Shown here: positions 1 through 64,000 of the stretch, in pieces
How positions within the stretch are numbered: position 1 is the stretch's first letter
Layout: the number at the start of each line of letters is the position of its first letter
Assembly (NCBI GenBank): GCA_028865345.1
Contig: JAGWKL010000005.1
Coordinates: forward strand, 21,577 to 85,576
Origin: Candidatus Omnitrophota bacterium
GTDB lineage: Bacteria; Omnitrophota; Gorgyraeia; Zapsychrales; Fredricksoniimonadaceae
Length of the DNA: 64,000 nt
Reading direction: 5' to 3'
The notes under the pieces: generated by a model
What the model saw: only the letters and a program-made list of their open reading frames with translations
Database searches by the model: none
Told to the model about the DNA's origin: nothing
Position numbers and translations under genes: made by a program

Positions 1-1
1 A

Positions 2-502
2 ATTGATGAGGACCTGCAGCAAAAATCCCGGCGGCTTTTGGATGCCAATCCTTTGGGAAAAGTCCCGACCTTGATCCTGGATAACGGCACCGCGGTCTTC
101 GACAGCTCGGTCATTTGCCAATATCTCGACGGCCTCCATGATAAGGCCCTTATGATCCCGCGGGAATCCCTTGGGCGCATGGAGGTCTTAAAGTGGGAAG
201 CTTTTGCCGATGACCTGGTTGTGTGCGCGATCAATCTTTATATGGAAAAAGTCCGGCACCCGGATGATTTTCACAAGGACTGGACGGCGGCATTGGAGGC
301 CAATGTCCGCCGGGCTTTTGCCTTTATCGAAAGCAATCTGCACCAATTGCAGACATTCAATTTAGCGTCGGTCGCCGTGGCCTCCAGCCTCGGTTATATT
401 CATTTGCGCCTGCCTCATTTAAAGGAGCAGGGGGACGCGGCGCAATGGTTTGAAATAATTTCAAAACGTCCCAGCATGGCCCAAACCGTCCCGGTGGTCT
501 GA
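2..502 (+). CDS. Glutathione S-transferase family protein; its 5' end lies upstream of the window.
   Basis: The frame is open from position 2. The N-terminal GST thioredoxin-like motif (NPLGKVPTL) is followed by an alpha-helical C-terminal GST domain. Confidence 0.75.
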   Translation: MDEDLQQKSRRLLDANPLGKVPTLILDNGTAVFDSSVICQYLDGLHDKALMIPRESLGRMEVLKWEAFADDLVVCAINLYMEKVRHPDDFHKDWTAALEANVRRAFAFIESNLHQLQTFNLASVAVASSLGYIHLRLPHLKEQGDAAQWFEIISKRPSMAQTVPVV

Positions 503-514
503 AAGAAGGCACGC

Positions 515-1006
515 ATGCCCCGCCGCAAATTTGATGTCAGACGCCATTGCCCCGTTGAATTGCCCAACGGCCGCACCGTCCGCATCACCTTCATCAACCA
601 TCCCGGGGCCGTTCTCATAGTGCCGTTCTTAAATAAGGACTTGATCGTCATGATGCGCCAGTTCAGGCCGGCGCTTAAAAAGTACATTTACGAGCTGCCT
701 GCCGGCACTCTCGAGGCCGATGAGCCGCCGTCCACTTGTGCCCGGCGGGAATTGCTGGAAGAGACCGGATTCAAGGCCGGACGTCTGGTTAAGTTGGGGG
801 CCATTTATCCGGTGCCGGGATATTCGACGGAAGTTATCCATATTTTCAAAGCCGGGCGCCTGACTGCGGCGGGCGCCCAACCCGAGGATTATGAGGTTAT
901 CGAGCTTATTCCTATGAACAAATCCACGGTGCGCCGGCTTCTTGTTAAAGGAAAACTCATGGATGCTAAAAGTATTTGCGCTCTTGTGTTTTGCGGATGG
1001 TTGTAA
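515..1006 (+). CDS. NUDIX hydrolase (ADP-ribose pyrophosphatase-like).
   Basis: Nudix box GTLEADEPPSTCARRELLEETG (GX5EX7REUXEEXGU). Confidence 0.8.
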   Translation: MPRRKFDVRRHCPVELPNGRTVRITFINHPGAVLIVPFLNKDLIVMMRQFRPALKKYIYELPAGTLEADEPPSTCARRELLEETGFKAGRLVKLGAIYPVPGYSTEVIHIFKAGRLTAAGAQPEDYEVIELIPMNKSTVRRLLVKGKLMDAKSICALVFCGWL

Positions 1007-2229
1007 TGACGAGGCCTGTTCATTCCATCAAGCAATATGCTTTATCGTTGACCCTTTTGGGCGGCGTTGCGTTGGGCTGCCTGCTGGGGCTGGTCTTTAA
1101 AGAAAAGGCCGTTGTTTTCAAGCCCTTCGGCGATGCCTTTCTTAACCTGCTTTTTACCATTGTTGTCCCCCTGGTTTTTTTCTCCATTGCTTCGGCGGTC
1201 GCTTCGATGAACAATATCCGGCGTCTGGGACGGATCATTTTATGGATGATGCTGGTCTTTACCCTCACCGGTATCATCGCCTCCATCCTCATGCTGATCG
1301 CGGTACGGCTTTATCCGCCGGCCCTGGGCATCCCTATAGTCCTGCACGGTGGCGCCCATGTTCAGCAGCTCAACGTCTCCGACCAGATCGTCAAGGCCTT
1401 CACCGTTTCCGATTTTGCCGATCTTTTTTCCAAGAAGAACATGCTGGCCCTGATCATTTTTGCCTTGCTCATAGGTCTTAGCGCCTGCACTCTTGGAGAA
1501 AAAGCGAAAGCATTCACGTCTTTTCTGGTTTCCGGCAATGAGGTGATGATGAAAGCCATTTCCTATATCATGTGGTATGCGCCCATCGGATTAGGCGCCT
1601 ATTTTGCGTACTTGATCGGTGTCTTGGGCCCGCAACTATTGGGTGCCTATGTGCGTGCCATGACCATTTATTATCCGGTGTCCCTGGCGTATTTTTTTAT
1701 AGGTTTTTCCTGTTACGTGTTATTAGCGGCGGGAGGCAGGGGATTAAGGATTTTCTGGCCCAACATCATGCCCGCCGCCGCGACAGCCCTGGCCACCAGC
1801 AGCAGCATGGCTGTGATCCCCGTAAATTTGGAAGCGGCCGAACGCGTCGGGGTGCCCCGGGACATCCGTGAGATGGTCATCCCTATCGGCTCGACCATCC
1901 ATATGGACGGCTCCTGTCTTTCCGCTGTTCTTAAAATAGCGGTGCTTTTCGGGCTGTTCCACATGAATTTCTCGAGCCCCTGGGCCATGGCCACGGCGGT
2001 CGGTGTCGCCCTTTTAAGCGGCACGGTCATGAGCGGGATTCCAGGAGGCGGCTTCCTGGGAGAGCTGATGATCGTCACCCTTTATGGTTTTCCGGTCATG
2101 GCCATGCCCATCATATCCATGATCGGTACCCTGGTAGATCCTCCAGCCACGATGGTCAACGCTGTTGGAGACAATGTCAGCAGCATGCTGGTCGCGCGCA
2201 TTTTGGGCGGCAAAAACTGGATGTCCTAA
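1006..2229 (+). CDS. Dicarboxylate/amino-acid:cation symporter (DAACS/GltP family).
   Basis: Multi-TM protein with the family motif MVIPIGSTIHMDGS. The ATG overlaps the stop of the upstream gene (TAATG). The ORF track's longer start at 976 is probably spurious. Confidence 0.75.
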   Translation: MTRPVHSIKQYALSLTLLGGVALGCLLGLVFKEKAVVFKPFGDAFLNLLFTIVVPLVFFSIASAVASMNNIRRLGRIILWMMLVFTLTGIIASILMLIAVRLYPPALGIPIVLHGGAHVQQLNVSDQIVKAFTVSDFADLFSKKNMLALIIFALLIGLSACTLGEKAKAFTSFLVSGNEVMMKAISYIMWYAPIGLGAYFAYLIGVLGPQLLGAYVRAMTIYYPVSLAYFFIGFSCYVLLAAGGRGLRIFWPNIMPAAATALATSSSMAVIPVNLEAAERVGVPRDIREMVIPIGSTIHMDGSCLSAVLKIAVLFGLFHMNFSSPWAMATAVGVALLSGTVMSGIPGGGFLGELMIVTLYGFPVMAMPIISMIGTLVDPPATMVNAVGDNVSSMLVARILGGKNWMS

Positions 2230-2921
2230 TGAGGACCGCCGTCATGTCCCCAAGTCGGTGTCTCACAATGGTATTGTGCCTTTGCCTGCCGGCCCTGCAG
2301 GGCTGCACCGCGCTGACTCCGCCGTCGTTATTCAAGCTGGGCCCTTCAATCTCCCAAGCCGTTATTGTCCATCCCGTCGCCAAAAATTCCATCCACGCCG
2401 GATTAAGCGCCTGGCAGAAAACCCATGCCGGGCAGGGAGCGGGGAATGGAGGCTGGCGCCGCATATTCTTTGTCAGGGCTCTCATCGGTAAAAACGGCTT
2501 GGCTGATCCCGGCCGCAAGAAAGAAGGGGACGGTAAGACCCCTTGGGGGGTTTATCCTTTGGGGCCCGCGTTCGGTTATGCCCCGTCGGCAGTTACAGGA
2601 CTGCCTTACCGCCAGGCCACGGATATTGATTTTTGGGTGGATGATCCGCGTTCAATGCAATATAATCAATGGGTCAGAGGTACGCCCCGTGCCCATTCTT
2701 TTGAACGCCTCAAACGCCCGGATGACCTTTACCGGTATGGGGTCGTTATTGGGTATAATATGCACCCGGTCATTCCCGGCGCAGGGAGCGCCATTTTCAT
2801 GCATATTTGGCGGGGAGGCGACAGCCCCACTGCGGGCTGTGTGGCTTTGAGTCAAAGGAATTTGCGCAGGATCCTGCGCTGGTTAAATCAACGCGATCAA
2901 CCTGTCATTATCCTGGAGTGA
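2229..2921 (+). CDS. L,D-transpeptidase (YkuD-like) lipoprotein.
   Basis: Lipobox LPALQGC and a YkuD catalytic region (IFMHIWRGGDSPTAGCVAL, a His...Gly-Cys triad). Confidence 0.6.
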   Translation: MRTAVMSPSRCLTMVLCLCLPALQGCTALTPPSLFKLGPSISQAVIVHPVAKNSIHAGLSAWQKTHAGQGAGNGGWRRIFFVRALIGKNGLADPGRKKEGDGKTPWGVYPLGPAFGYAPSAVTGLPYRQATDIDFWVDDPRSMQYNQWVRGTPRAHSFERLKRPDDLYRYGVVIGYNMHPVIPGAGSAIFMHIWRGGDSPTAGCVALSQRNLRRILRWLNQRDQPVIILE

Positions 2922-2925
2922 ATCG

Positions 2926-3201
2926 ATGACCAATGCACAAATGATCAACACAGTCTTAAGCACGTACGGGCTTTCCAATTTTATGGGCCCGGGCGGTTTT
3001 AATTGGTGGAACATTATCTGGGGGTCCATTTTCGGCCTGATCGGCTGGCTGGCTTTCTCACATGGTAAAAAAGAAAGGAGCTTCAGGCCGATGGTGATAG
3101 GCATTGTGATGATGGTTTACACGTTTTTTGTGGCCAATACATGGCTGGTCTTTCTCATCGGCTTAGGACTGACCGCCGCGCTGTATTTTTGGAGAGAATA
3201 A
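2926..3201 (+). CDS. Small hypothetical membrane protein (91 aa, 2-3 TM).
   Basis: The ORF has hydrophobic helices and fits tightly between flanking genes. Confidence 0.4.
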   Translation: MTNAQMINTVLSTYGLSNFMGPGGFNWWNIIWGSIFGLIGWLAFSHGKKERSFRPMVIGIVMMVYTFFVANTWLVFLIGLGLTAALYFWRE

Positions 3202-3203
3202 CT

Positions 3204-3863
3204 ATGAGCCCGAAAATTTTACGATTTGCCGTTATATTAGGCGGCTGCGGCAATAAAGATGGCGCTGAAATCCATGAATCCGTCCTGACGCTTCTTAGTA
3301 TCGACCGCCATGGCCATCGGTACCAATGTTTTGCGCCCGACGTGCCGCAGGCCCGTGTCCTGAATTTTTTGACCAACGAACCCATGAATGAAAAACGCAA
3401 TGTGCTTCTTGAGGCGGCCCGCATTGCGCGCAGTAAAATCAAACCCCTGTCCGATTTTGCCCAAAAGGACTTTGACATCCTGGTCCTGCCTGGCGGCAGC
3501 GGGGTGGCGTATAATCTTTGCACTTTTGCCGTTGATGGTGATAAAATGACGGTTTTACCGCAGGTGGAATCGGCCCTGCGGGCCATGCATGCTGCGGCCA
3601 AGCCCATCGGGGCCTGGTGCATTGCGCCGGTCATCATTGCCCATGTCTTGAAAAAGGTCACGGTGACCTTCGGCCGGGACGAGAAGACCGCCGCGGTCTT
3701 TCGGAAATCGGGCGCGACAACCGTCAATACTGATGCCCGGGGGCTTGCGGTCGACCACGACAATAAGGTCGTGACCACCCCGTGTTATATGCTCGATGCC
3801 CGCATCAGCGAGGTGGCGGAAGGCATAGATAAAGGCATTCAACAACTGATCAAAATGGTGTGA
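3204..3863 (+). CDS. elbB: Isoprenoid biosynthesis protein ElbB (DJ-1/PfpI class-I glutamine amidotransferase-like).
   Basis: N-terminus MSPKILRFAVILGGCGNKDGAEIHE is typical of ElbB. The ATG at 3204 follows the stop of the upstream gene. The ORF track's 3141 start is unlikely. Confidence 0.7.
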   Translation: MSPKILRFAVILGGCGNKDGAEIHESVLTLLSIDRHGHRYQCFAPDVPQARVLNFLTNEPMNEKRNVLLEAARIARSKIKPLSDFAQKDFDILVLPGGSGVAYNLCTFAVDGDKMTVLPQVESALRAMHAAAKPIGAWCIAPVIIAHVLKKVTVTFGRDEKTAAVFRKSGATTVNTDARGLAVDHDNKVVTTPCYMLDARISEVAEGIDKGIQQLIKMV

Positions 3864-3867
3864 ATTT

Positions 3868-4548
3868 ATGCGTATCCTTGTCATCGAAGATGAAGTCAAA
3901 ATCGCCCAGTTCATCAAGCGCGGCCTTAAAGAGGAGGGCTACGCCGTTGATGTGGCCAATGACGGCGAAGAAGGCCATTTCATGCTGGCTTCCAATGAAT
4001 ATGATGCCCTTGTTCTCGACTTGATGTTGCCCAAGATGGACGGCCTGGCGCTGTGCCGCCAGCTGCGCAAAGACGGCAATCAGATCCCTATCATCATGCT
4101 GACCGCCAAGGACACGGTCAAGGACAAGGTCAAGGGCCTGGACACCGGCGCGGACGATTATCTCCCTAAGCCTTTTGCCTTTGAGGAGCTGTTGGCGCGT
4201 GTGCGCGTATTGTTACGCAAAAAGGACAGCCGCGTGCAGACGCAGTTGAGGGTGGACGATCTTTGCCTGGATTTGTTGACCCACAAGGTGACAAGGTCCG
4301 ACCGCGATATCGATCTTACGTCCAAAGAATTCGCCTTGCTGGAATATTTGATGCGCAATGCCGGCAACATCGTCACCCGCACCATGATATCCGAGCACGT
4401 ATGGGATATTAATTTCGATACCTTCACCAATGTCATCGACGTCTATATCAATTATCTGCGTAATAAGATCGACAGCGGTTTTGAGAACAAAATGATCCAT
4501 ACCGTGCGGGGCAAAGGATACCTTCTCAAGAAGGGTGCAACACCTTAA
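3868..4548 (+). CDS. OmpR-family two-component response regulator (CusR/CopR-like).
   Basis: Receiver domain (DEVKIAQFI...DLMLPKMDG...LTAKD) followed by a winged-helix output domain. Confidence 0.9.
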   Translation: MRILVIEDEVKIAQFIKRGLKEEGYAVDVANDGEEGHFMLASNEYDALVLDLMLPKMDGLALCRQLRKDGNQIPIIMLTAKDTVKDKVKGLDTGADDYLPKPFAFEELLARVRVLLRKKDSRVQTQLRVDDLCLDLLTHKVTRSDRDIDLTSKEFALLEYLMRNAGNIVTRTMISEHVWDINFDTFTNVIDVYINYLRNKIDSGFENKMIHTVRGKGYLLKKGATP

Positions 4549-4553
4549 AGAAC

Positions 4554-6038
4554 ATGCCTTTCCATTCCATCCGCTTCAAGATCGTCCTGTGGCACATGCT
4601 GATCCTGTCCCTGGCCCTGTTCATTTTCGGGACGGTGCTCTATCACAATTTTTACCTGAAGGCCTCCGATGATACCGATGACATTTTGCGTTCCCGCGCC
4701 AAAGGTTTTGAACAGTCCATCAATACCTATTGGGAAGCCGAGAGCATGGCCATTGCCCAGGGAAACAGGAGGGTTCATTTTACCAAAGAAGATAATATCA
4801 ATTTTATAAGGCTGGCCAGGCGCTGGGTGGAGGAGAAGATCAATGACCCGGATTTAATCAATATAGTCGTGCGCATTTTCGATGCCCACGGAAATCCCAT
4901 TGCCTCTTCCAGGAATATCCCCATCGCGCACCTGAATGAGAGCATTTTTCACAACGTTAAGAAAGGCGCAGACCATTTTGAGAATGTTTTTCTGATGGAA
5001 GATGAGAAACCGTCCTCTTTCAGGACCCTCACCACTCCTGTCATGGAAGGCCGAAGGCTGGCCTACATCGTGCAGGTGGCCAGCCCCTTGTCCCAAATCC
5101 ATACCGTGCTTCGGAGTTTGCGCCTTTCTTTGCTTGTGTTGTTGCCCCTGACGGTCATCCTGACAGGATTGAGCGGCGTTTTTCTCGTCCAGCTGACGCT
5201 CAAGCCCGTTGACCAGATGATCGAGACCATCCACCAGATCAGGGCCGAAAATTTAAAGCTGCGGCTCAAGATCCCGGGCACCCGCGATGAAATAGAGTCC
5301 CTGGCCAGGACCTTTAACGAAATGATCGCCCGCCTGGATGAGGCCTTCACCACCCAGCGGCAATTCATGGAAGACATTTCCCATGAGCTTAAAACGCCTT
5401 TGGCGGTGCTTAAGGGAGAGCTGGAAGTCACGCTGAAAAAGATCCGGTCGACCCAGGAATACGAGACCGCCATGCACAGCATTCTCGAGGAGGTCGACCG
5501 CCTGGCGGGGATCGTGGGCAACCTTTTGACCCTGGCGAGGTTTGACGCGAAAACCACGGAGCTTGACGCGCAGCCGCTCGACCTCAACGCTTTGATCAAA
5601 GACGCGATAGAGGTCATGCAGGTGCTGGCCATCCAGAAAGACATAACGCTTCAATTCAACAGCGCCCATACGGTCGATATCACCGCCGACAAAAACCATC
5701 TCAGGCGGCTTATCTTGAATCTCCTGGACAATGCCATTAAATACACGCCGCCGGGAGGCAAGGTCTCCGTCGATCTCCGCCAACAGAAAGAAACGGTGGA
5801 CCTGGACATCGCGGACACCGGCGTTGGGATCCTTCCCAAAGACCTGCCCCATATTTTTGACCGTTTTTACAGGATCGACAAATCCCGCAGAAGCGCCGGC
5901 TTCGGGCTGGGCTTGAGCATCGCCCAGTCCATTGCCCTGGCGCATGGAGGGAAAATCGAGGCCAGGGCCAATGATCCCCAGGGAACGGTTTTTACCGTTT
6001 CTTTGCCGTTAAAGCCAAAACAGGTTATAGAATTTTAA
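4554..6038 (+). CDS. Sensor histidine kinase (two TM segments, periplasmic domain, HAMP, HisKA, HATPase).
   Basis: H-box EDISHELKTPL plus the N-box and G-box (NLLDNAIKYT, GLGLSIAQ). It sits 6 nt downstream of the regulator. Confidence 0.9.
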   Translation: MPFHSIRFKIVLWHMLILSLALFIFGTVLYHNFYLKASDDTDDILRSRAKGFEQSINTYWEAESMAIAQGNRRVHFTKEDNINFIRLARRWVEEKINDPDLINIVVRIFDAHGNPIASSRNIPIAHLNESIFHNVKKGADHFENVFLMEDEKPSSFRTLTTPVMEGRRLAYIVQVASPLSQIHTVLRSLRLSLLVLLPLTVILTGLSGVFLVQLTLKPVDQMIETIHQIRAENLKLRLKIPGTRDEIESLARTFNEMIARLDEAFTTQRQFMEDISHELKTPLAVLKGELEVTLKKIRSTQEYETAMHSILEEVDRLAGIVGNLLTLARFDAKTTELDAQPLDLNALIKDAIEVMQVLAIQKDITLQFNSAHTVDITADKNHLRRLILNLLDNAIKYTPPGGKVSVDLRQQKETVDLDIADTGVGILPKDLPHIFDRFYRIDKSRRSAGFGLGLSIAQSIALAHGGKIEARANDPQGTVFTVSLPLKPKQVIEF

Positions 6039-6119
6039 TTTTATTCTAATCGTTATCTAATCTCAGGTTGCCTAAACTAAAACACGCAAAAAATGACAGC
6101 GCATCAAAAGGGTTCTTCA

Positions 6120-6479
6120 ATGAAGTCCGTTATTTTCATAGCTTTATTGATTTTACCGTCAATGCGTATGGCCTGGGCCTGGGGCGATGATCCTGTCATG
6201 GCCGCGACCATTGTCGAAAGTACGCATACGATTTCAGGCGGGATAGTCAAGTCTGTTTCCCGGGCCGATCCGGCCAAGGGGACAAAATCCGAGATTGTGG
6301 TGACGGATTCCCGGAGAAAATCGATCCATGTCGTCATCACGCCCACCACCACTCTTTGGGACTCGGATGACAAGGCCATTATGCCGGATAAAATAACCGC
6401 CCGCGCCCGCGTGAATGTCATTTATGTCTCCACCCCTGAAGGCATCAACATAGGCCAATCCGTCAAAATCCTCAAGTAG
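6120..6479 (+). CDS. Small secreted hypothetical protein (signal peptide).
   Basis: N-terminal [20 protein letters not shown] is a signal peptide. The gene lies downstream of the two-component pair. The start could be at either 6093 or 6120. Confidence 0.45.
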
Positions 6480-6496
6480 CGCATTTTGGGCATTTA

Positions 6497-6525
6497 TTGA
6501 CATCCCGGATACCTTTCTATATAAT
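6497..6525 (+). promoter_or_regulatory. Sigma-70 consensus promoter TTGACA-N17-TATAAT upstream of leuC.
   Basis: TTGACA at 6497-6502, a 17-nt spacer, and TATAAT at 6520-6525. The SD AAGAGGA precedes the leuC ATG. Confidence 0.6.
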
Positions 6526-6549
6526 CAAAACTTCAATCGAAGAGGATTT

Positions 6550-7959
6550 ATGGGCCAAACAATGTTCGACAAAATATGGCAGGACCATCTGGTGCGGGAA
6601 TCCCAGGGCGATACTTCTTTAATATATATTGATCTGCATCTGGTGCATGAGGTGACAAGCCCTCAGGCTTTTGCGGCGTTAAGGGAAAATAAAAGGGCCG
6701 TGCGCTGCCCCGGGAAAACCGTGGCGACCATGGACCACAATGTGTCCACGCGCACCAAGGACATTTCCCAAGTAGAAATGACTTCCCGTACTCAAATGGA
6801 GGCCTTGTCCAAGAATGCCAAAGATTTTGGCATTAAATTGTATGATTTTGCAGACAAGGACCAGGGGATCGTGCATGTCATCGGCCCGGAGCAGGGGCTG
6901 ACCTTGCCCGGCATGACCATTGTGTGCGGCGATTCCCATACCGCCACCCACGGGGCCTTCGGAAGCCTGGCTTTCGGTATCGGCACTTCGGAGGTGGAGC
7001 ATGTCCTGGCCACCCAGACCCTGCAACAGAACAAGCCCAAGACCATGCTCATCAATATCGACGGGAAATTAGGTCAAGGGGTGGTGTCCAAGGACATTAT
7101 TTTGTATATCATAGGCCTTATCGGGACAGCCGGAGGCACGGGGTATGTCATCGAGTACGCCGGTTCAGCGATACGGGAGCTGTCCATGGAAGCCCGCATG
7201 ACCATGTGCAACATGTCCATTGAAGCCGGCGCACGCGCGGGCATGATCGCGCCTGATGAGACGACTTTTAATTATATCAATGGCCGCGACTTTGCCCCTA
7301 AAGGCGCTGATTGGCCCAAGGCCGTCTCTTACTGGAAAGCCCTGGCCTCTGACAAAGACGCCGCATTTGATAAGGTCATAAATATTAAAGCCGAGCACAT
7401 CAAGCCCATGGTCACCTGGGGGACGTCCCCGGGACAGGTCACTTCTGTAGATGGAGTTGTTCCTGACCCCGAGTCCATGAAGGACCCTGTGGAGCGTGCC
7501 GCCGCCAGGAATGCCCTGGTTTACATGGATTTGAAACCGGGCACTAAAATGACGGACATCAAAATTGACAAGGTTTTTATAGGCTCCTGCACCAATGGCC
7601 GCATCGAGGACCTGCGCGCCGCCGCCCAGATCGTTTTGGGCAGGAGGGTGGCGCCGGGTGTTGAGGCTATGGTGGTGCCCGGTTCAGGCCGGGTGCGGCT
7701 TCAGGCCCAAAAAGAAGGCTTGGATAAAATATTTACAGATGCCGGACTGGAATGGCGCTTTGCCGGCTGTTCCATGTGTTTGGGTATGAATGACGACCAG
7801 TTAAAAAAAGGCGAACGCTGCGCTTCCTGCAGCAACCGCAATTTCGAGGGACGGCAGGGTCCCGGCGGACGTACGCATTTGATGAGCCCGCAAATGGCGG
7901 CCCTCGCCGCTTTGGAAGGCAAGATCACGGATATCAGAATACCAAGGCCTACGCCTTAA
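6550..7959 (+). CDS. leuC: 3-isopropylmalate dehydratase large subunit.
   Basis: Aconitase-family fold with Cys ligands ([15 protein letters not shown]) and clear LeuC similarity. Confidence 0.93.
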
Positions 7960-7993
7960 AGTAACCATTGGCCCAAGAAAGGAACAGGGAACC

Positions 7994-8611
7994 TTGCAAC
8001 CGTTTAAGACCCATACAGGTGTCGCGGCCCCCTTGGACCGCGTCAACGTCGACACCGACGCCATCATCCCTAAGCAATTTTTGAGGAAGATCGAAAAGGC
8101 CGGTTTCGGCAGGCATCTTTTCCATGAATGGCGCTATAGCGACTATGAAGGCACCAAGGAGAACCCGGATTTCGTTTTAAATCAAGGGCCCTTTCGCAAA
8201 GCCACGGTGCTTTTGGCCAGGGACAATTTCGGCTGCGGTTCCAGCCGCGAGCATGCGCCCTGGGCGTTGGCCGATTTCGGGTTTAAAGTGATCATCGCTC
8301 CGTCTTTCGCGGATATTTTTTATAACAATTGCGTCAAGAACGGCATTTTGCTGGCGCGCTTGAAATCCCAGGAAGTTGATGAGATATTTGCCTTTGCCGC
8401 GAAAAACGAGGGGGGCGCGGTCAGCGCGGATCTGCCGTCCCAGACCGTCACGGCAGGAGGCAGGGTTTACAAATTTCCCATGGATGCCTTTAATAAGGAA
8501 TGCCTGCTCAAAGGCCTGGACGCTATCGGCTGGACAATGCAATTCAAGGACAATATCTCGGACTACGAAAATAAAATGAAATCCGAGCGTCCGTGGATCT
8601 CGAGGGTTTAA
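7994..8611 (+). CDS. leuD: 3-isopropylmalate dehydratase small subunit.
   Basis: N-terminus [26 protein letters not shown] is the LeuD signature. The start is TTG. Confidence 0.9.
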
Positions 8612-8613
8612 AA

Positions 8614-10290
8614 ATGTCTGATATCAGAAAGTTCTCCCGTTTGGTTGTCGACGGCAATGACCGCGCACCCAACCGGTCCATGCTGCGCGCCACCGGGTTC
8701 AAGGATGAGGATTTTGGCAAAGCCCAAATCGGCGTGGTTTCCACCTGGAGCATGCTCACCCCCTGCAACATGCACATTGATAAATTGGCCGCCAAGGCGG
8801 TGGAGGGGGTTGACGCCGCCGGCGGCAAGGGCATCATTTTCGGCACCATCACCGTGGCCGACGGCATTTCCATGGGCACCGAGGGCATGAAGTATTCCCT
8901 GGTTTCCCGCGAGGTGATCGCGGATTCCGTGGAAACGGTCGCCGGATGCGAAGGCTTCGACGGGCTGGTGGCCGTGGGCGGCTGCGACAAGAACATGCCC
9001 GGTTGTGTGATCGCCATGGCCCGCCTGAACCGTCCGTCGGTGTTTGTTTATGGCGGCACCATTTTGCCCGGCTGCCTGCATGGACAGAACCTGGACATCG
9101 TTTCCGTATTTGAAGCGGTTGGCAAACATGCCGCCCGGAAAATTTCCGACCAGGAATTAAAAGATATCGAAAGCTGCGCCATACCGGGTCCCGGTTCATG
9201 CGGGGGGATGTACACGGCCAATACCATGGCCAGCGCCATCGAGGCTCTGGGCATGAGTCTTCCCAACAGCTCCATGCAAATTGCCGTGTCCCGGGAGAAA
9301 CAATTGGATTGTTTTAATGCCGGCGCCGCCGTCCTGGATTTATTGAAACGGAATCTCAGGCCCCGCGACATCATGACCAAAAAAGCTTTTGAAAATGCCA
9401 TTTGCGTGGTCACCGCCTTGGGCGGATCGACGAATGCCGTTTTGCATCTCATGGCCATTGCCCATGCGGCAGGCGTCAAATTAAACCTCGATGATTTCAC
9501 CCGCGTGAGCAAAAAAGTTCCGGTGTTGGCCGACCTTAAGCCCAGCGGCCGTTTTGTAACGGCGGAATTGGCGGCCATCGGCGGGCTTTTGCCGTTGATG
9601 AAAATGCTTTTGGACAAAGGCCTGTTGCACGGCGAGTGCATGACCGTGACAGGAAAAACCATGCGTGCCAATTTAGCTGATGTCAAACCATACCCCGCGG
9701 GCCAAGAGATCATCAGGCCGTTGGATAACCCCATTAAGAAGGAAGGCCATCTGGTCATTTTATATGGTAATCTTGCTCCTGAGGGTTCGGTAGCCAAGAT
9801 CACCGGCAAGGAAGGGTTGTCTTTCAGCGGGCGGGCCAAGGTTTTTGATTCGGAAGAAAAGGCGCTCAAAGCCATATTAGGCGGCAAAATTGTCAAGGGG
9901 GATGTGGTAGTGGTCCGCTATGAAGGCCCCCGCGGCGGTCCCGGCATGCGCGAGATGCTTTCTCCCACATCGGCCATTGCGGGCCGGGGACTCGGCAAGG
10001 ATGTCGCCTTGATCACCGACGGGCGGTTTTCCGGAGGTTCACACGGTTTTGTGGTAGGGCACATCACGCCCGAGGCTTTTAACGGCGGGCTTTTGGGTAT
10101 CGTCAAAAACGGCGATACCATCACCATTGACGCCGTCAAAAGGCAGATCGATCTTCTCCTCCCTGCGGCGGAAATCAAGAAGCGCCAAAAAGCCTGGGAA
10201 GCGCCAAAACCAAAATATACCCGCGGTGTCTTGGCCAAGTACGCTAAATTGGTCACCAGCGCCTCCAGTGGTGCAGTGACGGACAAATAA
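8614..10290 (+). CDS. ilvD: Dihydroxy-acid dehydratase.
   Basis: Matches the IlvD/Edd family throughout (CDKNMPG, SGGSHG). The ATG at 8614 comes straight after the leuD stop. Confidence 0.93.
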
Positions 10291-10293
10291 CTT

Positions 10294-10407
10294 ATGGCAG
10301 GCAATTCTTTCGGACAGTTTTTTAAGATCACCACCTTCGGCGAAAGCCACGGGCCCGCGATTGGGGGCGTCAAAAGGCCCAATTGCTTCGACGTCGAAAG
10401 AGGTTAA
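10294..10407 (+). other. Upstream ORF (37 aa) that duplicates the first 24 codons of aroC and ends in a conserved linker.
   Basis: Translation is [37 protein letters not shown]. The ATG lies 3 nt after the ilvD stop. The TAA overlaps the aroC RBS 2 nt before the aroC ATG. Confidence 0.5.
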
Positions 10408-10409
10408 TT

Positions 10410-11477
10410 ATGGCTGGTAATTCTTTTGGTCAGCTTTTTAAAATTACTACTTTTGGTGAAAGTCACGGACCTGCGATTGGGGTCGTCATTGACGGGGTGC
10501 CGCCCAAACTGCCATTGACCGAAGCAGACATTCAAAAAGATTTGGATCGCCGCCGTCCCGGCCAAAGCAAAATCACCACCCAGCGCCGGGAACCTGATAA
10601 GGCCGAGATCCTTTCCGGTGTCTTTGAAGGCAAAACAACAGGCGCGCCGCTGGCCATCCTCATCCGCAATACGGACGCCCGTTCCAAAGATTATGAGAAT
10701 ATCAAAGACGTGTTCCGTCCGGGCCATGCGGATTTCAGCTATATGGCTAAATACGGGATCCGAGACCACCGTGGCGGCGGGAGATCGTCAGGCCGGGAAA
10801 CCGCCTGTCGGGTCGCCGCCGGTGCGGTGGCCAAAAAGATTTTGGCCGGGCATAAGGTCGGGATCATTGTTTATACATTGTCCGTCGCGGGCGCCTATGC
10901 CCAGGAGATTGATTACAGTGTCATCGAAAAAAACGCGGTGCGTACCGCCGATATGAAAGCCGCCGGGCTCATGATCGCCAAGATTGAAGAGGCGCGCAAG
11001 AACGGCGATTCGCTGGGCAGCACCCTGCAGTGCGTTGTGAAAAATTGCCCTGCGGGCCTGGGCGATCCCTGCTTTGATAAACTCAATGCGCGCCTGGCCC
11101 AGGCATTGATGTCCATAGCGACCGTCAAGGGTATTGAATTCGGCGATGGGTTCGCCGCCAGCCAGCTGACGGGTTCCATCAACAACGACCGGTTTGTCCT
11201 TAAGGGTAAGAAAGTGGGGACCGCCACCAACCATTCCGGCGGCATCATGGGCGGCATATCCACCGGCGAAGACATCACCATCCGTATGGCATTGAAGCCG
11301 CCGTCATCCATTTCCAGGCTGCAGAAGACAATCAACGAGAAACAACAGGAAGTCGAAGTCCGGGTCAAAGGCCGCCATGATCCGTGCCTCGCCCCGAGAG
11401 TTGTCCCTGTGGCTGAAGCCATGATCGCCCTGACGCTGGTGGATTGTTTGATGATCCAGAAAGCCACAAATTTATAA
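10410..11477 (+). CDS. aroC: Chorismate synthase.
   Basis: N-terminus [29 protein letters not shown] and full-length AroC similarity. The SD GAAAGAGG is present. The ORF track's start at 10383 is an upstream TTG artefact. Confidence 0.93.
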   Translation: MAGNSFGQLFKITTFGESHGPAIGVVIDGVPPKLPLTEADIQKDLDRRRPGQSKITTQRREPDKAEILSGVFEGKTTGAPLAILIRNTDARSKDYENIKDVFRPGHADFSYMAKYGIRDHRGGGRSSGRETACRVAAGAVAKKILAGHKVGIIVYTLSVAGAYAQEIDYSVIEKNAVRTADMKAAGLMIAKIEEARKNGDSLGSTLQCVVKNCPAGLGDPCFDKLNARLAQALMSIATVKGIEFGDGFAASQLTGSINNDRFVLKGKKVGTATNHSGGIMGGISTGEDITIRMALKPPSSISRLQKTINEKQQEVEVRVKGRHDPCLAPRVVPVAEAMIALTLVDCLMIQKATNL

Positions 11478-11487
11478 ATCCATTGTC

Positions 11488-11553
11488 ATGCAGGATCAAA
11501 AAGTCATTTTAAATATTCCCTGTTCCTTCGACGGCGCCGGGGTACATGGATAA
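11488..11553 (+). other. Upstream ORF copy 1 (21 aa) of the SDR start-duplication module.
   Basis: Translation is MQDQKVILNIPCSFDGAGVHG*. Its TAA overlaps the next ATG (ATGGATAA). Confidence 0.4.
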
Positions 11554-11611
11554 TCGAAAAGTTATTCTCAATATTCCCTGTTCCTTCGAGGTCGGAAGGT
11601 TAAATGGATAA
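11546..11611 (+). other. Upstream ORF copy 2 (21 aa) of the SDR start-duplication module.
   Basis: Translation is MDNRKVILNIPCSFEVGRLNG*. It duplicates ATGGATAATCG(A/G)AAAGTT of the SDR gene. Its TAA overlaps SDR codons 2-3. Confidence 0.45.
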
Positions 11612-12452
11612 TCGGAAAGTTGTCCTGATTACGGGGTGTTCAAGCGGGTTTGGGCTGTCTACGGCTGTACGATTGGCTGCGAGCGGCCATTTTGTTTGGG
11701 CGACGATGAGGGACACGTCCAAAAGGTTCCGCCTGGAAAATGGGCTGGCCAAGCACAGGGCCCAGGCTTTTATCCGCGCGCTGGATGTCACGCAACCTCT
11801 TACCATCCAAAATGTCGTTGATGAAATCGACCAAACCCATGGGCGTATTGATGTGCTGGTCAATAACGCGGGCTATTTGGTCGCGGGGTTCTTTGAGGAT
11901 TTGAAGCCCGAGGAGATCCGCGCGCAGATGGAAACCAATTTTTTCGGGGCACAGAATGTCTGCCGCGGGGTTCTGCCTTTGATGCGCCGGCAAAAGAAGG
12001 GCAGGATCATCAATATTTCCAGTATTGCCGGGCAAATAGGCACTCCGACGCTGGGAGCGTACAATGCCAGCAAGTGGGCGCTGGAGGGATTCAGCGAAAG
12101 CCTTTATTTTGAACTTAAGCCCTTCGGGATTTCCGTTTCCCTGCTGGAACCCGGCCTTTATACAACCGAACTTTTCAGCAAGAATATCCGTTACGCACAG
12201 GATTTTGACAATCCCCAAAGCCCGTATTTCAGCCTGAACCGGAAAATTAAGGCGTTTTCCCATAAGTTCCATAAACTTGGGAAGGACCCCAACCGGATAG
12301 CCGGGCTGATTGAACGGATCATCAATGAGAGGTCCCCGCGTTTGCGCTATGTTTCCGATTTTCCATCGTGGGTAAGGATCAATGCCCAAAAGATCCTGCC
12401 GCCGGCCTGGGTGGCCTATATTCTCAGGAGGGTTTTTCATGCAGACAAATAA
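11604..12452 (+). CDS. Short-chain dehydrogenase/reductase (SDR family oxidoreductase).
   Basis: TGCSSGFG Rossmann motif, NNAG, and the catalytic S...YxxxK (YNASK). Confidence 0.85.
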   Translation: MDNRKVVLITGCSSGFGLSTAVRLAASGHFVWATMRDTSKRFRLENGLAKHRAQAFIRALDVTQPLTIQNVVDEIDQTHGRIDVLVNNAGYLVAGFFEDLKPEEIRAQMETNFFGAQNVCRGVLPLMRRQKKGRIINISSIAGQIGTPTLGAYNASKWALEGFSESLYFELKPFGISVSLLEPGLYTTELFSKNIRYAQDFDNPQSPYFSLNRKIKAFSHKFHKLGKDPNRIAGLIERIINERSPRLRYVSDFPSWVRINAQKILPPAWVAYILRRVFHADK

Positions 12453-12738
12453 AACACCTTATCAACGGCAAATCTTCGTATGCACCAATAATGTCAATGG
12501 CGAAAAAGCCTCCTGTGGCGATCATCAGGGAGAGGAAGTTTTCCGTCAACTGCGCGAAATTGCCAAACAGCGTAAACTGCATCCCAATATCCGTGTGGCC
12601 CAGGCCAGATGTTTAGGGCAGTGCAACAGGGGCGTTAACATTATGGTCTATCCTGAAAACGTCTGGCACAGCGATGTACGCCTCGGGGATGTGCCCCAAC
12701 TGGCGGAAAAATATATAACCGCGGCCCAAGGCTTGTGA
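12439..12738 (+). CDS. Thioredoxin-like [2Fe-2S] ferredoxin-domain protein.
   Basis: Cys pattern C-x..C...CLGQC. The ATG overlaps the SDR end by 14 nt. The ORF track's 12382 start is too long. Confidence 0.55.
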   Translation: MQTNKTPYQRQIFVCTNNVNGEKASCGDHQGEEVFRQLREIAKQRKLHPNIRVAQARCLGQCNRGVNIMVYPENVWHSDVRLGDVPQLAEKYITAAQGL

Positions 12739-13772
12739 CATTCATGATGAGGATATTCTTTTTTACCGGATTCATGTTTTTAAGCGCTTTGTCTGCTTAT
12801 GCCCAGACGGCCGGAGAGTATAACAATCAGGGCTTGGCGGCCCTTCGCTGTGGCCATGCCTCTGCTGCCATTGTCGCGTTCACCAAGGCGATCGCTATCG
12901 ACCATCATAACGCACAAAGCTATACGGACCGCGCCCTTGCTTTTGCTGAATCGGGCCGTTGGACCGATGCTGTTTCAGATGCCGACCACGCCATCAAGCT
13001 GGCCCCCCGGCTGGCCGTTGCTTACAATAACCGGGCCACCATCGAGGCGGCCGAGGGCAAGGCGCCTGATGCCCTTGCCGATCTGGCCATGGCCATTGAA
13101 TTGGCCCCCCGGGACACAGGATGTTATAACAATCGGGGGATTATTTATTATAAGCTGGGCAACTTTCCTGCCGCCATTTCCGATTATACCAAGGCCATCG
13201 GGATAGACCCCGGATATGTGCCTGCTTATGCCAACCGCGGCAAAGCTTACGCCAAGGAAGGTGATCTTACCGCCGCCTTGACGGATTACAATAAAGCCAT
13301 TGAAATAAAACCCGGCGATGCGTTCCTTTACAGGAACCGGGGCCTCATTTATATCAAAAGCGGCGATCTTACCGCCGCCAGGACTGATTTCAGCAAGGCC
13401 ATCGGCATGGACCCCAAAAATACGGCTGCCTATTTTATCCGGGGGACCATTTATTACAAGCAGGGGGATTTCACCGCTGCGGTCGCTGATTTCAGCCAAG
13501 CCATCAGCCTTGATCCCGTTGACGCCAAAAGCTATATGAACCGCGGCCTGACCTTCCTGCGGATCAATATGCCCCGGCAGGCCATTGCCGATCTGGTCAA
13601 GGTGACACAATTGGACCAAAGGTTCACAAGGGCCTATTATAACCTGGCTGTGGCCTATTATAAGCTCAAGCAATACGATAAAGCCTGGGAGTATGTGCAC
13701 AAGGCCCAGAGGCTGGGTGTCACCGTCAAACCGGCATTTATGGAGGCGCTCAAAAGCGCTGCCCGCAAATGA
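12735..13772 (+). CDS. Secreted TPR-repeat protein.
   Basis: Signal peptide followed by about 8 tandem 34-aa TPR units (AYNNRG..Y..A..D). Confidence 0.8.
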   Translation: MTFMMRIFFFTGFMFLSALSAYAQTAGEYNNQGLAALRCGHASAAIVAFTKAIAIDHHNAQSYTDRALAFAESGRWTDAVSDADHAIKLAPRLAVAYNNRATIEAAEGKAPDALADLAMAIELAPRDTGCYNNRGIIYYKLGNFPAAISDYTKAIGIDPGYVPAYANRGKAYAKEGDLTAALTDYNKAIEIKPGDAFLYRNRGLIYIKSGDLTAARTDFSKAIGMDPKNTAAYFIRGTIYYKQGDFTAAVADFSQAISLDPVDAKSYMNRGLTFLRINMPRQAIADLVKVTQLDQRFTRAYYNLAVAYYKLKQYDKAWEYVHKAQRLGVTVKPAFMEALKSAARK

Positions 13773-14386
13773 TCGTCGATTGTGGTCAATATACCGCGGA
13801 CCAGATGTATTTCCTGCTGATCCAGCTTGTCATTCCAAGGCCCGTCGCGTGGGTGCTTTCCGACAACGGCAACGGCACCCATAATCTGGCGCCGTTCTCC
13901 TTTTTTAATGCTATCACCGCCAACCCGCCCATTCTGATGATCTCCGTCGGGTGGAAGGACGACAAGCTTCACAAGGACACCTGGGTCAATATCGGCGAGC
14001 GTTCTCATTTTGTGGTGCACATTCCCCGCGGCGGACAGGTCCATGACGTGAGCAACAGTTCGTCCGTTTTGCCGCACGGCGTTTCTGAAATCGAAACCTT
14101 CGGCATTGCCACGGAGTCCCCGGAAGGCTGGCCGCTGCCCAGGGTCACGGGGGCCGCTGTCGCCTTTTGTTGCGAAAAGTACGCCATTTATGAAATAGGC
14201 CGTGATCCCCAAGGCCTCATCCTGGGCAAGATCAACCGCATTTGGATCGACGAGGAAGCGGTCAGCCGGTCCAATAACCGCATTGTCATTGATCCCGCGA
14301 AAATCGATCCTCTGGCGCGTTTGGGGGGCAATCACTATGCGCTGTTGGGAGAGATCCTGACCGTCAAGCGACCGGATAAACCGTAG
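13769..14386 (+). CDS. Flavin reductase-like (FMN-binding split-barrel) protein.
   Basis: RPVAWVLS...NLAPFSFFN is the flavin reductase domain signature. Confidence 0.7.
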   Translation: MIVDCGQYTADQMYFLLIQLVIPRPVAWVLSDNGNGTHNLAPFSFFNAITANPPILMISVGWKDDKLHKDTWVNIGERSHFVVHIPRGGQVHDVSNSSSVLPHGVSEIETFGIATESPEGWPLPRVTGAAVAFCCEKYAIYEIGRDPQGLILGKINRIWIDEEAVSRSNNRIVIDPAKIDPLARLGGNHYALLGEILTVKRPDKP

Positions 14387-14436
14387 GTAGCATCAAAGGT
14401 TCTATGAAAACGCATGGTGAATATGGAGGGCATAAC

Positions 14437-14540
14437 TCCTTGCGCCAAGGTATTGGGCTTCCCAACACTTTGTTTGGCCGTACTCGTTGACAATCGGATG
14501 TGGAAGGCTGGGATGAACCTTGGCTTAAGGAGTTATGCCC
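14437..14540. repeat. Imperfect 22-bp inverted repeat enclosing about 60 nt. It forms part of a structured intergenic region.
   Basis: GGCATAACTCCTTGCGCCAAGG pairs with CCTTGGCTTAAGGAGTTATGCC. Confidence 0.5.
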
Positions 14541-14585
14541 CCCATATCCTCTTGGAATATTTTATGAAAACCATATCGGCGGGTG

Positions 14586-14635
14586 GCTCGGAATTGATGT
14601 TGCCGAGCGCACGGCAACATCAATTTCGAGCCAGG
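14586..14635. repeat. Long near-perfect hairpin (about 22 bp with one bulge).
   Basis: TGGCTCGGAATTGATGTTGCCG-AGCGCA-CGGCAACATCAATTTCGAGCCA. Confidence 0.5.
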
Positions 14636-14701
14636 ACCCGTCGCGAATGGTAAGTTATCGGGATTTTTGACAGTACTAAACCGTAAACAGGGAGGGTGAG
14701 T

Positions 14702-14857
14702 ATGGCTCAGAAGAAAGTCACTGTTTTCAAAATCAAAAACCGTAGCGGTTTTGCCGCCGTGTGCGATGGGCATTTGACCGAGGGCTCAAGCAAAGAGCAG
14801 GCGTTGGCCCGCATGGCAAAAGCGTTGAAGCGCACGTCCAGGAAAAAAATACGTTAA
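14702..14857 (+). CDS. Small basic hypothetical protein (51 aa).
   Basis: Strong SD AGGGAGGGTGAGT before the ATG. It is absent from the ORF track because it is under 60 aa. The sequence MAQKKVTVFKIKNRSGFAAVCDGHLTEGSSKEQALARMAKALKRTSRKKIR has no recognisable family. Confidence 0.35.
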   Translation: MAQKKVTVFKIKNRSGFAAVCDGHLTEGSSKEQALARMAKALKRTSRKKIR

Positions 14858-14941
14858 AAAATCTGGGAACCAGGTTGCTTTTTACTCATAGGGCTCCTAT
14901 ACTTTAAATGATATGTTTTATATCTTAAGGAGGAGAAGCCT

Positions 14942-16795
14942 ATGAGCATGTTCGACAAGAACATCAGCGCAGAGAAGCTCAAGAGCCTCGAGTTTGCAGA
15001 AAGCGCCCGTGAGCAGGAATGGAAGGCTCCCAGTTTTGCCCTCAAGCTTTTTGGCGGTTCCCTCGATTTTAATTTGATCCACCCTTTCCCGCAACAGGAC
15101 CCCGACGATAAAAAAGCCTGCGACGCGTACATGGCCCGGATGGAAAAATTCCTGCGGGAAAATCTGAATCCGGATGAAGTGGACAAGACCGGTGAGATCC
15201 CTTCCAAGGTTTATAAAGGTCTGGCCGATCTTGGTGCTTTTGCCTTGAAAATACCCAAAGAATACGGCGGCTGCGGTTTCAGCCAGTACAGTTATAACCG
15301 CATCATGCATTTGATTTCCAGCTATTGCGGCTCGACCGCGGTCCTGCTTTCCGCGCATCAATCGATCGGCGTCCCCCAGCCTCTGAAACTTTTCGGGACG
15401 CCTGAACAAAAGAAAAAGTATCTGCCCATGTTTGCCAAGGGCGCCGTCTCGGCCTTTGCCCTGACTGAGCCCGAGGCCGGTTCCGACCCGCGCAACATGA
15501 GCACCACCGCAACTCCGACGGAAGACGGGAAGTTTTTTTTGCTCAACGGCACCAAGCTCTGGTGCACCAACGGCCTTATTGCGGATGTGATGGTGGTCAT
15601 GGCCGTGACCCCGCCCAAGATCGTCAAGGGCAAAGAGATCAAGCAGATCACCGCTTTTATCGTCGAAGGCGCGTATCCCGGCATTGAAAAGGTCCACCGT
15701 TGCAGTTTCATGGGGCTGCATGGCATCCAAAACGGCCTTATGCGTTTCAACAATGTCAGGGTGCCCCGTGAAAATATTATTTTAGGCGAAGGCGAAGGCC
15801 TGAAGCTGGCCCTGATGACGCTCAATACCGGCCGCCTGACCCTGCCGGCCGCATCGACGGGCATCGGCAAATGGTGTTTGAACGTGGCCCGCCAATGGGC
15901 CGCCAAGAGGCATCAGTGGGGTTCTGCCATCGGAGAACATGAGGCCGTGGCCTTAAAATTGAATTATATCGCTTCTCATACCTTCGCCATGGACGCCGTA
16001 ACATGGTTGACCTCGGCGATGGCGGATGATAAGCGCCGTGATATCCGTCTGGAAGCGGCCATCGCCAAACTTTTCTGCACAGAGGTTTCCTGGCAGATCG
16101 TTGACGCCACTTTGCAGATCCGCGGAGGGCAGGGTTATGAGACATCGGAGTCCCTCGCCAAACGCGGCATGGACTACTGGCCCGTGGAAAGGGCCATGCG
16201 CGACGTGCGCATCAACCGCATCATCGAAGGCACGTCGGACATCATGCACCTGTTCATCGCCCGCGAGGCCCTGGACCCGCATTTGTCCAGGATCAAGCCC
16301 TTACTGAGCGGCAAGGTGGCGCTTAATGCCAAAATGACCGCCGCCCTTAAAATGGTCGGGTTTTACGCAGGATGGTATCCGGGATTATGTCTTCCGTCGC
16401 TGACCGCTGGCCCGGAGGGCGGCCTGCCGCGGCCCCTTAATGAGCATATGGCCTTTGTCCGCAAGGCAAGCAAGAAGCTTGCCCGCCTGACATTTCATGC
16501 CATGATGAAACACCAGCAGAAACTGGAAAGCAAGCAAAGCATCTTAAACCGCATCGTGGATATCGGCATGGAATTATTTGTGATGTCGGCGGTATGTTCC
16601 TATGCCCAAATGCTGGCCCGGGAGACTCAAGCCAATGCCGTGGAGCTGGCGGACAGTTTTTGTGCCGATGCCGCAAACCGCGTCAATGCTTCATTTCAGG
16701 AGAGCGCTGAAAACGTCGACGGCAAGAAATTAGAAATAGCCAGGAGGATTCTGGCCCGTGAATTTGAGTGGATGGAGAACCAGATCATCAAGTGA
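14942..16795 (+). CDS. Acyl-CoA dehydrogenase (long form with a C-terminal extension).
   Basis: Contains the ACAD N, middle and C domains (TEPEAGSDP; IEGTSDI). The SD is AAGGAGG. Confidence 0.85.
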   Translation: MSMFDKNISAEKLKSLEFAESAREQEWKAPSFALKLFGGSLDFNLIHPFPQQDPDDKKACDAYMARMEKFLRENLNPDEVDKTGEIPSKVYKGLADLGAFALKIPKEYGGCGFSQYSYNRIMHLISSYCGSTAVLLSAHQSIGVPQPLKLFGTPEQKKKYLPMFAKGAVSAFALTEPEAGSDPRNMSTTATPTEDGKFFLLNGTKLWCTNGLIADVMVVMAVTPPKIVKGKEIKQITAFIVEGAYPGIEKVHRCSFMGLHGIQNGLMRFNNVRVPRENIILGEGEGLKLALMTLNTGRLTLPAASTGIGKWCLNVARQWAAKRHQWGSAIGEHEAVALKLNYIASHTFAMDAVTWLTSAMADDKRRDIRLEAAIAKLFCTEVSWQIVDATLQIRGGQGYETSESLAKRGMDYWPVERAMRDVRINRIIEGTSDIMHLFIAREALDPHLSRIKPLLSGKVALNAKMTAALKMVGFYAGWYPGLCLPSLTAGPEGGLPRPLNEHMAFVRKASKKLARLTFHAMMKHQQKLESKQSILNRIVDIGMELFVMSAVCSYAQMLARETQANAVELADSFCADAANRVNASFQESAENVDGKKLEIARRILAREFEWMENQIIK

Positions 16796-16798
16796 CCC

Positions 16799-18835
16799 AT
16801 GTCAGCCCTGCCTTCATTTTTTAACAATAAGCTGCCCATCTTAAAGCAGATCCCCATTTTCCATGGGCTTAACTGGTTTGAATTAAACCGTGTCAGCCGC
16901 CATGTCGAGATCGTTGATTTCAACAAGGGGGACATCATTTGCCTGCAGGGTGCGCCCGCGGACGCTTTTTATGCTTTGGTCTCAGGGAGGGTCTATTCTT
17001 ACGTGTCCGGCCAGGCGGGAGAGAAGCAGGATGTGGATTTCATCCTGCGCGGGATGTCCTTCGGCATCATCTCGGCGCTGACAGGAGAAAACCATTCCCA
17101 TACGTACGAAGCGATCAATGATTCCGTCGTCATCAGGATCAACAAGGATAATTTTTCCAAGCTTCTTCAATCCATTCCCAAACTGGCGGTGGCCCTGAGC
17201 CAGAGCTTGTCCCTTCGTATGCGCAGCCAGGTCACGCACACAAGGTCAGCCCAGGAATGTACCATTATTGCCGTTTATGCGCCCGTTGCCGGCTCAGGGG
17301 CTTCCACCTACGCCGCGAATTTGGCGCTCAACCTTAAGGAACAGACGGGAAAGAAAATTTTATTGTTGAGCCTCTCGTCGGACAAGGATGAAGAACGCAG
17401 GGACTTAAGCGAGATCATCGAGGACGACCATCTGATCCTGGGTGCCATCACCAGAGGGGTCCTGCCGGTGGACCTTTTAAGTGTCAGGTTCGACGCGCAA
17501 AATCCGATGCCGGCGGGAAAGATCAGCCGGTTTGTGGCCGCACCCGTCAATGATTATCATTATATTGTCCTGGATTTGCCCAACGAGATGGATGATGTGG
17601 TCATGAAAACTCTTACCCAATCGGACGTCATCCACCTGGTCAGCCTCGACAATGAAAAAAATTTGGAGGCCACCCGCCATGTGATCGACAAGCTGGCGGG
17701 CCGCCTGAAGGAGAGGTTCCGTGCCGACCGCGTGCAGGTCATCATCGGCGGGGTCAATACCGAAAACCGGCTCGTTCCCCAAGAGATCAAGAAAATCCTC
17801 AACTATGATGTCTTTTTGGTTTTACCGCATTTGCAGAGCGCGGAATTTGCTTATAAAAAAGTCGCCCCTGGTTTTGCCTTTGTAGAAGTCGACGCCAAAA
17901 GCGAATATGCCAAAACCATACGGCGGCTTTCGCGCCAGATCAGCCGGGTCATGGTGGGGTTGGTCCTGGGAGGCGGTGCTGCCCTCGGCATGGCGCATAT
18001 CGGCGTTATTCGGGTCCTGGAGCGGGAAGGAATACCTGTTGATGTGGTGGTGGGAAGCAGCATGGGCGCCCTGATAGCCAGCCTGTGGGCCGTAGGGAAT
18101 AACGCTGCTTCCCTGGAAGAGTTCGGCCGCGAGTTTGAAAATAAATCGGCCCTTTTGCATGTGTGCGATCCCATCTTCCCCGTTGCCGGTCTCATCGGCG
18201 GAGAGGGGATCGTCCACTGGCTTAAAGGCAAATTGGGCGGCAAGACCTTCCATGACGGTAAAATCCCTTTGAGGGTTGTGACCTATGATCTTTTCCACCG
18301 CAAGGAGGTGGTTGTCAGCGACGGCCTTCTGGTCGACGCGGTGCGTAAAAGTGTCGCCATTCCGGGCGTCATCACGCCGGTCATGGAAGGCAGGCAGATG
18401 ATCATCGACGGAGGCGTTTTAAACCCTTTGCCCACCAATGTGCTGGCGGACATGGGTGTCAAAAAGATCATCGCGGTCAATGTGCTGCAATCGCCCGAAG
18501 AAGTGGACTGGTCGCAAAAGAAAGCGGACGAAGATATTGCCAAAAGTTTTGATGTCTCTTTTTCCAGGCACCCTTTCAAATTCCTTGGGTTCAGGATGGG
18601 CTGGCTTTTGTCCAGGATGCTCACGCCCAATATCGCCGACATCGTCGTCCGTACACTGCAGGCCTCGGAATACGTGATTGCAGAAACCAGCGCCAAGCAG
18701 GCGGATGTTTTGATCCATCCGGATTTGAGAGGGATCAATTGGTTTGAATTGTACAAAGTCAATGAATTGATCCAACGCGGTGAAGAAGCTGCTCAAAAAG
18801 CCCTGCCTGCCATCAAGGCTCTGGTCAATAAATAG
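16799..18835 (+). CDS. NTE-like protein. It has an N-terminal cyclic-nucleotide-binding domain, a degenerate ParA/MinD-like middle region and a patatin-like phospholipase domain.
   Basis: cNMP beta-barrel (FYALVSGRV...GMSFG). Patatin motifs GGGAALG, GxSxG (GSSMG) and DGG (IIDGGV). Confidence 0.8.
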   Translation: MSALPSFFNNKLPILKQIPIFHGLNWFELNRVSRHVEIVDFNKGDIICLQGAPADAFYALVSGRVYSYVSGQAGEKQDVDFILRGMSFGIISALTGENHSHTYEAINDSVVIRINKDNFSKLLQSIPKLAVALSQSLSLRMRSQVTHTRSAQECTIIAVYAPVAGSGASTYAANLALNLKEQTGKKILLLSLSSDKDEERRDLSEIIEDDHLILGAITRGVLPVDLLSVRFDAQNPMPAGKISRFVAAPVNDYHYIVLDLPNEMDDVVMKTLTQSDVIHLVSLDNEKNLEATRHVIDKLAGRLKERFRADRVQVIIGGVNTENRLVPQEIKKILNYDVFLVLPHLQSAEFAYKKVAPGFAFVEVDAKSEYAKTIRRLSRQISRVMVGLVLGGGAALGMAHIGVIRVLEREGIPVDVVVGSSMGALIASLWAVGNNAASLEEFGREFENKSALLHVCDPIFPVAGLIGGEGIVHWLKGKLGGKTFHDGKIPLRVVTYDLFHRKEVVVSDGLLVDAVRKSVAIPGVITPVMEGRQMIIDGGVLNPLPTNVLADMGVKKIIAVNVLQSPEEVDWSQKKADEDIAKSFDVSFSRHPFKFLGFRMGWLLSRMLTPNIADIVVRTLQASEYVIAETSAKQADVLIHPDLRGINWFELYKVNELIQRGEEAAQKALPAIKALVNK

Positions 18836-19059
18836 CCCTCTCGCACGCCCCCAACTCTTTTAGCTCTTATCGCACCTTAAGGTGCTGATTTATACAAAAA
18901 GTATACGCGGATTTACAAATTATCATAACTACATATATTCCAATGTATTATATTCTTCTTGTAAATTGTTAAGATTTGACAAACATTAAATATATGTTAT
19001 CCTTTCAGCATTAACCATTTCTTAACGTGCCAGTGACTATAAATTCATTTAGGGGATAA
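18836..19059 (+). promoter_or_regulatory. AT-rich (about 30% GC) upstream region of the giant gene, with a palindrome GCACCTTAAGGTGC.
   Basis: Base composition differs sharply from the flanking sequence. The SD AGGGGA precedes the ATG at 19060. Confidence 0.4.
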
Positions 19060-22000
19060 TTGACCATGCTTAGAAAAATTTTGAGCCTGACCGTTATTTT
19101 CTGTTTTTTTCTCACAACTTTAACCCCCTATCCCAAAGCCCACGCAGATATAATGGCCGCCCTGCCGGCGCCCGGGACCATGGTCAATTTAAGCCCGGCT
19201 TACCAGCCTGTATTGATCAAGGGTTTGACCGTTCATAAAGACAATCCGTTCCTTTTTGATTTCATGGTGGATACCGGCAACAGCGGCATGACCGGCGCCC
19301 GGCTGAAGAAAGAAAGCGACCGCCTGGTCAAATACTTTTTCGCCTGCTTGACCATCCCCGAAAAAGATCTGTGGGTCAACCTTTCCCCATATGAAAAGAA
19401 CCGCATGATCCCCAGAGCCCTTGGTCAGACCGCGTTGGGACGCGATCTGTTGGCCGAAGATTATATCCTTAAACAGTTGACTGCTTCCCTAATATATCCC
19501 GAAAAAGACCTTGGCAGGACCTTCTGGAACAGGGTTTATGCAAAAGCCCGGCAGATGTACGGCACCACCCAGATCCCGGTGAATACCTTCAATAAGGTAT
19601 GGATCGTTGCTGATAAAGCTACTGTATATGAGCATGGCCAGACGGCGTTCGTGGTCAGGGGACACCTGAAGGTGATGCTTGAAAAAGATTATTTGGCCTT
19701 GAAGAAACATATGGCGGGTGCTGTTGAAGGCCGGGCGGGGTCTTCCCGGACCAATGACCTTGGCTCCCAGATTGTGCGCGAGATCGTCCTGCCCGAGATC
19801 GATAAAGAAGTGAACACGGGCAGGAATTTCGTTGCCCTGCGTCAGATATTTAATTCTCTTATCCTGGCCGCGTGGTACAAGAAGGAGCTCAAGCAGGCCT
19901 TGTTGAACCGGGTTTATGCCGATAAGAGCACCGTCAAAGGCATGAACCTGGCCGACCCTTCCGTCAAGGAAATGATCTATCAACGCTATCTGGAAGCGTA
20001 CAAGAAGGGTGTGTTCAATTATGTCAAGGAGTATACCCGGGCCGACGGCCAGGTGGTCCCCAGAAAATATTTTTCCGGCGGGTTTGTTTCAGATTTGAAA
20101 ATGACCGTAGACAAAGACCCTGCGGATGCGGCCCAGGCCGCCGAGCCGACGGGGAATATGGTGGACGTGTCCGTCGGGCTGAAGGTCAAAACCGGCGACC
20201 AGGCCATGACGCCCCAGACCAATGATTTCGATAATGCGTATGTCCTCTGGGACGAGCAGACCTCCCAGTTGGATGAACATACGGGCAAGGGCCTGGTCGG
20301 TGGAAAATCTTATCAGGCGGCCAGGTATTGGAAAGACGAACCGGCCAATAATCTGCGCAGTTTTTCCGCCACCGCCAAGGCTTCCATCGATTTTTTGAAT
20401 TCCAACCAGGATCTGCTTCCCGAGATATACCGTATCACCCGCGACCTTGATGCTTCCGATGAAACGGCCAGGGAAGAGGCCGGCGCCAGGATCCGAGCCT
20501 TGATCACGGGTACGCCCGTTCCTGCTGCCATTGAACAGGCCGTCCGCCAGGGCTACCGCAGATTGGTCAGCATCACGGACCAGCCGTTGGTGGCGGTGCG
20601 CAGCTCCGGGAAGGCGGAGGATATTTCCCTGAATGTCCCGGAACTGGCCGGGATCAATATGGGCGCCAATGCCGGGCAGCATGACACCTTCCTTGGGGAA
20701 ATGGGCGCAGATGCGGTCATTAAACGCTGGAGGGACTGTATCGCTTCGCTGTATACGGCCCGGGTCCTTGGCTACCGCGACAGCATGATGGTCTTCAGCG
20801 CCTTCGGCAAGATTCTGCCCAACAAACAATTGACCGCGGAGATCATTGCCAAGCTAAAGACAGGCAACGATGAGGACAGGCTTGTGGCCCGCGCCATTGA
20901 GGAAAAGAACATAGGGATCATCTCTTCTTTAAGATTATTGCATGCCTTGCAGCGCAACGGTTTTCAGGAAGCGGCGAAGCTGGTCAGTGAAGCGCGCGAG
21001 GATTTCATCAAGATCGCAAACATAGCCATGGGGGTCACGATCATGCCCATGGCCGGCGTTGACATTTCCTTCGTGGCCTTCGGGCATGACATGACCTCCT
21101 ACTGGACGGCGAAGGATTTCCAGGACGTTTCTCCCGAGGAATATCTTAATAAAGGCCGGGTGGTGACTGTCACCACCAATTACGGCCTGGGGGAATCTAT
21201 CGTGCAGGGGGCTGCCATGCCCGATACGTTTCTGGTGCACATTTTTAAAGATTCAAGCGGGGAACATGTCAATATCCTTTCCCGGACCCTGGGCACGAAA
21301 AGCGTGCAGACCGTATATGTCGCCCCTGTCATGGAGGCTCTCGGTCTCAACCATGCTTCGGTGAAACTGTTCCTGGAATTATTGGGGGCCGGGGATGTCA
21401 CGGCCTTCAGCGGCTTGGGCAACGCAAAGGATTATAACGAGATGCATCTTAAGAAGGGGGCCGATCTGGTCGTCATCAAAGACGTCCTGGAACGGTTGAT
21501 CAAAGAAAAGGTCGATGGGACATCCTCTGTGAAGATCACGGCCGATGAGCTGTCCCAATTCACGTATACCAGGGAAGAATTGGATAAACTGGCGCACCTT
21601 TTAAAGGCGTTCCAGAAGGACCCGGAGATCAAGACCATGTTCACGGACGTCCCGGAGGAGTTGCGCAACCAGTTTTCGGCCAGCGATGAGCAGGTCCGCA
21701 AGATCGCCCTGGAGTTCATGAAAAAGGCCAAAGATTTTCACGATCTCGTGGATATGGAAGGCGCCGTGGGCAAGAATTTCAGCCGGCTCAACGTCGCGGT
21801 GACGACCCAGCGCCGCCCCTCCAATGTGGACAAAGGCGACGTCAAGGAACCACGGATGATCAATATCCATTACACCTATGTGAAGGCCGGCGACGTCGAT
21901 AAGATCCGTGCCGGGAAGGAACGCATCACCAAGGCCGACGGACAGTTGACGAACATTGTGGTCGGTGAACAACTGGTCCAGGGCATCCCCACCCGCAACA

Positions 22001-25000
22001 GTTTTTCGGGGACGATTTACAAGATCGATGACTCCAAGGACCTGACGCCCCAATTTGAGGAGATCAAACGTCTGGCCGATGAAGGCCATAAGATCATTAT
22101 CCGTACCAATGAGACGACTCCGGACTATATCGATGTGTTGAAATATAAAAATGTGGTGGGGGTCATCGCCAATTCAGGCGGGGCGACCTCGCACGCGGCG
22201 GTCGTTTCCAGGGAGCTTGGTATCGCCACGGTGGTGGGCATTCAGAGCTGGCTGGACAGGCTGGCCGATACCCTGGGCCCGCAGAAGGCTATGGAGATCA
22301 AGGAATATCTCGATACGACCGGGAGCATTGTGACCGTGGACGCCAATGCCGGCGAAGAAACGGGTTTGGGTACCGTTTATGCAGGCCAGTTGCCCATCAG
22401 TACGCGCAACATCGAGATAGACATATCACGCCTTCCTTATATTTACACCAAGATCGGCTATATCATGGGCATGCCCCATCCGATGCTGGCCATGTCTAAA
22501 ATGTCTCAATATAAGGGATATTACGGGGTGGCGCTGATGCGCGGGGAGTTCGCTTACGCGGAGGAAGGCATCAATCCGCGGGCGGGGCGCGCCTATGATC
22601 TGATGCTGGTGGATGATTATTTGAAGACGTACAGGGACAACAATGCAGCCAAAGCTTATTATGAAAAATTGGGGCGGGCGGAAAGAGAAGCCCTCGACAC
22701 CTTCAGGACCCTTCTTGAACGAAGGGCGGATCTGCGCGCCCGGGGGCAGGACATTCCTTTGGATGAAACACAACGGTACATCGAGCAGTTCAAGAATAAG
22801 CGTCCGGGGGCTTTTTTAAAGAGCCTCTCCACCTACCAGCAGACGGACATTGAGCTGCTGAGGGAGCACAGCGAAGATGTGGGGAAATTGACCAAACAGA
22901 TCGTCGGGTATTTGTCGTACAATGAGTTTTTTGAAGCGGTGCACGGCGGGGCGGTGGCGACCATGGCCGCAGCCAACAGCCAGGAAAACGATACCGTCGT
23001 TTATCGCAGCATCGACTTCAAGAAAAACGAAGCGGCCGAACTGATCGGCTCCAAGATCTTTGACCCTATCCCCGAGCCCGCCACCATGATCGGTGAGCGC
23101 GGCGCCCGCTGGCTTTTAAAGCCGGAGAACAGGGTCATCCTTGTCGAAGAGATCCACATGCTCCTGCGGCAGGTCGACCGGGGTTATAAAAATATCGGTT
23201 TCATGTTCCCCTTTGTGTCTACTCCCCACGAGTTGGACCAGCTTTTGACCATATTGGATAATGAAGAAAGGAGTTTCAGTCTCCAGGAGAACAAACCTTT
23301 ATATTTAAGGGAAGTCGGACAAATGGTGGAACTGCCCAGCAACATCGTGGAGGCAGAACAGTTCATCCAGGTTCTCAAGAGGCACGAAGCCAGGACCAAA
23401 GCGTGGTTCAAGGAGAAGTTTTCCGTGGACATCAAGCGCAGCAGCTTTCTGTCCTTCGGGACCAATGACCTGACTCAGTTGACCCTCGGTGCGGACAGGG
23501 ACAATCCCAAAATGAGGCAATTGTTCAATGAGGCCAACCCCTTTGTCATCGAATCCATCCGCCACGTGGTCAATATGGCCAATAAATACGGGATCAAATG
23601 CGGGCTTTGCGGCCAGGCGCTGGTGAACCTGGTCAATGTGGACCCTGATGCGGCGGAGGAGATCCTCATGCTCCTCGGTTCCACGGGAGGGTATGCCGGG
23701 ACGGACTATCTGGGCACCCTGGCGGCCATCACCCGTTCCGCGAGCGCGACCCTGAAACACGGGGTGGTGGCGGATGAAGTGGCTGCCTCGGCGCAACCGA
23801 TCGCCCTGCACATTGAGTCCACCTTGGAGCACGGGGCGGCCGCCCGTCCTTTGTATCAGGTGACAACCCACGAGGATCTGGACAAAACCTATTTGGGTGA
23901 TTTTATCTTCGTCCATAACGGTATTTTGTCGGGTTTTGAAAAGGACGAGAAGTTAAAGCAGCAGCTTTCCCGTTTGGGGGCCATTATCTACAGCGATGAT
24001 AAACTGGCCGACGTGATCAAGACCGTCAGCAAGACCTTACGCGTGCCGGCCGTTAAGGTGGATGCAGGCGCCGACCGCCTCGCCGCTGTATCTAACGGAG
24101 ATAAAGTCACCATTGATTTCAACCGCCATGCCATTTACAGAGGCGCCCTGGAGGTTTCCATCGATGTGCCTGAAATAGCCAGCAAGATCGACGTCAACGC
24201 CAAACACCATCCGGAATTAAAGCGCATCGACTTTAACGAGACCTTCCGCGCTTCGGACTTGTACAAAAGCCTGGGCATCTATCCGACGGCTTTCCTGGCC
24301 TTTGATGACCCGAAAAAGCAAGGTGAGCTCGACCCTGAGACCATCGCCGAGATCAGGCATTTGATGCGCGAAACGCAGAGTTCTTCGGCCGTAGGAGTCC
24401 TGCGCCATGAGATCCAAAAGAGGATCACCTCTCAAATGGTCCAGCCTGATGCCAGAATGGTTTATGAGACCATGGACCTGCAGAGTGATGATCAGATCAA
24501 GCTGCTGGGCCATAAAGCCATGGGCGCCGTGGAAGAGGTCAACCCGCCCTTAGGGTTCAACGGCCTGGAAGCTTTGATGGACGACCCTCAATTGAGGGAA
24601 CTCTTCAAGGTCGAGATGTCCACCGTCAAGGGGCTGATCGACAAGGGGTATAATATTTCTATTCAATTCAACGGCATCAAGACCCCCAAGAGCCTGCAGG
24701 AGGCCATGGCGATCCTAAAGGAGATCGGCATTGATCCCTCCAAGGTCAAGGTGGGCATGAATACAGCCTGGCCCGGCAATTATCTTTTCCTGCAGGAATA
24801 CCTGGCCCAGGGGCTTTCCTTTGTGACCGTGGATGAAAGGAAGTTGGCCCAAGCGTATCTGGCGGCCGATCTTTATAAGAACGAAAGGGTCCGCGATACT
24901 TATGCATGGAACAATATCAAGGCGGACATGAATTATCCCGAAAGGATGATCGAACAGGCCGTTGCTGATTATTCCGCCAGAAAGCACGATGTCTTCATCC

Positions 25001-25317
25001 GGACCATCCCCTTTGATTCTGCCATGACAGCGCCCCCTGAAATGCCTGTTGCCGCCGTGAGGACGCAAGCGGCCGTCCCGCCGGGCGGTATCGACTTAAA
25101 TACCGCCAACATGGCCATGACGGTGACCAAAGACGCCGACGGCGGAGTAAAGGTGCTTACGCAGTCGAAACAATTGGGCCTTTTGATCGCGCGCATCAAG
25201 ACCAGGGGGGTATTCTCGGCGGACCCTGTCATTATCCGTATCACGCCCATAAGCCGCGCGCAGATATCGCCTTTGTTGGGCTTGCGGGTGTCACCGGCCC
25301 GGTCGGCCCAGGTTTAA
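19060..25317 (+). CDS. Giant (2085 aa) signal-peptide or anchor protein with PEP-utilising-enzyme domains (PPDK/PEPS-like).
   Basis: N-terminal hydrophobic signal. Nucleotide-binding motif VAVRSSGKAEDISLNVPELAG. Phospho-His swivel GGATSHAAVVSRELGIATVVG. TIM-barrel motif FLSFGTNDLTQLTLGADRDN. About 450 aa N-terminal and about 550 aa C-terminal have no clear assignment. Confidence 0.75.
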   Translation: MTMLRKILSLTVIFCFFLTTLTPYPKAHADIMAALPAPGTMVNLSPAYQPVLIKGLTVHKDNPFLFDFMVDTGNSGMTGARLKKESDRLVKYFFACLTIPEKDLWVNLSPYEKNRMIPRALGQTALGRDLLAEDYILKQLTASLIYPEKDLGRTFWNRVYAKARQMYGTTQIPVNTFNKVWIVADKATVYEHGQTAFVVRGHLKVMLEKDYLALKKHMAGAVEGRAGSSRTNDLGSQIVREIVLPEIDKEVNTGRNFVALRQIFNSLILAAWYKKELKQALLNRVYADKSTVKGMNLADPSVKEMIYQRYLEAYKKGVFNYVKEYTRADGQVVPRKYFSGGFVSDLKMTVDKDPADAAQAAEPTGNMVDVSVGLKVKTGDQAMTPQTNDFDNAYVLWDEQTSQLDEHTGKGLVGGKSYQAARYWKDEPANNLRSFSATAKASIDFLNSNQDLLPEIYRITRDLDASDETAREEAGARIRALITGTPVPAAIEQAVRQGYRRLVSITDQPLVAVRSSGKAEDISLNVPELAGINMGANAGQHDTFLGEMGADAVIKRWRDCIASLYTARVLGYRDSMMVFSAFGKILPNKQLTAEIIAKLKTGNDEDRLVARAIEEKNIGIISSLRLLHALQRNGFQEAAKLVSEAREDFIKIANIAMGVTIMPMAGVDISFVAFGHDMTSYWTAKDFQDVSPEEYLNKGRVVTVTTNYGLGESIVQGAAMPDTFLVHIFKDSSGEHVNILSRTLGTKSVQTVYVAPVMEALGLNHASVKLFLELLGAGDVTAFSGLGNAKDYNEMHLKKGADLVVIKDVLERLIKEKVDGTSSVKITADELSQFTYTREELDKLAHLLKAFQKDPEIKTMFTDVPEELRNQFSASDEQVRKIALEFMKKAKDFHDLVDMEGAVGKNFSRLNVAVTTQRRPSNVDKGDVKEPRMINIHYTYVKAGDVDKIRAGKERITKADGQLTNIVVGEQLVQGIPTRNSFSGTIYKIDDSKDLTPQFEEIKRLADEGHKIIIRTNETTPDYIDVLKYKNVVGVIANSGGATSHAAVVSRELGIATVVGIQSWLDRLADTLGPQKAMEIKEYLDTTGSIVTVDANAGEETGLGTVYAGQLPISTRNIEIDISRLPYIYTKIGYIMGMPHPMLAMSKMSQYKGYYGVALMRGEFAYAEEGINPRAGRAYDLMLVDDYLKTYRDNNAAKAYYEKLGRAEREALDTFRTLLERRADLRARGQDIPLDETQRYIEQFKNKRPGAFLKSLSTYQQTDIELLREHSEDVGKLTKQIVGYLSYNEFFEAVHGGAVATMAAANSQENDTVVYRSIDFKKNEAAELIGSKIFDPIPEPATMIGERGARWLLKPENRVILVEEIHMLLRQVDRGYKNIGFMFPFVSTPHELDQLLTILDNEERSFSLQENKPLYLREVGQMVELPSNIVEAEQFIQVLKRHEARTKAWFKEKFSVDIKRSSFLSFGTNDLTQLTLGADRDNPKMRQLFNEANPFVIESIRHVVNMANKYGIKCGLCGQALVNLVNVDPDAAEEILMLLGSTGGYAGTDYLGTLAAITRSASATLKHGVVADEVAASAQPIALHIESTLEHGAAARPLYQVTTHEDLDKTYLGDFIFVHNGILSGFEKDEKLKQQLSRLGAIIYSDDKLADVIKTVSKTLRVPAVKVDAGADRLAAVSNGDKVTIDFNRHAIYRGALEVSIDVPEIASKIDVNAKHHPELKRIDFNETFRASDLYKSLGIYPTAFLAFDDPKKQGELDPETIAEIRHLMRETQSSSAVGVLRHEIQKRITSQMVQPDARMVYETMDLQSDDQIKLLGHKAMGAVEEVNPPLGFNGLEALMDDPQLRELFKVEMSTVKGLIDKGYNISIQFNGIKTPKSLQEAMAILKEIGIDPSKVKVGMNTAWPGNYLFLQEYLAQGLSFVTVDERKLAQAYLAADLYKNERVRDTYAWNNIKADMNYPERMIEQAVADYSARKHDVFIRTIPFDSAMTAPPEMPVAAVRTQAAVPPGGIDLNTANMAMTVTKDADGGVKVLTQSKQLGLLIARIKTRGVFSADPVIIRITPISRAQISPLLGLRVSPARSAQV

Positions 25318-25442
25318 TTTTCTCTCCAGGCGATATTCAGCAATGTTAGCTCTTGCCAAAATGCCCCAATCGTGCTATTCTAAATACGTCAAAAAGTGAA
25401 GTATATAAGCCTTAAAAAGGTTACTGTCAAGGAGTGTTTTAA

Positions 25443-26036
25443 ATGGAAATTAAAACCATGATCCAGAGCACACCCAACCCCAACGCGCTCAAATTCGTAT
25501 TGAATGTACCTGTTAAAACCACCGGCAAGGTCACCTATAAAAATGCCGCCCAATGCGCGCATAATCCGATGGCGGCGGGCTTGTTTACCATCCCCAATAT
25601 CACGGAAGTTTATTTTTTTGACAATTATGTCACCGTGACCCAGGACGGCAGGGTTGATTGGGAAGAAATTGAAGAGCAGATCAAGAAGATCATCCTGGAA
25701 TACGCGCCGGACCACAACCCGGATTTTGAGGTCCAAGAGGAGAAAAAACCTTCGGCGCCTGTTTCCGACAATCCTGAGATCGCCAAGATCAACGCGATTT
25801 TGGACAATACCATCCGCCCCGGGCTTCAAATGGACGGCGGGGACCTTCAGATCGTGAGCTTCGAGGGGACCAATTTGATCGTGAATTACCAGGGGGCGTG
25901 CGGTTCGTGTCCCAGTTCCACCATGGGAACGCTTAAAGTGATCGAGAGCATTTTGCGCGATCAATATAATCCTGAGATCACGGTGCAAACCGAAGGTGGA
26001 ATGATAGGAGGGGACGCCCATGGAGAGCCTTATTAA
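25443..26036 (+). CDS. nfuA: Fe-S cluster assembly scaffold, Nfu type (Nfu_N domain plus NifU-like CxxC domain).
   Basis: C-terminal GACGSCPSSTMGTLK motif. The N-terminal Nfu_N fold precedes it. Confidence 0.75.
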   Translation: MEIKTMIQSTPNPNALKFVLNVPVKTTGKVTYKNAAQCAHNPMAAGLFTIPNITEVYFFDNYVTVTQDGRVDWEEIEEQIKKIILEYAPDHNPDFEVQEEKKPSAPVSDNPEIAKINAILDNTIRPGLQMDGGDLQIVSFEGTNLIVNYQGACGSCPSSTMGTLKVIESILRDQYNPEITVQTEGGMIGGDAHGEPY

Positions 26037-26367
26037 TAAAAAATGCACGCCTTGCGAAGGCGCCGGCAGGGCCTTTACCGCGGATGAGGTCAAGGATCGT
26101 TTGCCGGAAATTCCCGGCTGGAGCATGGGATTTGACGGCAAAACCATCGAACGCGCAATGACGCTCAAGAATTTCATTGCCTGTGTCAATTTTATCAATA
26201 AAATCAAAGACATCGCCGAAGATGAAATGCACCATCCGGATTTGCATTTGACGGGGTATAAGAATTTGAAAGTGGTTTTATATACGCATGCGCTTGGCGG
26301 AGTTACCGAGAATGACTTGATCGTGGCCGCCAAGATCAACCAACAATTGATGGGGAGTCATGTTTAA
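26020..26367 (+). CDS. phhB: Pterin-4a-carbinolamine dehydratase (PCD/DCoH).
   Basis: Signature EMHHPDLHLTGYKNLKVVLYTHALGG. It overlaps nfu by 17 nt and the rrf2 gene by 8 nt. Confidence 0.7.
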   Translation: MESLINKKCTPCEGAGRAFTADEVKDRLPEIPGWSMGFDGKTIERAMTLKNFIACVNFINKIKDIAEDEMHHPDLHLTGYKNLKVVLYTHALGGVTENDLIVAAKINQQLMGSHV

Positions 26368-26818
26368 GATCAACCGTAAACTGGAATATGCGTTGATTTC
26401 CCTTAAGGCAATGAGCGCCAAATCACCGGGCCAGCTCACCTCAGCCAAGGAAATTTGCGATATTTACCGTACCCCCTTTGACCCCACGTCGCGCGTGCTG
26501 CAGATCATGGCCCAGCATGAGATCGTGCGTGCCGAACAGGGCGCGCACGGAGGGTACCAGATTATGAAAGATTTGGGCAAAATCACCCTTTATGACCTGA
26601 CCCAGATCATCGAAGGGCCGATCCAGATCGTTAATTGTTTTCACGGCAACTATTCGCATTGCGACATGACGTCCCAATGCAATGTCATCTCGCCCATGCT
26701 GAATTTGAATGAACGGATCGCGGAAATGTTCAAGACCATCAATGTGTACCAGCTCATCTCTTCGCGCAACCAGGGCGAGAAAATGATACGTTCCAAACCT
26801 TTTATGCAGGAGGCTTGA
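26360..26818 (+). CDS. Rrf2-family transcriptional regulator (IscR/SufR-like).
   Basis: N-terminal wHTH ([10 protein letters not shown]) and three clustered Cys (C-x-H...C-x5-C) for Fe-S sensing. Confidence 0.75.
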
Positions 26819-26835
26819 GCGCCCGAGGAATACAT

Positions 26836-28293
26836 ATGTCGGAAACCATCAAACAAAAAGAACTTCAAGATAATAAGCTGGCCGGAGACTACCGGTACGG
26901 GTTCCATACGGTCATCGAAGAGGACAAGGCACCCAAAGGCCTGAATGAGGACATCGTATGCTTGATTTCCGCCAAAAAAAAGGAGCCTGAGTGGATGCTG
27001 GAATGGCGTCTGAAAGCCTTCCGCCATTGGCGACAGATGCAGGAGCCTGCCTGGCCCAATTTTGAGTACGGCCCCATTGATTATCAGGACATTTATTATT
27101 ATTCCGCGCCCAAGCAGAAGAAGGAAAATCCTAAAAATTTGGCCGAGGTGGATGAGGAACTGCTGAAGACCTTTGACCGCCTGGGCATACCTTTGACGGA
27201 GCAGAAACGCCTGACAGGGGTGGCGGTGGACGCAGTTTTCGACAGCATTTCCGTGGGGACGACCCACCAAGGCGAGTTGGCCAAGCACGGTATTATTTTC
27301 TGTTCCATGTCCGAAGCGGTGGCGCACCATCCACAGCTTGTCAGAAAATATTTGGGTTCGGTCGTGCCTTATACCGACAATTTCTTTGCTTCCCTGAACT
27401 CTGCGGTTTTCTCCGATGGTTCTTTTTGTTATATCCCCAGGGGCGTGCGCTGCCCATTGGAGTTGTCCACGTACTTTCGCATCAATGCCGAAGATACCGG
27501 CCAGTTTGAGCGCACGCTGATCGTCGCTGAAGACAGCAGTTATGTCAGCTACCTGGAGGGCTGCACCGCACCGATGCGCGACACCAACCAGTTGCACGCG
27601 GCAGTCGTGGAGTTGGTGGCGCTGGACAATGCCGAGATCAAATATTCGACCGTGCAGAACTGGTATTCCGGGGACAAGGAAGGCCGCGGCGGCATCTATA
27701 ACTTTGTCACCAAGCGCGGGGCCTGCAGGGGAGTCAATTCCAAAATTTCCTGGACGCAGGTGGAGGCCGGCAGCGCCATCACCTGGAAATATCCCAGCGT
27801 CATTTTACAGGGGAACAATTCCGTGGGAAAATTTTATTCCGTGGCCCTGACCAATAATCATATGTCCGCGGACACGGGCACCAAGATGGTTCATATCGGA
27901 AAGAACACCAAAAGCACCATTGTCTCTAAAGGCATCTCTTCGGATTTTGCGCATAACAGTTACCGCGGCTTGGTCAAGATCATGCCGACGGCCGATGGGG
28001 CCCGTAATTTCTCCCAATGCGATTCCATGCTGGTGGGGAACCATTGTTCAGCCAATACTTTTCCTTATATTGAGGTCAAAAATAATACCGCTGTCCTGGA
28101 GCACGAAGCCTCCACCTCCAAGATCAACGCCGAACAGATGTTCTATCTGCGTTCGCGCGGCCTGGACCTGGAAGAGTCGGTGTCTCTGATTATCAACGGA
28201 TTCTGCAAGGACGTATTTAAAGAACTGCCCCTGGAATTCTCCGTCGAGGCAGTCAAACTGCTGGAAATGAAGCTGGAAGGGAGTGTCGGGTAA
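26836..28293 (+). CDS. sufB: Fe-S cluster assembly protein SufB.
   Basis: Full-length SufB similarity. SD GAGGAA. The ORF track's 26815 start is a few codons too long. Confidence 0.92.
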
Positions 28294-29048
28294 TGCTGGA
28301 AATCAAGGATCTGCACGCCGGTATCGAAGGCAAAGAAATTTTGAAAGGAATATCCCTCACCGTCAATGCCGGCGAGGTGCACGCGATCATGGGGCCTAAC
28401 GGCTCGGGCAAGAGCACCTTGTCCAAGGTGCTGGCCGGGCATCCGCAGTATGAGGTCACGGGCGGTTCCATCGCCTATGAGGCCAATTTCAAAAAGCTCG
28501 AGCTGACGGGCATGGAACCCGACCAGCGCGCCCGGGAAGGCATCTTTCTGGCATTTCAATACCCGGTCGAAATTCCCGGCGTTTCCAGTTCCGTGTTTTT
28601 ACGCGCGGCGTTCAATGCCATTTGCCGCCACCAGGGCGCCGAAGAAATGGACCCCATAGATTTCGACAAATATGTCCGTGAAAAAATGAAATTGCTTCAG
28701 ATGGATGATAAGTTTCTCGACCGTCCGGTCAATGTGGATTTCTCCGGAGGAGAAAAGAAACGCAACGAAATCCTGCAGATGGCCGTCTTGAACCCGCGCT
28801 TGGCCGTCCTGGATGAGACCGACTCCGGCCTGGACATCGATTCCATGAAAATCGTGGCCGAAGGCGTCAATAAACTGCGTCGCAAGGACAATGCCGTTAT
28901 TGTGATCACCCATTATCAACGCCTGCTTAATTATATCCAGCCTGATTTTGTCCATATCCTTTATGACGGTAAGATCGTCAGGTCCGAGGGCAGGGAATTG
29001 GCCCTGGAAGTCGAGAACCGCGGTTATGACTGGCTGATTAAAAGGTGA
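28293..29048 (+). CDS. sufC: Fe-S cluster assembly ATPase SufC.
   Basis: ABC ATPase with Walker A GPNGSGKST and signature FSGGEKKR. Confidence 0.93.
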   Translation: MLEIKDLHAGIEGKEILKGISLTVNAGEVHAIMGPNGSGKSTLSKVLAGHPQYEVTGGSIAYEANFKKLELTGMEPDQRAREGIFLAFQYPVEIPGVSSSVFLRAAFNAICRHQGAEEMDPIDFDKYVREKMKLLQMDDKFLDRPVNVDFSGGEKKRNEILQMAVLNPRLAVLDETDSGLDIDSMKIVAEGVNKLRRKDNAVIVITHYQRLLNYIQPDFVHILYDGKIVRSEGRELALEVENRGYDWLIKR

Positions 29049-29049
29049 T

Positions 29050-30366
29050 ATGATGACCCAGCAGCAGATGCCTTTGAATATCGAAGGGCTACAGGAGTAT
29101 CAGTCTAAATTATCCGGCAACTCAAATGGTTGGCTCAAGACTTTCCGCCAGAAAAGTTTTGATCAATGGTCTGCTGAGCCGATGCCCACGCCCAAAGATG
29201 AGGAATGGAAATACACGTCTTTGGCAGACGTGATCAACCGCCGTTTTCAACTGGCCAGGCGGCATCAATTGGTCGAAGACAGGCAATTTGAGAACTACCG
29301 AAGCCGAGCGGACATCAACGTTGTTTTGGTCAACGGTGTTTTGTGGGGGGAATTGTCGAATTTGAAGGACCTGCCGCCGGGCCTTAAGATATCCTCCTTC
29401 AACGAAGCCCTGGGCCACGGGTCTGACGAGATCCGGGACACGGTCTCCAAATTGACCCCCAATGATTCAAAACCGTTTTTATGGATGAACCAGGCGCTGT
29501 TTTTGGACGGGGCCTTTATCCGGGTCATGCCTGAGGCCGAGATAGGGCCCTTGGTGCATATTATCCACGTGACAAGCGGCATCCTGCCGGACACGGTTGT
29601 CTTTCCCAGGACGTTTATTTCAGTGGGTGAATCTGCGAGTGTTGATATTCTGGAAAGCCATATCAGCTTCGAGCCGGTGTCCTACCTGTCCAACGCGGTG
29701 ACCGATATACGTATCGCGGCCAATGCCATGGTGGGTTTCTGCAAGACCCAGGCCGAAGCCCATCAGGCCGTGCATGTGGGCACCACCCGCATCTGGCAGG
29801 AGGCGGCCAGTTATCTTGATTCTTTTTCTTTCAATTTCGGCGGCCGGCTTGTCCGTAATAACCTTTCGGTCCTCATCAAAGGCGAGGCCACCCGTACGGT
29901 CATGAACGGGCTGTATGGCATCGACGGCAACCAGCATGTGGACAACCACACCTTACTCGATATTCAGCATCCCAACTGCACGAGCTATCAGCTTTATAAA
30001 GGGCTCTTGAATGGCAAGTCCAGGGCTGTTTTCAACGGTAAGATCTATGTGCATGCGCAAGCCCAGAAAACCGACGCGTACCAGTTGAATAAACATTTAT
30101 TGTTGGGCAAGGAAGCTCGGGTGGATACCAAACCGCAGCTGGAAATTTTTGCGGATGACGTGAAATGCACGCACGGGGCCACCATCGGCCAGCTCAATGA
30201 GGAGGAGATTTTTTATTTGCAGAGCCGCTGTATCCCCAGGCCGACGGCCATTCAATTAATGTCCAAGGGGTTCATTGACGATATCATCAATACCATCAAG
30301 AGCGATTCCATCCGCGCCAAACTGGGCCGCCTGCTGCTTAAAAAATTCCCGGAAATAAAGCTTTAA
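29050..30366 (+). CDS. sufD: Fe-S cluster assembly protein SufD.
   Basis: SufB/D family. It sits directly between sufC and sufS. Confidence 0.85.
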   Translation: MMTQQQMPLNIEGLQEYQSKLSGNSNGWLKTFRQKSFDQWSAEPMPTPKDEEWKYTSLADVINRRFQLARRHQLVEDRQFENYRSRADINVVLVNGVLWGELSNLKDLPPGLKISSFNEALGHGSDEIRDTVSKLTPNDSKPFLWMNQALFLDGAFIRVMPEAEIGPLVHIIHVTSGILPDTVVFPRTFISVGESASVDILESHISFEPVSYLSNAVTDIRIAANAMVGFCKTQAEAHQAVHVGTTRIWQEAASYLDSFSFNFGGRLVRNNLSVLIKGEATRTVMNGLYGIDGNQHVDNHTLLDIQHPNCTSYQLYKGLLNGKSRAVFNGKIYVHAQAQKTDAYQLNKHLLLGKEARVDTKPQLEIFADDVKCTHGATIGQLNEEEIFYLQSRCIPRPTAIQLMSKGFIDDIINTIKSDSIRAKLGRLLLKKFPEIKL

Positions 30367-31602
30367 ATGGTTCCTATGTCTTCCTTTGATGCCCATCGCT
30401 ATAGAGCGGAGTTCCCCAATCTCAGGATCAATGTCCACGGCAAGCCGTTGGTTTACCTGGACAATGCCGCCACGACCCTTAAGCCCCGCTGTGTGGTTGA
30501 CGCGGTCAATGCCTATTATGTGACCGGCGTGTCCAACGTGCACCGGGGGGTCCACTTTTTAAGTGAACAGGCAACGGCGGCCTTTGAGTATTCCCGTCAG
30601 GTGGTACGGCAATTCCTTCATGCCCCTAAAGCGCATGAAATTATCTTTACCAAGGGGGCCACCGAATCGCTCAACCTCGTGGCCCAATCTTTCGGCAGAC
30701 AATTCCTTAAAAAAGGCGATGAGATCATCATTTCCTACATGGAGCACCATTCCAATATCGTGCCCTGGCAAATGCTTTGCGAACAGGCAGGCTGCGTGCT
30801 TAAGGTCATTCCCATCAATGAGCGCGGTGAAATAATTTTTGAGGAGTATCTTAAGCTTTTATCCCGGAAAACCAGGCTGGTTGCCGTTGTCTGGGTCTCA
30901 AACTCTTTGGGCACCGTCAACCCCATCAAGGCTGTCATTGATCAGGCTCACCGGCGGGGCGCGGTTGTGGTCATTGATGCGGCCCAGGGGGTCACCCATG
31001 CGCCGACCAACGTCCAGGAACTGGACTGCGATTTTCTGGCCTTTTCGGGGCACAAGGTCCTGGGACCGACGGGCGTGGGAGTGCTTTATGGCAAAGAAAA
31101 ATGGCTGGAGGCCATGCCCCCTTATCAGGGTGGGGGGGACATGATCAAAAGCGTCACCTTCAGTAAAACTTTGTACAATGCCCTGCCTTATAAATTTGAA
31201 GCGGGGACACCTCCGATCGCCGAGGTCATCGGCCTGCGTTCAGCCCTGGAATTCCTGCAGACCATCAACTGGGAGGGCATGAAGGCCTACAAGCAGGAAT
31301 TGCTGGATTACGGCACTCAAAAGCTTTTGTCCATTGATGGTGTGCGCCTTATCGGAACGGCCCGTGACAAAACATCCATTTTGTCCTTTGTGGTGGATGG
31401 CATCCATCCCCATGATCTTGGCACTATTGTGGACCAGGACGGGGTGGCCATCCGCACCGGCCATCACTGCACCCAGCCGGTGATGGAATTCTTCAAGGTG
31501 CCTGCCACGGCCCGCGCGTCGCTGGCTTTTTACAACACTAAAGAAGAGATCGATGTCCTTGCCGGGGCTGTCGTCCGGGCCAAGGAGGTTTTTCATGCGT
31601 GA
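30367..31602 (+). CDS. sufS: Cysteine desulfurase SufS.
   Basis: Class-V aminotransferase fold with the PLP lysine region (SGHK) and the active-site HHCTQP. Confidence 0.92.
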   Translation: MVPMSSFDAHRYRAEFPNLRINVHGKPLVYLDNAATTLKPRCVVDAVNAYYVTGVSNVHRGVHFLSEQATAAFEYSRQVVRQFLHAPKAHEIIFTKGATESLNLVAQSFGRQFLKKGDEIIISYMEHHSNIVPWQMLCEQAGCVLKVIPINERGEIIFEEYLKLLSRKTRLVAVVWVSNSLGTVNPIKAVIDQAHRRGAVVVIDAAQGVTHAPTNVQELDCDFLAFSGHKVLGPTGVGVLYGKEKWLEAMPPYQGGGDMIKSVTFSKTLYNALPYKFEAGTPPIAEVIGLRSALEFLQTINWEGMKAYKQELLDYGTQKLLSIDGVRLIGTARDKTSILSFVVDGIHPHDLGTIVDQDGVAIRTGHHCTQPVMEFFKVPATARASLAFYNTKEEIDVLAGAVVRAKEVFHA

Positions 31603-32038
31603 GGAACTTTACCAGCAGACCATTTTGGAACACAACCGCAACCCCCGGAATTTTAAGAAGCTCGAAGGGGCGACCCATGTGGCCGAAGGGTATAATCCTT
31701 TATGCGGGGACCATCTGTGGGTTTATATGAAGATCAACGGCGGCGTTATTGAAGAGGCTTCTTTCGAAGGTTCGGGGTGCGCCATTTCCAAGGCCTCGGC
31801 TTCCATGATGACCGCTTCCCTTAAAGGCAGGACAATGGCTGAAGCGCAGGTGTTGTTTGACGAATTCCATCAACTGGTCATCGGTGAGCTCAAACCCGAT
31901 GAAAGGCCGCACCACTTGGGCAAGTTGGCGGTCTTTTCCGGCATCTGGCAATATCCGGCGCGGGTCAAATGCGCATCGCTGGGCTGGCACACCATGCACG
32001 GCGCTCTGGAAAAGACAAAATCAGTATCCACGGAATAG
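31595..32038 (+). CDS. sufU: SUF-system NifU-family sulfur-transfer protein SufU.
   Basis: Motifs NPLCGD...GSGCAIS...WHTMHGA. The ATG overlaps the sufS stop. The ORF track's 31553 start is spurious. Confidence 0.85.
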   Translation: MREELYQQTILEHNRNPRNFKKLEGATHVAEGYNPLCGDHLWVYMKINGGVIEEASFEGSGCAISKASASMMTASLKGRTMAEAQVLFDEFHQLVIGELKPDERPHHLGKLAVFSGIWQYPARVKCASLGWHTMHGALEKTKSVSTE

Positions 32039-32063
32039 AGGGATAAATTTATCCTTTACGATC

Positions 32064-33080
32064 ATGGCCATTATAGATTCATTAAACAGACCTTTGCACG
32101 ATTTACGTATATCGTTGATCGACCGCTGTAATTTCCGCTGTCCGTATTGCATGCCGTCGGAGAAGTTCCATCATGCGTATCAGTTCCTCGATAAGGACCG
32201 ATGGCTGAGTTTTGATGAGATCGTGCGCCTGGCCAAAATTTTTGTGGGGCTGGGGGGCCGCAAGCTGCGATTGACCGGAGGGGAACCTTTGTTGAGACCG
32301 GAAATTGACAGGCTTGTCCGTCAATTGGCGGCTGTTGAGGGGATTGAAGATCTGGCCCTGACGACCAACGGCTCCATGCTGAGCTTATGGGCTGCACGCC
32401 TGAAAGCCGCAGGCCTGCACCGGTTGACCGTCAGCTTAGACACGCTGGATGAGTCCGTTTTTTACCGGATGAACGGTGAGAAAGCGGCCCTCAAAGAAGT
32501 GCTGGATGGCCTGCGTGCCGCCGAACAGGCGGGATTCAAAGCCATCAACATCAATGCCGTTATCCAGCGCGGGGTCAACGACCATACCATTTTGGATCTG
32601 GTCAGGTACTTTCGCGGCACTCCCCATACGTTGCGTTTTATCGAATATATGGATGTCGGCAATCAGAACCATTGGGACGACACGCAAGTCGTGCCTTCAA
32701 GCGAAATCATCTCCATGATCAATGCCGAATTCCCTTTGCGCAAGATCGGCGGTACGCAGGACGGGGGGACTTCGGAGATTTTTTGTTTTAAGGACGGAGA
32801 GGGCGAGGTGGCTTTTATTTCGTCGGTGACCAAGGCCTTTTGCGGTACCTGCAGGCGTCTGCGTTTGTCCGCCGACGGGAAATTATACACCTGTCTTTTT
32901 GCCACCCGCGGCACAGATCTAGGCGGGCCTTTGAGAAAAGGGGCTTCCGATGAGATTTTGGGCGGCATCATTCGCCAGGTTTGGACCGGGCGGGATGACC
33001 GCTATTCCGAGACCCGCTATAAACTCCGCCACGGGCCCCAAGCGCTGCCGAAGGTTGAAATGTACCAGATCGGCGGGTAA
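32064..33080 (+). CDS. moaA: GTP 3',8-cyclase MoaA (radical SAM).
   Basis: CNFRCPYC radical-SAM motif and a C-terminal C..C..C cluster. The start is the ATG at 32064. The ORF track's 31857 start is too long. Confidence 0.9.
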   Translation: MAIIDSLNRPLHDLRISLIDRCNFRCPYCMPSEKFHHAYQFLDKDRWLSFDEIVRLAKIFVGLGGRKLRLTGGEPLLRPEIDRLVRQLAAVEGIEDLALTTNGSMLSLWAARLKAAGLHRLTVSLDTLDESVFYRMNGEKAALKEVLDGLRAAEQAGFKAININAVIQRGVNDHTILDLVRYFRGTPHTLRFIEYMDVGNQNHWDDTQVVPSSEIISMINAEFPLRKIGGTQDGGTSEIFCFKDGEGEVAFISSVTKAFCGTCRRLRLSADGKLYTCLFATRGTDLGGPLRKGASDEILGGIIRQVWTGRDDRYSETRYKLRHGPQALPKVEMYQIGG

Positions 33081-33108
33081 TATATGAAGATCCGCCTTGG
33101 AGCATGCA

Positions 33109-34671
33109 ATGGGTAATCTTATTGTTCTGATTTGGGTGGTTTTTATATTCGCGGCCTCTGTTTTTTTCGGCGGAGCCTCCTTTATAGAACTCATTCAAAA
33201 TGGGAAATTAAGGATTGATAAAGGGTTTTGGCTCTCTTTATCTGCATGTGCGGCGGCGCTCCTGCTTTGTCTTTCGATAGGACCCGCATTCTATCGCGTA
33301 TACCACGATGAACTTGTCTTTATTTCGCAATCCTGGAACATCCTTTTTTCCGGAAGCGCCGGCGTCATCTTAAAAGGAAGCCGGCTGCATCCGGAAATTT
33401 TGGCCCCGTGGACGGCCAATCCGAAACTCCCGGGATTTGCCTGCCTGGAAGCCGTTGTGCTTTTCTTGACAAAAGATTTTACGCACAGTTTTTTTATCAT
33501 GAATATTGCTTTAGGGGTCCTGTCGGTGGCGCTGGTTTACAGGATCGTTTGGCTTTTGACGGCAAGCCATGCGCTGTCCTGGTGGTCGGCCGTTTTTCTG
33601 GCATGCCTGCCTGTGCGCATCACCTATTCCATGTCTGCGGCTTCCGACATCGCCGGGCTTTTTTTCTTTTTGCTCTTTCTTCTTTTTATCGTCGAATACA
33701 GGGGAATGCCGGGCAGGCGCTTTTTGTATGCCGCCATTTTTTGCGGCATATTTAGTGTTTGCATCAAGCCTTTCTACGGAATTCTGACTTTGGCGGGACT
33801 GGCGGTGGCTCTGTCCATGTACCGGCGGGAAAGATTGTTGGACCGGAAAGCCTTTACGCAGGCGTGGGTGGATATCTTTTGTTTGTTCCTTCCGGTCTTG
33901 TGCGCGGTGCCGGTCATGTTCTTGACCGACGAGCAGAAACCTTTTTCCTTGTTGTTTGTGGGACGAAATCTCCAAACAGATATTTTCTATTTATTTTCCA
34001 ATCAACAAAACACCTTTTTAACGGCCGTGGCCGCCGCGGCAGCGGTCGGGACAGGCATTTACTACAGAAAAGGAGGCTTGACAGCCCTATGGGCAGGATG
34101 GCTGGTGGGTGGATTGCTGATCATTTCGGTTTTCTACGCGGGAGGGATTTCCTATCCCGGGCATGCCTATTCGGACCGATACTTCCTTCCCTTGGCATTC
34201 CCGTTCGTATTTTTAGCGGCCCAAGGGATGGTCGGCGTCTTAACGAGGCCAGGCCCCAAGTTTTTAGGGACTGCTTTCTTTTTAATTCTGATCATCAGCG
34301 CTTTTTATGCATCAAAACATTTGACCAGGGAGGCCAAGGAGGGATTTCATTATCAAAAGACACTGATACTCAAACAGGTATTGCCTTTGGTTCCCGATGA
34401 AGCTTATATGCTGGATGCCTGCTCTGCGCTGATCGCAACGATCAGTTCCAAGAAATCGATCCAGACAGAGCTTTTTATACATGGAGATCATCCCAAAGAA
34501 ATTGTTTTCCTTAAAGGGATCGCCGATGATCTGTACAATTCCGACGAACCTAAAAACATGGCGCTGGTCAAGAAGATCCTGAAGGCGGAATACCGCTGTG
34601 AGCCTCTGACAGCTTCACCGGTCGCCGAGCCCGATCTGTCGGCCACACCGTTCCTTTGCGTACGCAAATAA
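33109..34671 (+). CDS. GT-C fold glycosyltransferase (GT39/ArnT/PMT-like) membrane protein.
   Basis: About 11 TM segments and a first-loop YHDE motif. The general topology matches 4-amino-4-deoxy-L-arabinose and protein mannosyl transferases. Confidence 0.55.
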   Translation: MGNLIVLIWVVFIFAASVFFGGASFIELIQNGKLRIDKGFWLSLSACAAALLLCLSIGPAFYRVYHDELVFISQSWNILFSGSAGVILKGSRLHPEILAPWTANPKLPGFACLEAVVLFLTKDFTHSFFIMNIALGVLSVALVYRIVWLLTASHALSWWSAVFLACLPVRITYSMSAASDIAGLFFFLLFLLFIVEYRGMPGRRFLYAAIFCGIFSVCIKPFYGILTLAGLAVALSMYRRERLLDRKAFTQAWVDIFCLFLPVLCAVPVMFLTDEQKPFSLLFVGRNLQTDIFYLFSNQQNTFLTAVAAAAAVGTGIYYRKGGLTALWAGWLVGGLLIISVFYAGGISYPGHAYSDRYFLPLAFPFVFLAAQGMVGVLTRPGPKFLGTAFFLILIISAFYASKHLTREAKEGFHYQKTLILKQVLPLVPDEAYMLDACSALIATISSKKSIQTELFIHGDHPKEIVFLKGIADDLYNSDEPKNMALVKKILKAEYRCEPLTASPVAEPDLSATPFLCVRK

Positions 34672-35601
34672 TTACCAGAAACCTTGGGAATCGGCTTGCA
34701 GGGCGTGTTCAAATTTCCCCACAAAACGGACTTCGCGGACCAGCTGCAGGCCGAATTTTCTCTTGACGGCTTCCATCATCTTCAGGTGCAGGTCATGCAC
34801 ATCCTGTGAGCAGGCGCCCCGGCCTTTGATGATGATATTGGCATGCTTTTCAAAAATATAGGCGCCGCCGGCCTTCAGATTTTTGGCGCCCGATTCTTCC
34901 AAGAACCATCCGGCGGCCTGGCGGCGTTGGGCCTGTGATGAGGGCTCGATGTTGCGGAAAAATGAACCGGCGCAAGGTTCCCGGGTAAGGTCCGGGTGTT
35001 TTTCGGCGCGTTTTTTAAGTATTTCGGCGCGTTCCCGGGCCAGGAGCGCCCGATCAGCGGGCGTTAAAGCAAATTCCACGTCGATGATGATCTCGTTGCT
35101 TTCTTTGAGAAGCGAGTGGCGGTAGGAGAAACCGAAATATTCGGGGCCCACGGTTTTGACGCGGCCCTCGGCGTCGATGATCCGCGCGGATTTTAACGCG
35201 TCGCCGACCTGCCTGCCCCAGGCGCCGGCATTGCCCACGACTGCGCCTCCGACGGTGCCCGGAATTCCTGTGGCATAATTGAGGCCTCCCAGGCCTTCAT
35301 CGGCGCAAAAAAGGGCCAGATCATCCAGAAGGGTGCTTGCCGCAACCAGGACCGCTTGGTCCCGGCGTTCTATGAGGGGGGTTTCGGACAAATAGCGTAT
35401 CACGGTCGGTACAAGCCCGTGATCGGAAATCACCAAATTAGACCCGCCGCCGATCAGCAAAAACGGCTCATGGACTTTTTTTAACTTTTGGACGGTGGCG
35501 ATCAGTTCATCGGGGCCCAAGCATTCAATCAGGCAGGGGCAGGGGCCGCCCAACTGAAAGGTGGTGTATTGGGATAAAGGCACGTCTTTAAGGGTTTTCA
35601 T
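34672..35601 (-). CDS. murB: UDP-N-acetylenolpyruvoylglucosamine reductase.
   Basis: FAD-binding PCMH domain (FQLGGPC...LIGGGSN) and the MurB C-terminal domain. Confidence 0.9.
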   Translation of the reverse strand: MKTLKDVPLSQYTTFQLGGPCPCLIECLGPDELIATVQKLKKVHEPFLLIGGGSNLVISDHGLVPTVIRYLSETPLIERRDQAVLVAASTLLDDLALFCADEGLGGLNYATGIPGTVGGAVVGNAGAWGRQVGDALKSARIIDAEGRVKTVGPEYFGFSYRHSLLKESNEIIIDVEFALTPADRALLARERAEILKKRAEKHPDLTREPCAGSFFRNIEPSSQAQRRQAAGWFLEESGAKNLKAGGAYIFEKHANIIIKGRGACSQDVHDLHLKMMEAVKRKFGLQLVREVRFVGKFEHALQADSQGFW

Positions 35602-35681
35602 CCGAATAATTCCACTATGTTTCTCCGCTGATTCGAAGTGCCGCTTTCCTTAAATTTTATTGTCGGGAAGCGGCCATGGCG

Positions 35682-36104
35682 TCAGGCGGCAGGTTTTCCG
35701 TGGATCCAGGATTTACTTCCGTCGGTATAAAATTCTTTTTTCCAGATCAGCAGTCTTTTTTTGACCTCTTCAATGATGTAGCGGCAGGCCTTGAAGGCCT
35801 CATCGCGGTGAGGGGCCCATACGCCGATCCATACCGCGGTCTCCGTGGTTTTTAATTGGCCGGTCCTCTGAATGCACACAGCATCATGGATGAGAAAACC
35901 GGTGGTGGCTTCCTTGATTATTTTTTCGCCCTCGGCAAGGACGGCGGGCGCCTCGGCGATATACAAAAGCCCGCTGACAGCGCGGTCGTGTGTTTGGTCG
36001 GCCCTGACCGTGCCTTCAAAAATCACCAGGGCGCCGTCGGCCGGATCGCGGTACATGTTCCTTGCTTGCGCAACGTCGATGGGGCTTTCTTGGAGGATAA
36101 ACAT
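35682..36104 (-). CDS. moaE: Molybdopterin synthase catalytic subunit MoaE.
   Basis: MoaE family motifs (GALVIFEGTVR, HR.G...WKKE). Confidence 0.8.
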   Translation of the reverse strand: MFILQESPIDVAQARNMYRDPADGALVIFEGTVRADQTHDRAVSGLLYIAEAPAVLAEGEKIIKEATTGFLIHDAVCIQRTGQLKTTETAVWIGVWAPHRDEAFKACRYIIEEVKKRLLIWKKEFYTDGSKSWIHGKPAA

Positions 36105-36154
36105 ATCAATACGTTGCTTATATTCCCTGTTTCTTCGGCGCCGTTAGGTTTTAT

Positions 36155-36409
36155 TTAATAAGTTACTTTTACCGTTCCCTGTAAAATCCTGCATTGGCAT
36201 CCCAAACGGTGGGTACGGTCCATGGCCAGGTCCGTTTCTTCCTTGTTCAATGTATTGATATTTTCTGCGCCTTCGAGGACCTCGATCTGGCAGGTGCCGC
36301 AGACGCCGGAATTGCAGGAAAACGGGATGCCTGCCGCCTCGCAAGCCTCGGCGATCTGTTGGCCGTCGGGTACTTCATAGGTGACATTATCTATAATCAG
36401 TTTTGCCAT
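36155..36409 (-). CDS. [2Fe-2S] ferredoxin.
   Basis: Cys motif CNSGVCGTC....C. The start is 1 nt after the ispH stop. The ORF track's longer start at 36442 overlaps ispH. Confidence 0.75.
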   Translation of the reverse strand: MAKLIIDNVTYEVPDGQQIAEACEAAGIPFSCNSGVCGTCQIEVLEGAENINTLNKEETDLAMDRTHRLGCQCRILQGTVKVTY

Positions 36410-36410
36410 T

Positions 36411-37337
36411 TTATTTTTTAAATTGGAGAACCGGAAAAACAATGTTCTTTTCCGGATTACTGAATTCGTGGACGACAGCCCCGGGGTAAAAACCTTTGAT
36501 CTTGCCGATGATTTCGTCCACCAGGTAGCGGGGAACGGAAGCGCCGGAGCTCAAACCTACCCGTTGCTTGGTCCTCAGAATGGAGCAGTCCAATTCCGCA
36601 GCTGTGTCGACGATATAGCTTTCCACGCCGAGCTGCTCTCCGGTTTCCCGCAGGCGGTTGCTGTTGGAAGAGTGGGGCGAACCGCAAATGATGATGATAT
36701 CGCAAAAGCCCGCCAAATCCTTGACGGCATCCTGCCGGTTTTGGGTGGCGTAGCAGATGTCCGAACGCAAGGGGCCTGTGAGTTTGGGGAATTTGGCTTT
36801 CAACTTTTCGATGATGACTTTGGTCTCATCTACGGAGAGGGTGGTCTGCGTCAGGTAAGCGACGGTTTTCTGAGGGTCGATGTCCAGGAGGTCGACATCC
36901 TCTTCCTTTTCGATGATGTGCAGCAGGCCCGGATGCACATAACCGGAAGTGCCGATCAATTCCTGGTGCCCCACGTGGCCGATGAGAACTGTGTCCACTT
37001 TTTGATCGGAAAATTTGACGGCTTCCTTATGCACCTTGGTCACGAGAGGGCAGGTGGCGTCTACGAATTTCAGATGGCGCTGGCGGGCTTCCCCGATGAC
37101 GTCCGGAGGGATGCCATGGGCGCTGAAAATGATGCGGGAGCCGGGCGGAACGCTTTTAAGGTCCTCGACAAACTTGATCCCCCGGGCTTTCATGTCATTG
37201 ACCACGGAGGTGTTATGCACAATGTCGTGGTAGACAAAAAGCGGGGAGCCGTAGGTTTTAAGGGCCAATTCCACGATATCGATGGCGCTGGCGACCCCGG
37301 CGCAAAAACCCTGGGTTTTGGCTAGAAATATTTCCAA
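36411..37337 (-). CDS. ispH: 4-hydroxy-3-methylbut-2-enyl diphosphate reductase.
   Basis: LytB/IspH signature throughout (GFCAGV, HNxxV, CPLV). Confidence 0.93.
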   Translation of the reverse strand: MEIFLAKTQGFCAGVASAIDIVELALKTYGSPLFVYHDIVHNTSVVNDMKARGIKFVEDLKSVPPGSRIIFSAHGIPPDVIGEARQRHLKFVDATCPLVTKVHKEAVKFSDQKVDTVLIGHVGHQELIGTSGYVHPGLLHIIEKEEDVDLLDIDPQKTVAYLTQTTLSVDETKVIIEKLKAKFPKLTGPLRSDICYATQNRQDAVKDLAGFCDIIIICGSPHSSNSNRLRETGEQLGVESYIVDTAAELDCSILRTKQRVGLSSGASVPRYLVDEIIGKIKGFYPGAVVHEFSNPEKNIVFPVLQFKK

Positions 37338-37393
37338 AAGACCCCATTTCTTATGTTTTAAAGAAAGGTTGCGAGAAGGCGAACCCTTTGAGC

Positions 37394-37422
37394 TTGCTTT
37401 TTTTATTTATGTTTCCTATAAT
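37394..37422 (+). promoter_or_regulatory. Sigma-70-like promoter TTGCTT-N17-TATAAT for ispG. It sits in the divergent ispH/ispG region.
   Basis: TTGCTT at 37394-37399 and TATAAT at 37417-37422. Confidence 0.5.
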
Positions 37423-37468
37423 ACGCGTCAATTATAACATTTTTGCTTGAGGTGTAAATTTTAATTTC

Positions 37469-38683
37469 ATGAGTGTCATTCATCGTCGAAAAACACCAGT
37501 TGTCCACATCGGCCATTTAAGTTTGGGGCACGGTGATCCGGTGCGTATCCAGTCCATGACGGACACGCCGACGGCTGACGTCCAGGCAACCCTGGCCCAA
37601 ACCAGGGAATTGATTGCTGCCGGCTGTGAACTCGTACGTTGGACGATCAATGATGACGGTGCGGCCAAAGGCGCCGTCGAGGCCATCCGAAGCCTCCGCG
37701 CGGAAGGCATCACCACTCCCATCATCGGAGACTTTCATTTTAACGGGCATGTCCTTTTAAAGAACAATCCGAAAACCGCCGGGTTGCTGGATAAGTACCG
37801 CATCAATCCCGGCAACGTGGGCCGTGGCCGCCTGCACGATGATAATTTTTCCCAAATTATCAAAATTGCGATCGACAACGGAAAAGCCGTGCGCATCGGC
37901 GTCAATTGGGGGTCTTTGGACCAGGAGTTGTTGACGGAACTGATGGACATCAATGCCCGTTCATCCGCGCCTAAAGATTTCAGTGAGGTGACTCGTGAAG
38001 CCATGGTGCAAAGCGCTTTGCGGTCCGCGGAATATGCTTTAAAGCTGGGGCTTTCCCGCCAAAAGCTTGTTTTGAGCGTTAAGATGTCCGGATTGCAGGA
38101 CATGGTTGCGGTTTACGAGCGTCTTGCCAGGCAATGTGATCTGGCTTTGCATCTGGGTTTGACGGAGGCGGGGGGCGACCTGAAAGGCGCCGTGTCATCG
38201 AGCGCGGCGCTTTCCATCCTGTTGCAGCAGGGCATCGGTGACACCATCCGCGTTTCGTTGACGCCCCAGCCCAATGTCCCCCGCTCAAGGGAAGTGGAGG
38301 TTTGCAAAGAGCTTTTGCAGTCCTTGGGGTTGCGTTATTTTTCTCCGTCCGTGACAAGCTGCCCCGGCTGCGGCCGCACGAGTTCGGACTATTTCCAATA
38401 CCTGGCCCGGGACATCAATGCCTACATCAAATTAAAAATGCCCTTATGGCAAAAACAATATCCCGGCATTGAAGAAATGAAAATTGCGGTCATGGGCTGT
38501 GTGGTCAACGGTCCCGGGGAGAGCCGCCATGCCCATATCGGCATCAGCCTGCCGGGCGCATCTGAAGTGCCCATTGCGCCGGTCTACATGGACGGCAAGG
38601 AATACAAGACCCTGAAAGGCGGCCATATCAAGGAAGAGTTTATCGAAATACTGGAGACATATATTAAAAACCGGTATTCATAG
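37469..38683 (+). CDS. ispG: 4-hydroxy-3-methylbut-2-en-1-yl diphosphate synthase.
   Basis: GcpE family with C-terminal Cys ligands (CPGCGR...C). Confidence 0.93.
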   Translation: MSVIHRRKTPVVHIGHLSLGHGDPVRIQSMTDTPTADVQATLAQTRELIAAGCELVRWTINDDGAAKGAVEAIRSLRAEGITTPIIGDFHFNGHVLLKNNPKTAGLLDKYRINPGNVGRGRLHDDNFSQIIKIAIDNGKAVRIGVNWGSLDQELLTELMDINARSSAPKDFSEVTREAMVQSALRSAEYALKLGLSRQKLVLSVKMSGLQDMVAVYERLARQCDLALHLGLTEAGGDLKGAVSSSAALSILLQQGIGDTIRVSLTPQPNVPRSREVEVCKELLQSLGLRYFSPSVTSCPGCGRTSSDYFQYLARDINAYIKLKMPLWQKQYPGIEEMKIAVMGCVVNGPGESRHAHIGISLPGASEVPIAPVYMDGKEYKTLKGGHIKEEFIEILETYIKNRYS

Positions 38684-38784
38684 CAATCCTCGGGTGGCCG
38701 AGGGAGGGGCATCCCCGCCGAGCGCAGGCTTTTGCGAGCACGGCGGGGAAACCCGAGGCCAGGCCCCGAGGCTTAGGAGACCTT

Positions 38785-39852
38785 ATGAACAGCGAATCTA
38801 AGAAGTTTTTACGTGAATTCTTAAGCCAGTGCGGGCCCTCGGGCTTCGAGGAAGCCAGCCAGAAAGTCTGGGCCAGGAGAACCCAACAATATGCCAAAGA
38901 GCTCCGGCGTGATGTGCACGGCAATGCCATTGCCGTATTGAACCCGAAAGCGGATTATAAGATCATGCTGGCCGGGCATTGCGATGAAATCGGCTTCATC
39001 ATAAGCCACATCACCGGCGAAGGTTTTTTGTGCGTGGTGCCGGTGGGCGGCATCGACAGCGGTGTTTTGCCCGGCAGCCAGGTGAAGGTGCAGACGGCAA
39101 AAGGCCTGGTCGATGGAATTATCGGTAAAAAACCCATCCATCTTATGGAAGAGGCGGACCGTAATAAGAATGTTCCAATCAAAGAATTGTGGGTGGATAT
39201 CGGCGCCAAGGACAGGAACGACGCGCTTAAAGCCGTGGCCTTGGGGGACGCGGTTTCTTTCGCGCCGAATTATATGGAACTGCGCAACAATGTTTTTTCT
39301 TCCAAGGGTTGCGACGATAAGACCGGCGCCTTTGTGGTTTCGGAGGTGATCAAGATCTTAAGCGGCAGGAAACTGCGTAAAGATATCGGGGTTTACGGCG
39401 TATCGACGGTCCAGGAAGAGGTGGGTTTGCGCGGGGCGCGCACCAGCGCCTATGGCATCAATCCCAAAGTCGGCATCGCCGTGGACGTCGGTTTTGCCTC
39501 GGATGTGCCGGGCATCGACAAGCGCATCGTGGGGGAGGTGTCTTTGGGCAAGGGGCCCATCCTGCATGCCGGGCCTGCGATCAACCGGACCCTGGGCAAG
39601 CTGTTCATCGAAGTGGCCGGTGCCAAGAAAATCCCTTACCAATTTTCATCCGTCGGCCGCCCTGACGGCACGGACACCGGTGCCATGCAATTGAGCCGTG
39701 ATGGCGTGGCAACGGCCTTAATCAGCGTCCCCAACCGCTACATGCATACCATGGTGGAAGCCTGTTGTCTGGATGACTTGGAATCCTGCGCCAACCTGAT
39801 CGCGGAAGTCGTTCTGGAGATCACTCCCAAAATGGATTTTATCCCCCGGTAG
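38785..39852 (+). CDS. M42-family aminopeptidase (FrvX/cellulase-M-like).
   Basis: M42 fold with conserved His and Asp metal ligands (GHCDEIGF, DDKTG). Confidence 0.8.
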   Translation: MNSESKKFLREFLSQCGPSGFEEASQKVWARRTQQYAKELRRDVHGNAIAVLNPKADYKIMLAGHCDEIGFIISHITGEGFLCVVPVGGIDSGVLPGSQVKVQTAKGLVDGIIGKKPIHLMEEADRNKNVPIKELWVDIGAKDRNDALKAVALGDAVSFAPNYMELRNNVFSSKGCDDKTGAFVVSEVIKILSGRKLRKDIGVYGVSTVQEEVGLRGARTSAYGINPKVGIAVDVGFASDVPGIDKRIVGEVSLGKGPILHAGPAINRTLGKLFIEVAGAKKIPYQFSSVGRPDGTDTGAMQLSRDGVATALISVPNRYMHTMVEACCLDDLESCANLIAEVVLEITPKMDFIPR

Positions 39853-40321
39853 GACTCAGGGATTTTAAAGCGACCAGAATTTCCTGATCGTGGCCTTCGG
39901 GTCTGACCTTCTCAAATACCCTGGCAATCCGGCCGGCTGAGTCAATGATGAAGGTGGTACGGGCCACGCCCATGTATTTTCTGCCGTACATGGATTTTTC
40001 CACCCAGACGCCGTAATCCCGGCACATTTTCTTATCTTCATCGGCCAGCAGGATAAAAGGCAGTTTGAATTTGCTGATGAATTTTTCATGGGAGTTGATG
40101 GGGTCCGGGCTTACTCCTAAGACCACGGTGTTATGTTTTTCGATCTCTTTAAAACTATTACGCAAACCGCAGGCTTCCACGGTGCATCCCGGCGTATCGT
40201 CCTTGGGATAAAAGTAAACAACCGCATTTTTGCCTTTCAAGTCTTTTAGGGCAATGGCACCGCCGCTTGTGGAAGGCAAATTAAATTCAGGGGCCTTGCT
40301 TCCTTCTGAAGGGATCGGCAT
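39839..40321 (-). CDS. bcp: Peroxiredoxin Bcp (thiol peroxidase).
   Basis: Motif FYPKDDTPGCTVEAC. Confidence 0.9.
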   Translation of the reverse strand: MPIPSEGSKAPEFNLPSTSGGAIALKDLKGKNAVVYFYPKDDTPGCTVEACGLRNSFKEIEKHNTVVLGVSPDPINSHEKFISKFKLPFILLADEDKKMCRDYGVWVEKSMYGRKYMGVARTTFIIDSAGRIARVFEKVRPEGHDQEILVALKSLSPTGG

Positions 40322-40428
40322 ATTTTCACCTTTCTATGTTTTTTGGAGAAAAGAAGTTCCCCTATTATATAGTAAAAAGGGATAAACTAATAATATTGCC
40401 GGTTTATTTATGTTAAAATTAACAATTA

Positions 40429-42312
40429 ATGGGGCCCCACCTATACTTTTTTATAGGCACACCTTTGATCGGCATCGCTTTTTTAGATGCCATCTTATTT
40501 TATCTTCTTTTAAAAAATAACCCCCAAAACAGGAACATTAACAAGTCCATTGCCTTCGGCTGCTTTTTTACGGCCTTATATGCTTTTTTTGCAGGTATTG
40601 TGTATATCCGGGCAGGCTTGGGTCTCAACTATACATTTTTTTATAAATGCTGCTGGGCAGGGTGGCTTGCCATGGCACCCATCTATCAATTTGCTTTTTA
40701 TATTAAAGATGACAACAGTAAGAAGGCGATATCTGTCGGCCTTGGGTTATATTTTTTCTGGTTTCTTGCCTTTGCCCTTTGCTTTACGTCCGACTGGATG
40801 GAGCCCGGCGTAAAAAGCCTCATTCCCTATTTTCCCCACTATGGCATTTTAGAAAGGCCTGTACGTTCCATCGGCGGATTCATGTTGCTTTACGCCATTT
40901 ACAAGTTATTCAAGGCCAAGAACGAAGTCAGCGGCATCAAGAAAATACAAACCAGCTATCTTATTTTAGGCTTGATTATTTATGCCCTGGGGGCCATTGT
41001 CACATCTTGTTTTTTGTCCTTGGTCGGCGGCCTTGGATTTGACCCGGCCCTGACATCTTATTTCAGCCTTCCCTGGACCCTTCTTGTTTTTTATGCCATC
41101 ACCCGCTACAGGCTGTTCGATATCCAGATTATCATTTCCAGCGCCTTATCCATTGTCATTTTGACCATTATCCTGGGCGTATTGAACGTCGCCCTGTTCA
41201 GGTTGTTGGAACCGTTGATAGGTTCCACCTGGGCCATTTTTATATCAGTGTTTGTGATCATCATTATTTTCCTGCGGACACCCCTGCGGCGCATGGTGCA
41301 GGGAGGGTTCAGCGACACCCTGCTGGGAGGCAAGTACAATTACCAGGCGATATTAAGGGAATCCACCCGGGCCATTGTCACCATCCTTGACCAGGAGGAA
41401 TTGCTCAATTACCTGGTCCATATTTTGCAGCAAAGTTTTAAAGTCCGCAAGGTCTGCTTGTTTTTAAAGCACGCGGAAGGCCCTTATTATGTCCGTTATC
41501 AATGGGGGATGGGCAAGATTCCTCCGGATTTGCAGTTTTCCGATGAAAAGATCATTGAATGGTTGAAGAAGAACCGGCAGATTTTTATCAAGGAGGAGCA
41601 GCAGGGAATGCTGACCAGAGAAAAGTTCGATCAGCTCTATGATAAGCTCCATTTCATAGAGGCCAACCTGGTCCTGCCCCTGTTTTTTAAAGACAATCTG
41701 ATAGGCTTTCTGACCCTCGGCCCCAGCGACGATGACCGTCCTTATGTCCAAAGCGATATTGATATCCTGATGACCCTGACCGGCCAGACCGCCATCGCCA
41801 TTGAGAACGCCCGCCTCTACACGGAGGCCATCACTGACGGGTTGACCGGTTTATACCATCATAAATATTTCGTCATGCGCCTGACCGAAGAGGTCCAGCG
41901 CGCCCAACGCTACGGCCGGCCTTTAAGTTTATTGTTGCTCGATGTGGACCATTTTAAGAACATCAATGACGTGTGCGGCCACCTGGCGGGAGACAAGGTG
42001 CTGGTGGGAGTGTCAGAATTTATCAAGAAGTCCCACCGCACCACCGATGTGGTGGCGAGGTACGGAGGTGAAGAATTTGCCGTCATCCTTCCGGACACCG
42101 ACAGGGAAGCGGCCTTGATCCCGGCCAGGAGGTTAAGGGAAGCCATTGAAGCCACTGCCTTCGAAGGCAATCTTCTTGTCACGGTCAGCATAGGCCTGGC
42201 CTGTCTGGACCTTAACCGCAAAGAATTGAAGACCGAAGATCTGATAGAGGCTGCGGACAAGGCCCTTTACCGGGCCAAAGAAAACGGCAGGAACCGCATT
42301 GAAATCGCTTGA
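40429..42312 (+). CDS. Membrane sensor diguanylate cyclase (multi-TM N-terminus, GAF, GGDEF).
   Basis: About 8 TM helices, a GAF-like region, and a GGDEF domain with RYGGEEF. Confidence 0.85.
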   Translation: MGPHLYFFIGTPLIGIAFLDAILFYLLLKNNPQNRNINKSIAFGCFFTALYAFFAGIVYIRAGLGLNYTFFYKCCWAGWLAMAPIYQFAFYIKDDNSKKAISVGLGLYFFWFLAFALCFTSDWMEPGVKSLIPYFPHYGILERPVRSIGGFMLLYAIYKLFKAKNEVSGIKKIQTSYLILGLIIYALGAIVTSCFLSLVGGLGFDPALTSYFSLPWTLLVFYAITRYRLFDIQIIISSALSIVILTIILGVLNVALFRLLEPLIGSTWAIFISVFVIIIIFLRTPLRRMVQGGFSDTLLGGKYNYQAILRESTRAIVTILDQEELLNYLVHILQQSFKVRKVCLFLKHAEGPYYVRYQWGMGKIPPDLQFSDEKIIEWLKKNRQIFIKEEQQGMLTREKFDQLYDKLHFIEANLVLPLFFKDNLIGFLTLGPSDDDRPYVQSDIDILMTLTGQTAIAIENARLYTEAITDGLTGLYHHKYFVMRLTEEVQRAQRYGRPLSLLLLDVDHFKNINDVCGHLAGDKVLVGVSEFIKKSHRTTDVVARYGGEEFAVILPDTDREAALIPARRLREAIEATAFEGNLLVTVSIGLACLDLNRKELKTEDLIEAADKALYRAKENGRNRIEIA

Positions 42313-42774
42313 TCAATAGGCTTTCCATGATTTGGACTTGCCGTCGTAAATTGCTTTGACCCTTTGGTTTTCTGCAACGCCGTCCTCCACGGGCCAGGCA
42401 GTGGCTTCCAGCTTATTGCCGTCGGGATCGTAAAAATAAAGGGACCAGGACTTAGGGCGCTTCTTGGCAAATTCGATTTTGACGTCATGGGCTTCCAGAT
42501 GGGCGATCATGGCCTCAAAATCCCGGGCATTCACACGGAAGGAAAAATGGTTGGCCCCCAGGCCTTCATTGGCAAAAAGATGGCTGCTTTTTAAATCTTG
42601 GGCCTGGATGATCCCCAGGAGGCTGCTGCCGCAGTCCAGAAAATATTCAATGCCGGGTTTGGAAGGCTCACGTTCGGTGACCTTGAGGCCGATGGTCTTG
42701 GTATAAAACTCCAGGGATTTATTCAAGTCCCGCACGTTAAAAGCCACGTGATCGATCCCTTGTATTTTAATCAT
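42313..42774 (-). CDS. VOC/glyoxalase-family protein.
   Basis: Glyoxalase/bleomycin-resistance fold (GIDHVAFNV). Confidence 0.75.
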   Translation of the reverse strand: MIKIQGIDHVAFNVRDLNKSLEFYTKTIGLKVTEREPSKPGIEYFLDCGSSLLGIIQAQDLKSSHLFANEGLGANHFSFRVNARDFEAMIAHLEAHDVKIEFAKKRPKSWSLYFYDPDGNKLEATAWPVEDGVAENQRVKAIYDGKSKSWKAY

Positions 42775-43574
42775 ATCTTTATTCTCTTCTCTATTTTTTT
42801 TTGTTTAAAAACCAGATATTCTTTATAGCCGACGGATTGGGCCAGGTCAAGGGCCTTATCAAAGTCCCTGCCGACATCCCGAGGGTCGTGCGCGTCAGAG
42901 CCGAAAGTCAAAGGTACGCCCGCCTCCCGGTATATTTTCAGGCAGCCGGGCGCCGGGTACATTTCAGCAACAGGCTTGCGCAACCCTGCGGTATTGATTT
43001 CCACGGCGACGCCGGTTTCTTTAAAGACCTTGGCTGTGGCATTGATCTCGTCGGTGAGATCAATAGTCGGCCGGGCGCCGAATTTTTTAGGCAGATCACA
43101 ATGGCCGATGATCTGGAAGAACCCGGTTTGGGCCGATTTTCTCAACAGGGCATAATATTTCCGGTAGACTTCATTGACATCATGCACCTTCCAATATTCA
43201 CGGGTAGACGGGTCATCAAAGGCCCAGTCATCGATAAAATGCACGGAGCCGATGATGTAATCGTATGGGTAGCTGTTGATGATGGCCTTTGTTTTGGCCT
43301 CATATCCCGGCAGGAAATCCGATTCCAGCGCGATCTTGATGTTGATGGAGCCGGATAAACGTTTGCGGACATCCTCGATCATGGCGTTGTATTTAGGGAG
43401 CTCATCCATGGTCATCGTAATGCCGGGCATGGGTTTATGCACCATGGGCGCATGGTCTGAGAATCCAATTTCCTTCAGCCCCATCTTGACGGCTTGCTTG
43501 ACGTATTCTTCGGGCTCGCCAATCGCATGGCCGCACAGAGGGGTGTGCATATGATAGTCGGCAAAGACAAGCAT
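42771..43574 (-). CDS. hisK: PHP-family histidinol-phosphatase (HisJ/HisK type).
   Basis: N-terminal DYHMHT, and the PHP motifs continue through the protein. Confidence 0.75.
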   Translation of the reverse strand: MLVFADYHMHTPLCGHAIGEPEEYVKQAVKMGLKEIGFSDHAPMVHKPMPGITMTMDELPKYNAMIEDVRKRLSGSINIKIALESDFLPGYEAKTKAIINSYPYDYIIGSVHFIDDWAFDDPSTREYWKVHDVNEVYRKYYALLRKSAQTGFFQIIGHCDLPKKFGARPTIDLTDEINATAKVFKETGVAVEINTAGLRKPVAEMYPAPGCLKIYREAGVPLTFGSDAHDPRDVGRDFDKALDLAQSVGYKEYLVFKQKKIEKRIKI

Positions 43575-43631
43575 AGGAGCACAGAATATAACATGGACAG
43601 GGATAAGTCAATATGGTAATATTCCCATCTT

Positions 43632-44171
43632 ATGGATCAATATTTCCGTAAAATGCTCGAACATATCGGCGAAGACCCCGGCCGCGAAGGGCTTTTAAAG
43701 ACCCCGGTGCGGGCGGCCAGGGCCTTTGAATTCCTGACCCAGGGCTATAAGAAGGATGTCAAGGAGATCGTCAACGGGGCGATCTTCACTTCCGATAATG
43801 ATGAGATGGTCATTATCAAGGACATCGAATTGTATTCCCTGTGTGAACACCATCTTCTGCCGTTTTTCGGCAAGGCCCATGTGGGCTATATCCCCAGAGG
43901 GAAGATCATCGGCCTTTCCAAAATAGCCCGTATCGTGGACATGTATGCCAGGCGCCTGCAGGTCCAGGAAAATTTGACCAAACAGATCGCCCAGACCCTG
44001 ATGGAGGTCACCGGCGCTTTGGGGGTGGGTGTGGTGATCGAGGCCCGGCATTTATGCATGATGATGCGGGGCGTGGAAAAGCAAAATTCACTGATGAAAA
44101 CATCCTGCCTGCTGGGAGCCTTTAGAAAGGATGATTCGACCCGAAAGGAATTTTTGGCCTTAATTTCATAG
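43632..44171 (+). CDS. folE: GTP cyclohydrolase I.
   Basis: FolE signature (CEHHLLPF...G.YIP). Confidence 0.92.
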
Positions 44172-44172
44172 T

Positions 44173-44898
44173 ATGCCTTCCAAAATCAAAGGGACAGCCT
44201 TGGTGACAGGCGCGGCCAAACGCCTTGGCAATATGGTTGCCATGCATTTGGCCAAGCAAGGGTACCAAATCGCCCTGCATTATCACCGCTCCAAGTCTGG
44301 GGCCATGTCGACGCAGAAAGCCATTTGTAAAATGGGAAGGCGTTGTGAGCTTTTCTGCGCAGACCTGAGCATAGAAGCCCAGGCCCTCACGCTGTTTGCG
44401 GAGGTATTTAAAGCCTTCCCCAATGTGAATGTTCTGGTCAACAGCGCTTCTATTTTTATTCCCAATCAGTTCGGTGCCCTTGATTTGGGGCTTTTTAAGG
44501 CCCATTGGAACATTAATTTTAAAGCTCCGTACATTTTAACCTGTGAGTTTGCGCGGTTGGTCCAAAAAGGACATGTGATCAATTTTGTCGATGCCAACGC
44601 CGTCAAATACAAGACCGGCTACGCGGATTATCTGATGACCAAAAAGGCCTTGCTGGAGTTTACCCGGATGGCCGCAGTGCAGTGGGGGCCGGCCATCAGG
44701 GTCAACGGCGTTTCTCCTGGAATGATCCTGGCGCCGGTCAACGGCCAGCCGGATGACCGCGCCAGGCGCGCCAGGCAAATACCATTGTGCAGGACCGGGA
44801 ACCCGCGCAACATCCTGCAGAGCGTCCAATTTTTGCTGGAGAATGATTATTTGACCGGGCAAGTCATTGTAAACGACGGAGGGGAGAGTTTAATATAA
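44173..44898 (+). CDS. SDR-family reductase, probably a pteridine reductase (FolM/PTR1-like).
   Basis: TGAAKRLG Rossmann motif and YxxxK (YLMTK). It lies between folE and folB. Confidence 0.6.
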   Translation: MPSKIKGTALVTGAAKRLGNMVAMHLAKQGYQIALHYHRSKSGAMSTQKAICKMGRRCELFCADLSIEAQALTLFAEVFKAFPNVNVLVNSASIFIPNQFGALDLGLFKAHWNINFKAPYILTCEFARLVQKGHVINFVDANAVKYKTGYADYLMTKKALLEFTRMAAVQWGPAIRVNGVSPGMILAPVNGQPDDRARRARQIPLCRTGNPRNILQSVQFLLENDYLTGQVIVNDGGESLI

Positions 44899-44899
44899 T

Positions 44900-45277
44900 A
44901 TGGCCGTTATCAGGATCAATGATTTGAAAGTACGGGCCTTGATCGGGGCGTATTCCTGGGAAAGGGTCAATAAACAGGAATTGATACTCAATATAACCAT
45001 CGAATACGATGCCTCCCGGGCCTGCCGTACCGATAAGCTTAAAGACGCGCTGAATTATGAAACCGTGGCCGCCCGTGCGGTTAAGACCGCCCGGGGTTCA
45101 CGCCACGTATTATTAGAGAAGCTGGCCTCCAGGCTTTTAGCCGGCATCATGTCCGACAAAAGGGTGGATGCGGCCTGGGTGCGGGTCGACAAGACTCATG
45201 CCCTGCCTGATGCCCGTTGCGTGTCTTTTGAGCTTTCCGCTGCCTGTCCCCGCACTCGGGGAGGCGCTAAAAGATAA
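44900..45277 (+). CDS. folB: Dihydroneopterin aldolase.
   Basis: FolB fold (RALIGAYSWER...L..E.V). Confidence 0.8.
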   Translation: MAVIRINDLKVRALIGAYSWERVNKQELILNITIEYDASRACRTDKLKDALNYETVAARAVKTARGSRHVLLEKLASRLLAGIMSDKRVDAAWVRVDKTHALPDARCVSFELSAACPRTRGGAKR

Positions 45278-45352
45278 AATTTTGCTTGCAGTCGGATTTA
45301 TCATGGTTAATATACTACTCACACAACCTTGAACCTTACGGAGAGCAAGCCA

Positions 45353-46102
45353 TTGGGCCTTTGGTCCTTCAAAGATGAAGTCGTTTTGGTTACAGGCTCC
45401 ACACGCGGCATAGGTTTAGGTGTGGCCCACGCTTTTGCCCAGGAAGGGGCCATGGTCCTTATTGTGGGGACCAATGAGTCGATGGCCAGGCAGGTCGCCG
45501 CCGATTTTAAGTCCAAAGGCCGCTTGGCGGACGGATTCGGTTGTGATGTGACCGATTTTCATCAGGTACAAGAAACTGTTAATAAAATTCTTGACATTCA
45601 TAAGCGCATTGATATATTAGTCAACAACGCCGGCATTACGCGTGACAATCTCCTCTTGAGGCTTGATGAAAACGATTGGGACCAGGTTATTAAGGTCAAC
45701 CTCAAGGGAACCTTTAATGTCACCAAGGCCGTTGGCAGGGCGATGATAAGGGCCAAAAAGGGCAGGATCATCAATATCGCCTCCGTGATCGGGCTGACCG
45801 GTAATATCGGCCAGGCCAATTACGCAGCCAGCAAGGCAGGGATTATTGCTTTTTCTAAGTCGGCGGCCAAAGAATTCGCTCATCGAAATATTACGGTCAA
45901 TTGTGTTGCTCCGGGGTACATCCGTACGGACATGACCGCCAAAATATCCGAGGCCGTGCAGCAAAAAGTGCTTGAACGCATTCCTTTGTCCAGGTTCGGA
46001 GAAGTTCATGATGTGGCCGGCCTTTGCATGTTCCTGGCCTCTCCGGCGGCCGATTATATCACCGGACAGACGATCGTTGTGGACGGCGGATTGACGATAT
46101 AA
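45353..46102 (+). CDS. fabG: 3-oxoacyl-[ACP] reductase.
   Basis: TGSTRGIG, NNAG, and the S..Y...K (YAASK) triad. The start is probably the TTG at 45353, behind SD GGAGAG. The ORF track uses an earlier TTG at 45329. Confidence 0.85.
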   Translation: MGLWSFKDEVVLVTGSTRGIGLGVAHAFAQEGAMVLIVGTNESMARQVAADFKSKGRLADGFGCDVTDFHQVQETVNKILDIHKRIDILVNNAGITRDNLLLRLDENDWDQVIKVNLKGTFNVTKAVGRAMIRAKKGRIINIASVIGLTGNIGQANYAASKAGIIAFSKSAAKEFAHRNITVNCVAPGYIRTDMTAKISEAVQQKVLERIPLSRFGEVHDVAGLCMFLASPAADYITGQTIVVDGGLTI

Positions 46103-46192
46103 AAAATAATTTATAGGTTAGGTCCCCGAGTCTGGGGACAGGAAAGTTTCAAGCCCGCTAAAAACTTAAACGGGCAACTCCAGGAGGAAGAC

Positions 46193-46432
46193 ATGGCAGT
46201 GGACAGCAAGATCAAGTCAATAATTGCGGAACAATTGGGCGTCAAGCCGGAAGAAGTGACGCCGAACGCCTCTTTCGTGGATGATCTGGGCGCGGATTCC
46301 TTGGATACCGTCGAGCTTATCATGGCGCTGGAAGAGGAATTCAACATCGAAATTCCGGACGAAGATGCCGAAAAGATGAAGACCGTGGGCGACGCGATCA
46401 AATACATTGAAGAAAAAGCCAACGCTTCTTGA
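46193..46432 (+). CDS. acpP: Acyl carrier protein.
   Basis: LGADSLD phosphopantetheine attachment site. Confidence 0.95.
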
Positions 46433-46478
46433 TGACGTCGACGTTTGAATCGCCGTTGATAGTTTATATGGATGAGAC

Positions 46479-46508
46479 TTGCCCCGCCATCGGCGGGGCA
46501 AACTTTTA
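46479..46508 (+). terminator. Hairpin with a short T-tract between acpP and fabF (partial terminator or attenuator).
   Basis: TTGCCCCGCC-ATC-GGCGGGGCAA followed by ACTTTTAA. Confidence 0.45.
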
Positions 46509-46527
46509 ATGGGGAGTTATCGATATC

Positions 46528-47772
46528 ATGCAGAAAAACAAGGTGGTCATCACAGGGATGGGGGTCCTTTCGCCCGTGGGATGCGGGGTGGATAGATTCT
46601 GGCAGGCCTTGAGTCAGGGCCAAAGCGGGATCCGTGCCATCACCCAATTCGATGCTTCCGGTTTTGATTCACAGGTGAGCGGTGATGTGACCGGCTACGA
46701 TCCTTTAGAGCATTTTAATTCCAAAGACGCCCGTAATCTGTCCCGGTTCATCCAGTTCGGCGTCGTGGCGGCCCAAGAGGCGCTGACCGGCGCCCGGCTT
46801 GACATCCGTCAAATGGACGCGTCCCGCGCCGCCGTTGTCGTCGGGTCAGGCATCGGCAGCATTTATTCCGCGGAAGAAGAATACGACAAATTGCTGCACA
46901 AGGGGCCTTCGCGCATTTCGCCGTTTTTCATCACGCGCATGATCATCAATGAAGCGGCGGGACAGATAGCCATCCATACCGGTGCCACAGGACCTTGTTT
47001 CGCGATTGCCACGGCTTGCGCCACTGCCAATAACTGCATCGGGGAAGGCATGCGCATGATCCAGCATGGTGAGGCGGACGTAGTGATCGCCGGCGGTACG
47101 GAAAGTGCAACCTCCAAATTAGGGGTGGGCGGTTTCTGTGCCCTGAAAGCTCTTTCGAGGCGCAATGACCAGCCTGCCAAGGCCAGCCGCCCTTTTGATC
47201 TTAACCGGGACGGTTTTGTGATGGGCGAAGGGGCAGGCATCGTGGTTTTGGAAGCTCTTTCGTTTGCCCAAAAGCGCGGGGCGACCATTTTAGCGGAATT
47301 GGCCGGTTATGGCCGCACGTGCGATGCCTATCATATTACAGCGCCGCATGCCGAGGGATTGGGAGCGTTGAAGGCCATGGAGATGGCCATCAAAGACGCC
47401 GGCCTGAAGGTGACGGACATCAACTATATCAACGCGCACGGGACCTCCACGAAACTCAACGATGCCGTTGAAACCATGGCCATCAAGAAATTATTCGGCG
47501 ATCATGCCGGGAAGATTCCGGTTTCTTCCACTAAATCCATGACCGGGCATCTGCTGGGGGCCGCGGGCGGTATAGAGCTCATTGCCTGTGTCATGTCCAT
47601 CAAAGACAATACCATACATCCGACCATCAATTATGAGACCCCCGACCCGGACTGCGATTTGGACTACGTGCCCAATGTGGCCCGAAAGGCAGAGGTGAAT
47701 GTGGCCCTGTCGAATTCCCTGGGTTTCGGCGGCCACAATGCTACGCTGGTCGTCAAACGATTCAAAGAATAG
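46528..47772 (+). CDS. fabF: 3-oxoacyl-[ACP] synthase II.
   Basis: KAS II with the Cys-His-His triad (ATACAT, HGTST, GHLLGAAG). Confidence 0.93.
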   Translation: MQKNKVVITGMGVLSPVGCGVDRFWQALSQGQSGIRAITQFDASGFDSQVSGDVTGYDPLEHFNSKDARNLSRFIQFGVVAAQEALTGARLDIRQMDASRAAVVVGSGIGSIYSAEEEYDKLLHKGPSRISPFFITRMIINEAAGQIAIHTGATGPCFAIATACATANNCIGEGMRMIQHGEADVVIAGGTESATSKLGVGGFCALKALSRRNDQPAKASRPFDLNRDGFVMGEGAGIVVLEALSFAQKRGATILAELAGYGRTCDAYHITAPHAEGLGALKAMEMAIKDAGLKVTDINYINAHGTSTKLNDAVETMAIKKLFGDHAGKIPVSSTKSMTGHLLGAAGGIELIACVMSIKDNTIHPTINYETPDPDCDLDYVPNVARKAEVNVALSNSLGFGGHNATLVVKRFKE

Positions 47773-47774
47773 AT

Positions 47775-48878
47775 ATGAAAACCTACCGATTAGCCATCAT
47801 TCCCGGTGACGGGATCGGTCCTGAAGTCGTGGCCCAAGGCCTCAAAGTTCTGGACGCGGCCGGCCGGAAATTCGCCTTTACCACCCGGCGCGAGAATTTT
47901 GATTTCGGCGGGGCGCGGTATCTGAAAAAGGCCCAAGTATTGTCAGATGAGGAAATGAATGCCTTGCGCGCCTTTGACGCCATCTATCTGGGCGCGGTCG
48001 GCCATCCGGACGTCAAACCCGGCATCCTGGAAAGAGGTGTTTTATTGAAGCTGCGTTTTGGCCTGGATCAATACATCAATTTGCGTCCGGTGCGTTTGTA
48101 CCAAAATGTCGCGACACCGATCAAAAATAAAGGCCCTGAGCATATTGATTATGTGGTGGTGCGCGAGAACTCCGGGGATGTTTACACCGGTGAAGGTGAG
48201 ATCCGCAATCAAGGCACCGGTCAGGAAGTGGCGACGCAAATCATGGTGTATTCCCATGCTCAGGTGGAGCGTTGCTTAAAGTATGCTTTTGAATATGTGA
48301 TGAAACGCCATGCCGACAAGCCCTGGAAAGGTTTGAGCGAAGAAGATAGAAAAGCGGGATTTATCGGCAAGCTGACCTTGTGCGGCAAAAGCAACGTGTT
48401 GACCAATGTCTTTGGGCTTTGGGACAGGGTCATGAACGATATGGCCCAACAATACCCCAAGGTCAAATTGGACTATGCGCATGTGGACGCGATGTGTATT
48501 TTCTTGATCGAGGCGCCGGAGCGTTTTGACGTGATTGTGACAACCAATATGTTTGGAGATATCATCACCGATCTGGCCGCCGTGACCCAGGGCGGCATGG
48601 GTGTCGCCCCGTCGGGAAACATCAATCCTAACGGTGTCAGTATGTTTGAGCCGGTGCACGGCAGTGCCCCGCAATTTACCGGTAAAGGGGTGGCCAATCC
48701 CTTGGCCGCGATCCTGACCGTCAAACTGATGCTCGAACATTTAAAGGAAGAAAAAGCGGCTCAGGCCATTGATGCCGCCGTGCAGTCGGTGATGTTAAAA
48801 ATGAAATCTATGTTGATCGGGCAAATGGGATATTCCACCGATCAAATCGGTGATATGGTGGCGGGGGTTTTAAAATGA
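47775..48878 (+). CDS. leuB: 3-isopropylmalate dehydrogenase (isocitrate/isopropylmalate dehydrogenase family; tartrate-DH-like subfamily).
   Basis: Motifs IPGDGIGPEV and NMFGDIITDLAA. Assignment to LeuB rather than tartrate/D-malate DH rests on family resemblance and the leuCD genes nearby. Confidence 0.6.
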   Translation: MKTYRLAIIPGDGIGPEVVAQGLKVLDAAGRKFAFTTRRENFDFGGARYLKKAQVLSDEEMNALRAFDAIYLGAVGHPDVKPGILERGVLLKLRFGLDQYINLRPVRLYQNVATPIKNKGPEHIDYVVVRENSGDVYTGEGEIRNQGTGQEVATQIMVYSHAQVERCLKYAFEYVMKRHADKPWKGLSEEDRKAGFIGKLTLCGKSNVLTNVFGLWDRVMNDMAQQYPKVKLDYAHVDAMCIFLIEAPERFDVIVTTNMFGDIITDLAAVTQGGMGVAPSGNINPNGVSMFEPVHGSAPQFTGKGVANPLAAILTVKLMLEHLKEEKAAQAIDAAVQSVMLKMKSMLIGQMGYSTDQIGDMVAGVLK

Positions 48879-49852
48879 AAAAGTACAATGTAGCGATCTT
48901 AGGCATTCGCGGGGCCGTGGGCCAATGCATGTATTCCATTGTCAAGGAACGTAAATTCCCTGTCAATAAACTGGTGTTGATCTCACCCAGCGGCGCCGGC
49001 GGAGAATTGGAAGGCCATAGGTACGTGCCGCTGACCAAGGATGTTTTCAACGGGATCGACATTGTTTTGTCCTCACCGGGCGCTGAAATTTCCAAAGAAT
49101 GGGCGCCCCTCGCGGCCAGGGCTGGGGCGGTTGTCATCGATAACACCTCGCAATTCCGCATGGACGAGGACGTGCCTTTGGTCGTGCCGGAAGTCAACCC
49201 CGAAGACATCCAGAAGCACAAGGGCATTATCGCCAATCCTAATTGTTCGACGATACAGATGCTGGTTGCCTTAAAGCCTTTGCATGATTTTGCCCGTATC
49301 AAGCGCATTGTGGTTTCCACCTACCAGGCCGTTTCCGGCGCCGGGGCCGAGGCCGTGGCTGAACTGGAAGACCAGTTGCAGGGCAAAAAGACCGCCAAAA
49401 AGTTTCCCCATCAGATCGCGCATAACCTGATCCCGCAGATCGACGTGTTTTGCGACAATTTTTATACCAAGGAAGAAATGAAGATGGTCAACGAGACCCG
49501 TAAAATCTTCCATGACCCCGCGATCCAGATTTGTCCCACCTGTGTGCGGGTCCCGGTCAAAAACGGGCATTCGGAATCCGTCAATATCGAGACTGAGAAA
49601 AAGATCACCCGCGGCCGGGCGATCGAAATTCTGAGCAGGGCGCCGGGTGTCAAGGTCGTCGATGATGTCGCGTCATCCGTGTACCCGCTGCCTATCCTCG
49701 CCGACGGGCAAGATGAGACCTTTGTGGGCCGCATCCGCGAAGACATTTCAATTGCCAACGGGCTGAACCTGTGGGTGGTTTCCGATAATCTGCGCAAAGG
49801 CGCCGCCCTCAATGCCGTCCAGATCGCGGAAATCCTCATCAAGAACAAATGA
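48875..49852 (+). CDS. asd: Aspartate-semialdehyde dehydrogenase.
   Basis: N-terminal NAD-binding region (AILGIRGAVGQ) and the active-site Cys region (ANPNCSTI). Confidence 0.9.
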   Translation: MKKYNVAILGIRGAVGQCMYSIVKERKFPVNKLVLISPSGAGGELEGHRYVPLTKDVFNGIDIVLSSPGAEISKEWAPLAARAGAVVIDNTSQFRMDEDVPLVVPEVNPEDIQKHKGIIANPNCSTIQMLVALKPLHDFARIKRIVVSTYQAVSGAGAEAVAELEDQLQGKKTAKKFPHQIAHNLIPQIDVFCDNFYTKEEMKMVNETRKIFHDPAIQICPTCVRVPVKNGHSESVNIETEKKITRGRAIEILSRAPGVKVVDDVASSVYPLPILADGQDETFVGRIREDISIANGLNLWVVSDNLRKGAALNAVQIAEILIKNK

Positions 49853-50514
49853 AAACGTTTTGTATAGGCGATATCCATGGGGCCTATCACGCCTTGCTCC
49901 AATGTTTGGAGCGCTCCCGATTCGACAGGAAAAATGACCGGCTGATCTGTTTAGGGGATGTCTGCGACCGGGGAGTACAGGTCAGGGAATGCATGGATGT
50001 GCTTCTGGGCATCCCCCATTGCATTTATATCTTGGGCAACCATGATGTCTGGGCCCTGGAATGGGCTCGGGAAGGCAAGAAGCCCCGGGAATGGTGGGAC
50101 CAGGGCGGCGCCCGGACGTATGCCTCTTATGGCGGGGCGGGAATGCCCGAGGACCATGTCCGTTTCTTGAGCAAAGGCTTGTTTTACTATGTGGACCGAA
50201 ACAGGCTGTTCGTCCATGGCGGTTTTGATCCCCAATCGCCTTTGGAAGAAACCTCCCGGGAGATTTTTATTTGGGACAGGAGCTTGTTGGAAAAAGCGCG
50301 GCTGACCCACTCTGTTTCACCCGGCTATAAATTCGGGGAATTTGACGAGATCTTTGTCGGGCATACCCCGACGCTGAATTTCGGCAGGACAACCCCAAGC
50401 CAATTTTGTAATATCTGGGCCCTGGACACCGGCGCCGGATGGGGCGGCAGGCTATCCATCATGGACGCGGACACCAAGGAATACTGGCAGTCAGACCCCG
50501 TTGAGGCCTTTTGA
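49849..50514 (+). CDS. Calcineurin-like metallophosphoesterase (Ser/Thr phosphatase-like).
   Basis: Motifs GDIHG...GDVCDRG...GNHD. Confidence 0.75.
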   Translation: MKTFCIGDIHGAYHALLQCLERSRFDRKNDRLICLGDVCDRGVQVRECMDVLLGIPHCIYILGNHDVWALEWAREGKKPREWWDQGGARTYASYGGAGMPEDHVRFLSKGLFYYVDRNRLFVHGGFDPQSPLEETSREIFIWDRSLLEKARLTHSVSPGYKFGEFDEIFVGHTPTLNFGRTTPSQFCNIWALDTGAGWGGRLSIMDADTKEYWQSDPVEAF

Positions 50515-50520
50515 CCTTTT

Positions 50521-51264
50521 ATGCGCAATTTCAAAATCACTCTTGAATACGACGGTGCTTCTTTTTGCGGATGGCAGTCCCAGGGCCAGGGGGAACGCAC
50601 AGTCCAGGATGAATTGGAGGGCGTTTTTCTAAAGATTTTTAAAAAGCCCGTCAAGGCTGTGGCGTCGGGGCGCACGGACAGCGGGGTGCATGCCCGGGGG
50701 CAGGTCGTCTCCTTCAAGGCCTCCACCCGCATGAAGGCTTTGGAGATCAAGCGCGCCTTAAACGGGCACCTGCCGCCGGACATTGCCGTGCATGAGGCCC
50801 TGGAAGTCGAAGAGGGTTTCCATGCGCAATATAGCGTCAAAGAAAAAACCTACCGCTATACGATTCTCAACCGCCCATGGCGTTCGGCGTTTTTAAGGGA
50901 CCGTGCTCTTTTTTATCCGTACCCCTTGAACATGTCCCGCATGCGCAAGGCGGCAGGGTATTTGATCGGGCGGCATGATTTTAAAACGTTCCAAGCGCAT
51001 GACCCTGAGAGATCGGAACGCCGGACCGTGCGCACCATTAAGAACATCGTGATTAAGAGGGACGGGGAGCTCATCCACGTCGATATGACCGCCGACGGTT
51101 TTCTTTATAAAATGGTGCGCAACATCGCAGGGACGCTTTTGGCTGTAGGTTCCGGACACCTTGCGCCAAAGGAGATGCCCGGAATATTGAAGGCCAGGGA
51201 CCGCAAGAAGGCCCGGGACACGGCGCCTGCCCACGGCCTTTGCCTGATGAGAGTCCAATATTGA
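50521..51264 (+). CDS. truA: tRNA pseudouridine(38-40) synthase.
   Basis: TruA family with the catalytic Asp region (ASGRTDSGVHA). Confidence 0.9.
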   Translation: MRNFKITLEYDGASFCGWQSQGQGERTVQDELEGVFLKIFKKPVKAVASGRTDSGVHARGQVVSFKASTRMKALEIKRALNGHLPPDIAVHEALEVEEGFHAQYSVKEKTYRYTILNRPWRSAFLRDRALFYPYPLNMSRMRKAAGYLIGRHDFKTFQAHDPERSERRTVRTIKNIVIKRDGELIHVDMTADGFLYKMVRNIAGTLLAVGSGHLAPKEMPGILKARDRKKARDTAPAHGLCLMRVQY

Positions 51265-51368
51265 TTTTTTGCCCCTGCCGCGAGGGACTGGCAAAAAGGA
51301 CATAAAACATGGTATTCTTAGGATAGTTGCATGTGGACTAATGGGGGCCTTCCTAAGGAGGTGTAATA

Positions 51369-51512
51369 ATGATTTCCAAGTTGATTAAGGGAACCAAAAA
51401 AAACACATTGGTGCGCATAAGGACATTCAGGGTTTTTGGGAAAAGAAACACATTAAAGGTTTTGCAGCGGATGAAGTTTTTTGTTGTGCGGGCAGCCGGG
51501 TTGGTTTGCTAG
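51369..51512 (+). CDS. Small basic hypothetical ORF (47 aa).
   Basis: Very strong SD CTAAGGAGGTG 7 nt before the ATG. The sequence MISKLIKGTKKNTLVRIRTFRVFGKRNTLKVLQRMKFFVVRAAGLVC has no family assignment. Confidence 0.3.
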   Translation: MISKLIKGTKKNTLVRIRTFRVFGKRNTLKVLQRMKFFVVRAAGLVC

Positions 51513-51568
51513 GGTTGCCTTTTTCTGGAAACATCCATCCTTTTTTCGCCTTAAAATATTAAAAATAT

Positions 51569-51596
51569 TTGACTTTTGGCGCAAAGATGTTATATT
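51569..51596 (+). promoter_or_regulatory. Sigma-70-like promoter TTGACT-N16-TATATT for rplM-rpsI.
   Basis: TTGACT at 51569-51574 and TATATT at 51591-51596. The SD GGAAGAGGA precedes rplM. Confidence 0.5.
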
Positions 51597-51652
51597 TCTA
51601 ATTCTATTTCTCACGTGACAGAGCTTAGTGGAATTATTGGGAAGAGGATTTT

Positions 51653-52081
51653 ATGAAAACGTATTTACCGAAGGCCGATGAACTCGAACATAAGTGCTAT
51701 GTGATCGACGCCAAAGACAAGATCTTAGGAAAGGTCGCGGCCAAGGCAGCTTCCGTGCTGCGCGGCAAACACAAGAGGATCTATACGCCGTTTTTGGATA
51801 CCGGGGACACGGTGGTCATCATCAATGCCGACAAGATCAAGGTGACCGGTAAGAAATTGACGGACAAGGTCTACAGCCGTTATACCGGTTATCCCAGCGG
51901 TTTCAGGGAAATGACCTTAGGGGTCATGCTGGCCAAGCGCCCTGCGAAGGTCCTGGAGCTGGCGGTTTCCCGTATGTTTCCCAGCGGCGCCCTGGCTTAC
52001 AAGCAAACATCCCGCTTAAAAGTTTATGCGGGGGACAAACATCCGCATGCGGCCCAGAAGCCCATTGCCTTGGAAGTTTAA
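51653..52081 (+). CDS. rplM: 50S ribosomal protein L13.
   Basis: Full-length L13 similarity. Confidence 0.95.
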   Translation: MKTYLPKADELEHKCYVIDAKDKILGKVAAKAASVLRGKHKRIYTPFLDTGDTVVIINADKIKVTGKKLTDKVYSRYTGYPSGFREMTLGVMLAKRPAKVLELAVSRMFPSGALAYKQTSRLKVYAGDKHPHAAQKPIALEV

Positions 52082-52095
52082 TTGAGGAGAGTTTC

Positions 52096-52491
52096 ATGGT
52101 CGAAGTTGTCAAATATGCAGGTACAGGACGCCGTAAAAGCTCGGTGGCCCGGGTGGTTTTGACCCCAGGGTCCGGCAAGATCACGGTCAATAAGCGTGAG
52201 TTCATGAACTATTTCCCGCGTGAAACGGACCGCATTTCCATCATGCATCCTTTAAAGCTGGTGAATTTGGAAAACAAATTTGATGTTTCCGTGCGTGTCA
52301 CCGGCGGCGGTTCCACCGGCCAGGCGGGCGCCTTTAAATTAGGCCTGTCCCGTGCCATCATTTCCTGCGATCCCAACACCCGCAGTGTCTTAAAGAAGGC
52401 CAGCTGCCTGACCCGTGACGACAGAATGAAAGAAAGAAAGAAACCCGGTCAAAAGGGAGCGCGCCGTAAATTCCAGTGGGTCAAACGTTAA
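52096..52491 (+). CDS. rpsI: 30S ribosomal protein S9.
   Basis: Full-length S9 similarity, ending in the typical C-terminal KR. Confidence 0.95.
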   Translation: MVEVVKYAGTGRRKSSVARVVLTPGSGKITVNKREFMNYFPRETDRISIMHPLKLVNLENKFDVSVRVTGGGSTGQAGAFKLGLSRAIISCDPNTRSVLKKASCLTRDDRMKERKKPGQKGARRKFQWVKR

Positions 52492-52514
52492 CGACGATCA
52501 AAATATAAAGAAAT

Positions 52515-52560
52515 AAAGCCCATCTCCCTTTGAATATCATTGACGAGATGGGCTTTTTTA
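52515..52560 (+). terminator. Rho-independent terminator after rpsI.
   Basis: AAAGCCCATCTC....GAGATGGGCTTT stem followed by TTTTTTA. Confidence 0.8.
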
Positions 52561-52609
52561 TTTATTATAAACGGATTCATCAAAAGGCTTGTTTGCCGAC
52601 GAGGACCAT

Positions 52610-53659
52610 ATGTACGAAAAAGAGCTGGAATATCCGGTTAAGACCGTTCGTGCCGGTGTTTGGGGTGTCAGCGGATATACCGGCCGCGAAGTTTTTTCGC
52701 TGCTTTTGAAACACCGGGGCGTGAGGGTGACCTATGTGGCCGCCAACAACACCCAAGGGCCTTTGCCTGAAATTTTTCAGGAATTCCTGAACCGTACGAC
52801 CCTGGTTTGCCGCCCATTCAGCGTCAAGAAAACCGCGAAAAGGTGTGACGTGGTTTTCTTGGCCTTGCCGCACACTCAGTCCATGGCGGTGGTGCCGAAG
52901 TTATTAAAAGCGGGCTTAAAGGTCATTGACTTAAGCGCAGACTACAGGCTTAAAAGCCCCGAGGTTTATGAACAGTGGTATGGGCACAAACATGACGATA
53001 TAAGGAATCTAAGCAAGGCCGTTTACGGTCTGCCGGAGTTGTTTCGTCAGAAAATAAAAGGGGCCGTCTTTGTGGCCAATCCGGGCTGCTACCCTACGGC
53101 GGCCGTTTTGGGGCTGGCGCCGTTGATCGCCACTGCCAAGGACATTTTGTCCATCGTCGTGGACGCCAAATCAGGGGTTTCCGGCGCCGGACGTAAGGCC
53201 GCGGTGGAAAAGCTTTTCGGCGAGGTCAGTGAAAACTTCAAGGCGTATAAAGTGTTGAGCCATCAGCACGCGCCGGAAATCGAGCAATATTGTTCTCAAT
53301 TGGCCGGCAGGGAAACACCCATTCATTTTGTGGCGCACCTGCTTCCCATCACGCGGGGCATTTTAAATACGATGTATGTGCATTTAAAAGAGGGCATTGC
53401 TTTAAATCAACTGTACAATCTTTATAAGAAATTTTATAAGATCGAGCCTTTTGTGCGCGTCCATCCGTTGGGAAGCCAGCCGGAGGTCAAGAGTGTGGCC
53501 AATACCAATTTCTGCGATATCGGTTTGGCGGTAAGCCCAGACAAGAAGATGGTGGTCATTACGTCGGCCATTGATAATTTGGTCAAAGGCGCCGCCGGAC
53601 AGGCGGTACAAAACATGAATTTGATGCTGGGATTTAATGAAACTGAAGGATTGTTATGA
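52610..53659 (+). CDS. argC: N-acetyl-gamma-glutamyl-phosphate reductase.
   Basis: ArgC family with the active-site Cys (PGCYPT). The ATG at 52610 follows SD GAGGA. The ORF track's 52589 start is an upstream TTG. Confidence 0.9.
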   Translation: MYEKELEYPVKTVRAGVWGVSGYTGREVFSLLLKHRGVRVTYVAANNTQGPLPEIFQEFLNRTTLVCRPFSVKKTAKRCDVVFLALPHTQSMAVVPKLLKAGLKVIDLSADYRLKSPEVYEQWYGHKHDDIRNLSKAVYGLPELFRQKIKGAVFVANPGCYPTAAVLGLAPLIATAKDILSIVVDAKSGVSGAGRKAAVEKLFGEVSENFKAYKVLSHQHAPEIEQYCSQLAGRETPIHFVAHLLPITRGILNTMYVHLKEGIALNQLYNLYKKFYKIEPFVRVHPLGSQPEVKSVANTNFCDIGLAVSPDKKMVVITSAIDNLVKGAAGQAVQNMNLMLGFNETEGLL

Positions 53660-53775
53660 AGATGACTCGAGGCGGGGTAACGGCAGCTAAAGGGTTTTTG
53701 GCCAACGGGGTATCGGCAGGCAATATTCCCTATTGCTTCGAATTCGTAAGGGGTTCTGCATATGAAAATTATTAA
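53656..53775 (+). other. Upstream ORF (39 aa) that duplicates the argJ N-terminus and ends in the conserved linker.
   Basis: Translation is MKMTRGGVTAAKGFLANGVSAGNIPYCFEFVRGSAYENY*. Its ATG overlaps the argC TGA (ATGA). Its stop falls inside argJ codons 4-5. Confidence 0.5.
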
Positions 53776-54904
53776 GGGCGGAGTTTGTACTCCTAAAGGT
53801 TTCTTGGCCAATGGTGTGTCATCAGGTATCAAACGGTCAGGGAAGCTGGATTTAGGCGTCATTGTTTCCGAAGTGCCCGCTGTTGTGGCCGGGGTGTTTA
53901 CCAAAAGTTCCATCAAGGCAGCGCCTCTCATCGTCAGCATGAAGCATATCAAAAAAGGCTCTGGAAGGGCGGTGGTGGCCAATTCCGGCAACGCCAATTG
54001 TTTTACCGGTCCCGCCGGGTTAAGGTATGCGCAGGGAACGGCGGAAGCGGTGGCCGGGTTTCTTGGCGTCGGACCCGCGGATGTTTTGGTGACATCCACA
54101 GGGATCATTGGTAAGACCCTGCCTTACAATAAGATCATCGACGCGCTGCCGGCTTTGCTCAAGGGTGTCGGCTCCAAAGGCGGCGGTAATTTCGCCAGGG
54201 CCATCATGACGACGGATTTGAAGGTCAAGGAATGCGCTGTTTCGCTTGTGATCGGAGGCAAAAAAGTCTCCGTCGGCGGCTGCGCCAAAGGTTCCGGGAT
54301 GATCGAACCCAATATGGCCACCATGCTCGGGTTTATCACTACGGACGCATCGATCTCTTTAAAGATGTTGAAGCTGGCTTTAAAGCGCGCCACGGAGCGT
54401 TCGTTCAACAGCATTACCGTCGATGGGTGCATGAGCACCAATGATATGGTCACCGTGCAGGCCAATGGGCTGGCCGCCAACACAAAAATCACGGCACAAG
54501 GGGCTGATTTCAAGAAGTTTTACGGGGCGCTCGAATTTGTCTGCGTCGATTTGGCCAAGCAGATCGTACTCGACGGGGAAGGCGCCACCAAATTTATAGC
54601 GGTCCATGTCAAGGGCGCGGCGGATGGTCCCCAAGCCCGTACAATAGCCAAAACCATCGCCAATTCACCCTTAGTCAAGACTGCGGCTTTCGGCAGCAAC
54701 CCTAATTGGGGGCGGGTGGCTGCGGCCGTGGGTTCCTTGGGGATCGCCCGGATCAACGAGAACAGCGTGAAGATCACTTTTTCCCCCTTTGACAAAAAGG
54801 AAATCAGCATTGGCGTCGAACTTTCGTTGGGACGTGCCGAAGCCACGGTTTACACCTGCGATCTTTCGCTCGAGTATGTGCGGATCAACGGGGAGTACAA
54901 TTGA
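53762..54904 (+). CDS. argJ: Bifunctional glutamate N-acetyltransferase / amino-acid acetyltransferase.
   Basis: ArgJ family (GFLANGVSSGIK...ATMLGFITTDA, with the self-cleavage Thr). Confidence 0.92.
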   Translation: MKIIKGGVCTPKGFLANGVSSGIKRSGKLDLGVIVSEVPAVVAGVFTKSSIKAAPLIVSMKHIKKGSGRAVVANSGNANCFTGPAGLRYAQGTAEAVAGFLGVGPADVLVTSTGIIGKTLPYNKIIDALPALLKGVGSKGGGNFARAIMTTDLKVKECAVSLVIGGKKVSVGGCAKGSGMIEPNMATMLGFITTDASISLKMLKLALKRATERSFNSITVDGCMSTNDMVTVQANGLAANTKITAQGADFKKFYGALEFVCVDLAKQIVLDGEGATKFIAVHVKGAADGPQARTIAKTIANSPLVKTAAFGSNPNWGRVAAAVGSLGIARINENSVKITFSPFDKKEISIGVELSLGRAEATVYTCDLSLEYVRINGEYN

Positions 54905-55761
54905 TGGAACAGATCGTTAAAAAAGCTTCAATTTTGATCGAAGCTATTCCCTATATCAATGCGTTTCGCCGCAAGATTTTTGTCATTAAATACGGCGGCA
55001 GCATTTTGGACGATCCCAAGATCCGGCATAACGTTTTGCAGGACATTGTGTTTTTAAGCTATGTTGGCATCCGCATCATCATTGTGCACGGCGGGGGACC
55101 GCACATTTCGGCAAGGATGAAGGAAAAGGGCCTGAAGAACGAATTTGTCGACGGTATCCGGGTCACCGACAAAGAGACCTTGGGAATCGTGGGTGAAGAA
55201 CTGGAGAAGCTCAACCATCAGATCGTTGCCCAGATCAAGACCCTCAAAGGGGATGTCACCGGGCTTCAGGGCCAGGAGAACATTATTTTCGTCAAAAAGA
55301 AGAAAGCAGCCAAGGACCTGGGGTTCGTGGGGACGATCACGTCCGTCAATCGCGAGCACCTGGAGTCCCATTTAGCCCAAGGCCAGATCACCGTGGTCTC
55401 GCCGATGGGCATGACGACGGACAAGGTGCCGCACAACGTCAATGCCGATGAAGTGGCTTCCGCCATTGCCAATTCCATGAAGGCGGAAAAACTGGTTCTG
55501 CTGACAGATGTGCCGGGTGTGATGCGCGACCTGAAGGACATGGGCACCTTGATGTCCACCCTGACCCTGGCCCAGGTCGATGATCTGATCAAAAGCGGAG
55601 TTATCGTGGGAGGGATGATCCCCAAGGTCACTTCCTGTGTGGAGGCGCTCAAAGGCGGCGGGGTCAACAAGACCCACATCATCGATGCCCGCATGCCGCA
55701 TGCATTGTTATTGGAGTTCTTTACCGACCAAGGGGTGGGTACACAGATCATTAAATCATGA
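54901..55761 (+). CDS. argB: Acetylglutamate kinase.
   Basis: AAK family (VIKYGGS...VHGGGP). Confidence 0.92.
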   Translation: MMEQIVKKASILIEAIPYINAFRRKIFVIKYGGSILDDPKIRHNVLQDIVFLSYVGIRIIIVHGGGPHISARMKEKGLKNEFVDGIRVTDKETLGIVGEELEKLNHQIVAQIKTLKGDVTGLQGQENIIFVKKKKAAKDLGFVGTITSVNREHLESHLAQGQITVVSPMGMTTDKVPHNVNADEVASAIANSMKAEKLVLLTDVPGVMRDLKDMGTLMSTLTLAQVDDLIKSGVIVGGMIPKVTSCVEALKGGGVNKTHIIDARMPHALLLEFFTDQGVGTQIIKS

Positions 55762-56963
55762 AAACCGACGAAATTTTTCAAGAGTATAACGAGCACATCC
55801 TTGCGACATACACCCGCATGCCGGCGGTCTTTGTCAAGGGCAAGGGCTCTGTGCTCACGGACATCCACGGCAAGAAATATTTGGATTTCTTCCCGGGCTG
55901 GGGGGTCAGCAATTTGGGTCATTGCCATCCCAAGGTCATGGGCGCGGTGCGCGAGCAAATAGGGAAATTGATCCATGTTCCGAACAACCTGTACAATCCG
56001 CACCAGGCTAAATTGGCCAGGGAGCTTGTTCGTATTGCTTTTGAAGGCAAGATCTTTTTTTGCAACAGCGGCACGGAAGCCATGGAAGCGGCCCTTAAAT
56101 TCGCCAGGATGTACGGCCGGGGGCAAAAATATGAGATCATCACGACGCTGAATGCTTTTCACGGCCGCACCATGGGGGCCTTGACGGCCACGGGCCAGGA
56201 AAAACACCAAAAAGGTTTCGGGCCTTTGGTGCCGGGGTTCAAGCATGTGCCTTTCAATGACCTGGACGCCATGAAATCAGCGGTCAATGACCGTACTGCG
56301 GCCATTGTCCTGGAGCTGGTACAGGGCGAGGGCGGCATCAACGTTGCGGACAAGGACTACGTGGCGGCGATACGGCGGATCTGCGATGAGAAGGGGATTT
56401 TGTTGATACTGGATGAAGTGCAGACCGGCATGGCGCGCACGGGAGAGATTTTTGCTTTCAAACATTTTTGTATTACGCCGGACGTGATGTGTATCGCCAA
56501 GGCGTTGGGCGGCGGCCTGCCCATCGGCGCCATGATCGTCAGGAAAGAATTGGCAGATATTTTTAAACCAGGCATGCACGGCTCCACCTTTGCCGGCAGT
56601 CCTCTGGTATGCAAGGCCGCTTTAGGAGTGATCAAGGCGATTTATGCCGAAAAGATCATGAAGAATGTCAAGGCCCAGGGGCCGTATCTCTTGAGTAAGT
56701 TGAATGAGTTGAAATCCAAATACGGCATCATTAAAGAAGTGCGCGGTTTGGGGCTGATGATCGGGATGGAATTGACCGTTGAAGGCACGCCTATCTTTAA
56801 GGAATGTTTCAACCGCGCCTTGATCATCAACTGCACGCAGGGCAATGTGCTGCGCATTATGCCGGCACTGAACGTGACCCGGCGTCAGATCAACAGGGCC
56901 ATCCATATTTTGGATGGAGCCTTGGCCACGGTCGCCGGACAACCGCAAAAGGCTGTTTTATGA
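55758..56963 (+). CDS. argD: Acetylornithine aminotransferase.
   Basis: Class-III PLP aminotransferase with the PLP Lys (AKALGGG). Confidence 0.9.
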   Translation: MKTDEIFQEYNEHILATYTRMPAVFVKGKGSVLTDIHGKKYLDFFPGWGVSNLGHCHPKVMGAVREQIGKLIHVPNNLYNPHQAKLARELVRIAFEGKIFFCNSGTEAMEAALKFARMYGRGQKYEIITTLNAFHGRTMGALTATGQEKHQKGFGPLVPGFKHVPFNDLDAMKSAVNDRTAAIVLELVQGEGGINVADKDYVAAIRRICDEKGILLILDEVQTGMARTGEIFAFKHFCITPDVMCIAKALGGGLPIGAMIVRKELADIFKPGMHGSTFAGSPLVCKAALGVIKAIYAEKIMKNVKAQGPYLLSKLNELKSKYGIIKEVRGLGLMIGMELTVEGTPIFKECFNRALIINCTQGNVLRIMPALNVTRRQINRAIHILDGALATVAGQPQKAVL

Positions 56964-57883
56964 AACGGGACTTTATCAAATTATCGGATTATTCCGGGGT
57001 TGAAATTCTGGGCCTGGTGGGTTGTGCGGACCGGCTCAAAAGGCAAAAGGGAAAACTACGCGCGGATTTAAAGGGAAAATCTGTGGCCCTGGTGTTCCAG
57101 AAGCCGTCCAACCGCACGAGGGTCTCTTTTGAAGTCGGCGTTTATGAACTGGGAGGTCACTGCCTTTATTTGGGGCCGGAAGAGATCAATTTAGGCAAAC
57201 GCGAATCCACGCCTGACGTGGCCAAGACTTTGTCGCGTTATGTGCATTGTATCGTGGCGCGGGTCTATGACAATAAAGACATTGTCGAACTGGCCCGGTA
57301 TGCGGATGTCCCGGTCATTAACGCTTTGTGCGATCTCTATCATCCCTGTCAGGCGCTGGCGGACATCCAAACCATCCGTGAGCGGTTCGGAAAATTTAAA
57401 GGCCTGACCCTGGCCTATGTGGGCGACGGAAACAACGTGTTCCATTCCTTGATGGTGGCCTGCGCCTTGGTGGGGATCAATGTGCGTTTTGCCGGGCCTA
57501 AAGGTTATGATCCCGATCCCGAAATCGTGCGTCACGCGGCAGGTCTGGCCCGGCGGAACAAATGCACCATTGAGTTGGGCAGGAGGCCCCAGGAAGCTGT
57601 CAAAGCTGCGGATGTGATTTATTCGGACGTCTGGGTCAGCATGGGACAGGAAAAAGAGACGGCCCGCCGCGTCAGGGAATTCAGGGGTTACCAGATCAAC
57701 GCCGGCCTTTTGCAGGCGGCCCATAAAGATTATATTTTTATGCACTGCCTGCCCGCGCACCGTGGCCTGGAAGTGACGGCCGACATCATCGACGGCAAAC
57801 ACTCGGTGATCTTCGACCAGGCCGAGAACCGCCTGCATGCGCAGAAAGCAGTTCTTTTAAAATTGTTAGAAAGGTCATTATGA
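56960..57883 (+). CDS. argF: Ornithine carbamoyltransferase.
   Basis: STRTR motif (SNRTRVSFE) and HCLP. The ATG at 56960 overlaps the argD stop. Confidence 0.92.
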   Translation: MKRDFIKLSDYSGVEILGLVGCADRLKRQKGKLRADLKGKSVALVFQKPSNRTRVSFEVGVYELGGHCLYLGPEEINLGKRESTPDVAKTLSRYVHCIVARVYDNKDIVELARYADVPVINALCDLYHPCQALADIQTIRERFGKFKGLTLAYVGDGNNVFHSLMVACALVGINVRFAGPKGYDPDPEIVRHAAGLARRNKCTIELGRRPQEAVKAADVIYSDVWVSMGQEKETARRVREFRGYQINAGLLQAAHKDYIFMHCLPAHRGLEVTADIIDGKHSVIFDQAENRLHAQKAVLLKLLERSL

Positions 57884-59043
57884 AGAAAGTCGTTTTGGCA
57901 TACTCCGGCGGCCTTGATACCAGCTGCCTGATCCGTTGGCTGAAGGACAAGGGTTACGAGGTCATTGCTTTCATGGCGGATGTGGGGCAGGGGAGCGATT
58001 TTAAGAAAATCGAAAAACGCGCCCTTGCCACCGGCGCTTCCAAGGTGTATATCCTTGATCTCAAGAAAGAGTTCGTCAAAGATTACGTTTTTCCTGCGAT
58101 CAAGGCCAATGCGGTTTATGAGGGTAAATACTTCTTGGCCACTGCCTTGTCAAGGCCGCTTATTGCCAAACACCAGGTGCTGGTGGCTAAAAAAGAAAAA
58201 GCGACGGCCATTGCCCATGGTTCTACCGGTAAAGGCAATGATCAGGTGCGTTTTGAAGTGACCGCCAAAATTTTAGCGCCGCATTTGGAGATCCTGGCGC
58301 CTCTGCGCACATGGGAATTCAAGACCCGCGAGCAGGAAATCGAGTACGCGCACAAATATAAAATTCCGATTGATGTCACTAAAAAGAGTCCCTATTCGGT
58401 CGATATCAATCTTTACGGGCGTTCCATCGAGTGCGGCGTTCTGGAAGATCCGTGGGTTGAGCCGCCGGAAGAAATTTATGCGCTGACCAAAAACCCGCTT
58501 CAATGCCCCAACCGCCCGGAATATGTGGAGATTCAATTTTCCAAAGGCGCGGCCGTAGCGGTCAACGGTAAAATCTGCCCCCCTGTGGAGTTGGTCCTGA
58601 AGCTCAACACGATCGGCGGACGCAACGGCGTGGGGCGCGTGGACATGGTGGAGAACCGTTTGGTGGGCATCAAGTCCCGCGAGATCTACGAAAATCCCGC
58701 AGGCACCCTTTTGATCACCGCCCATAAAGAGCTTGAAGCCATGGTGCTTGACCGCGAGACCTTGCATTATAAAGAGTTGATTTCTCCCCGCTATGCCGAA
58801 CTGGCCTATTACGGGTTGTGGGAAACTCCGTTAAAGGCACAGATGGATGCGTTTATTGATAAGACCCAGGAACGTGTCAGCGGTACCGTAAGGCTGAAAT
58901 TGTTTAAAGGGAGTTGTAATGTCGTAGGGCGTAAATCGCCGTTTTCACGCTATAAGGAAGAACTGGCCACCTACGGCGACAAAGACATTTTTGACCCCAA
59001 ACTTTCCGAAGGCTTTATCCGGATCTGGGGCATGCCATATTAA
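57880..59043 (+). CDS. argG: Argininosuccinate synthase.
   Basis: Motif AYSGGLDTS and full-length ArgG similarity. Confidence 0.93.
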   Translation: MKKVVLAYSGGLDTSCLIRWLKDKGYEVIAFMADVGQGSDFKKIEKRALATGASKVYILDLKKEFVKDYVFPAIKANAVYEGKYFLATALSRPLIAKHQVLVAKKEKATAIAHGSTGKGNDQVRFEVTAKILAPHLEILAPLRTWEFKTREQEIEYAHKYKIPIDVTKKSPYSVDINLYGRSIECGVLEDPWVEPPEEIYALTKNPLQCPNRPEYVEIQFSKGAAVAVNGKICPPVELVLKLNTIGGRNGVGRVDMVENRLVGIKSREIYENPAGTLLITAHKELEAMVLDRETLHYKELISPRYAELAYYGLWETPLKAQMDAFIDKTQERVSGTVRLKLFKGSCNVVGRKSPFSRYKEELATYGDKDIFDPKLSEGFIRIWGMPY

Positions 59044-59056
59044 GGGGTACGACCAA

Positions 59057-59398
59057 TTGAGTATTAAGGTTTTCAAAACAAAGATATCCAAACTTGATCT
59101 CGAAGAACTTGCCAAAACCTATGGTGATATGATTAAAGGGGTTGTTGATATCGGCCAAAAGATGGCGGCTTTAGGCGGTGAGCTTCACGCCGATTGCGAA
59201 GAGGTCCTTCTTGAGCAAGGTTGTAAGCAGGCTGATTTATGGGGATTTAATATTTATCCTAATAAGAAAACGGAAGAACGGCTTGAATACACGTCGTTTA
59301 TTAATATCCGTCCTAAACAGGGTAATTTTCAGATGGAAGTTAAGGACGAAAAAATCCGGCGACAGATAAAAGCAGTGGTTGATCATTTGATTGATTAG
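59057..59398 (+). CDS. Hypothetical protein (about 113 aa) inserted between argG and argH.
   Basis: Open frame from a TTG at 59057 behind SD AAGGGG. The next in-frame ATG is at 59125. No recognisable family. Confidence 0.4.
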   Translation: MSIKVFKTKISKLDLEELAKTYGDMIKGVVDIGQKMAALGGELHADCEEVLLEQGCKQADLWGFNIYPNKKTEERLEYTSFINIRPKQGNFQMEVKDEKIRRQIKAVVDHLID

Positions 59399-59399
59399 C

Positions 59400-59720
59400 A
59401 TGATCACTAACGAGCGTTGGTCGAAACTATCTTTGTTTGAACAAATGGGGCATATCGGTTCCGAGGTGTCCCGTGCGCGTCTTTGGCAGGAGCGCAACGA
59501 TACAACCTCTTGCAATCGGTGTATAGAGAGGGCCTTTGAATTGGTCGATTTGACCATCGCCGATCATCGTTGGCGAGAACGTTTAAAAGAAATTTGCCGG
59601 TTTCGTGAAGTTTTGGCTGACCAGTATGCCGCCGGCCATGTGTATCAAGTGTCATTGAATGAGTTGGAGCGTTACTGTATGGATTTTGCGCTGGCTGCAA
59701 AGAAACCTAAAGGGGATTAA
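59400..59720 (+). CDS. Hypothetical protein (about 106 aa) inserted between argG and argH.
   Basis: Its ATG lies 1 nt after the preceding stop. The ORF ends 2 nt before argH. The protein is Arg/Glu-rich and helical, with no recognisable family. Confidence 0.45.
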   Translation: MITNERWSKLSLFEQMGHIGSEVSRARLWQERNDTTSCNRCIERAFELVDLTIADHRWRERLKEICRFREVLADQYAAGHVYQVSLNELERYCMDFALAAKKPKGD

Positions 59721-59722
59721 AT

Positions 59723-61099
59723 ATGAGCAAGCTCTGGGGGGCGCGGTTTGACAAGAAATCCGATCCGCTGGCTGATCTCTTCACCTTCAGCATCAGCTAT
59801 GACCATCGTTTGGCCCGATACGACGTGATCGGCTCCATCGCCCATGCCCGGATGCTGGCCAAGCAAAGGATCATTCCTCAATCTGACGCCGCCAGGATCA
59901 TCGCCGGACTTAAGAAAATCCTTAAGCAGATCAAGGATGGCCGGTTCAAATTCGATCCCCAGGCTGAAGACATCCATACGGACATCCAAAACCGCCTGAA
60001 GGGCCTCGCCGGTGCTGCTGCGGAAAAATTGCATACGGCCCGCTCCCGCAATGACCAGGTGGTTTTGGATATGAAGCTTTATTGCCGCCATGAGGCCGCA
60101 CAATTAATGGCGTCGGTAAAATTTTTGCAAAAGGAGATTTTGGGTTTTGCCGGCAGGAATAAAGATGTCATTATCCCGGCCTATACGCATCTGCAGGCGG
60201 CCCAGGTGGTGTTGTTGGCGCACCATATGTTGGCCTACATCGAAATGCTTGAACGCGATCGCACCAGGCTTGTGGATGCCGCCCAACGCTGCGACACCAT
60301 GCCTCTGGGGTCTTGCGCTTTGTCAGGCACGTCGTTAAAAACGGATCGCGCCTATCTTGCGAAATTGTTAGGATTCAGCCGGGTCGCGGCCAACAGCATG
60401 GATGTTGTCTCCGACAGAGATTTCATCGTTGAGATGATCGGCGCCTGCGCCATGATTGCGACGCACCTTTCCCGCATCGCCGAGGATTTGATCTTATGGG
60501 CTTCCAGGGAGTTCGATCTCGTTGATATTGACGGCGGTTTCTGCACCGGTTCGTCGATCATGCCGCACAAGAAAAATCCGGATGTGCTGGAGTTGATCAG
60601 GGGCAGTTCTTCCAAGGTCATCGGGCGCTTGGCCGAGATCCATGTGCTGTTAAAAGGCCTGCCGTTGACCTACAACCGTGACCTGCAGTTGGATAAACCG
60701 GCCCTGTTCGAAAGCGTCGACACTGCTCAATTTATGCTGTTGGTTTTGAGCCGGGTTTTTGCCACGTTGAAATTAAAGAAGGAGAATGCCGCTCAACGAG
60801 TTTTGGACGAGAGTTTTTTCACGGTGGATGCGATGGATTATTTGGTTAAAAAGGGGGTTTCTTATCGCCAGGCGCATGACATCTTAGGCCGTATGGTCAG
60901 GGATTGCCTGGATCACGGCAAGCCTATCTCTTCGCTGAGCACAGACGAGCTGATCCGGTATTCACCGCTGCTGGAAGGGGACGTGAAAAAACTTTTCAAT
61001 CCCCGGATGTCTGTTAAAATTAAATCTTCTTCGGGCTCGACAAATCCCGGGTTTGTCGGCCGACAACTTAAAACATGGGGCAAGAAGCTGCATGCATGA
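59723..61099 (+). CDS. argH: Argininosuccinate lyase.
   Basis: Fumarate-lyase family signature GSSIMPHKKNP. Confidence 0.93.
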   Translation: MSKLWGARFDKKSDPLADLFTFSISYDHRLARYDVIGSIAHARMLAKQRIIPQSDAARIIAGLKKILKQIKDGRFKFDPQAEDIHTDIQNRLKGLAGAAAEKLHTARSRNDQVVLDMKLYCRHEAAQLMASVKFLQKEILGFAGRNKDVIIPAYTHLQAAQVVLLAHHMLAYIEMLERDRTRLVDAAQRCDTMPLGSCALSGTSLKTDRAYLAKLLGFSRVAANSMDVVSDRDFIVEMIGACAMIATHLSRIAEDLILWASREFDLVDIDGGFCTGSSIMPHKKNPDVLELIRGSSSKVIGRLAEIHVLLKGLPLTYNRDLQLDKPALFESVDTAQFMLLVLSRVFATLKLKKENAAQRVLDESFFTVDAMDYLVKKGVSYRQAHDILGRMVRDCLDHGKPISSLSTDELIRYSPLLEGDVKKLFNPRMSVKIKSSSGSTNPGFVGRQLKTWGKKLHA

Positions 61100-62342
61100 T
61101 TTTCATTTTAAAAACGGCGAACTTTGCTGCGAGAACGCGAAGGTCTCGGCCATCGCCCAACGCGTGGGGACCCCGTTTTATCTTTACAGCTATAAGACGC
61201 TGACCGACCATTTTTTAAAGATCCAGAGGGCCTTTGCCCCGCTTGATCCGCTCATCTGCTTTGCCATGAAATCCAACGGTAACTTGAGCGTGGTCAAAAG
61301 TCTGGTGGAGTTGGGCGCCGGCATCGATATTGTTTCCATCGGCGAATTGGGCAAGGCGCTCCTGGCCGGGGCAGACCCTCAAAAGATCGTGTTTGCCTCT
61401 GTCGGCAAGACCGAAGAAGAGATTGCCTTTGCCATTGAGACAGGCATTTTATTGTTTAATGTGGAGTCCGAGCCTGAATTGGCACAGATCAACCTCATTG
61501 CTGCCAAAATGAAGAGGCGGGTGCAGGCGGCCTTGAGGATCAACCCTGATGTCCCGGCGCCGACGCACGAGTACACCAACACCGGTTCGTTAAAAAAGAA
61601 ATTCGGCATCGATCTCGGTACCGCCCGCCGGATCTTCAGGACACAGGCTCAATATAGTCATGTGAAGATCAACGGTGTGCATATCCATATCGGGTCGCAG
61701 ATCATTGGACCCAGGCCTTTTGTGGGCGCCATCAAAAAAGTGGCCGATTTTATCGATGGTCTGCGTGCTGAAGGGATCACCATCGAATATTTGGACATCG
61801 GCGGAGGGTTGGGTATTATTTATAAAGATGAGAACCCCCAGACCGCTCAGCAGTACGCGGACAAGGTGGTCCCTATTTTAGAGAAAACGGGGTTAAAAAT
61901 CATCATGGAGCCCGGCCGTTTTATCGTCGGCAACGCAGGCATCTTTGTCACCAAGGTTTTGTATGTTAAGGACAACGGTCTCAAGAAATTCGTGATTGTC
62001 GATGGGGGCATGAATGACTTGATCAGGCCGATGCTTTATGATGCCTATCATGAGATCGTGCCCGTGGCGCAAACGCGGGGAGTTCCACAAAAATGCGATG
62101 TGGTGGGCCCGATTTGCGAAAGCGGCGATTTTTTTGCCCATGACCGTCTATTGCCCAGGGTCAAGAAAAATGACCTCCTGGCCGTGATGAGCGCGGGGGC
62201 CTACGGGTATGTCATGTCCAGCAATTATAATGTGCGTCCGCGGGTGGCGGAGGTCATGGTAAGGTCAAGCAAGTTCAAGATCGTCAAGGAGCGCGAAACT
62301 TTTAAAGATTTGGTGCGCGGGGAGAAGATCATTTCATGGTAA
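61092..62342 (+). CDS. lysA: Diaminopimelate decarboxylase.
   Basis: Orn/DAP/Arg decarboxylase fold (PLP Lys in FAMKSN; EPGR; CESGD). The ATG at 61092 overlaps the argH end. The ORF track's 61053 start is too long. Confidence 0.9.
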   Translation: MHDFHFKNGELCCENAKVSAIAQRVGTPFYLYSYKTLTDHFLKIQRAFAPLDPLICFAMKSNGNLSVVKSLVELGAGIDIVSIGELGKALLAGADPQKIVFASVGKTEEEIAFAIETGILLFNVESEPELAQINLIAAKMKRRVQAALRINPDVPAPTHEYTNTGSLKKKFGIDLGTARRIFRTQAQYSHVKINGVHIHIGSQIIGPRPFVGAIKKVADFIDGLRAEGITIEYLDIGGGLGIIYKDENPQTAQQYADKVVPILEKTGLKIIMEPGRFIVGNAGIFVTKVLYVKDNGLKKFVIVDGGMNDLIRPMLYDAYHEIVPVAQTRGVPQKCDVVGPICESGDFFAHDRLLPRVKKNDLLAVMSAGAYGYVMSSNYNVRPRVAEVMVRSSKFKIVKERETFKDLVRGEKIISW

Positions 62343-63166
62343 ACGTCCCATTCGTCAAAATGGTCGGCGCGGGCAATGATTTTATCATTATTGATGCGCA
62401 CAAGAATTTTGATTACGCCGCTTTTGCCAAGTCTGTGTGCGCACGACAGAACGGCATCGGCGCCGACGGGGTCCTGATATTGGATAAATCCGCGCGATCC
62501 GATTACCGGATGCGCATCATCAATGCCGACGGCTCGGAAGCGGAGATGTGCGGCAACGGGGCGCGCTGCATGGCCGTCTATATTGCCGGCCATAAAAATC
62601 CGGTCAAGGCCCTATTCGGCATGGAAACCCTGGCCGGCGAGATTCTGGCTGAAGTTCAGGGCGAAACGGCCCGGGTGCGCCTGTCCAACCCCAAAGATTA
62701 CATGCCGGATTTGAACATCACCGTGGCCAAACAGAAATTGCAGGTGCACTACATCGATACCGGCGTGCCGCACACGGTGCTTTTTGTCGACGGTCTGCAG
62801 GAAGTGAACGCCGGCAGCATAGGGGCCTTGATCCGCAACCACCCGCGCTTTGCGCCGCGGGGCGCCAATGTTAATTTTGTCGAACGTGCGCGGGAGGGGA
62901 TGGTGGCGGTGCGCACCTACGAACGTGGGGTCGAGGCGGAAACCCTGGCCTGCGGTACCGGCGCCGTCGCCTCCGCGCTTGTCGCTTATCTTCACGCCCA
63001 TCCCAAGGTCAAGAAATTCAAAGGCGCCTCCATGAGGGTAGTGACGGCAAGCAAGGAAATCCTGGAAATCACCTTTGATCTGGACGAGGGGTATAAAATA
63101 GATAACGTATGGCTTAAAGGTTCGGCGAAACTGATCGCCAAAGGAGAGTATTTTTATAATGGATAG
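62336..63166 (+). CDS. dapF: Diaminopimelate epimerase.
   Basis: F.KM.G.GNDF N-terminus and the two active-site Cys (MCGNGARC, CGTGAVAS). Confidence 0.9.
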   Translation: MVNVPFVKMVGAGNDFIIIDAHKNFDYAAFAKSVCARQNGIGADGVLILDKSARSDYRMRIINADGSEAEMCGNGARCMAVYIAGHKNPVKALFGMETLAGEILAEVQGETARVRLSNPKDYMPDLNITVAKQKLQVHYIDTGVPHTVLFVDGLQEVNAGSIGALIRNHPRFAPRGANVNFVERAREGMVAVRTYERGVEAETLACGTGAVASALVAYLHAHPKVKKFKGASMRVVTASKEILEITFDLDEGYKIDNVWLKGSAKLIAKGEYFYNG

Positions 63167-64000
63167 AAAAAGGTTCCACGGCGCTTTTACAGCGTTGATC
63201 ACTCCATTTACGCCCGATGGTATTGATGAGACCGCCTATAAAAAATTGATCGAATGGCAGATTGCGCGGGGCATTCACGGCCTCGTGCCTTGCGGCACCA
63301 CCGGAGAGACCCCTACCATGACCGAAGAGGAACATTTAAGGGCCATGGAGATCTGCGTCCAAACGGCAGCCAAAAGGGTGCCGGTCATAGCGGGCACCGG
63401 TTCCAATTGCACCCGTGAAGCGGTCAACATGACCAGGCACGCTGCCACCATCGGAGCGGACGCGGCCCTGGTCGTCACACCTTATTATAATAAACCTACG
63501 GCCAAAGGCATTTATTTGCATTATAAGGCGATCACTGAAAGCGCGGATATCCCCATTATCCTTTACAACATTGCCGGCCGCACCGGCCGCAACATTGAAC
63601 CGGATCTAATGGCCGAACTGGCGGGGATCAAAAACATTATCGGCGTCAAGGAAGCTTCCGGTAATCCGGAGCAGATGAAAAAGATCCGTGAAGTCTGCCC
63701 CAAGGATTTCTTGTTGATTTCCGGGGACGATGCCATGACCCTGCCGATTTTAAAAATGGGCGGGGTGGGCATTATTTCGGTGGCTTCCAATATTGTGCCC
63801 GGGGATGTGGTGGAGCTGGTCAATGCTTTTAATGCCGGCAACAGGGACAGGGCGGCGGCCGTCAATGCCAAATTATTGCCCTTGATAGAGGCGCTGTTTA
63901 TAGAAACGAATCCCGTCCCGGTCAAAACAGCGGCTGCCCTGATGGGGTTGTGTTCGGACACCATGCGCCTGCCGATGTGCGCCATGGAAGGGACGAATCT
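63159..64000 (+). CDS. dapA: 4-hydroxy-tetrahydrodipicolinate synthase; its 3' end lies beyond the window.
   Basis: DapA motifs (GTTGE; Y..P; K in IGVKEASG). There is no stop before position 64000. Confidence 0.88.
   Translation, partial: MDRKRFHGAFTALITPFTPDGIDETAYKKLIEWQIARGIHGLVPCGTTGETPTMTEEEHLRAMEICVQTAAKRVPVIAGTGSNCTREAVNMTRHAATIGADAALVVTPYYNKPTAKGIYLHYKAITESADIPIILYNIAGRTGRNIEPDLMAELAGIKNIIGVKEASGNPEQMKKIREVCPKDFLLISGDDAMTLPILKMGGVGIISVASNIVPGDVVELVNAFNAGNRDRAAAVNAKLLPLIEALFIETNPVPVKTAAALMGLCSDTMRLPMCAMEGTN

Follow-up and report, generated by a model that had tools for sequence, protein, structure and literature searches.

Known PpsA enzymes are cytoplasmic homo-oligomers, and in PPDK, EI and PpsA the barrels make the homodimer interface. 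Rifampin phosphotransferase (Rph) has no PEP/pyruvate barrel, and its swivel is located at the C-terminus. Conserved ends together with exchangeable modular cargo and short inter-module sites for possible release are found in MARTX toxins, which use a T1SS without Sec signal and contain glycine-rich repeats and an internal cysteine protease domain cutting after Leu. LapA adhesins are also T1SS-dependent and carry no enzyme cargo; LapG cuts them at a single di-alanine site, T/P-A-A-G, a short Ala-rich motif beside a conserved N-terminal module. T9SS cargo proteins and cellulosomal enzymes join a Sec signal and a small C-terminal domain (a sorting domain of ~80 aa and a dockerin of ~70 aa, respectively) to unrelated enzymes of extracellular type.

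Giant multi-enzyme proteins (bioRxiv 10.64898/2026.06.07.730766) and Archaeovorins (bioRxiv 10.1101/2023.11.21.568195) were described from the phylum Omnitrophota. As described in these preprints, they have tiled enzyme domains of cytoplasmic type together with a signal peptide or membrane association, are 10,000 aa or longer with numerous TM helices and named C39/S8 peptidase domains, and are proposed to be cleaved post-translationally; one of the two calls the cleavage points unknown. Term searches of both texts found neither a conserved N/C cassette nor a defined cleavage motif. Here, we have analyzed a protein of the same phylum, encoded within a stretch of 64,000 nucleotides of Omnitrophota DNA (the window), which likewise combines an export signal with enzyme domains of cytoplasmic type, but comprises only 2 kAA and has no TM helix past the signal peptide and no peptidase domain.

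Results

The gene is a single uninterrupted ORF at 19060..25317 (+), as stated in the original prediction, and was found intact on reading of the sequence. TTG 19060 is the mechanical ORF start; ATG 19066 is likely the true start, giving 2083 aa, because the Shine-Dalgarno sequence AGGGGA is located 9 nt upstream, the identical NCBI protein model has 2083 aa and homologues start with MFKK. The full length of the ORF is kept in about 10 Omnitrophota MAGs, and sequence comparison revealed full-length orthologues of 2068-2843 aa from independent MAGs. The neighbours in the window are ordinary housekeeping genes and the GC content is native; furthermore, the genome codes for many biosynthetic enzymes. 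All features are listed in Table 1.

Table 1. Features of the PpsA-type carrier protein gene and its upstream region; positions refer to the window.
Feature	Position	Strand	Evidence
Promoter-like site TTGACA-16-TATCCT, in AT-rich 225-bp upstream spacer	18976..19003	+	Consensus match only; function not implied
Shine-Dalgarno AGGGGA (19051-19056) and probable start ATG (19066-19068)	19051..19068	+	Sequence, NCBI model, homologue starts
Putative Sec-type signal peptide, aa 1-29, MTMLRKILSLTVIFCFFLTTLTPYPKAHA then D; basic n-region, ~15-residue h-region, P/Y/P breaker, A-H-A site	19060..19146	+	Sequence features
N-module, aa 30-345, ends PRKYFSGGF; head domain of Omnitrophota carrier family, mixed alpha/beta	19147..20094	+	
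Junction motif 1, D380-Q-A-M383-T	20197..20211	+	Motif scan
ATP-grasp nucleotide-binding domain, PpsA type, with lineage-specific insertions; Pfam PPDK_N aa 412-753, alignment to PpsA on to about aa 975	20293..22050	+	Pfam, 2OLS alignment
Phospho-histidine swivel domain, aa 1012-1098	22093..22353	+	Pfam PF00391, 2OLS alignment
PEP/pyruvate-binding TIM barrel, about aa 1150-1560, insertion at about aa 1189-1268	22507..23739	+	Pfam PF02896, NCBIfam, 2OLS residue alignment
Degenerate swivel-like domain, aa 1568-1701; GGxTSH loop replaced by SDDKLAD	23761..24162	+	
Degenerate second PEP-utilizers TIM barrel, aa 1727-1985	24238..25014	+	
Junction motif 2, D1986-S-A-M-T, PpsA unit/C-module boundary	25015..25029	+	Motif scan
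C-module, aa 2007-2085, PPGGIDLNTANMAMTVTKDADGGVKV...PVIIRITPISRAQISPLLGL; ~75-aa tail of carrier family	25078..25314	+	Identity to family C-termini, AF2

The motifs from which a PPDK/PEPS nucleotide-binding region, a phospho-histidine swivel and a PEP-utilising TIM barrel had been predicted proved genuine, and the PEPS/PPDK domain set was recovered with both Pfam and NCBIfam profile HMMs. PPDK_N matched with E 1.5e-35, and 2OLS, a solved PpsA, could be aligned with VAVRSSGKAED...AGQHDTFLG and TNYGLGESIVQG. The swivel match (E 4e-15) contains GGATSHAAV, with the catalytic His1045 located within GGATSHAAVVSRELG; the aligned counterpart in 2OLS is GGRTCHAAIIARELG. Thr1043 occupies the position of the regulatory Thr. 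PEP-utilizers_C matched the barrel with E 1.6e-39, most strongly over aa 1458-1520, and the NCBIfam PEP synthase match was strongest over aa 1271-1520; the barrel motifs RSIDFKKNE, GERGA, MVELPSN, FGTNDLTQ and GLCGQ were all found.

The order ATP-grasp, swivel, TIM barrel is that of PEP synthase. Residue-level alignment showed that the His, Thr, Arg, Arg, Glu, Asn-Asp and Cys motifs of 2OLS are all kept, and the catalytic motifs of this first domain set are also kept across orthologues at 48-77% identity. The cargo belongs to the pyruvate,water-dikinase (PEP synthase) type of enzymes, with activity predicted from these intact motifs. The scores stay below the NCBIfam equivalog cutoffs for PEP synthase (357 vs 598 bits and 332 vs 740 bits); therefore, the substrate could differ. 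The enlarged PpsA unit is confined to about 12 Omnitrophota proteins, after which scores drop from 1309 to 173 bits (ordinary PpsA).

The suspected duplicated and degenerate swivel and barrel is real. Pfam PEP-utilizers_C matches aa 1797-1950 with 28.2 bits (cutoff 22.8), and comparison of aa 1590-1990 with the protein's own swivel and barrel using hhalign gave 89% probability and E 2.2e-6. Owing to the replaced GGxTSH loop, the second swivel has no phospho-acceptor His. In the second barrel (aa 1727-1985), other residues have taken the place of the catalytic Arg, Glu and Asn, and no equivalent of the Cys motif was seen.

The hydrophobic N-terminus shows Sec-type features with a predicted cleavage site AHA|D. 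These features are apparently a property of the family: in 170 of 172 members the signal-peptide sequence drifts, but the tripartite features are kept, with ~2 positive and 0 negative charges, an uncharged stretch of ~18 residues and an AxA-like site. A hydrophobicity scan of the 2083-aa protein revealed no second TM helix beyond the signal peptide; the sole other hydrophobic window, aa 655-675, lies within the ATP-grasp core. Furthermore, Pfam and NCBIfam profiles recognised no peptidase domain in the protein.

Both ends of the protein had been considered family-less. However, a huge uncurated family shares the first ~345 aa and the last ~80 aa as conserved modules, and aa 3-345 and aa 2005-2080 are the only regions common to its members. 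Neither the N-module (~315 aa) nor the C-module (~75 aa) has a match in Pfam, NCBIfam or PDB. The C-module shares 33-66% identity with the C-terminus of most other proteins of the family and was found in 41 of 47 complete family ORFs from genome loci; AF2 predicts a small alpha/beta unit (pLDDT 72-90). The predicted structure of both modules together is of medium confidence (pLDDT 72.7).

In all, 8062 clusters (50% identity) match the N-terminal region, and do so at their own N-terminus in 150 of 150 listed clusters. At least 580 family loci occur in species-representative genomes, several of which carry at least 4-5 copies; the best 80 of these loci all belong to Omnitrophota-type MAGs. Enzyme cargo elsewhere in the family includes transaldolase, malate synthase/ICL, enolase with PGK, PEPCK with PFK, hexokinase, adenylate kinase and GDH; further cargo comprises kinases, RNAP alpha-CTD, HTH, receiver (CheY) and ACP domains, and in some members ankyrin, Macro and LysM domains. 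No protease or conserved partner gene adjoins the family genes at 80 loci. The protein is thus a member of a very large modular family found only in Omnitrophota-type MAGs, with the layout Sec signal peptide, N-module, [DN]xAM, cargo, [DN]xAM, C-module.

The query contains exactly two [DN]xAM copies, one at each junction of the PpsA unit. M383 of the first sits where a free-standing PpsA would begin; the alignment to the N-terminus of 2OLS starts 14 residues later. Most orthologues retain the motif at equivalent junctions, P0004 and P0007 being without one or both, and in all orthologues examined it is absent between the core and the dead module. In family cargo (194 kaa) [DN]xAM is about 17-fold enriched, with 794 copies observed and about 46 expected, and DAAMT occurs 47 times (0.1 expected); in the 47 other ORFs of the window, [DN]xAM was observed once (3.6 expected). 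In PGK and enolase cargo, the motif is located immediately before Pfam position 1-5, and copies of it flank transaldolase, malate synthase and ICL; the Met of the motif corresponds to the native first Met of the enzyme. Synonymous codon positions are unconstrained and no Shine-Dalgarno sequence is located upstream; therefore, [DN]xAM is selected as a peptide.

Discussion

PpsA (solved structures 2OLS, 8A8E and 9DAE) is the best match of the query in NCBIfam and among PDB sequences, and shares with it the three-domain order, the catalytic His in GGxTxHAA and the Arg/Arg/Glu/Asn-Asp/Cys motifs of the barrel. In contrast to PpsA with about 800 aa, the query adds three conserved insertions, a dead swivel and barrel copy, a Sec signal, an N-module and a C-module. 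We agree that the size and the export signal are odd for the PEPS/PPDK class; since the same head/tail cassette carries many cytoplasmic-type enzymes, the unusual feature is the carrier and not the PpsA enzyme.

The carrier resembles MARTX toxins in its general plan, but Pfam scans revealed none of the MARTX features mentioned above. It shares the Sec signal and small C-terminal domain with T9SS cargo and cellulosomal enzymes, which have no 315-aa N-module and whose cargo is not of cytoplasmic type; the C-module, being without NCBIfam or Pfam match, matches no T9SS CTD or dockerin model within those libraries, and is predicted to be small alpha/beta as opposed to a beta-sandwich. An Ala-containing motif beside an N-terminal module recalls LapA, but [DN]xAM recurs at every module junction, and no protease was found near 80 family loci. 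We found no account of the carrier family in the searchable literature; it appears to be new, with head and tail uncurated.

We consider it somewhat probable that the protein is an exported and possibly processed PpsA-type enzyme on this carrier, a proposal built on sequence features. The signal peptide would route the chain through Sec, and the N- and C-modules may be common handles, recognised by a single machinery downstream that secretes the proteins, anchors them at the surface or assembles them. In the simplest reading, the [DN]xAM junctions would be processing sites, and a cut would free an enzyme starting at its native Met. In the reaction, the swivel domain would accept phosphate from ATP at His1045 and ferry it to pyruvate in the TIM barrel to form PEP, or the reverse. 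The enzyme would have been enlarged by the conserved insertions and the in-cis dead copy; the dead barrel may be a built-in partner for the active barrel, which, given the homodimer interface of PPDK, EI and PpsA, would spare a tethered or singly delivered chain a second copy. Candidate destinations are the periplasm, the cell surface and a host or prey cell. PEP synthase needs ATP, which is missing from the classical periplasm and outside, and many other family cargos are likewise of cytoplasmic type; both observations speak against export.

The same ATP requirement and the overwhelmingly cytoplasmic type of the family cargo would fit a membrane-tethered enzyme, in which the N-terminal segment is an uncleaved anchor or peripheral helix and the modules and PpsA unit are cytoplasmic. 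A gluconeogenic PEP synthase would then be held at the membrane, the N- and C-modules organising a multi-enzyme array in very small cells. The housekeeping neighbourhood and native GC content agree with this, and a topology on the cytoplasmic face is also considered for the multi-enzyme giants of at least 10 kAA in the 2026 preprint on Omnitrophota (bioRxiv 10.64898/2026.06.07.730766). However, in 170/172 members positive charges lie N-terminal of a short h-region of ~15-18 residues, with Pro/Gly and an AxA-like site behind it; this pattern marks a cleaved Sec signal that leaves the chain outside rather than an N-out anchor, and no second hydrophobic segment would return the chain inside; we regard tethering as unlikely.

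Slightly less likely still is a sub-case of export, delivery by a contact-dependent machine into a host or prey cell, where the N- and C-modules would act in translocation or recognition like MARTX arms, and PpsA, cut free at [DN]xAM, would rewire the victim's central metabolism. An export signal on cytoplasm-requiring cargo, junction motifs positioned to free native-like enzymes, and ankyrin, Macro and LysM cargo in some members are consistent with such delivery, as is the host-dependent, predatory or episymbiotic lifestyle, with T2SS/T4P-like loci, reported for Omnitrophota (PMC10066038; bioRxiv 10.1101/2023.11.21.568195). On the other hand, translocation, pore-forming and protease domains were unrecognised (an NheA match was not significant, E 0.54), the 80 loci show no secretion-gene linkage, and metabolic enzymes are odd effectors; the many biosynthetic enzymes of the genome indicate that the organism is not obviously an obligate predator.

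It is improbable that the cargo serves as a ligand-binding or adhesive surface module (moonlighting) with its PpsA chemistry unused. Catalytically dead copies already make up half of the swivel/barrel content, and surface glycolytic enzymes serve as adhesins in other bacteria, but the conservation of every catalytic motif of the first domain set, relative to 2OLS and among orthologues, implies selection on catalysis. The originally suggested rifampin-phosphotransferase type, a small-molecule kinase with an extracytoplasmic substrate, is more improbable again: the ATP-grasp part weakly matches Rph-type models (NF041857, 76 bits; also 5hv1), but 76 bits is far below the cutoff of 999 and compares with 357 bits for PEP synthase, and the domains of the query follow the order of PpsA, with the pyruvate/PEP site intact alongside the Mg-binding motifs and the catalytic Cys. 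A fusion of neighbouring genes by mis-assembly or sequencing error found no support and has a negligible probability, as at least 10 independent MAGs and metagenome contigs, with differing neighbourhoods, share this architecture over its full length.

In thousands of Omnitrophota proteins, this head and tail carry other enzymes that are normally cytoplasmic; exporting such cargo would be sensible only if it were destined for another cell or an unknown compartment, or if the predicted signal were used in a different way.

Reading frame and surroundings

The query protein is encoded in the window by one uninterrupted ORF. Translation probably does not begin at the listed TTG. The ATG two codons downstream (19066) is preferred: it is preceded by an AGGGGA Shine-Dalgarno sequence at proper distance, the identical public protein model comprises 2083 aa, and homologues open with MFKK; residue numbers given here follow the TTG start (2085 aa). 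A hydropathy scan revealed a single N-terminal hydrophobic segment, the only other hydrophobic window being located inside the ATP-grasp core. The full-length architecture recurs in about ten independent Omnitrophota MAGs or contigs, in proteins of 2068-2843 aa with 48-77% identity and in unrelated neighbourhoods; this excludes both a frameshift and a fusion created during assembly. Hence, the ORF call, the Pfam matches and these orthologues confirmed the original prediction of a single real ORF with the claimed domains, which is not split by a frameshift or stop. A horizontal-transfer island was ruled out, since the GC content of the gene equals that of its flanking genes.

Features of the window and domains of the query protein (aa, residues of the query)
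Feature	Position	Strand	Remark
Cyclic-nucleotide-binding domain + patatin-like phospholipase fusion, 678 aa	16799-18835	+	directly upstream of query
Terminator-like hairpin	18872-18885		after patatin-like gene
Query ORF	19060-25317	+	
PPDK_N (ATP-grasp, PF01326)	aa 412-753		Pfam
PEP-utilizers phospho-His swivel (PF00391)	aa 1012-1098		Pfam
PEP-utilizers_C, PEP/pyruvate TIM barrel (PF02896)	aa 1458-1520		Pfam, best stretch
ORF, 316 aa	25389-26339	-	no Pfam match; immediately downstream of query
ORF, 197 aa	25443-26036	+	alternative to the 316-aa ORF, which it overlaps
ORF, 524 aa	33097-34671	+	no Pfam match
GAF-GGDEF diguanylate cyclase	40429-42312	+	

Unfused housekeeping enzymes surround the query gene, among them a LeuC-type aconitase, IlvD, AroC, IPMDH, ArgJ/C/H, FabF, IspG, MurB and the Suf system. 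A second copy of the terminal modules described below was not found in the window, where the family occurs once; neither tRNA genes nor Rfam families at gathering score were found across positions 1-64000. Signalling by c-di-GMP (PilZ genes) is reported beside genes of Omnitrophota giant proteins, and two PilZ genes are located upstream of the query orthologue P0006 (L085 1737-2726).

A PEP synthase-type catalytic core

Profile-HMM analysis placed PPDK_N, the PEP-utilizers swivel and PEP-utilizers_C far over the Pfam cutoffs and in the domain order of PpsA, namely ATP-grasp, swivel and PEP/pyruvate TIM barrel; the motifs recognized earlier by eye are thus genuine. Among NCBIfam models, PEP synthase ranked top (357 and 332 bits) with Enzyme I, PPDK and rifampin phosphotransferase far behind. 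The closest solved relatives of the core are the PpsA entries 2OLS, 8A8E and 9DAE, and PpsA structures rank over PPDK structures among the PDB sequence matches. A residue-level alignment with the PpsA structure 2OLS revealed that the ATP-grasp motifs (VAVRSS..AED...AGQ.DTFL, YGLGE..VQG), the phospho-His loop GGATSHAAVVSRELG, which contains GGATSHAAV with His1045 and Thr1043, and the barrel motifs (R-SIDFKKNE, GERGA, MVELPSN, FGTNDLTQLTLGADRD with FGTNDLTQ, GLCGQ) are kept; the query therefore possesses both the catalytic His of the GGxTxHAA loop and the barrel residues of PpsA. In PPDK, PpsA and EI, the barrel motifs supply the Arg residues binding pyruvate or PEP, the Mg2+ ligands and the proton-donor Cys.

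The curated equivalog cutoffs for PEP synthase were missed (NF005057, 356.7 vs 598 bits; TIGR01418, 331.6 vs 739.75 bits) because three conserved insertions split the match into five pieces; the PPDK equivalog TIGR01828 reached 71 bits as compared to a cutoff of 843. Judged by its residues, the core is of PpsA type and probably active, but given the missed cutoffs we withhold the status of a proven equivalog. It is a PpsA variant not seen before.

An enzyme of the rifampin-phosphotransferase type, as also considered in the original prediction, has to be rejected on domain order, intact PEP barrel and score: Rph consists of ATP-grasp, rifampin-binding domain and a C-terminal swivel His and has no PEP barrel, whereas that of the query is intact, and the Rph models NF041857 and NF000283 gave 76.1 vs 999 and 43.9 vs 1700 bits, respectively. 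As a whole, that interpretation is thus partly supported, its Rph-type part excepted.

A degenerate second swivel and barrel module

The weaker, duplicated module suspected downstream of the core proved to be real. Residues 1797-1950 match PEP-utilizers_C at 28.2 bits (E 1.3e-6), over the cutoff set by Pfam, and a profile derived from 11 orthologues for aa 1590-1990 aligned with the protein's own swivel and barrel profile (89% probability, E 2.2e-6, 171 columns). In this copy, the His loop reads SDDKLAD, and the Arg, Arg, Glu and Asn positions of the barrel are occupied by E, N, N and V; judged by these substitutions, it would be incapable of catalysing the PpsA reaction. No orthologue carries a junction motif between active core and degenerate module. 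The enlarged unit of 1600 aa is confined to a small orthologue group, with scores dropping from 1309 to 173 bits at ordinary PpsA; with the degenerate module as sole query, a word-indexed homology search yielded 3 fragments only.

In PPDK, EI and PpsA, oligomers are formed via the barrels. By analogy, we infer that the dead barrel may serve as a built-in partner of the active one, forming a pseudo-dimer. If true, the dead partner barrel of this PEP synthase would exemplify, in nature, an in-cis pseudo-subunit replacing homodimerisation and could suggest an engineering idea.

This unit, or a relative of it, is found in other contexts in two proteins. P0218, a protein of 2328 aa from an ENA metagenome, has the enlarged PpsA unit including the dead module (46% identity) behind a different hydrophobic N-terminus, without N-module, C-module and [DN]xAM motifs. 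P0219, a fragment of 2085 aa from a contig of 2.16 Mb, has an enolase C-domain followed by a relative of the PpsA unit; its chain thus combines two enzymes which form PEP.

A carrier family with conserved ends and variable cargo

With the whole protein as query, homology searching recovered the orthologues and more than 2600 Omnitrophota proteins which match just 16-20% of the query. BLAST located the common regions at aa 3-345 (55-76% identity) and aa 2005-2080 (33-66%), the middle differing throughout. The head consists of a Sec-type signal peptide directly before an N-module of about 315 aa with more than 200 members at 55-76% identity and the signature LPxPGTM...WVNLSPYEK...PVNTFNKVWI...PRKYFSGG; the tail (aa 2007-2085) is a C-module of about 75 aa with GGIDLN at its start, 33-66% identical to other tails. 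Exhaustive HMMER searching with the first 380 residues (aa 1-380) yielded 8062 clusters at 50% identity, 6228 of them at E ≤ 1e-30, and the match was located at the protein's own N-terminus in all 150 clusters listed. A scan of one genome per species identified at least 580 family loci; the best 80 of these all belong to Omnitrophota-type MAGs, several genomes supplying 4-5 each. The C-module terminates 41 of 47 complete family ORFs.

Neither module matched Pfam, NCBIfam, PADLOC or PDB sequences; neither sequence nor profile searches detected a PDB relative of the N-module, and the C-terminal tail, alpha/beta by structure prediction, matched no Pfam or NCBIfam model even at E values up to 1-10. 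The AF2 input joined the N- and C-module of the query in one chimera, with full-length homologues in the alignment. Both ends had originally been described as lacking a clear family. This is true with respect to Pfam and NCBIfam, but not with respect to conservation, as aa 3-345 and 2005-2080 recur across thousands of Omnitrophota proteins.

Precomputed Pfam annotations and our own Pfam scans identified the cargo of other members. It includes transaldolase, malate synthase with isocitrate lyase, enolase with PGK, PEPCK with PFK, hexokinase, adenylate kinase, glutamate dehydrogenase, phosphoglucomutase, methyltransferases and ACP, and, besides enzymes, CheY receivers, HTH and RNAP alpha-CTD domains. 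Spacer modules of about 90-110 aa form runs in many members (P0013 aa 460-732, P0015 aa 560-730, for example). Each ends with ...EF[IL]xAQ..DAAM; the junction motif thus marks the end of a recurrent mini-domain as well.

A phage origin of the family was ruled out with just 3 matches in 2.9 million viral contigs (IMG/VR). In the 80 family loci, no conserved neighbour gene for a protease or secretion component was found. The sole recurrent "neighbour", an antisense ORF of about 300 aa within the N-module coding region of 14 of the loci L002-L081, is most likely a by-product of the strongly conserved sense strand. In Ca. Aceula meridiana (L001), a prepilin peptidase (A24) gene (8803-9594) directly precedes that of the PpsA-carrier orthologue; a PFK without fusion partner (324 aa) and PTS enzyme I are encoded nearby, and therefore unfused glycolytic enzymes coexist with the carrier family. 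Many family-bearing MAGs (e.g. L006, L008 and L012) were labelled "uncultured Planctomycetales bacterium" by their submitters; with the N-module as a possible marker, their position with respect to Omnitrophota could be reassessed.

A peptide motif at the module junctions

The motif [DN]-x-A-M-[T/A] recurs in the family. DAAMT was observed 47 times in 120 family proteins as compared to 0.1 expected. Across the cargo of 202 members (194 kaa), [DN]xAM was found 794 times, with about 46 expected, and accounts for 17% of the cargo Met residues; the flanking residues are not conserved. Third codon positions are free and a purine-rich Shine-Dalgarno sequence is missing upstream; hence, the motif is selected as a peptide, and a DNA-level role as recombination site or internal start was ruled out. 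The other 47 ORFs of the window contain one copy (3.6 expected). With the pattern used, exactly two copies were located in the query, one at each junction: DQAMT (aa 380) and DSAMT (aa 1986), with about 0.6 expected by chance. Most orthologues retain them; two lack one or both.

One to three motifs are located within 90 aa past the N-module in 161 of 202 members at a median distance of 17 aa. They often follow a strand-like element (e.g. GNMVDVSV) resembling the GGIDLN start of the C-module; in the query, the stretch after PRKYFSGG comprises aa 346-385 (window 20095-20214). The motif brackets transaldolase in P0013, separates malate synthase and isocitrate lyase in P0021, and immediately precedes position 5 of Pfam Enolase_N and position 1 of PGK in P0036. 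From these alignments, the motif Met appears to fall where the first Met of the free-standing enzyme would be located. The sequences compared with the respective E. coli N-termini were MTVINKEY..GKRVLIRPDLN (PGK), MLADSEF..DSRGKPTVEV (enolase) and MTPQTNDFDNAYVLWDE (PpsA).

Discussion

A secretion signal in front of an ATP-dependent enzyme, and of the family's other cytoplasmic-type cargo, constitutes the central paradox. In 170 of 172 members, the N-terminus shows about 2 positive charges, an uncharged stretch of about 18 residues and an AxA-like site, while the sequence itself drifts; for the query, Sec export with signal-peptide cleavage after AHA29 is predicted. By analogy, the N- and C-modules may be common handles for one downstream machine, and processing could occur at the [DN]xAM junctions. 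The simplest reading of the motif is a protease site freeing cargo with native-like N-termini; we consider it tentatively, at somewhat less than even confidence, because no protease was found and two orthologues lack one or both motifs.

The boldest reading is a phylum-wide, hitherto unrecognised delivery or polyprotein system in which Sec signal, novel-fold N-module and small C-module would export strings of complete cytoplasmic-type enzymes which, cut at [DN]xAM, would be released outside the producer cytoplasm at the surface, a feeding junction or the interior of host or prey; the cargo here would be a self-sufficient PEP synthase. On present evidence this is rather less likely than not. 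For the paradox itself, two main alternatives have to be considered. Delivery into a host or prey cell would suit the host-dependent lifestyle reported for the phylum (PMC10066038), but any recognisable translocation part is missing. Tethering of the query to the cytoplasmic face would leave the enzyme with the producer, and the signal-peptide features speak against it.

Known systems differ from the carrier. T9SS substrates, dockerin enzymes and autotransporters carry a C-terminal T9SS CTD, dockerin or beta-barrel translocator, none of which is present in the query tail. MARTX proteins possess glycine-rich A/B/C repeats and an internal cysteine protease domain and are exported by T1SS without a Sec signal, whereas the query has a Sec-type signal and no such Pfam domains. 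The Omnitrophota giants (Archaeovorin, multi-enzyme proteins) share the phylum and the theme of exported multi-enzymes with the query; however, they comprise at least 10,000 aa with many TM helices and C39/S8 peptidase or dockerin content, whereas the query has 2083 aa, one N-terminal hydrophobic segment and none of their domains. According to two preprints, the giants combine signal peptides or TM helices with tiled metabolic domains (bioRxiv 10.1101/2023.11.21.568195; 10.64898/2026.06.07.730766); a term search of both texts found no mention of the N/C cassette or [DN]xAM. A full-text literature search, with the primary V. archaeovorus paper outside its coverage, found no account of cassette or motif either, and as far as this search reaches the carrier family is categorically new.

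Should our reading be right, a cassette for export and handling without a Pfam, NCBIfam or PDB counterpart is common to thousands of Omnitrophota proteins. Signal peptides in front of enzymes of glycolysis and gluconeogenesis, and of other ATP-dependent ones, conflict with the assumption that such enzymes act in the producer cytoplasm only. For the giants, cleavage by C39/S8 peptidase domains was speculated and the cleavage points were stated to be unknown in one preprint (bioRxiv 10.1101/2023.11.21.568195); [DN]xAM provides specific candidate processing sites and, if the delivery or polyprotein system is true, could supply these long-sought points. The carrier would bear directly on the feeding of ultra-small, host-dependent Omnitrophota.

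Follow-up and report, generated by a model that had tools for sequence, protein, structure and literature searches.

At the boundary between argC and argJ, the stretch of Candidatus Omnitrophota DNA analyzed here (64,000 nt in full, hereafter the window) carries a 39-codon upstream reading frame (uORF) that runs from the stop of the first gene into the start of the second and repeats the first codons of argJ on its way. How such a frame came to lie between two arginine biosynthesis genes, and whether it has a role there, is the question addressed below. The features of the junction are as follows.

52589..53659, + strand, argC (N-acetyl-gamma-glutamyl-phosphate reductase), from the ORF list, with Pfam Semialdhyde_dh and Semialdhyde_dhC_1
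53656..53775, + strand, 39-codon uORF, made of 22 ancestral argJ codons and 17 codons from the linker (L) and the first 14 nt of regenerated argJ
53656..53721, + strand, upstream truncated copy of argJ codons 1-22, at the ancestral junction (alignment to the empty junctions of loci L083 and L084)
53722..53761, + strand, L copy at argJ, conserved core 53722-53753 (repeat family)
53762..53827, + strand, downstream functional copy of argJ codons 1-22, rich in codons ending in T or A
53762..54904, + strand, argJ, 380 aa, with Pfam ArgJ

Every statement that the sequence-only reading had made about the uORF, its overlap with the argC stop and its TAA in argJ codons 4-5 checks out. The frame encodes MKMTRGGVTAAKGFLANGVSAGNIPYCFEFVRGSAYENY followed by a stop, and its ATG sits on the argC TGA (TTATGA; an ATGA overlap): the argC 3' end reads ...GGATTGTTATGA, and the ATG therein (53656) opens the uORF. 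The TAA (53773-53775) straddles argJ codons 4 and 5, taking one base from the former and two from the latter, so that the uORF stops 11-13 nt 3' of the argJ ATG at 53762, from which the protein begins MKIIKGGVCTPKGFLANGVSSG... The claimed duplication of 22 argJ codons is likewise real, with the two 66-nt copies (53656-53721 and 53762-53827) identical at 44/66 nt and 15/22 aa and their codon differences divided into 10 synonymous and 7 non-synonymous. The uORF retains the ancestral start context, i.e., the ATGA overlap and a native GAAGGA 5 nt upstream, and the regenerated argJ ATG is preceded by an L-derived AAGGGG (53748-53753) with an 8-nt spacer (TTCTGCAT) between. Pfam confirmed ArgJ, the ArgC-type semialdehyde dehydrogenase, chorismate synthase and adh_short, and the window ArgJ and AroC proteins are each 100% identical to NCBI proteins from Candidatus Omnitrophota MAGs. 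The listed start of argC is a TTG, and the true start of that gene may be further downstream.

Orthologous junctions of the same length in close relatives had been named by the sequence-only reading as the observation that would speak against it; instead, five related lineages are 106 nt shorter at this point. In L083, L084, L086, L087 and L088, whose ArgJ proteins are 78-81% identical to the window ArgJ, argC and argJ meet at a plain 4-nt ATGA overlap with no L and no uORF, and the window has gained 40 nt of L and a 66-nt target copy. The ilvD/aroC and aroC/SDR junctions, which hold the same architecture in the window, are likewise only 1-2 nt apart and free of L in L093, L094 and L095-L097 (AroC 88-93% identical at the amino acid level). 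Because the junctions of the relatives are tight and empty, the window structure was read as an insertion of L with a 66-nt target duplication. Simple tandem duplication was ruled out, since the first copy has no L on its 5' side and the relatives have the ATGA overlap. We therefore regard the interval as the likely scar of an L insertion accompanied by a 66-nt target duplication, with the uORF a by-product and L an element of MITE/REP-like character.

If the interval is such a scar, its history can be laid out in steps. Before the insertion, argC and argJ would have overlapped by ATGA, as they do in the relatives. L (~32-40 nt), presumably a selfish MITE/REP-type element that colonizes tight gene junctions, would then have entered at the boundary of argJ codons 22/23, and a 66-nt target copy would have arisen alongside, with its 5' boundary on the argJ start codon or a few bases ahead of it. 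The old start, still placed on the argC stop and behind its native GAAGGA, would now open the uORF, whose frame would pass through the 22 old codons, then through L as AAT-ATT-CCC (N-I-P...), and end at a stop inside the new argJ. The regenerated ATG would be served by the SD-like AAGGGG from the 3' end of L, and ArgJ may be made via this L-borne SD directly and/or by reinitiation of ribosomes leaving the argC-coupled uORF. Judged from the sequence, the uORF probably keeps translational coupling from argC to argJ across the insert.

The sequence-only reading had described the linker between the two argJ copies as conserved and common to aroC and an SDR gene; the commonality holds, but L is not a purpose-built bridge and is instead one copy of a dispersed, mobile-looking repeat that is seen at numerous unrelated junctions and on either strand. 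Its core is AATATTCCCTRTTNCTTCG-N4-CG-NAAGG, in which AAGG is usual, not invariable. The 5' end, (A)ATATTCCC, is precise and the 3' end ragged; the element is 27-62 nt long, and most solo copies measure 27-40 nt and have one conserved end. The exact 32-mer found at argJ is unique in the window within 3 mismatches, and the first 30 nt of this copy are identical to a copy in L001 (an Omnitrophota MAG). A 31-nt core occurs in four window copies at 77-81% identity (11513-11543, 11571-11601, 36120-36150 and 53723-53753), and a fifth, more diverged copy is found at aroC (10373-10407). Altogether, the window has five clear L copies, all on the + strand, plus one variant on the - strand. The solo copy, which is orthologous to a copy in L058, and the variant are located at:

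36119..36151, + strand, solo L between ispH/lytB and moaE, antisense to both, with a 13-14 nt flanking direct repeat
25150..25184, - strand, variant L (AAAAGGCCCAATTGTTTCGACTGCGTAAGC) in the 3' end of the ORF at 19060-25317, read in frame on the + strand

Scanning of one genome per species identified two Candidatus Omnitrophota MAGs with L, and its remaining 13 hits are probably fortuitous. In metagenomes, 67 loci with the L motif were detected, some of them chance matches in coding DNA. Five settings were distinguished among these copies. In the first, a solo L is wedged between adjacent genes, with the upstream stop 0-7 nt before L and the start of a long ORF 4-16 nt after its AAGG. In the second, a copied gene start accompanies L, the examples being the SDR orthologue in L055 and L060, together with L040 and L026/L039. 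In the third, L forms an arm of ~90-nt inverted-repeat elements nested within ~250-nt palindromes; these long forms occur in relatives and have the arms ATATTCCCTRTTNCTT...AAGNAAYAGGGAATAT, and at argJ, aroC and SDR L stands alone, only one of its ends being conserved. In the fourth, L lies in 38-nt tandem arrays, and in the fifth it is read in frame within the ArgJ of another lineage, L085 (MKV-NIPCSFDFVSL-VGGG). At ~15 junction copies, the AAGG of L lies 4-14 nt ahead of the start of a long ORF. A phage origin was ruled out, as no viral contig carries L, and so was membership in a known RNA family: neither the window nor 8 L-rich loci had an Rfam match at gathering score, and 53500-53900 had none at E values up to 10. 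No description of the L family was found in a limited search of open-access literature text.

The direct repeats immediately adjoining L were compiled across the catalog of loci. They measure 7 nt (L067), 10 nt (L032, L037 and L061), 11 nt (L038), 13 nt (L058 and the orthologous window copy at 36120), 14 nt (L026 and L051), 21 nt (L060, at the aroC 3' end, with L reversed), 24-27 nt (SDR), 54 nt (L040), 66 nt (argJ), 81 nt (aroC) and ~100 nt (L055, aroC 3' end). In every long case the intact gene adjoins the 3' (AAGG) side of L, at or within a few bases of the start or stop codon of that gene, and the truncated copy adjoins the 5' side. Campbell-type integration of a small circle was also considered, and by inspection the complementary mosaics that it predicts were not seen in the two copies.

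Among known elements, L fits best with the MITE/REP-type junction repeats of bacteria, such as Correia/NEMIS, ERIC, RUP and BOX (reviewed in PMC10969869), yet departs from them in the length of its duplications and in its ends. Like these repeats, it is tens to hundreds of nt long, non-coding and multicopy (5-6 copies in 64 kb, with others in further genomes and loci), has a conserved terminus and long inverted-repeat-armed forms, is flanked by direct repeats, prefers intergenic junctions and can lend expression signals to its neighbors. Unlike MITEs, it is mostly a solo element of 27-40 nt with one conserved and one ragged end, and its duplications range from 7 to ~100 nt where those of MITEs are fixed at a few bases. 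No partner transposase was identified, and at the 5' ends of genes the duplication accompanying L restores the start, with an in-phase uORF left behind. L junctions also lack the stable hairpin of REP/REPIN elements, with fold z-scores of -0.9 to +0.9. The empty sites, the dispersed family, the adjoining duplications, the long forms and the position at junctions nonetheless support the reading of the argJ interval as an insertion scar. It counts against this reading that duplications of 7-100 nt are atypical of ordinary DDE transposition, that no transposase or other gene mobilizing L was found in the loci searched, and that solo L has a single conserved end. Across ~690 kb of loci, no ORF was seen between two L copies in inverted orientation.

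Long target duplications of variable length have been described for other elements. IS1549 and IS1634 (IS1634 family) are flanked by insertion repeats of 8-514 bp, for which no model was proposed, and are autonomous insertion sequences of 1.5-2 kb with a DDE transposase, from Mycobacterium and Mycoplasma (PMC2266710). L resembles them in that one element generates target duplications of very different lengths, although the link is one of analogy only, and no such transposase gene or matching ends were seen for L. For restriction-modification units, "insertion with long target duplication" has been described, in which no additional mobility gene takes part and variable repeats of >30 bp (e.g., 46 bp) often overlap the end of a neighboring gene (PMC2853133). 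Those are unique events involving kilobase-scale gene units, whereas L is a 35-nt sequence inserted repeatedly. With L, the phenomenon of long target duplications of variable length would gain a third example, and a very small one. Rickettsia palindromic elements (RPEs) of ~100-150 bp have been reported as in-frame insertions in protein-coding genes (PMC10969869). L is similarly tolerated in frame, in the L085 ArgJ and in the window ORF at 19060-25317, but RPEs have no association with gene-start duplication or uORFs.

The sequence-only reading had also stated that the linker and the architecture recur at aroC and SDR, and this is borne out by the uORFs at 10294-10407, 11488-11553 and 11546-11611:

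10294..10407, + strand, aroC uORF of 37 aa, made of 26 duplicated aroC codons and a diverged L (10373-10407)
11488..11611, + strand, two tandem units of 8 codons plus L before the SDR gene (ATG at 11604), with uORFs 11488-11553 and 11546-11611

The TAA of the aroC uORF ends 2 nt 5' of the aroC ATG (10410), and the aroC copies are identical at 63/78 nt over 26 codons (duplication of 81 nt at 81% identity). At argJ, aroC and SDR alike, the uORF has its own initiation signals and ends near the main start. One SDR unit is present in L055 and one in L060, and none in L093 or L095-L097. The SDR uORF head, MDNQKVIL, is common to three lineages, which differ in it at six third codon positions and one second position, and the L core at SDR is identical at 22/22 positions in the window, L055 and L060, where the flanking genes are only ~70% identical. 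The SDR architecture is thus common to the window, L055 and L060, yet absent from relatives that are closer by AroC, a patchy distribution that implies loss, independent gain or horizontal spread. Overall, the observation holds, recurs at several genes and goes beyond what was seen at first: a repeat dispersed in Omnitrophota has inserted here in a lineage-specific manner. It suggests that a very small selfish element can invade the 5' coding end of essential biosynthetic genes (argJ and aroC) without destroying them, because the copied target restores the start and L contributes a ribosome-binding site.

The recurrence also bears on two other explanations. As the window belongs to a metagenome-assembled genome, an assembly or binning artefact could in principle have fused the argJ starts of two different strains here. 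However, the aroC and SDR junctions recur, with two single-base differences, in four additional assemblies of this species, three of them MAGs and one from Logan. With these junctions in agreement across four independent assemblies, the same architecture in unrelated metagenomes and a conserved L between the copies every time, we consider the chance of an artefact negligible. A short ORF directly 5' of an arginine biosynthesis gene also brings to mind an amino-acid-sensing leader peptide or attenuator of the arginine operon. This we consider very improbable, given that the peptide has two scattered Arg codons and no run, that the relatives have no uORF, that an identical architecture precedes aroC and the SDR gene, and that the frame is located inside the operon, between two arg genes. 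Furthermore, there is no significant fold, and no promoter-like or terminator-like site was found in 53300-54000 on the + strand, which also ruled out a promoter or terminator in L.

Wherever L follows a start codon it is read in the AAT-ATT-CCC phase, in 9/9 independent events (argJ, aroC, SDR, L040, L026, L067, L001, L038 and L085; p ~5e-5). In eight of the nine, the end of the uORF falls in a range from 27 nt ahead of the main ATG to 13 nt past it, and in L085 the frame continues into ArgJ. An insertion at the DNA level is blind to reading phase, and the rule therefore needs selection or another mechanism. In L014 the uORF start has decayed to ATA, indicating that the uORF is not always needed. 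Together with the relaxed constraint on the upstream copy described below and the conserved L core, the 9/9 phase further supports an L insertion with target duplication. For an uncultured phylum, the junctions amount to an experiment that nature has repeated several times on how genes are coupled in translation and how uORFs form.

The phase rule raises the possibility that L and the uORF together form a selected translational module, in which L acts as a cis element that is read in the N-I-P frame, passes ribosomes from gene to gene and is bound by a protein, RNA or the ribosome, i.e., a natural bicistronic design. In termination-reinitiation coupling and bicistronic designs, a leader cistron has its own RBS, a second SD lies within the leader, and the leader stops at or near the main start. 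By its sequence, the argJ leader would differ from such designs in being a chance product of target duplication and a mobile repeat. The module overlaps with the insertion scenario, and as an explanation in its own right we hold it to be tenable though rather unlikely. Besides the 9/9 phase and the stop near the main ATG in the eight uORF cases, it draws on an L core that is invariant at all codon positions across lineages, on the SDR head MDNQKVIL kept in three lineages, on the placement of L at SD distance from starts, and on the recoding of the aroC and argJ downstream copies to T/A-ending codons, with the lowest N-terminal GC3 of 51 genes. It is opposed by the relatives, which have no L at all three junctions, by the relaxed constraint on the argJ uORF peptide, by the loss of the uORF start in L014, and by the copies of L that are antisense, inside ORFs or in arrays, where such a role is impossible. 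Nor was a stable fold found, and a folding test for an open start was mixed. An SD-sequestering hairpin (CTTCG-N4-CG-N-AAG) appeared plausible by eye, but structures folded with ViennaRNA were no better than those of shuffled sequences and differed between copies. Across seven junction RNAs (six with L and one empty control), fold z-scores between -0.9 and +0.9 and inconsistent structures were obtained; folds no more stable than shuffles give no support to L as a structural switch.

Divergence between the copies was examined with regard to their age and origin. The sequence-only reading had judged the argJ duplication to be old because the copies differ at both synonymous and non-synonymous sites. 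The differences are as described, but great age is questionable: the upstream copy matches its orthologues no worse than an average argJ block does (44-51/66 nt, with a mean argJ block of ~49, and 51/66 nt for L083 and L086), no relative examined has the insertion, and much of the divergence consists of T/A-ending synonymous codons in the downstream copy. Against its orthologues, the upstream copy has a synonymous to non-synonymous ratio of ~1:1, and its residues M3, R5 and A11, at conserved positions, are absent or rare among 89 homologues. In the aroC upstream copy, a polymorphism within the species changes F to S. On these comparisons, the argJ uORF peptide shows apparently relaxed constraint.

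Outside argJ, the differences between copies number 11, 2 and 52 by codon position (51 synonymous and 8 non-synonymous codons), and the truncated copies diverge like coding DNA. This includes a 99-nt fragment of the aroC 3' end in L055 without an in-frame start codon, which differs from the functional copy at 25 positions, none of them a second position. The distances of these two sequences from the window orthologue are similar (23 and 26 differences). Duplication followed by neutral decay of the truncated copy was rejected outside argJ (p < 5e-4).

The downstream copies are also unusual in composition. GC3 and T3 are 0.32 and 0.45 in the argJ downstream copy, compared to 0.67 and 0.20 in the remaining argJ, and the N-terminal GC3 (codons 2-26) of aroC and argJ (0.16 and 0.32) is the lowest of 51 window genes (mean 0.57, sd 0.13), with T-ending codons in the aroC and argJ downstream copies reaching 45-62%. 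Compared to L093, the upstream aroC copy is identical at 67/78 and the downstream copy at 61/78 positions. Branch arithmetic places ~4.5 changes on the upstream and ~10.5 on the downstream copy, the latter all synonymous. A synonymous change biased toward the downstream copy means that the functional start was either recoded rapidly and directionally, or imported.

In the case of import, the two copies would be alleles of different lineages: DNA of an L-bearing relative would have recombined in and left the gene end of the recipient truncated, with one end joined by homology and the other illegitimately at the 5' terminus of L. The coding-like divergence between copies (11, 2 and 52 by codon position), the equidistant L055 fragment, the downstream copies as compositional outliers and the always precise junction at the 5' end of L are all compatible with this, and the first SDR fragment of the window (MQD...) resembles L093 (MQN...), with the functional start reading MDN... 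However, MDN... is also found in the empty relative L096, and no donor-like, T-rich aroC start was seen in five other lineages. The atypical composition does not extend past the boundary of the duplication, beyond which identity to L093 is not depressed; a foreign tract confined to the duplication would be <80 nt, too short an anchor. A mosaic test of the SDR gene was weak, its best breakpoint having p = 0.004 before correction for ~200 positions, and a recombinant SDR gene was set aside on this signal. We consider allele import improbable. In-situ recoding of the functional start is favored over import, on the basis that the five other lineages offer no T-rich donor and that the atypical tract lies within the duplication boundary.

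As for the cause of the recoding, DGR-like adenine mutagenesis and ssDNA deamination were ruled out because only synonymous sites have changed, a confinement that requires selection. One candidate pressure, toward an open initiation region, was examined by folding, with mixed results. At aroC, an open start is supported (-34.8 vs -40.5 kcal/mol, with 4% of codon mosaics equally weak); at argJ, no effect on MFE was observed (-31.8 vs -30.4 kcal/mol), with start accessibility slightly increased (0.51 vs 0.43). An unlikely account would unite these observations by treating L as a novel type of bacterial mobile element, a ~35-nt, one-ended "junction cassette" that enters tight junctions with long, variable duplications anchored at ORF boundaries. 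It would be retained in one phase only because the uORF serves as a portable adaptor for translational coupling, and the synonymous recoding of the regenerated gene start would be an adaptive response of the host.

L junctions also have a practical consequence for genome annotation, as they yield wrong start calls and spurious N-terminal extensions, examples being the TTG at 10383 in the window and the ArgJ of L085.

At both aroC and argJ, a downstream duplicate of the first codons of the gene lies 3' of the dispersed repeat L, providing a regenerated start:
10410-10487, window: regenerated start of aroC
53762-53827, window: regenerated start of argJ
Third-position GC in these two segments was the lowest among the 51 genes of the window, and T-ending codons made up 45-62% of their codons. 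The shift in composition ended at or before the duplication boundary and was seen in no orthologue of either gene. The mechanically called aroC ORF (10383-11477) begins at a TTG within L; the gene's actual start codon is an ATG at position 10410. Start-codon calls will be misled by junction repeats of the L type. L was also read in frame in another lineage:
L085, 42-1217: ArgJ (protein P0080) containing L
Here, the 33-nt L is placed in frame after codon 3, which accounts for the 11-residue insert NIPCSFDFVSL in the gene call, and a long duplication around L is absent.

Duplication was also observed at the 3' end of aroC, around reversed L copies in two other loci:
L055, about 4140-4370, reverse strand: duplication of about 100 nt
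L060, about 1050-1150: duplication of 21 nt
The downstream aroC fragment of L055 has no in-frame start codon and differs from the functional copy by 6 first-, 0 second- and 19 third-position changes.

Elsewhere, L occurs in larger arrangements:
L032 (11-120), L037/L061 and L016 (937-1007): head-to-tail arrays of L
L023, L034, L041, L053, L054, L063, L073 and L080: nested palindromic elements, each some 250 nt long
The arrays have a period of 37-38 nt, each unit consisting of ~28 nt of L and a roughly 10-nt duplicated target; as they lack spacers, a CRISPR-like identity was ruled out. In the nested elements, which had no match in Rfam, an outer inverted repeat (GGATGAACAGCTATTATG...) surrounds an inner one whose left arm is L.

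Repeats other than L were found at gene junctions as well:
L086 (a relative with an empty argC/argJ junction), 11144-11205, 12064-12143, 8774-8963 and 1771-1805: junction repeat GTCATCCTGAGCGAAGCGAAGGATCTC
L055, about 5340-5370, reverse strand: hairpin repeat GGATTCCCGCTTTCGCGGGAATGAC, upstream of aroC
The GTCATCCTGAGCGAAGCGAAGGATCTC repeat lies directly upstream of argB, argD, argC and leuB in L086; the corresponding junctions of the window are overlapping or tight. A related motif, GTGTCATTGCGAGGAGCG...CGACGAAGCAATC, follows the L arrays in L024, L032, L037, L052 and L062. Gene junctions in the Omnitrophota phylum seem to be colonised by several repeat families. Where L055 has the hairpin, ilvD immediately precedes the aroC junction in the window.

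The sixth L copy of the window is a variant:
25150-25184, minus strand: AAAAGGCCCAATTGTTTCGACTGCGTAAGC
It falls within the final 60 codons of a PEP-utilising/PPDK-like ORF (19060-25317, 2085 aa) and reads in frame on the plus strand as LTQSKQLGLLI; the true C-terminus of this protein may have been altered by L insertion.
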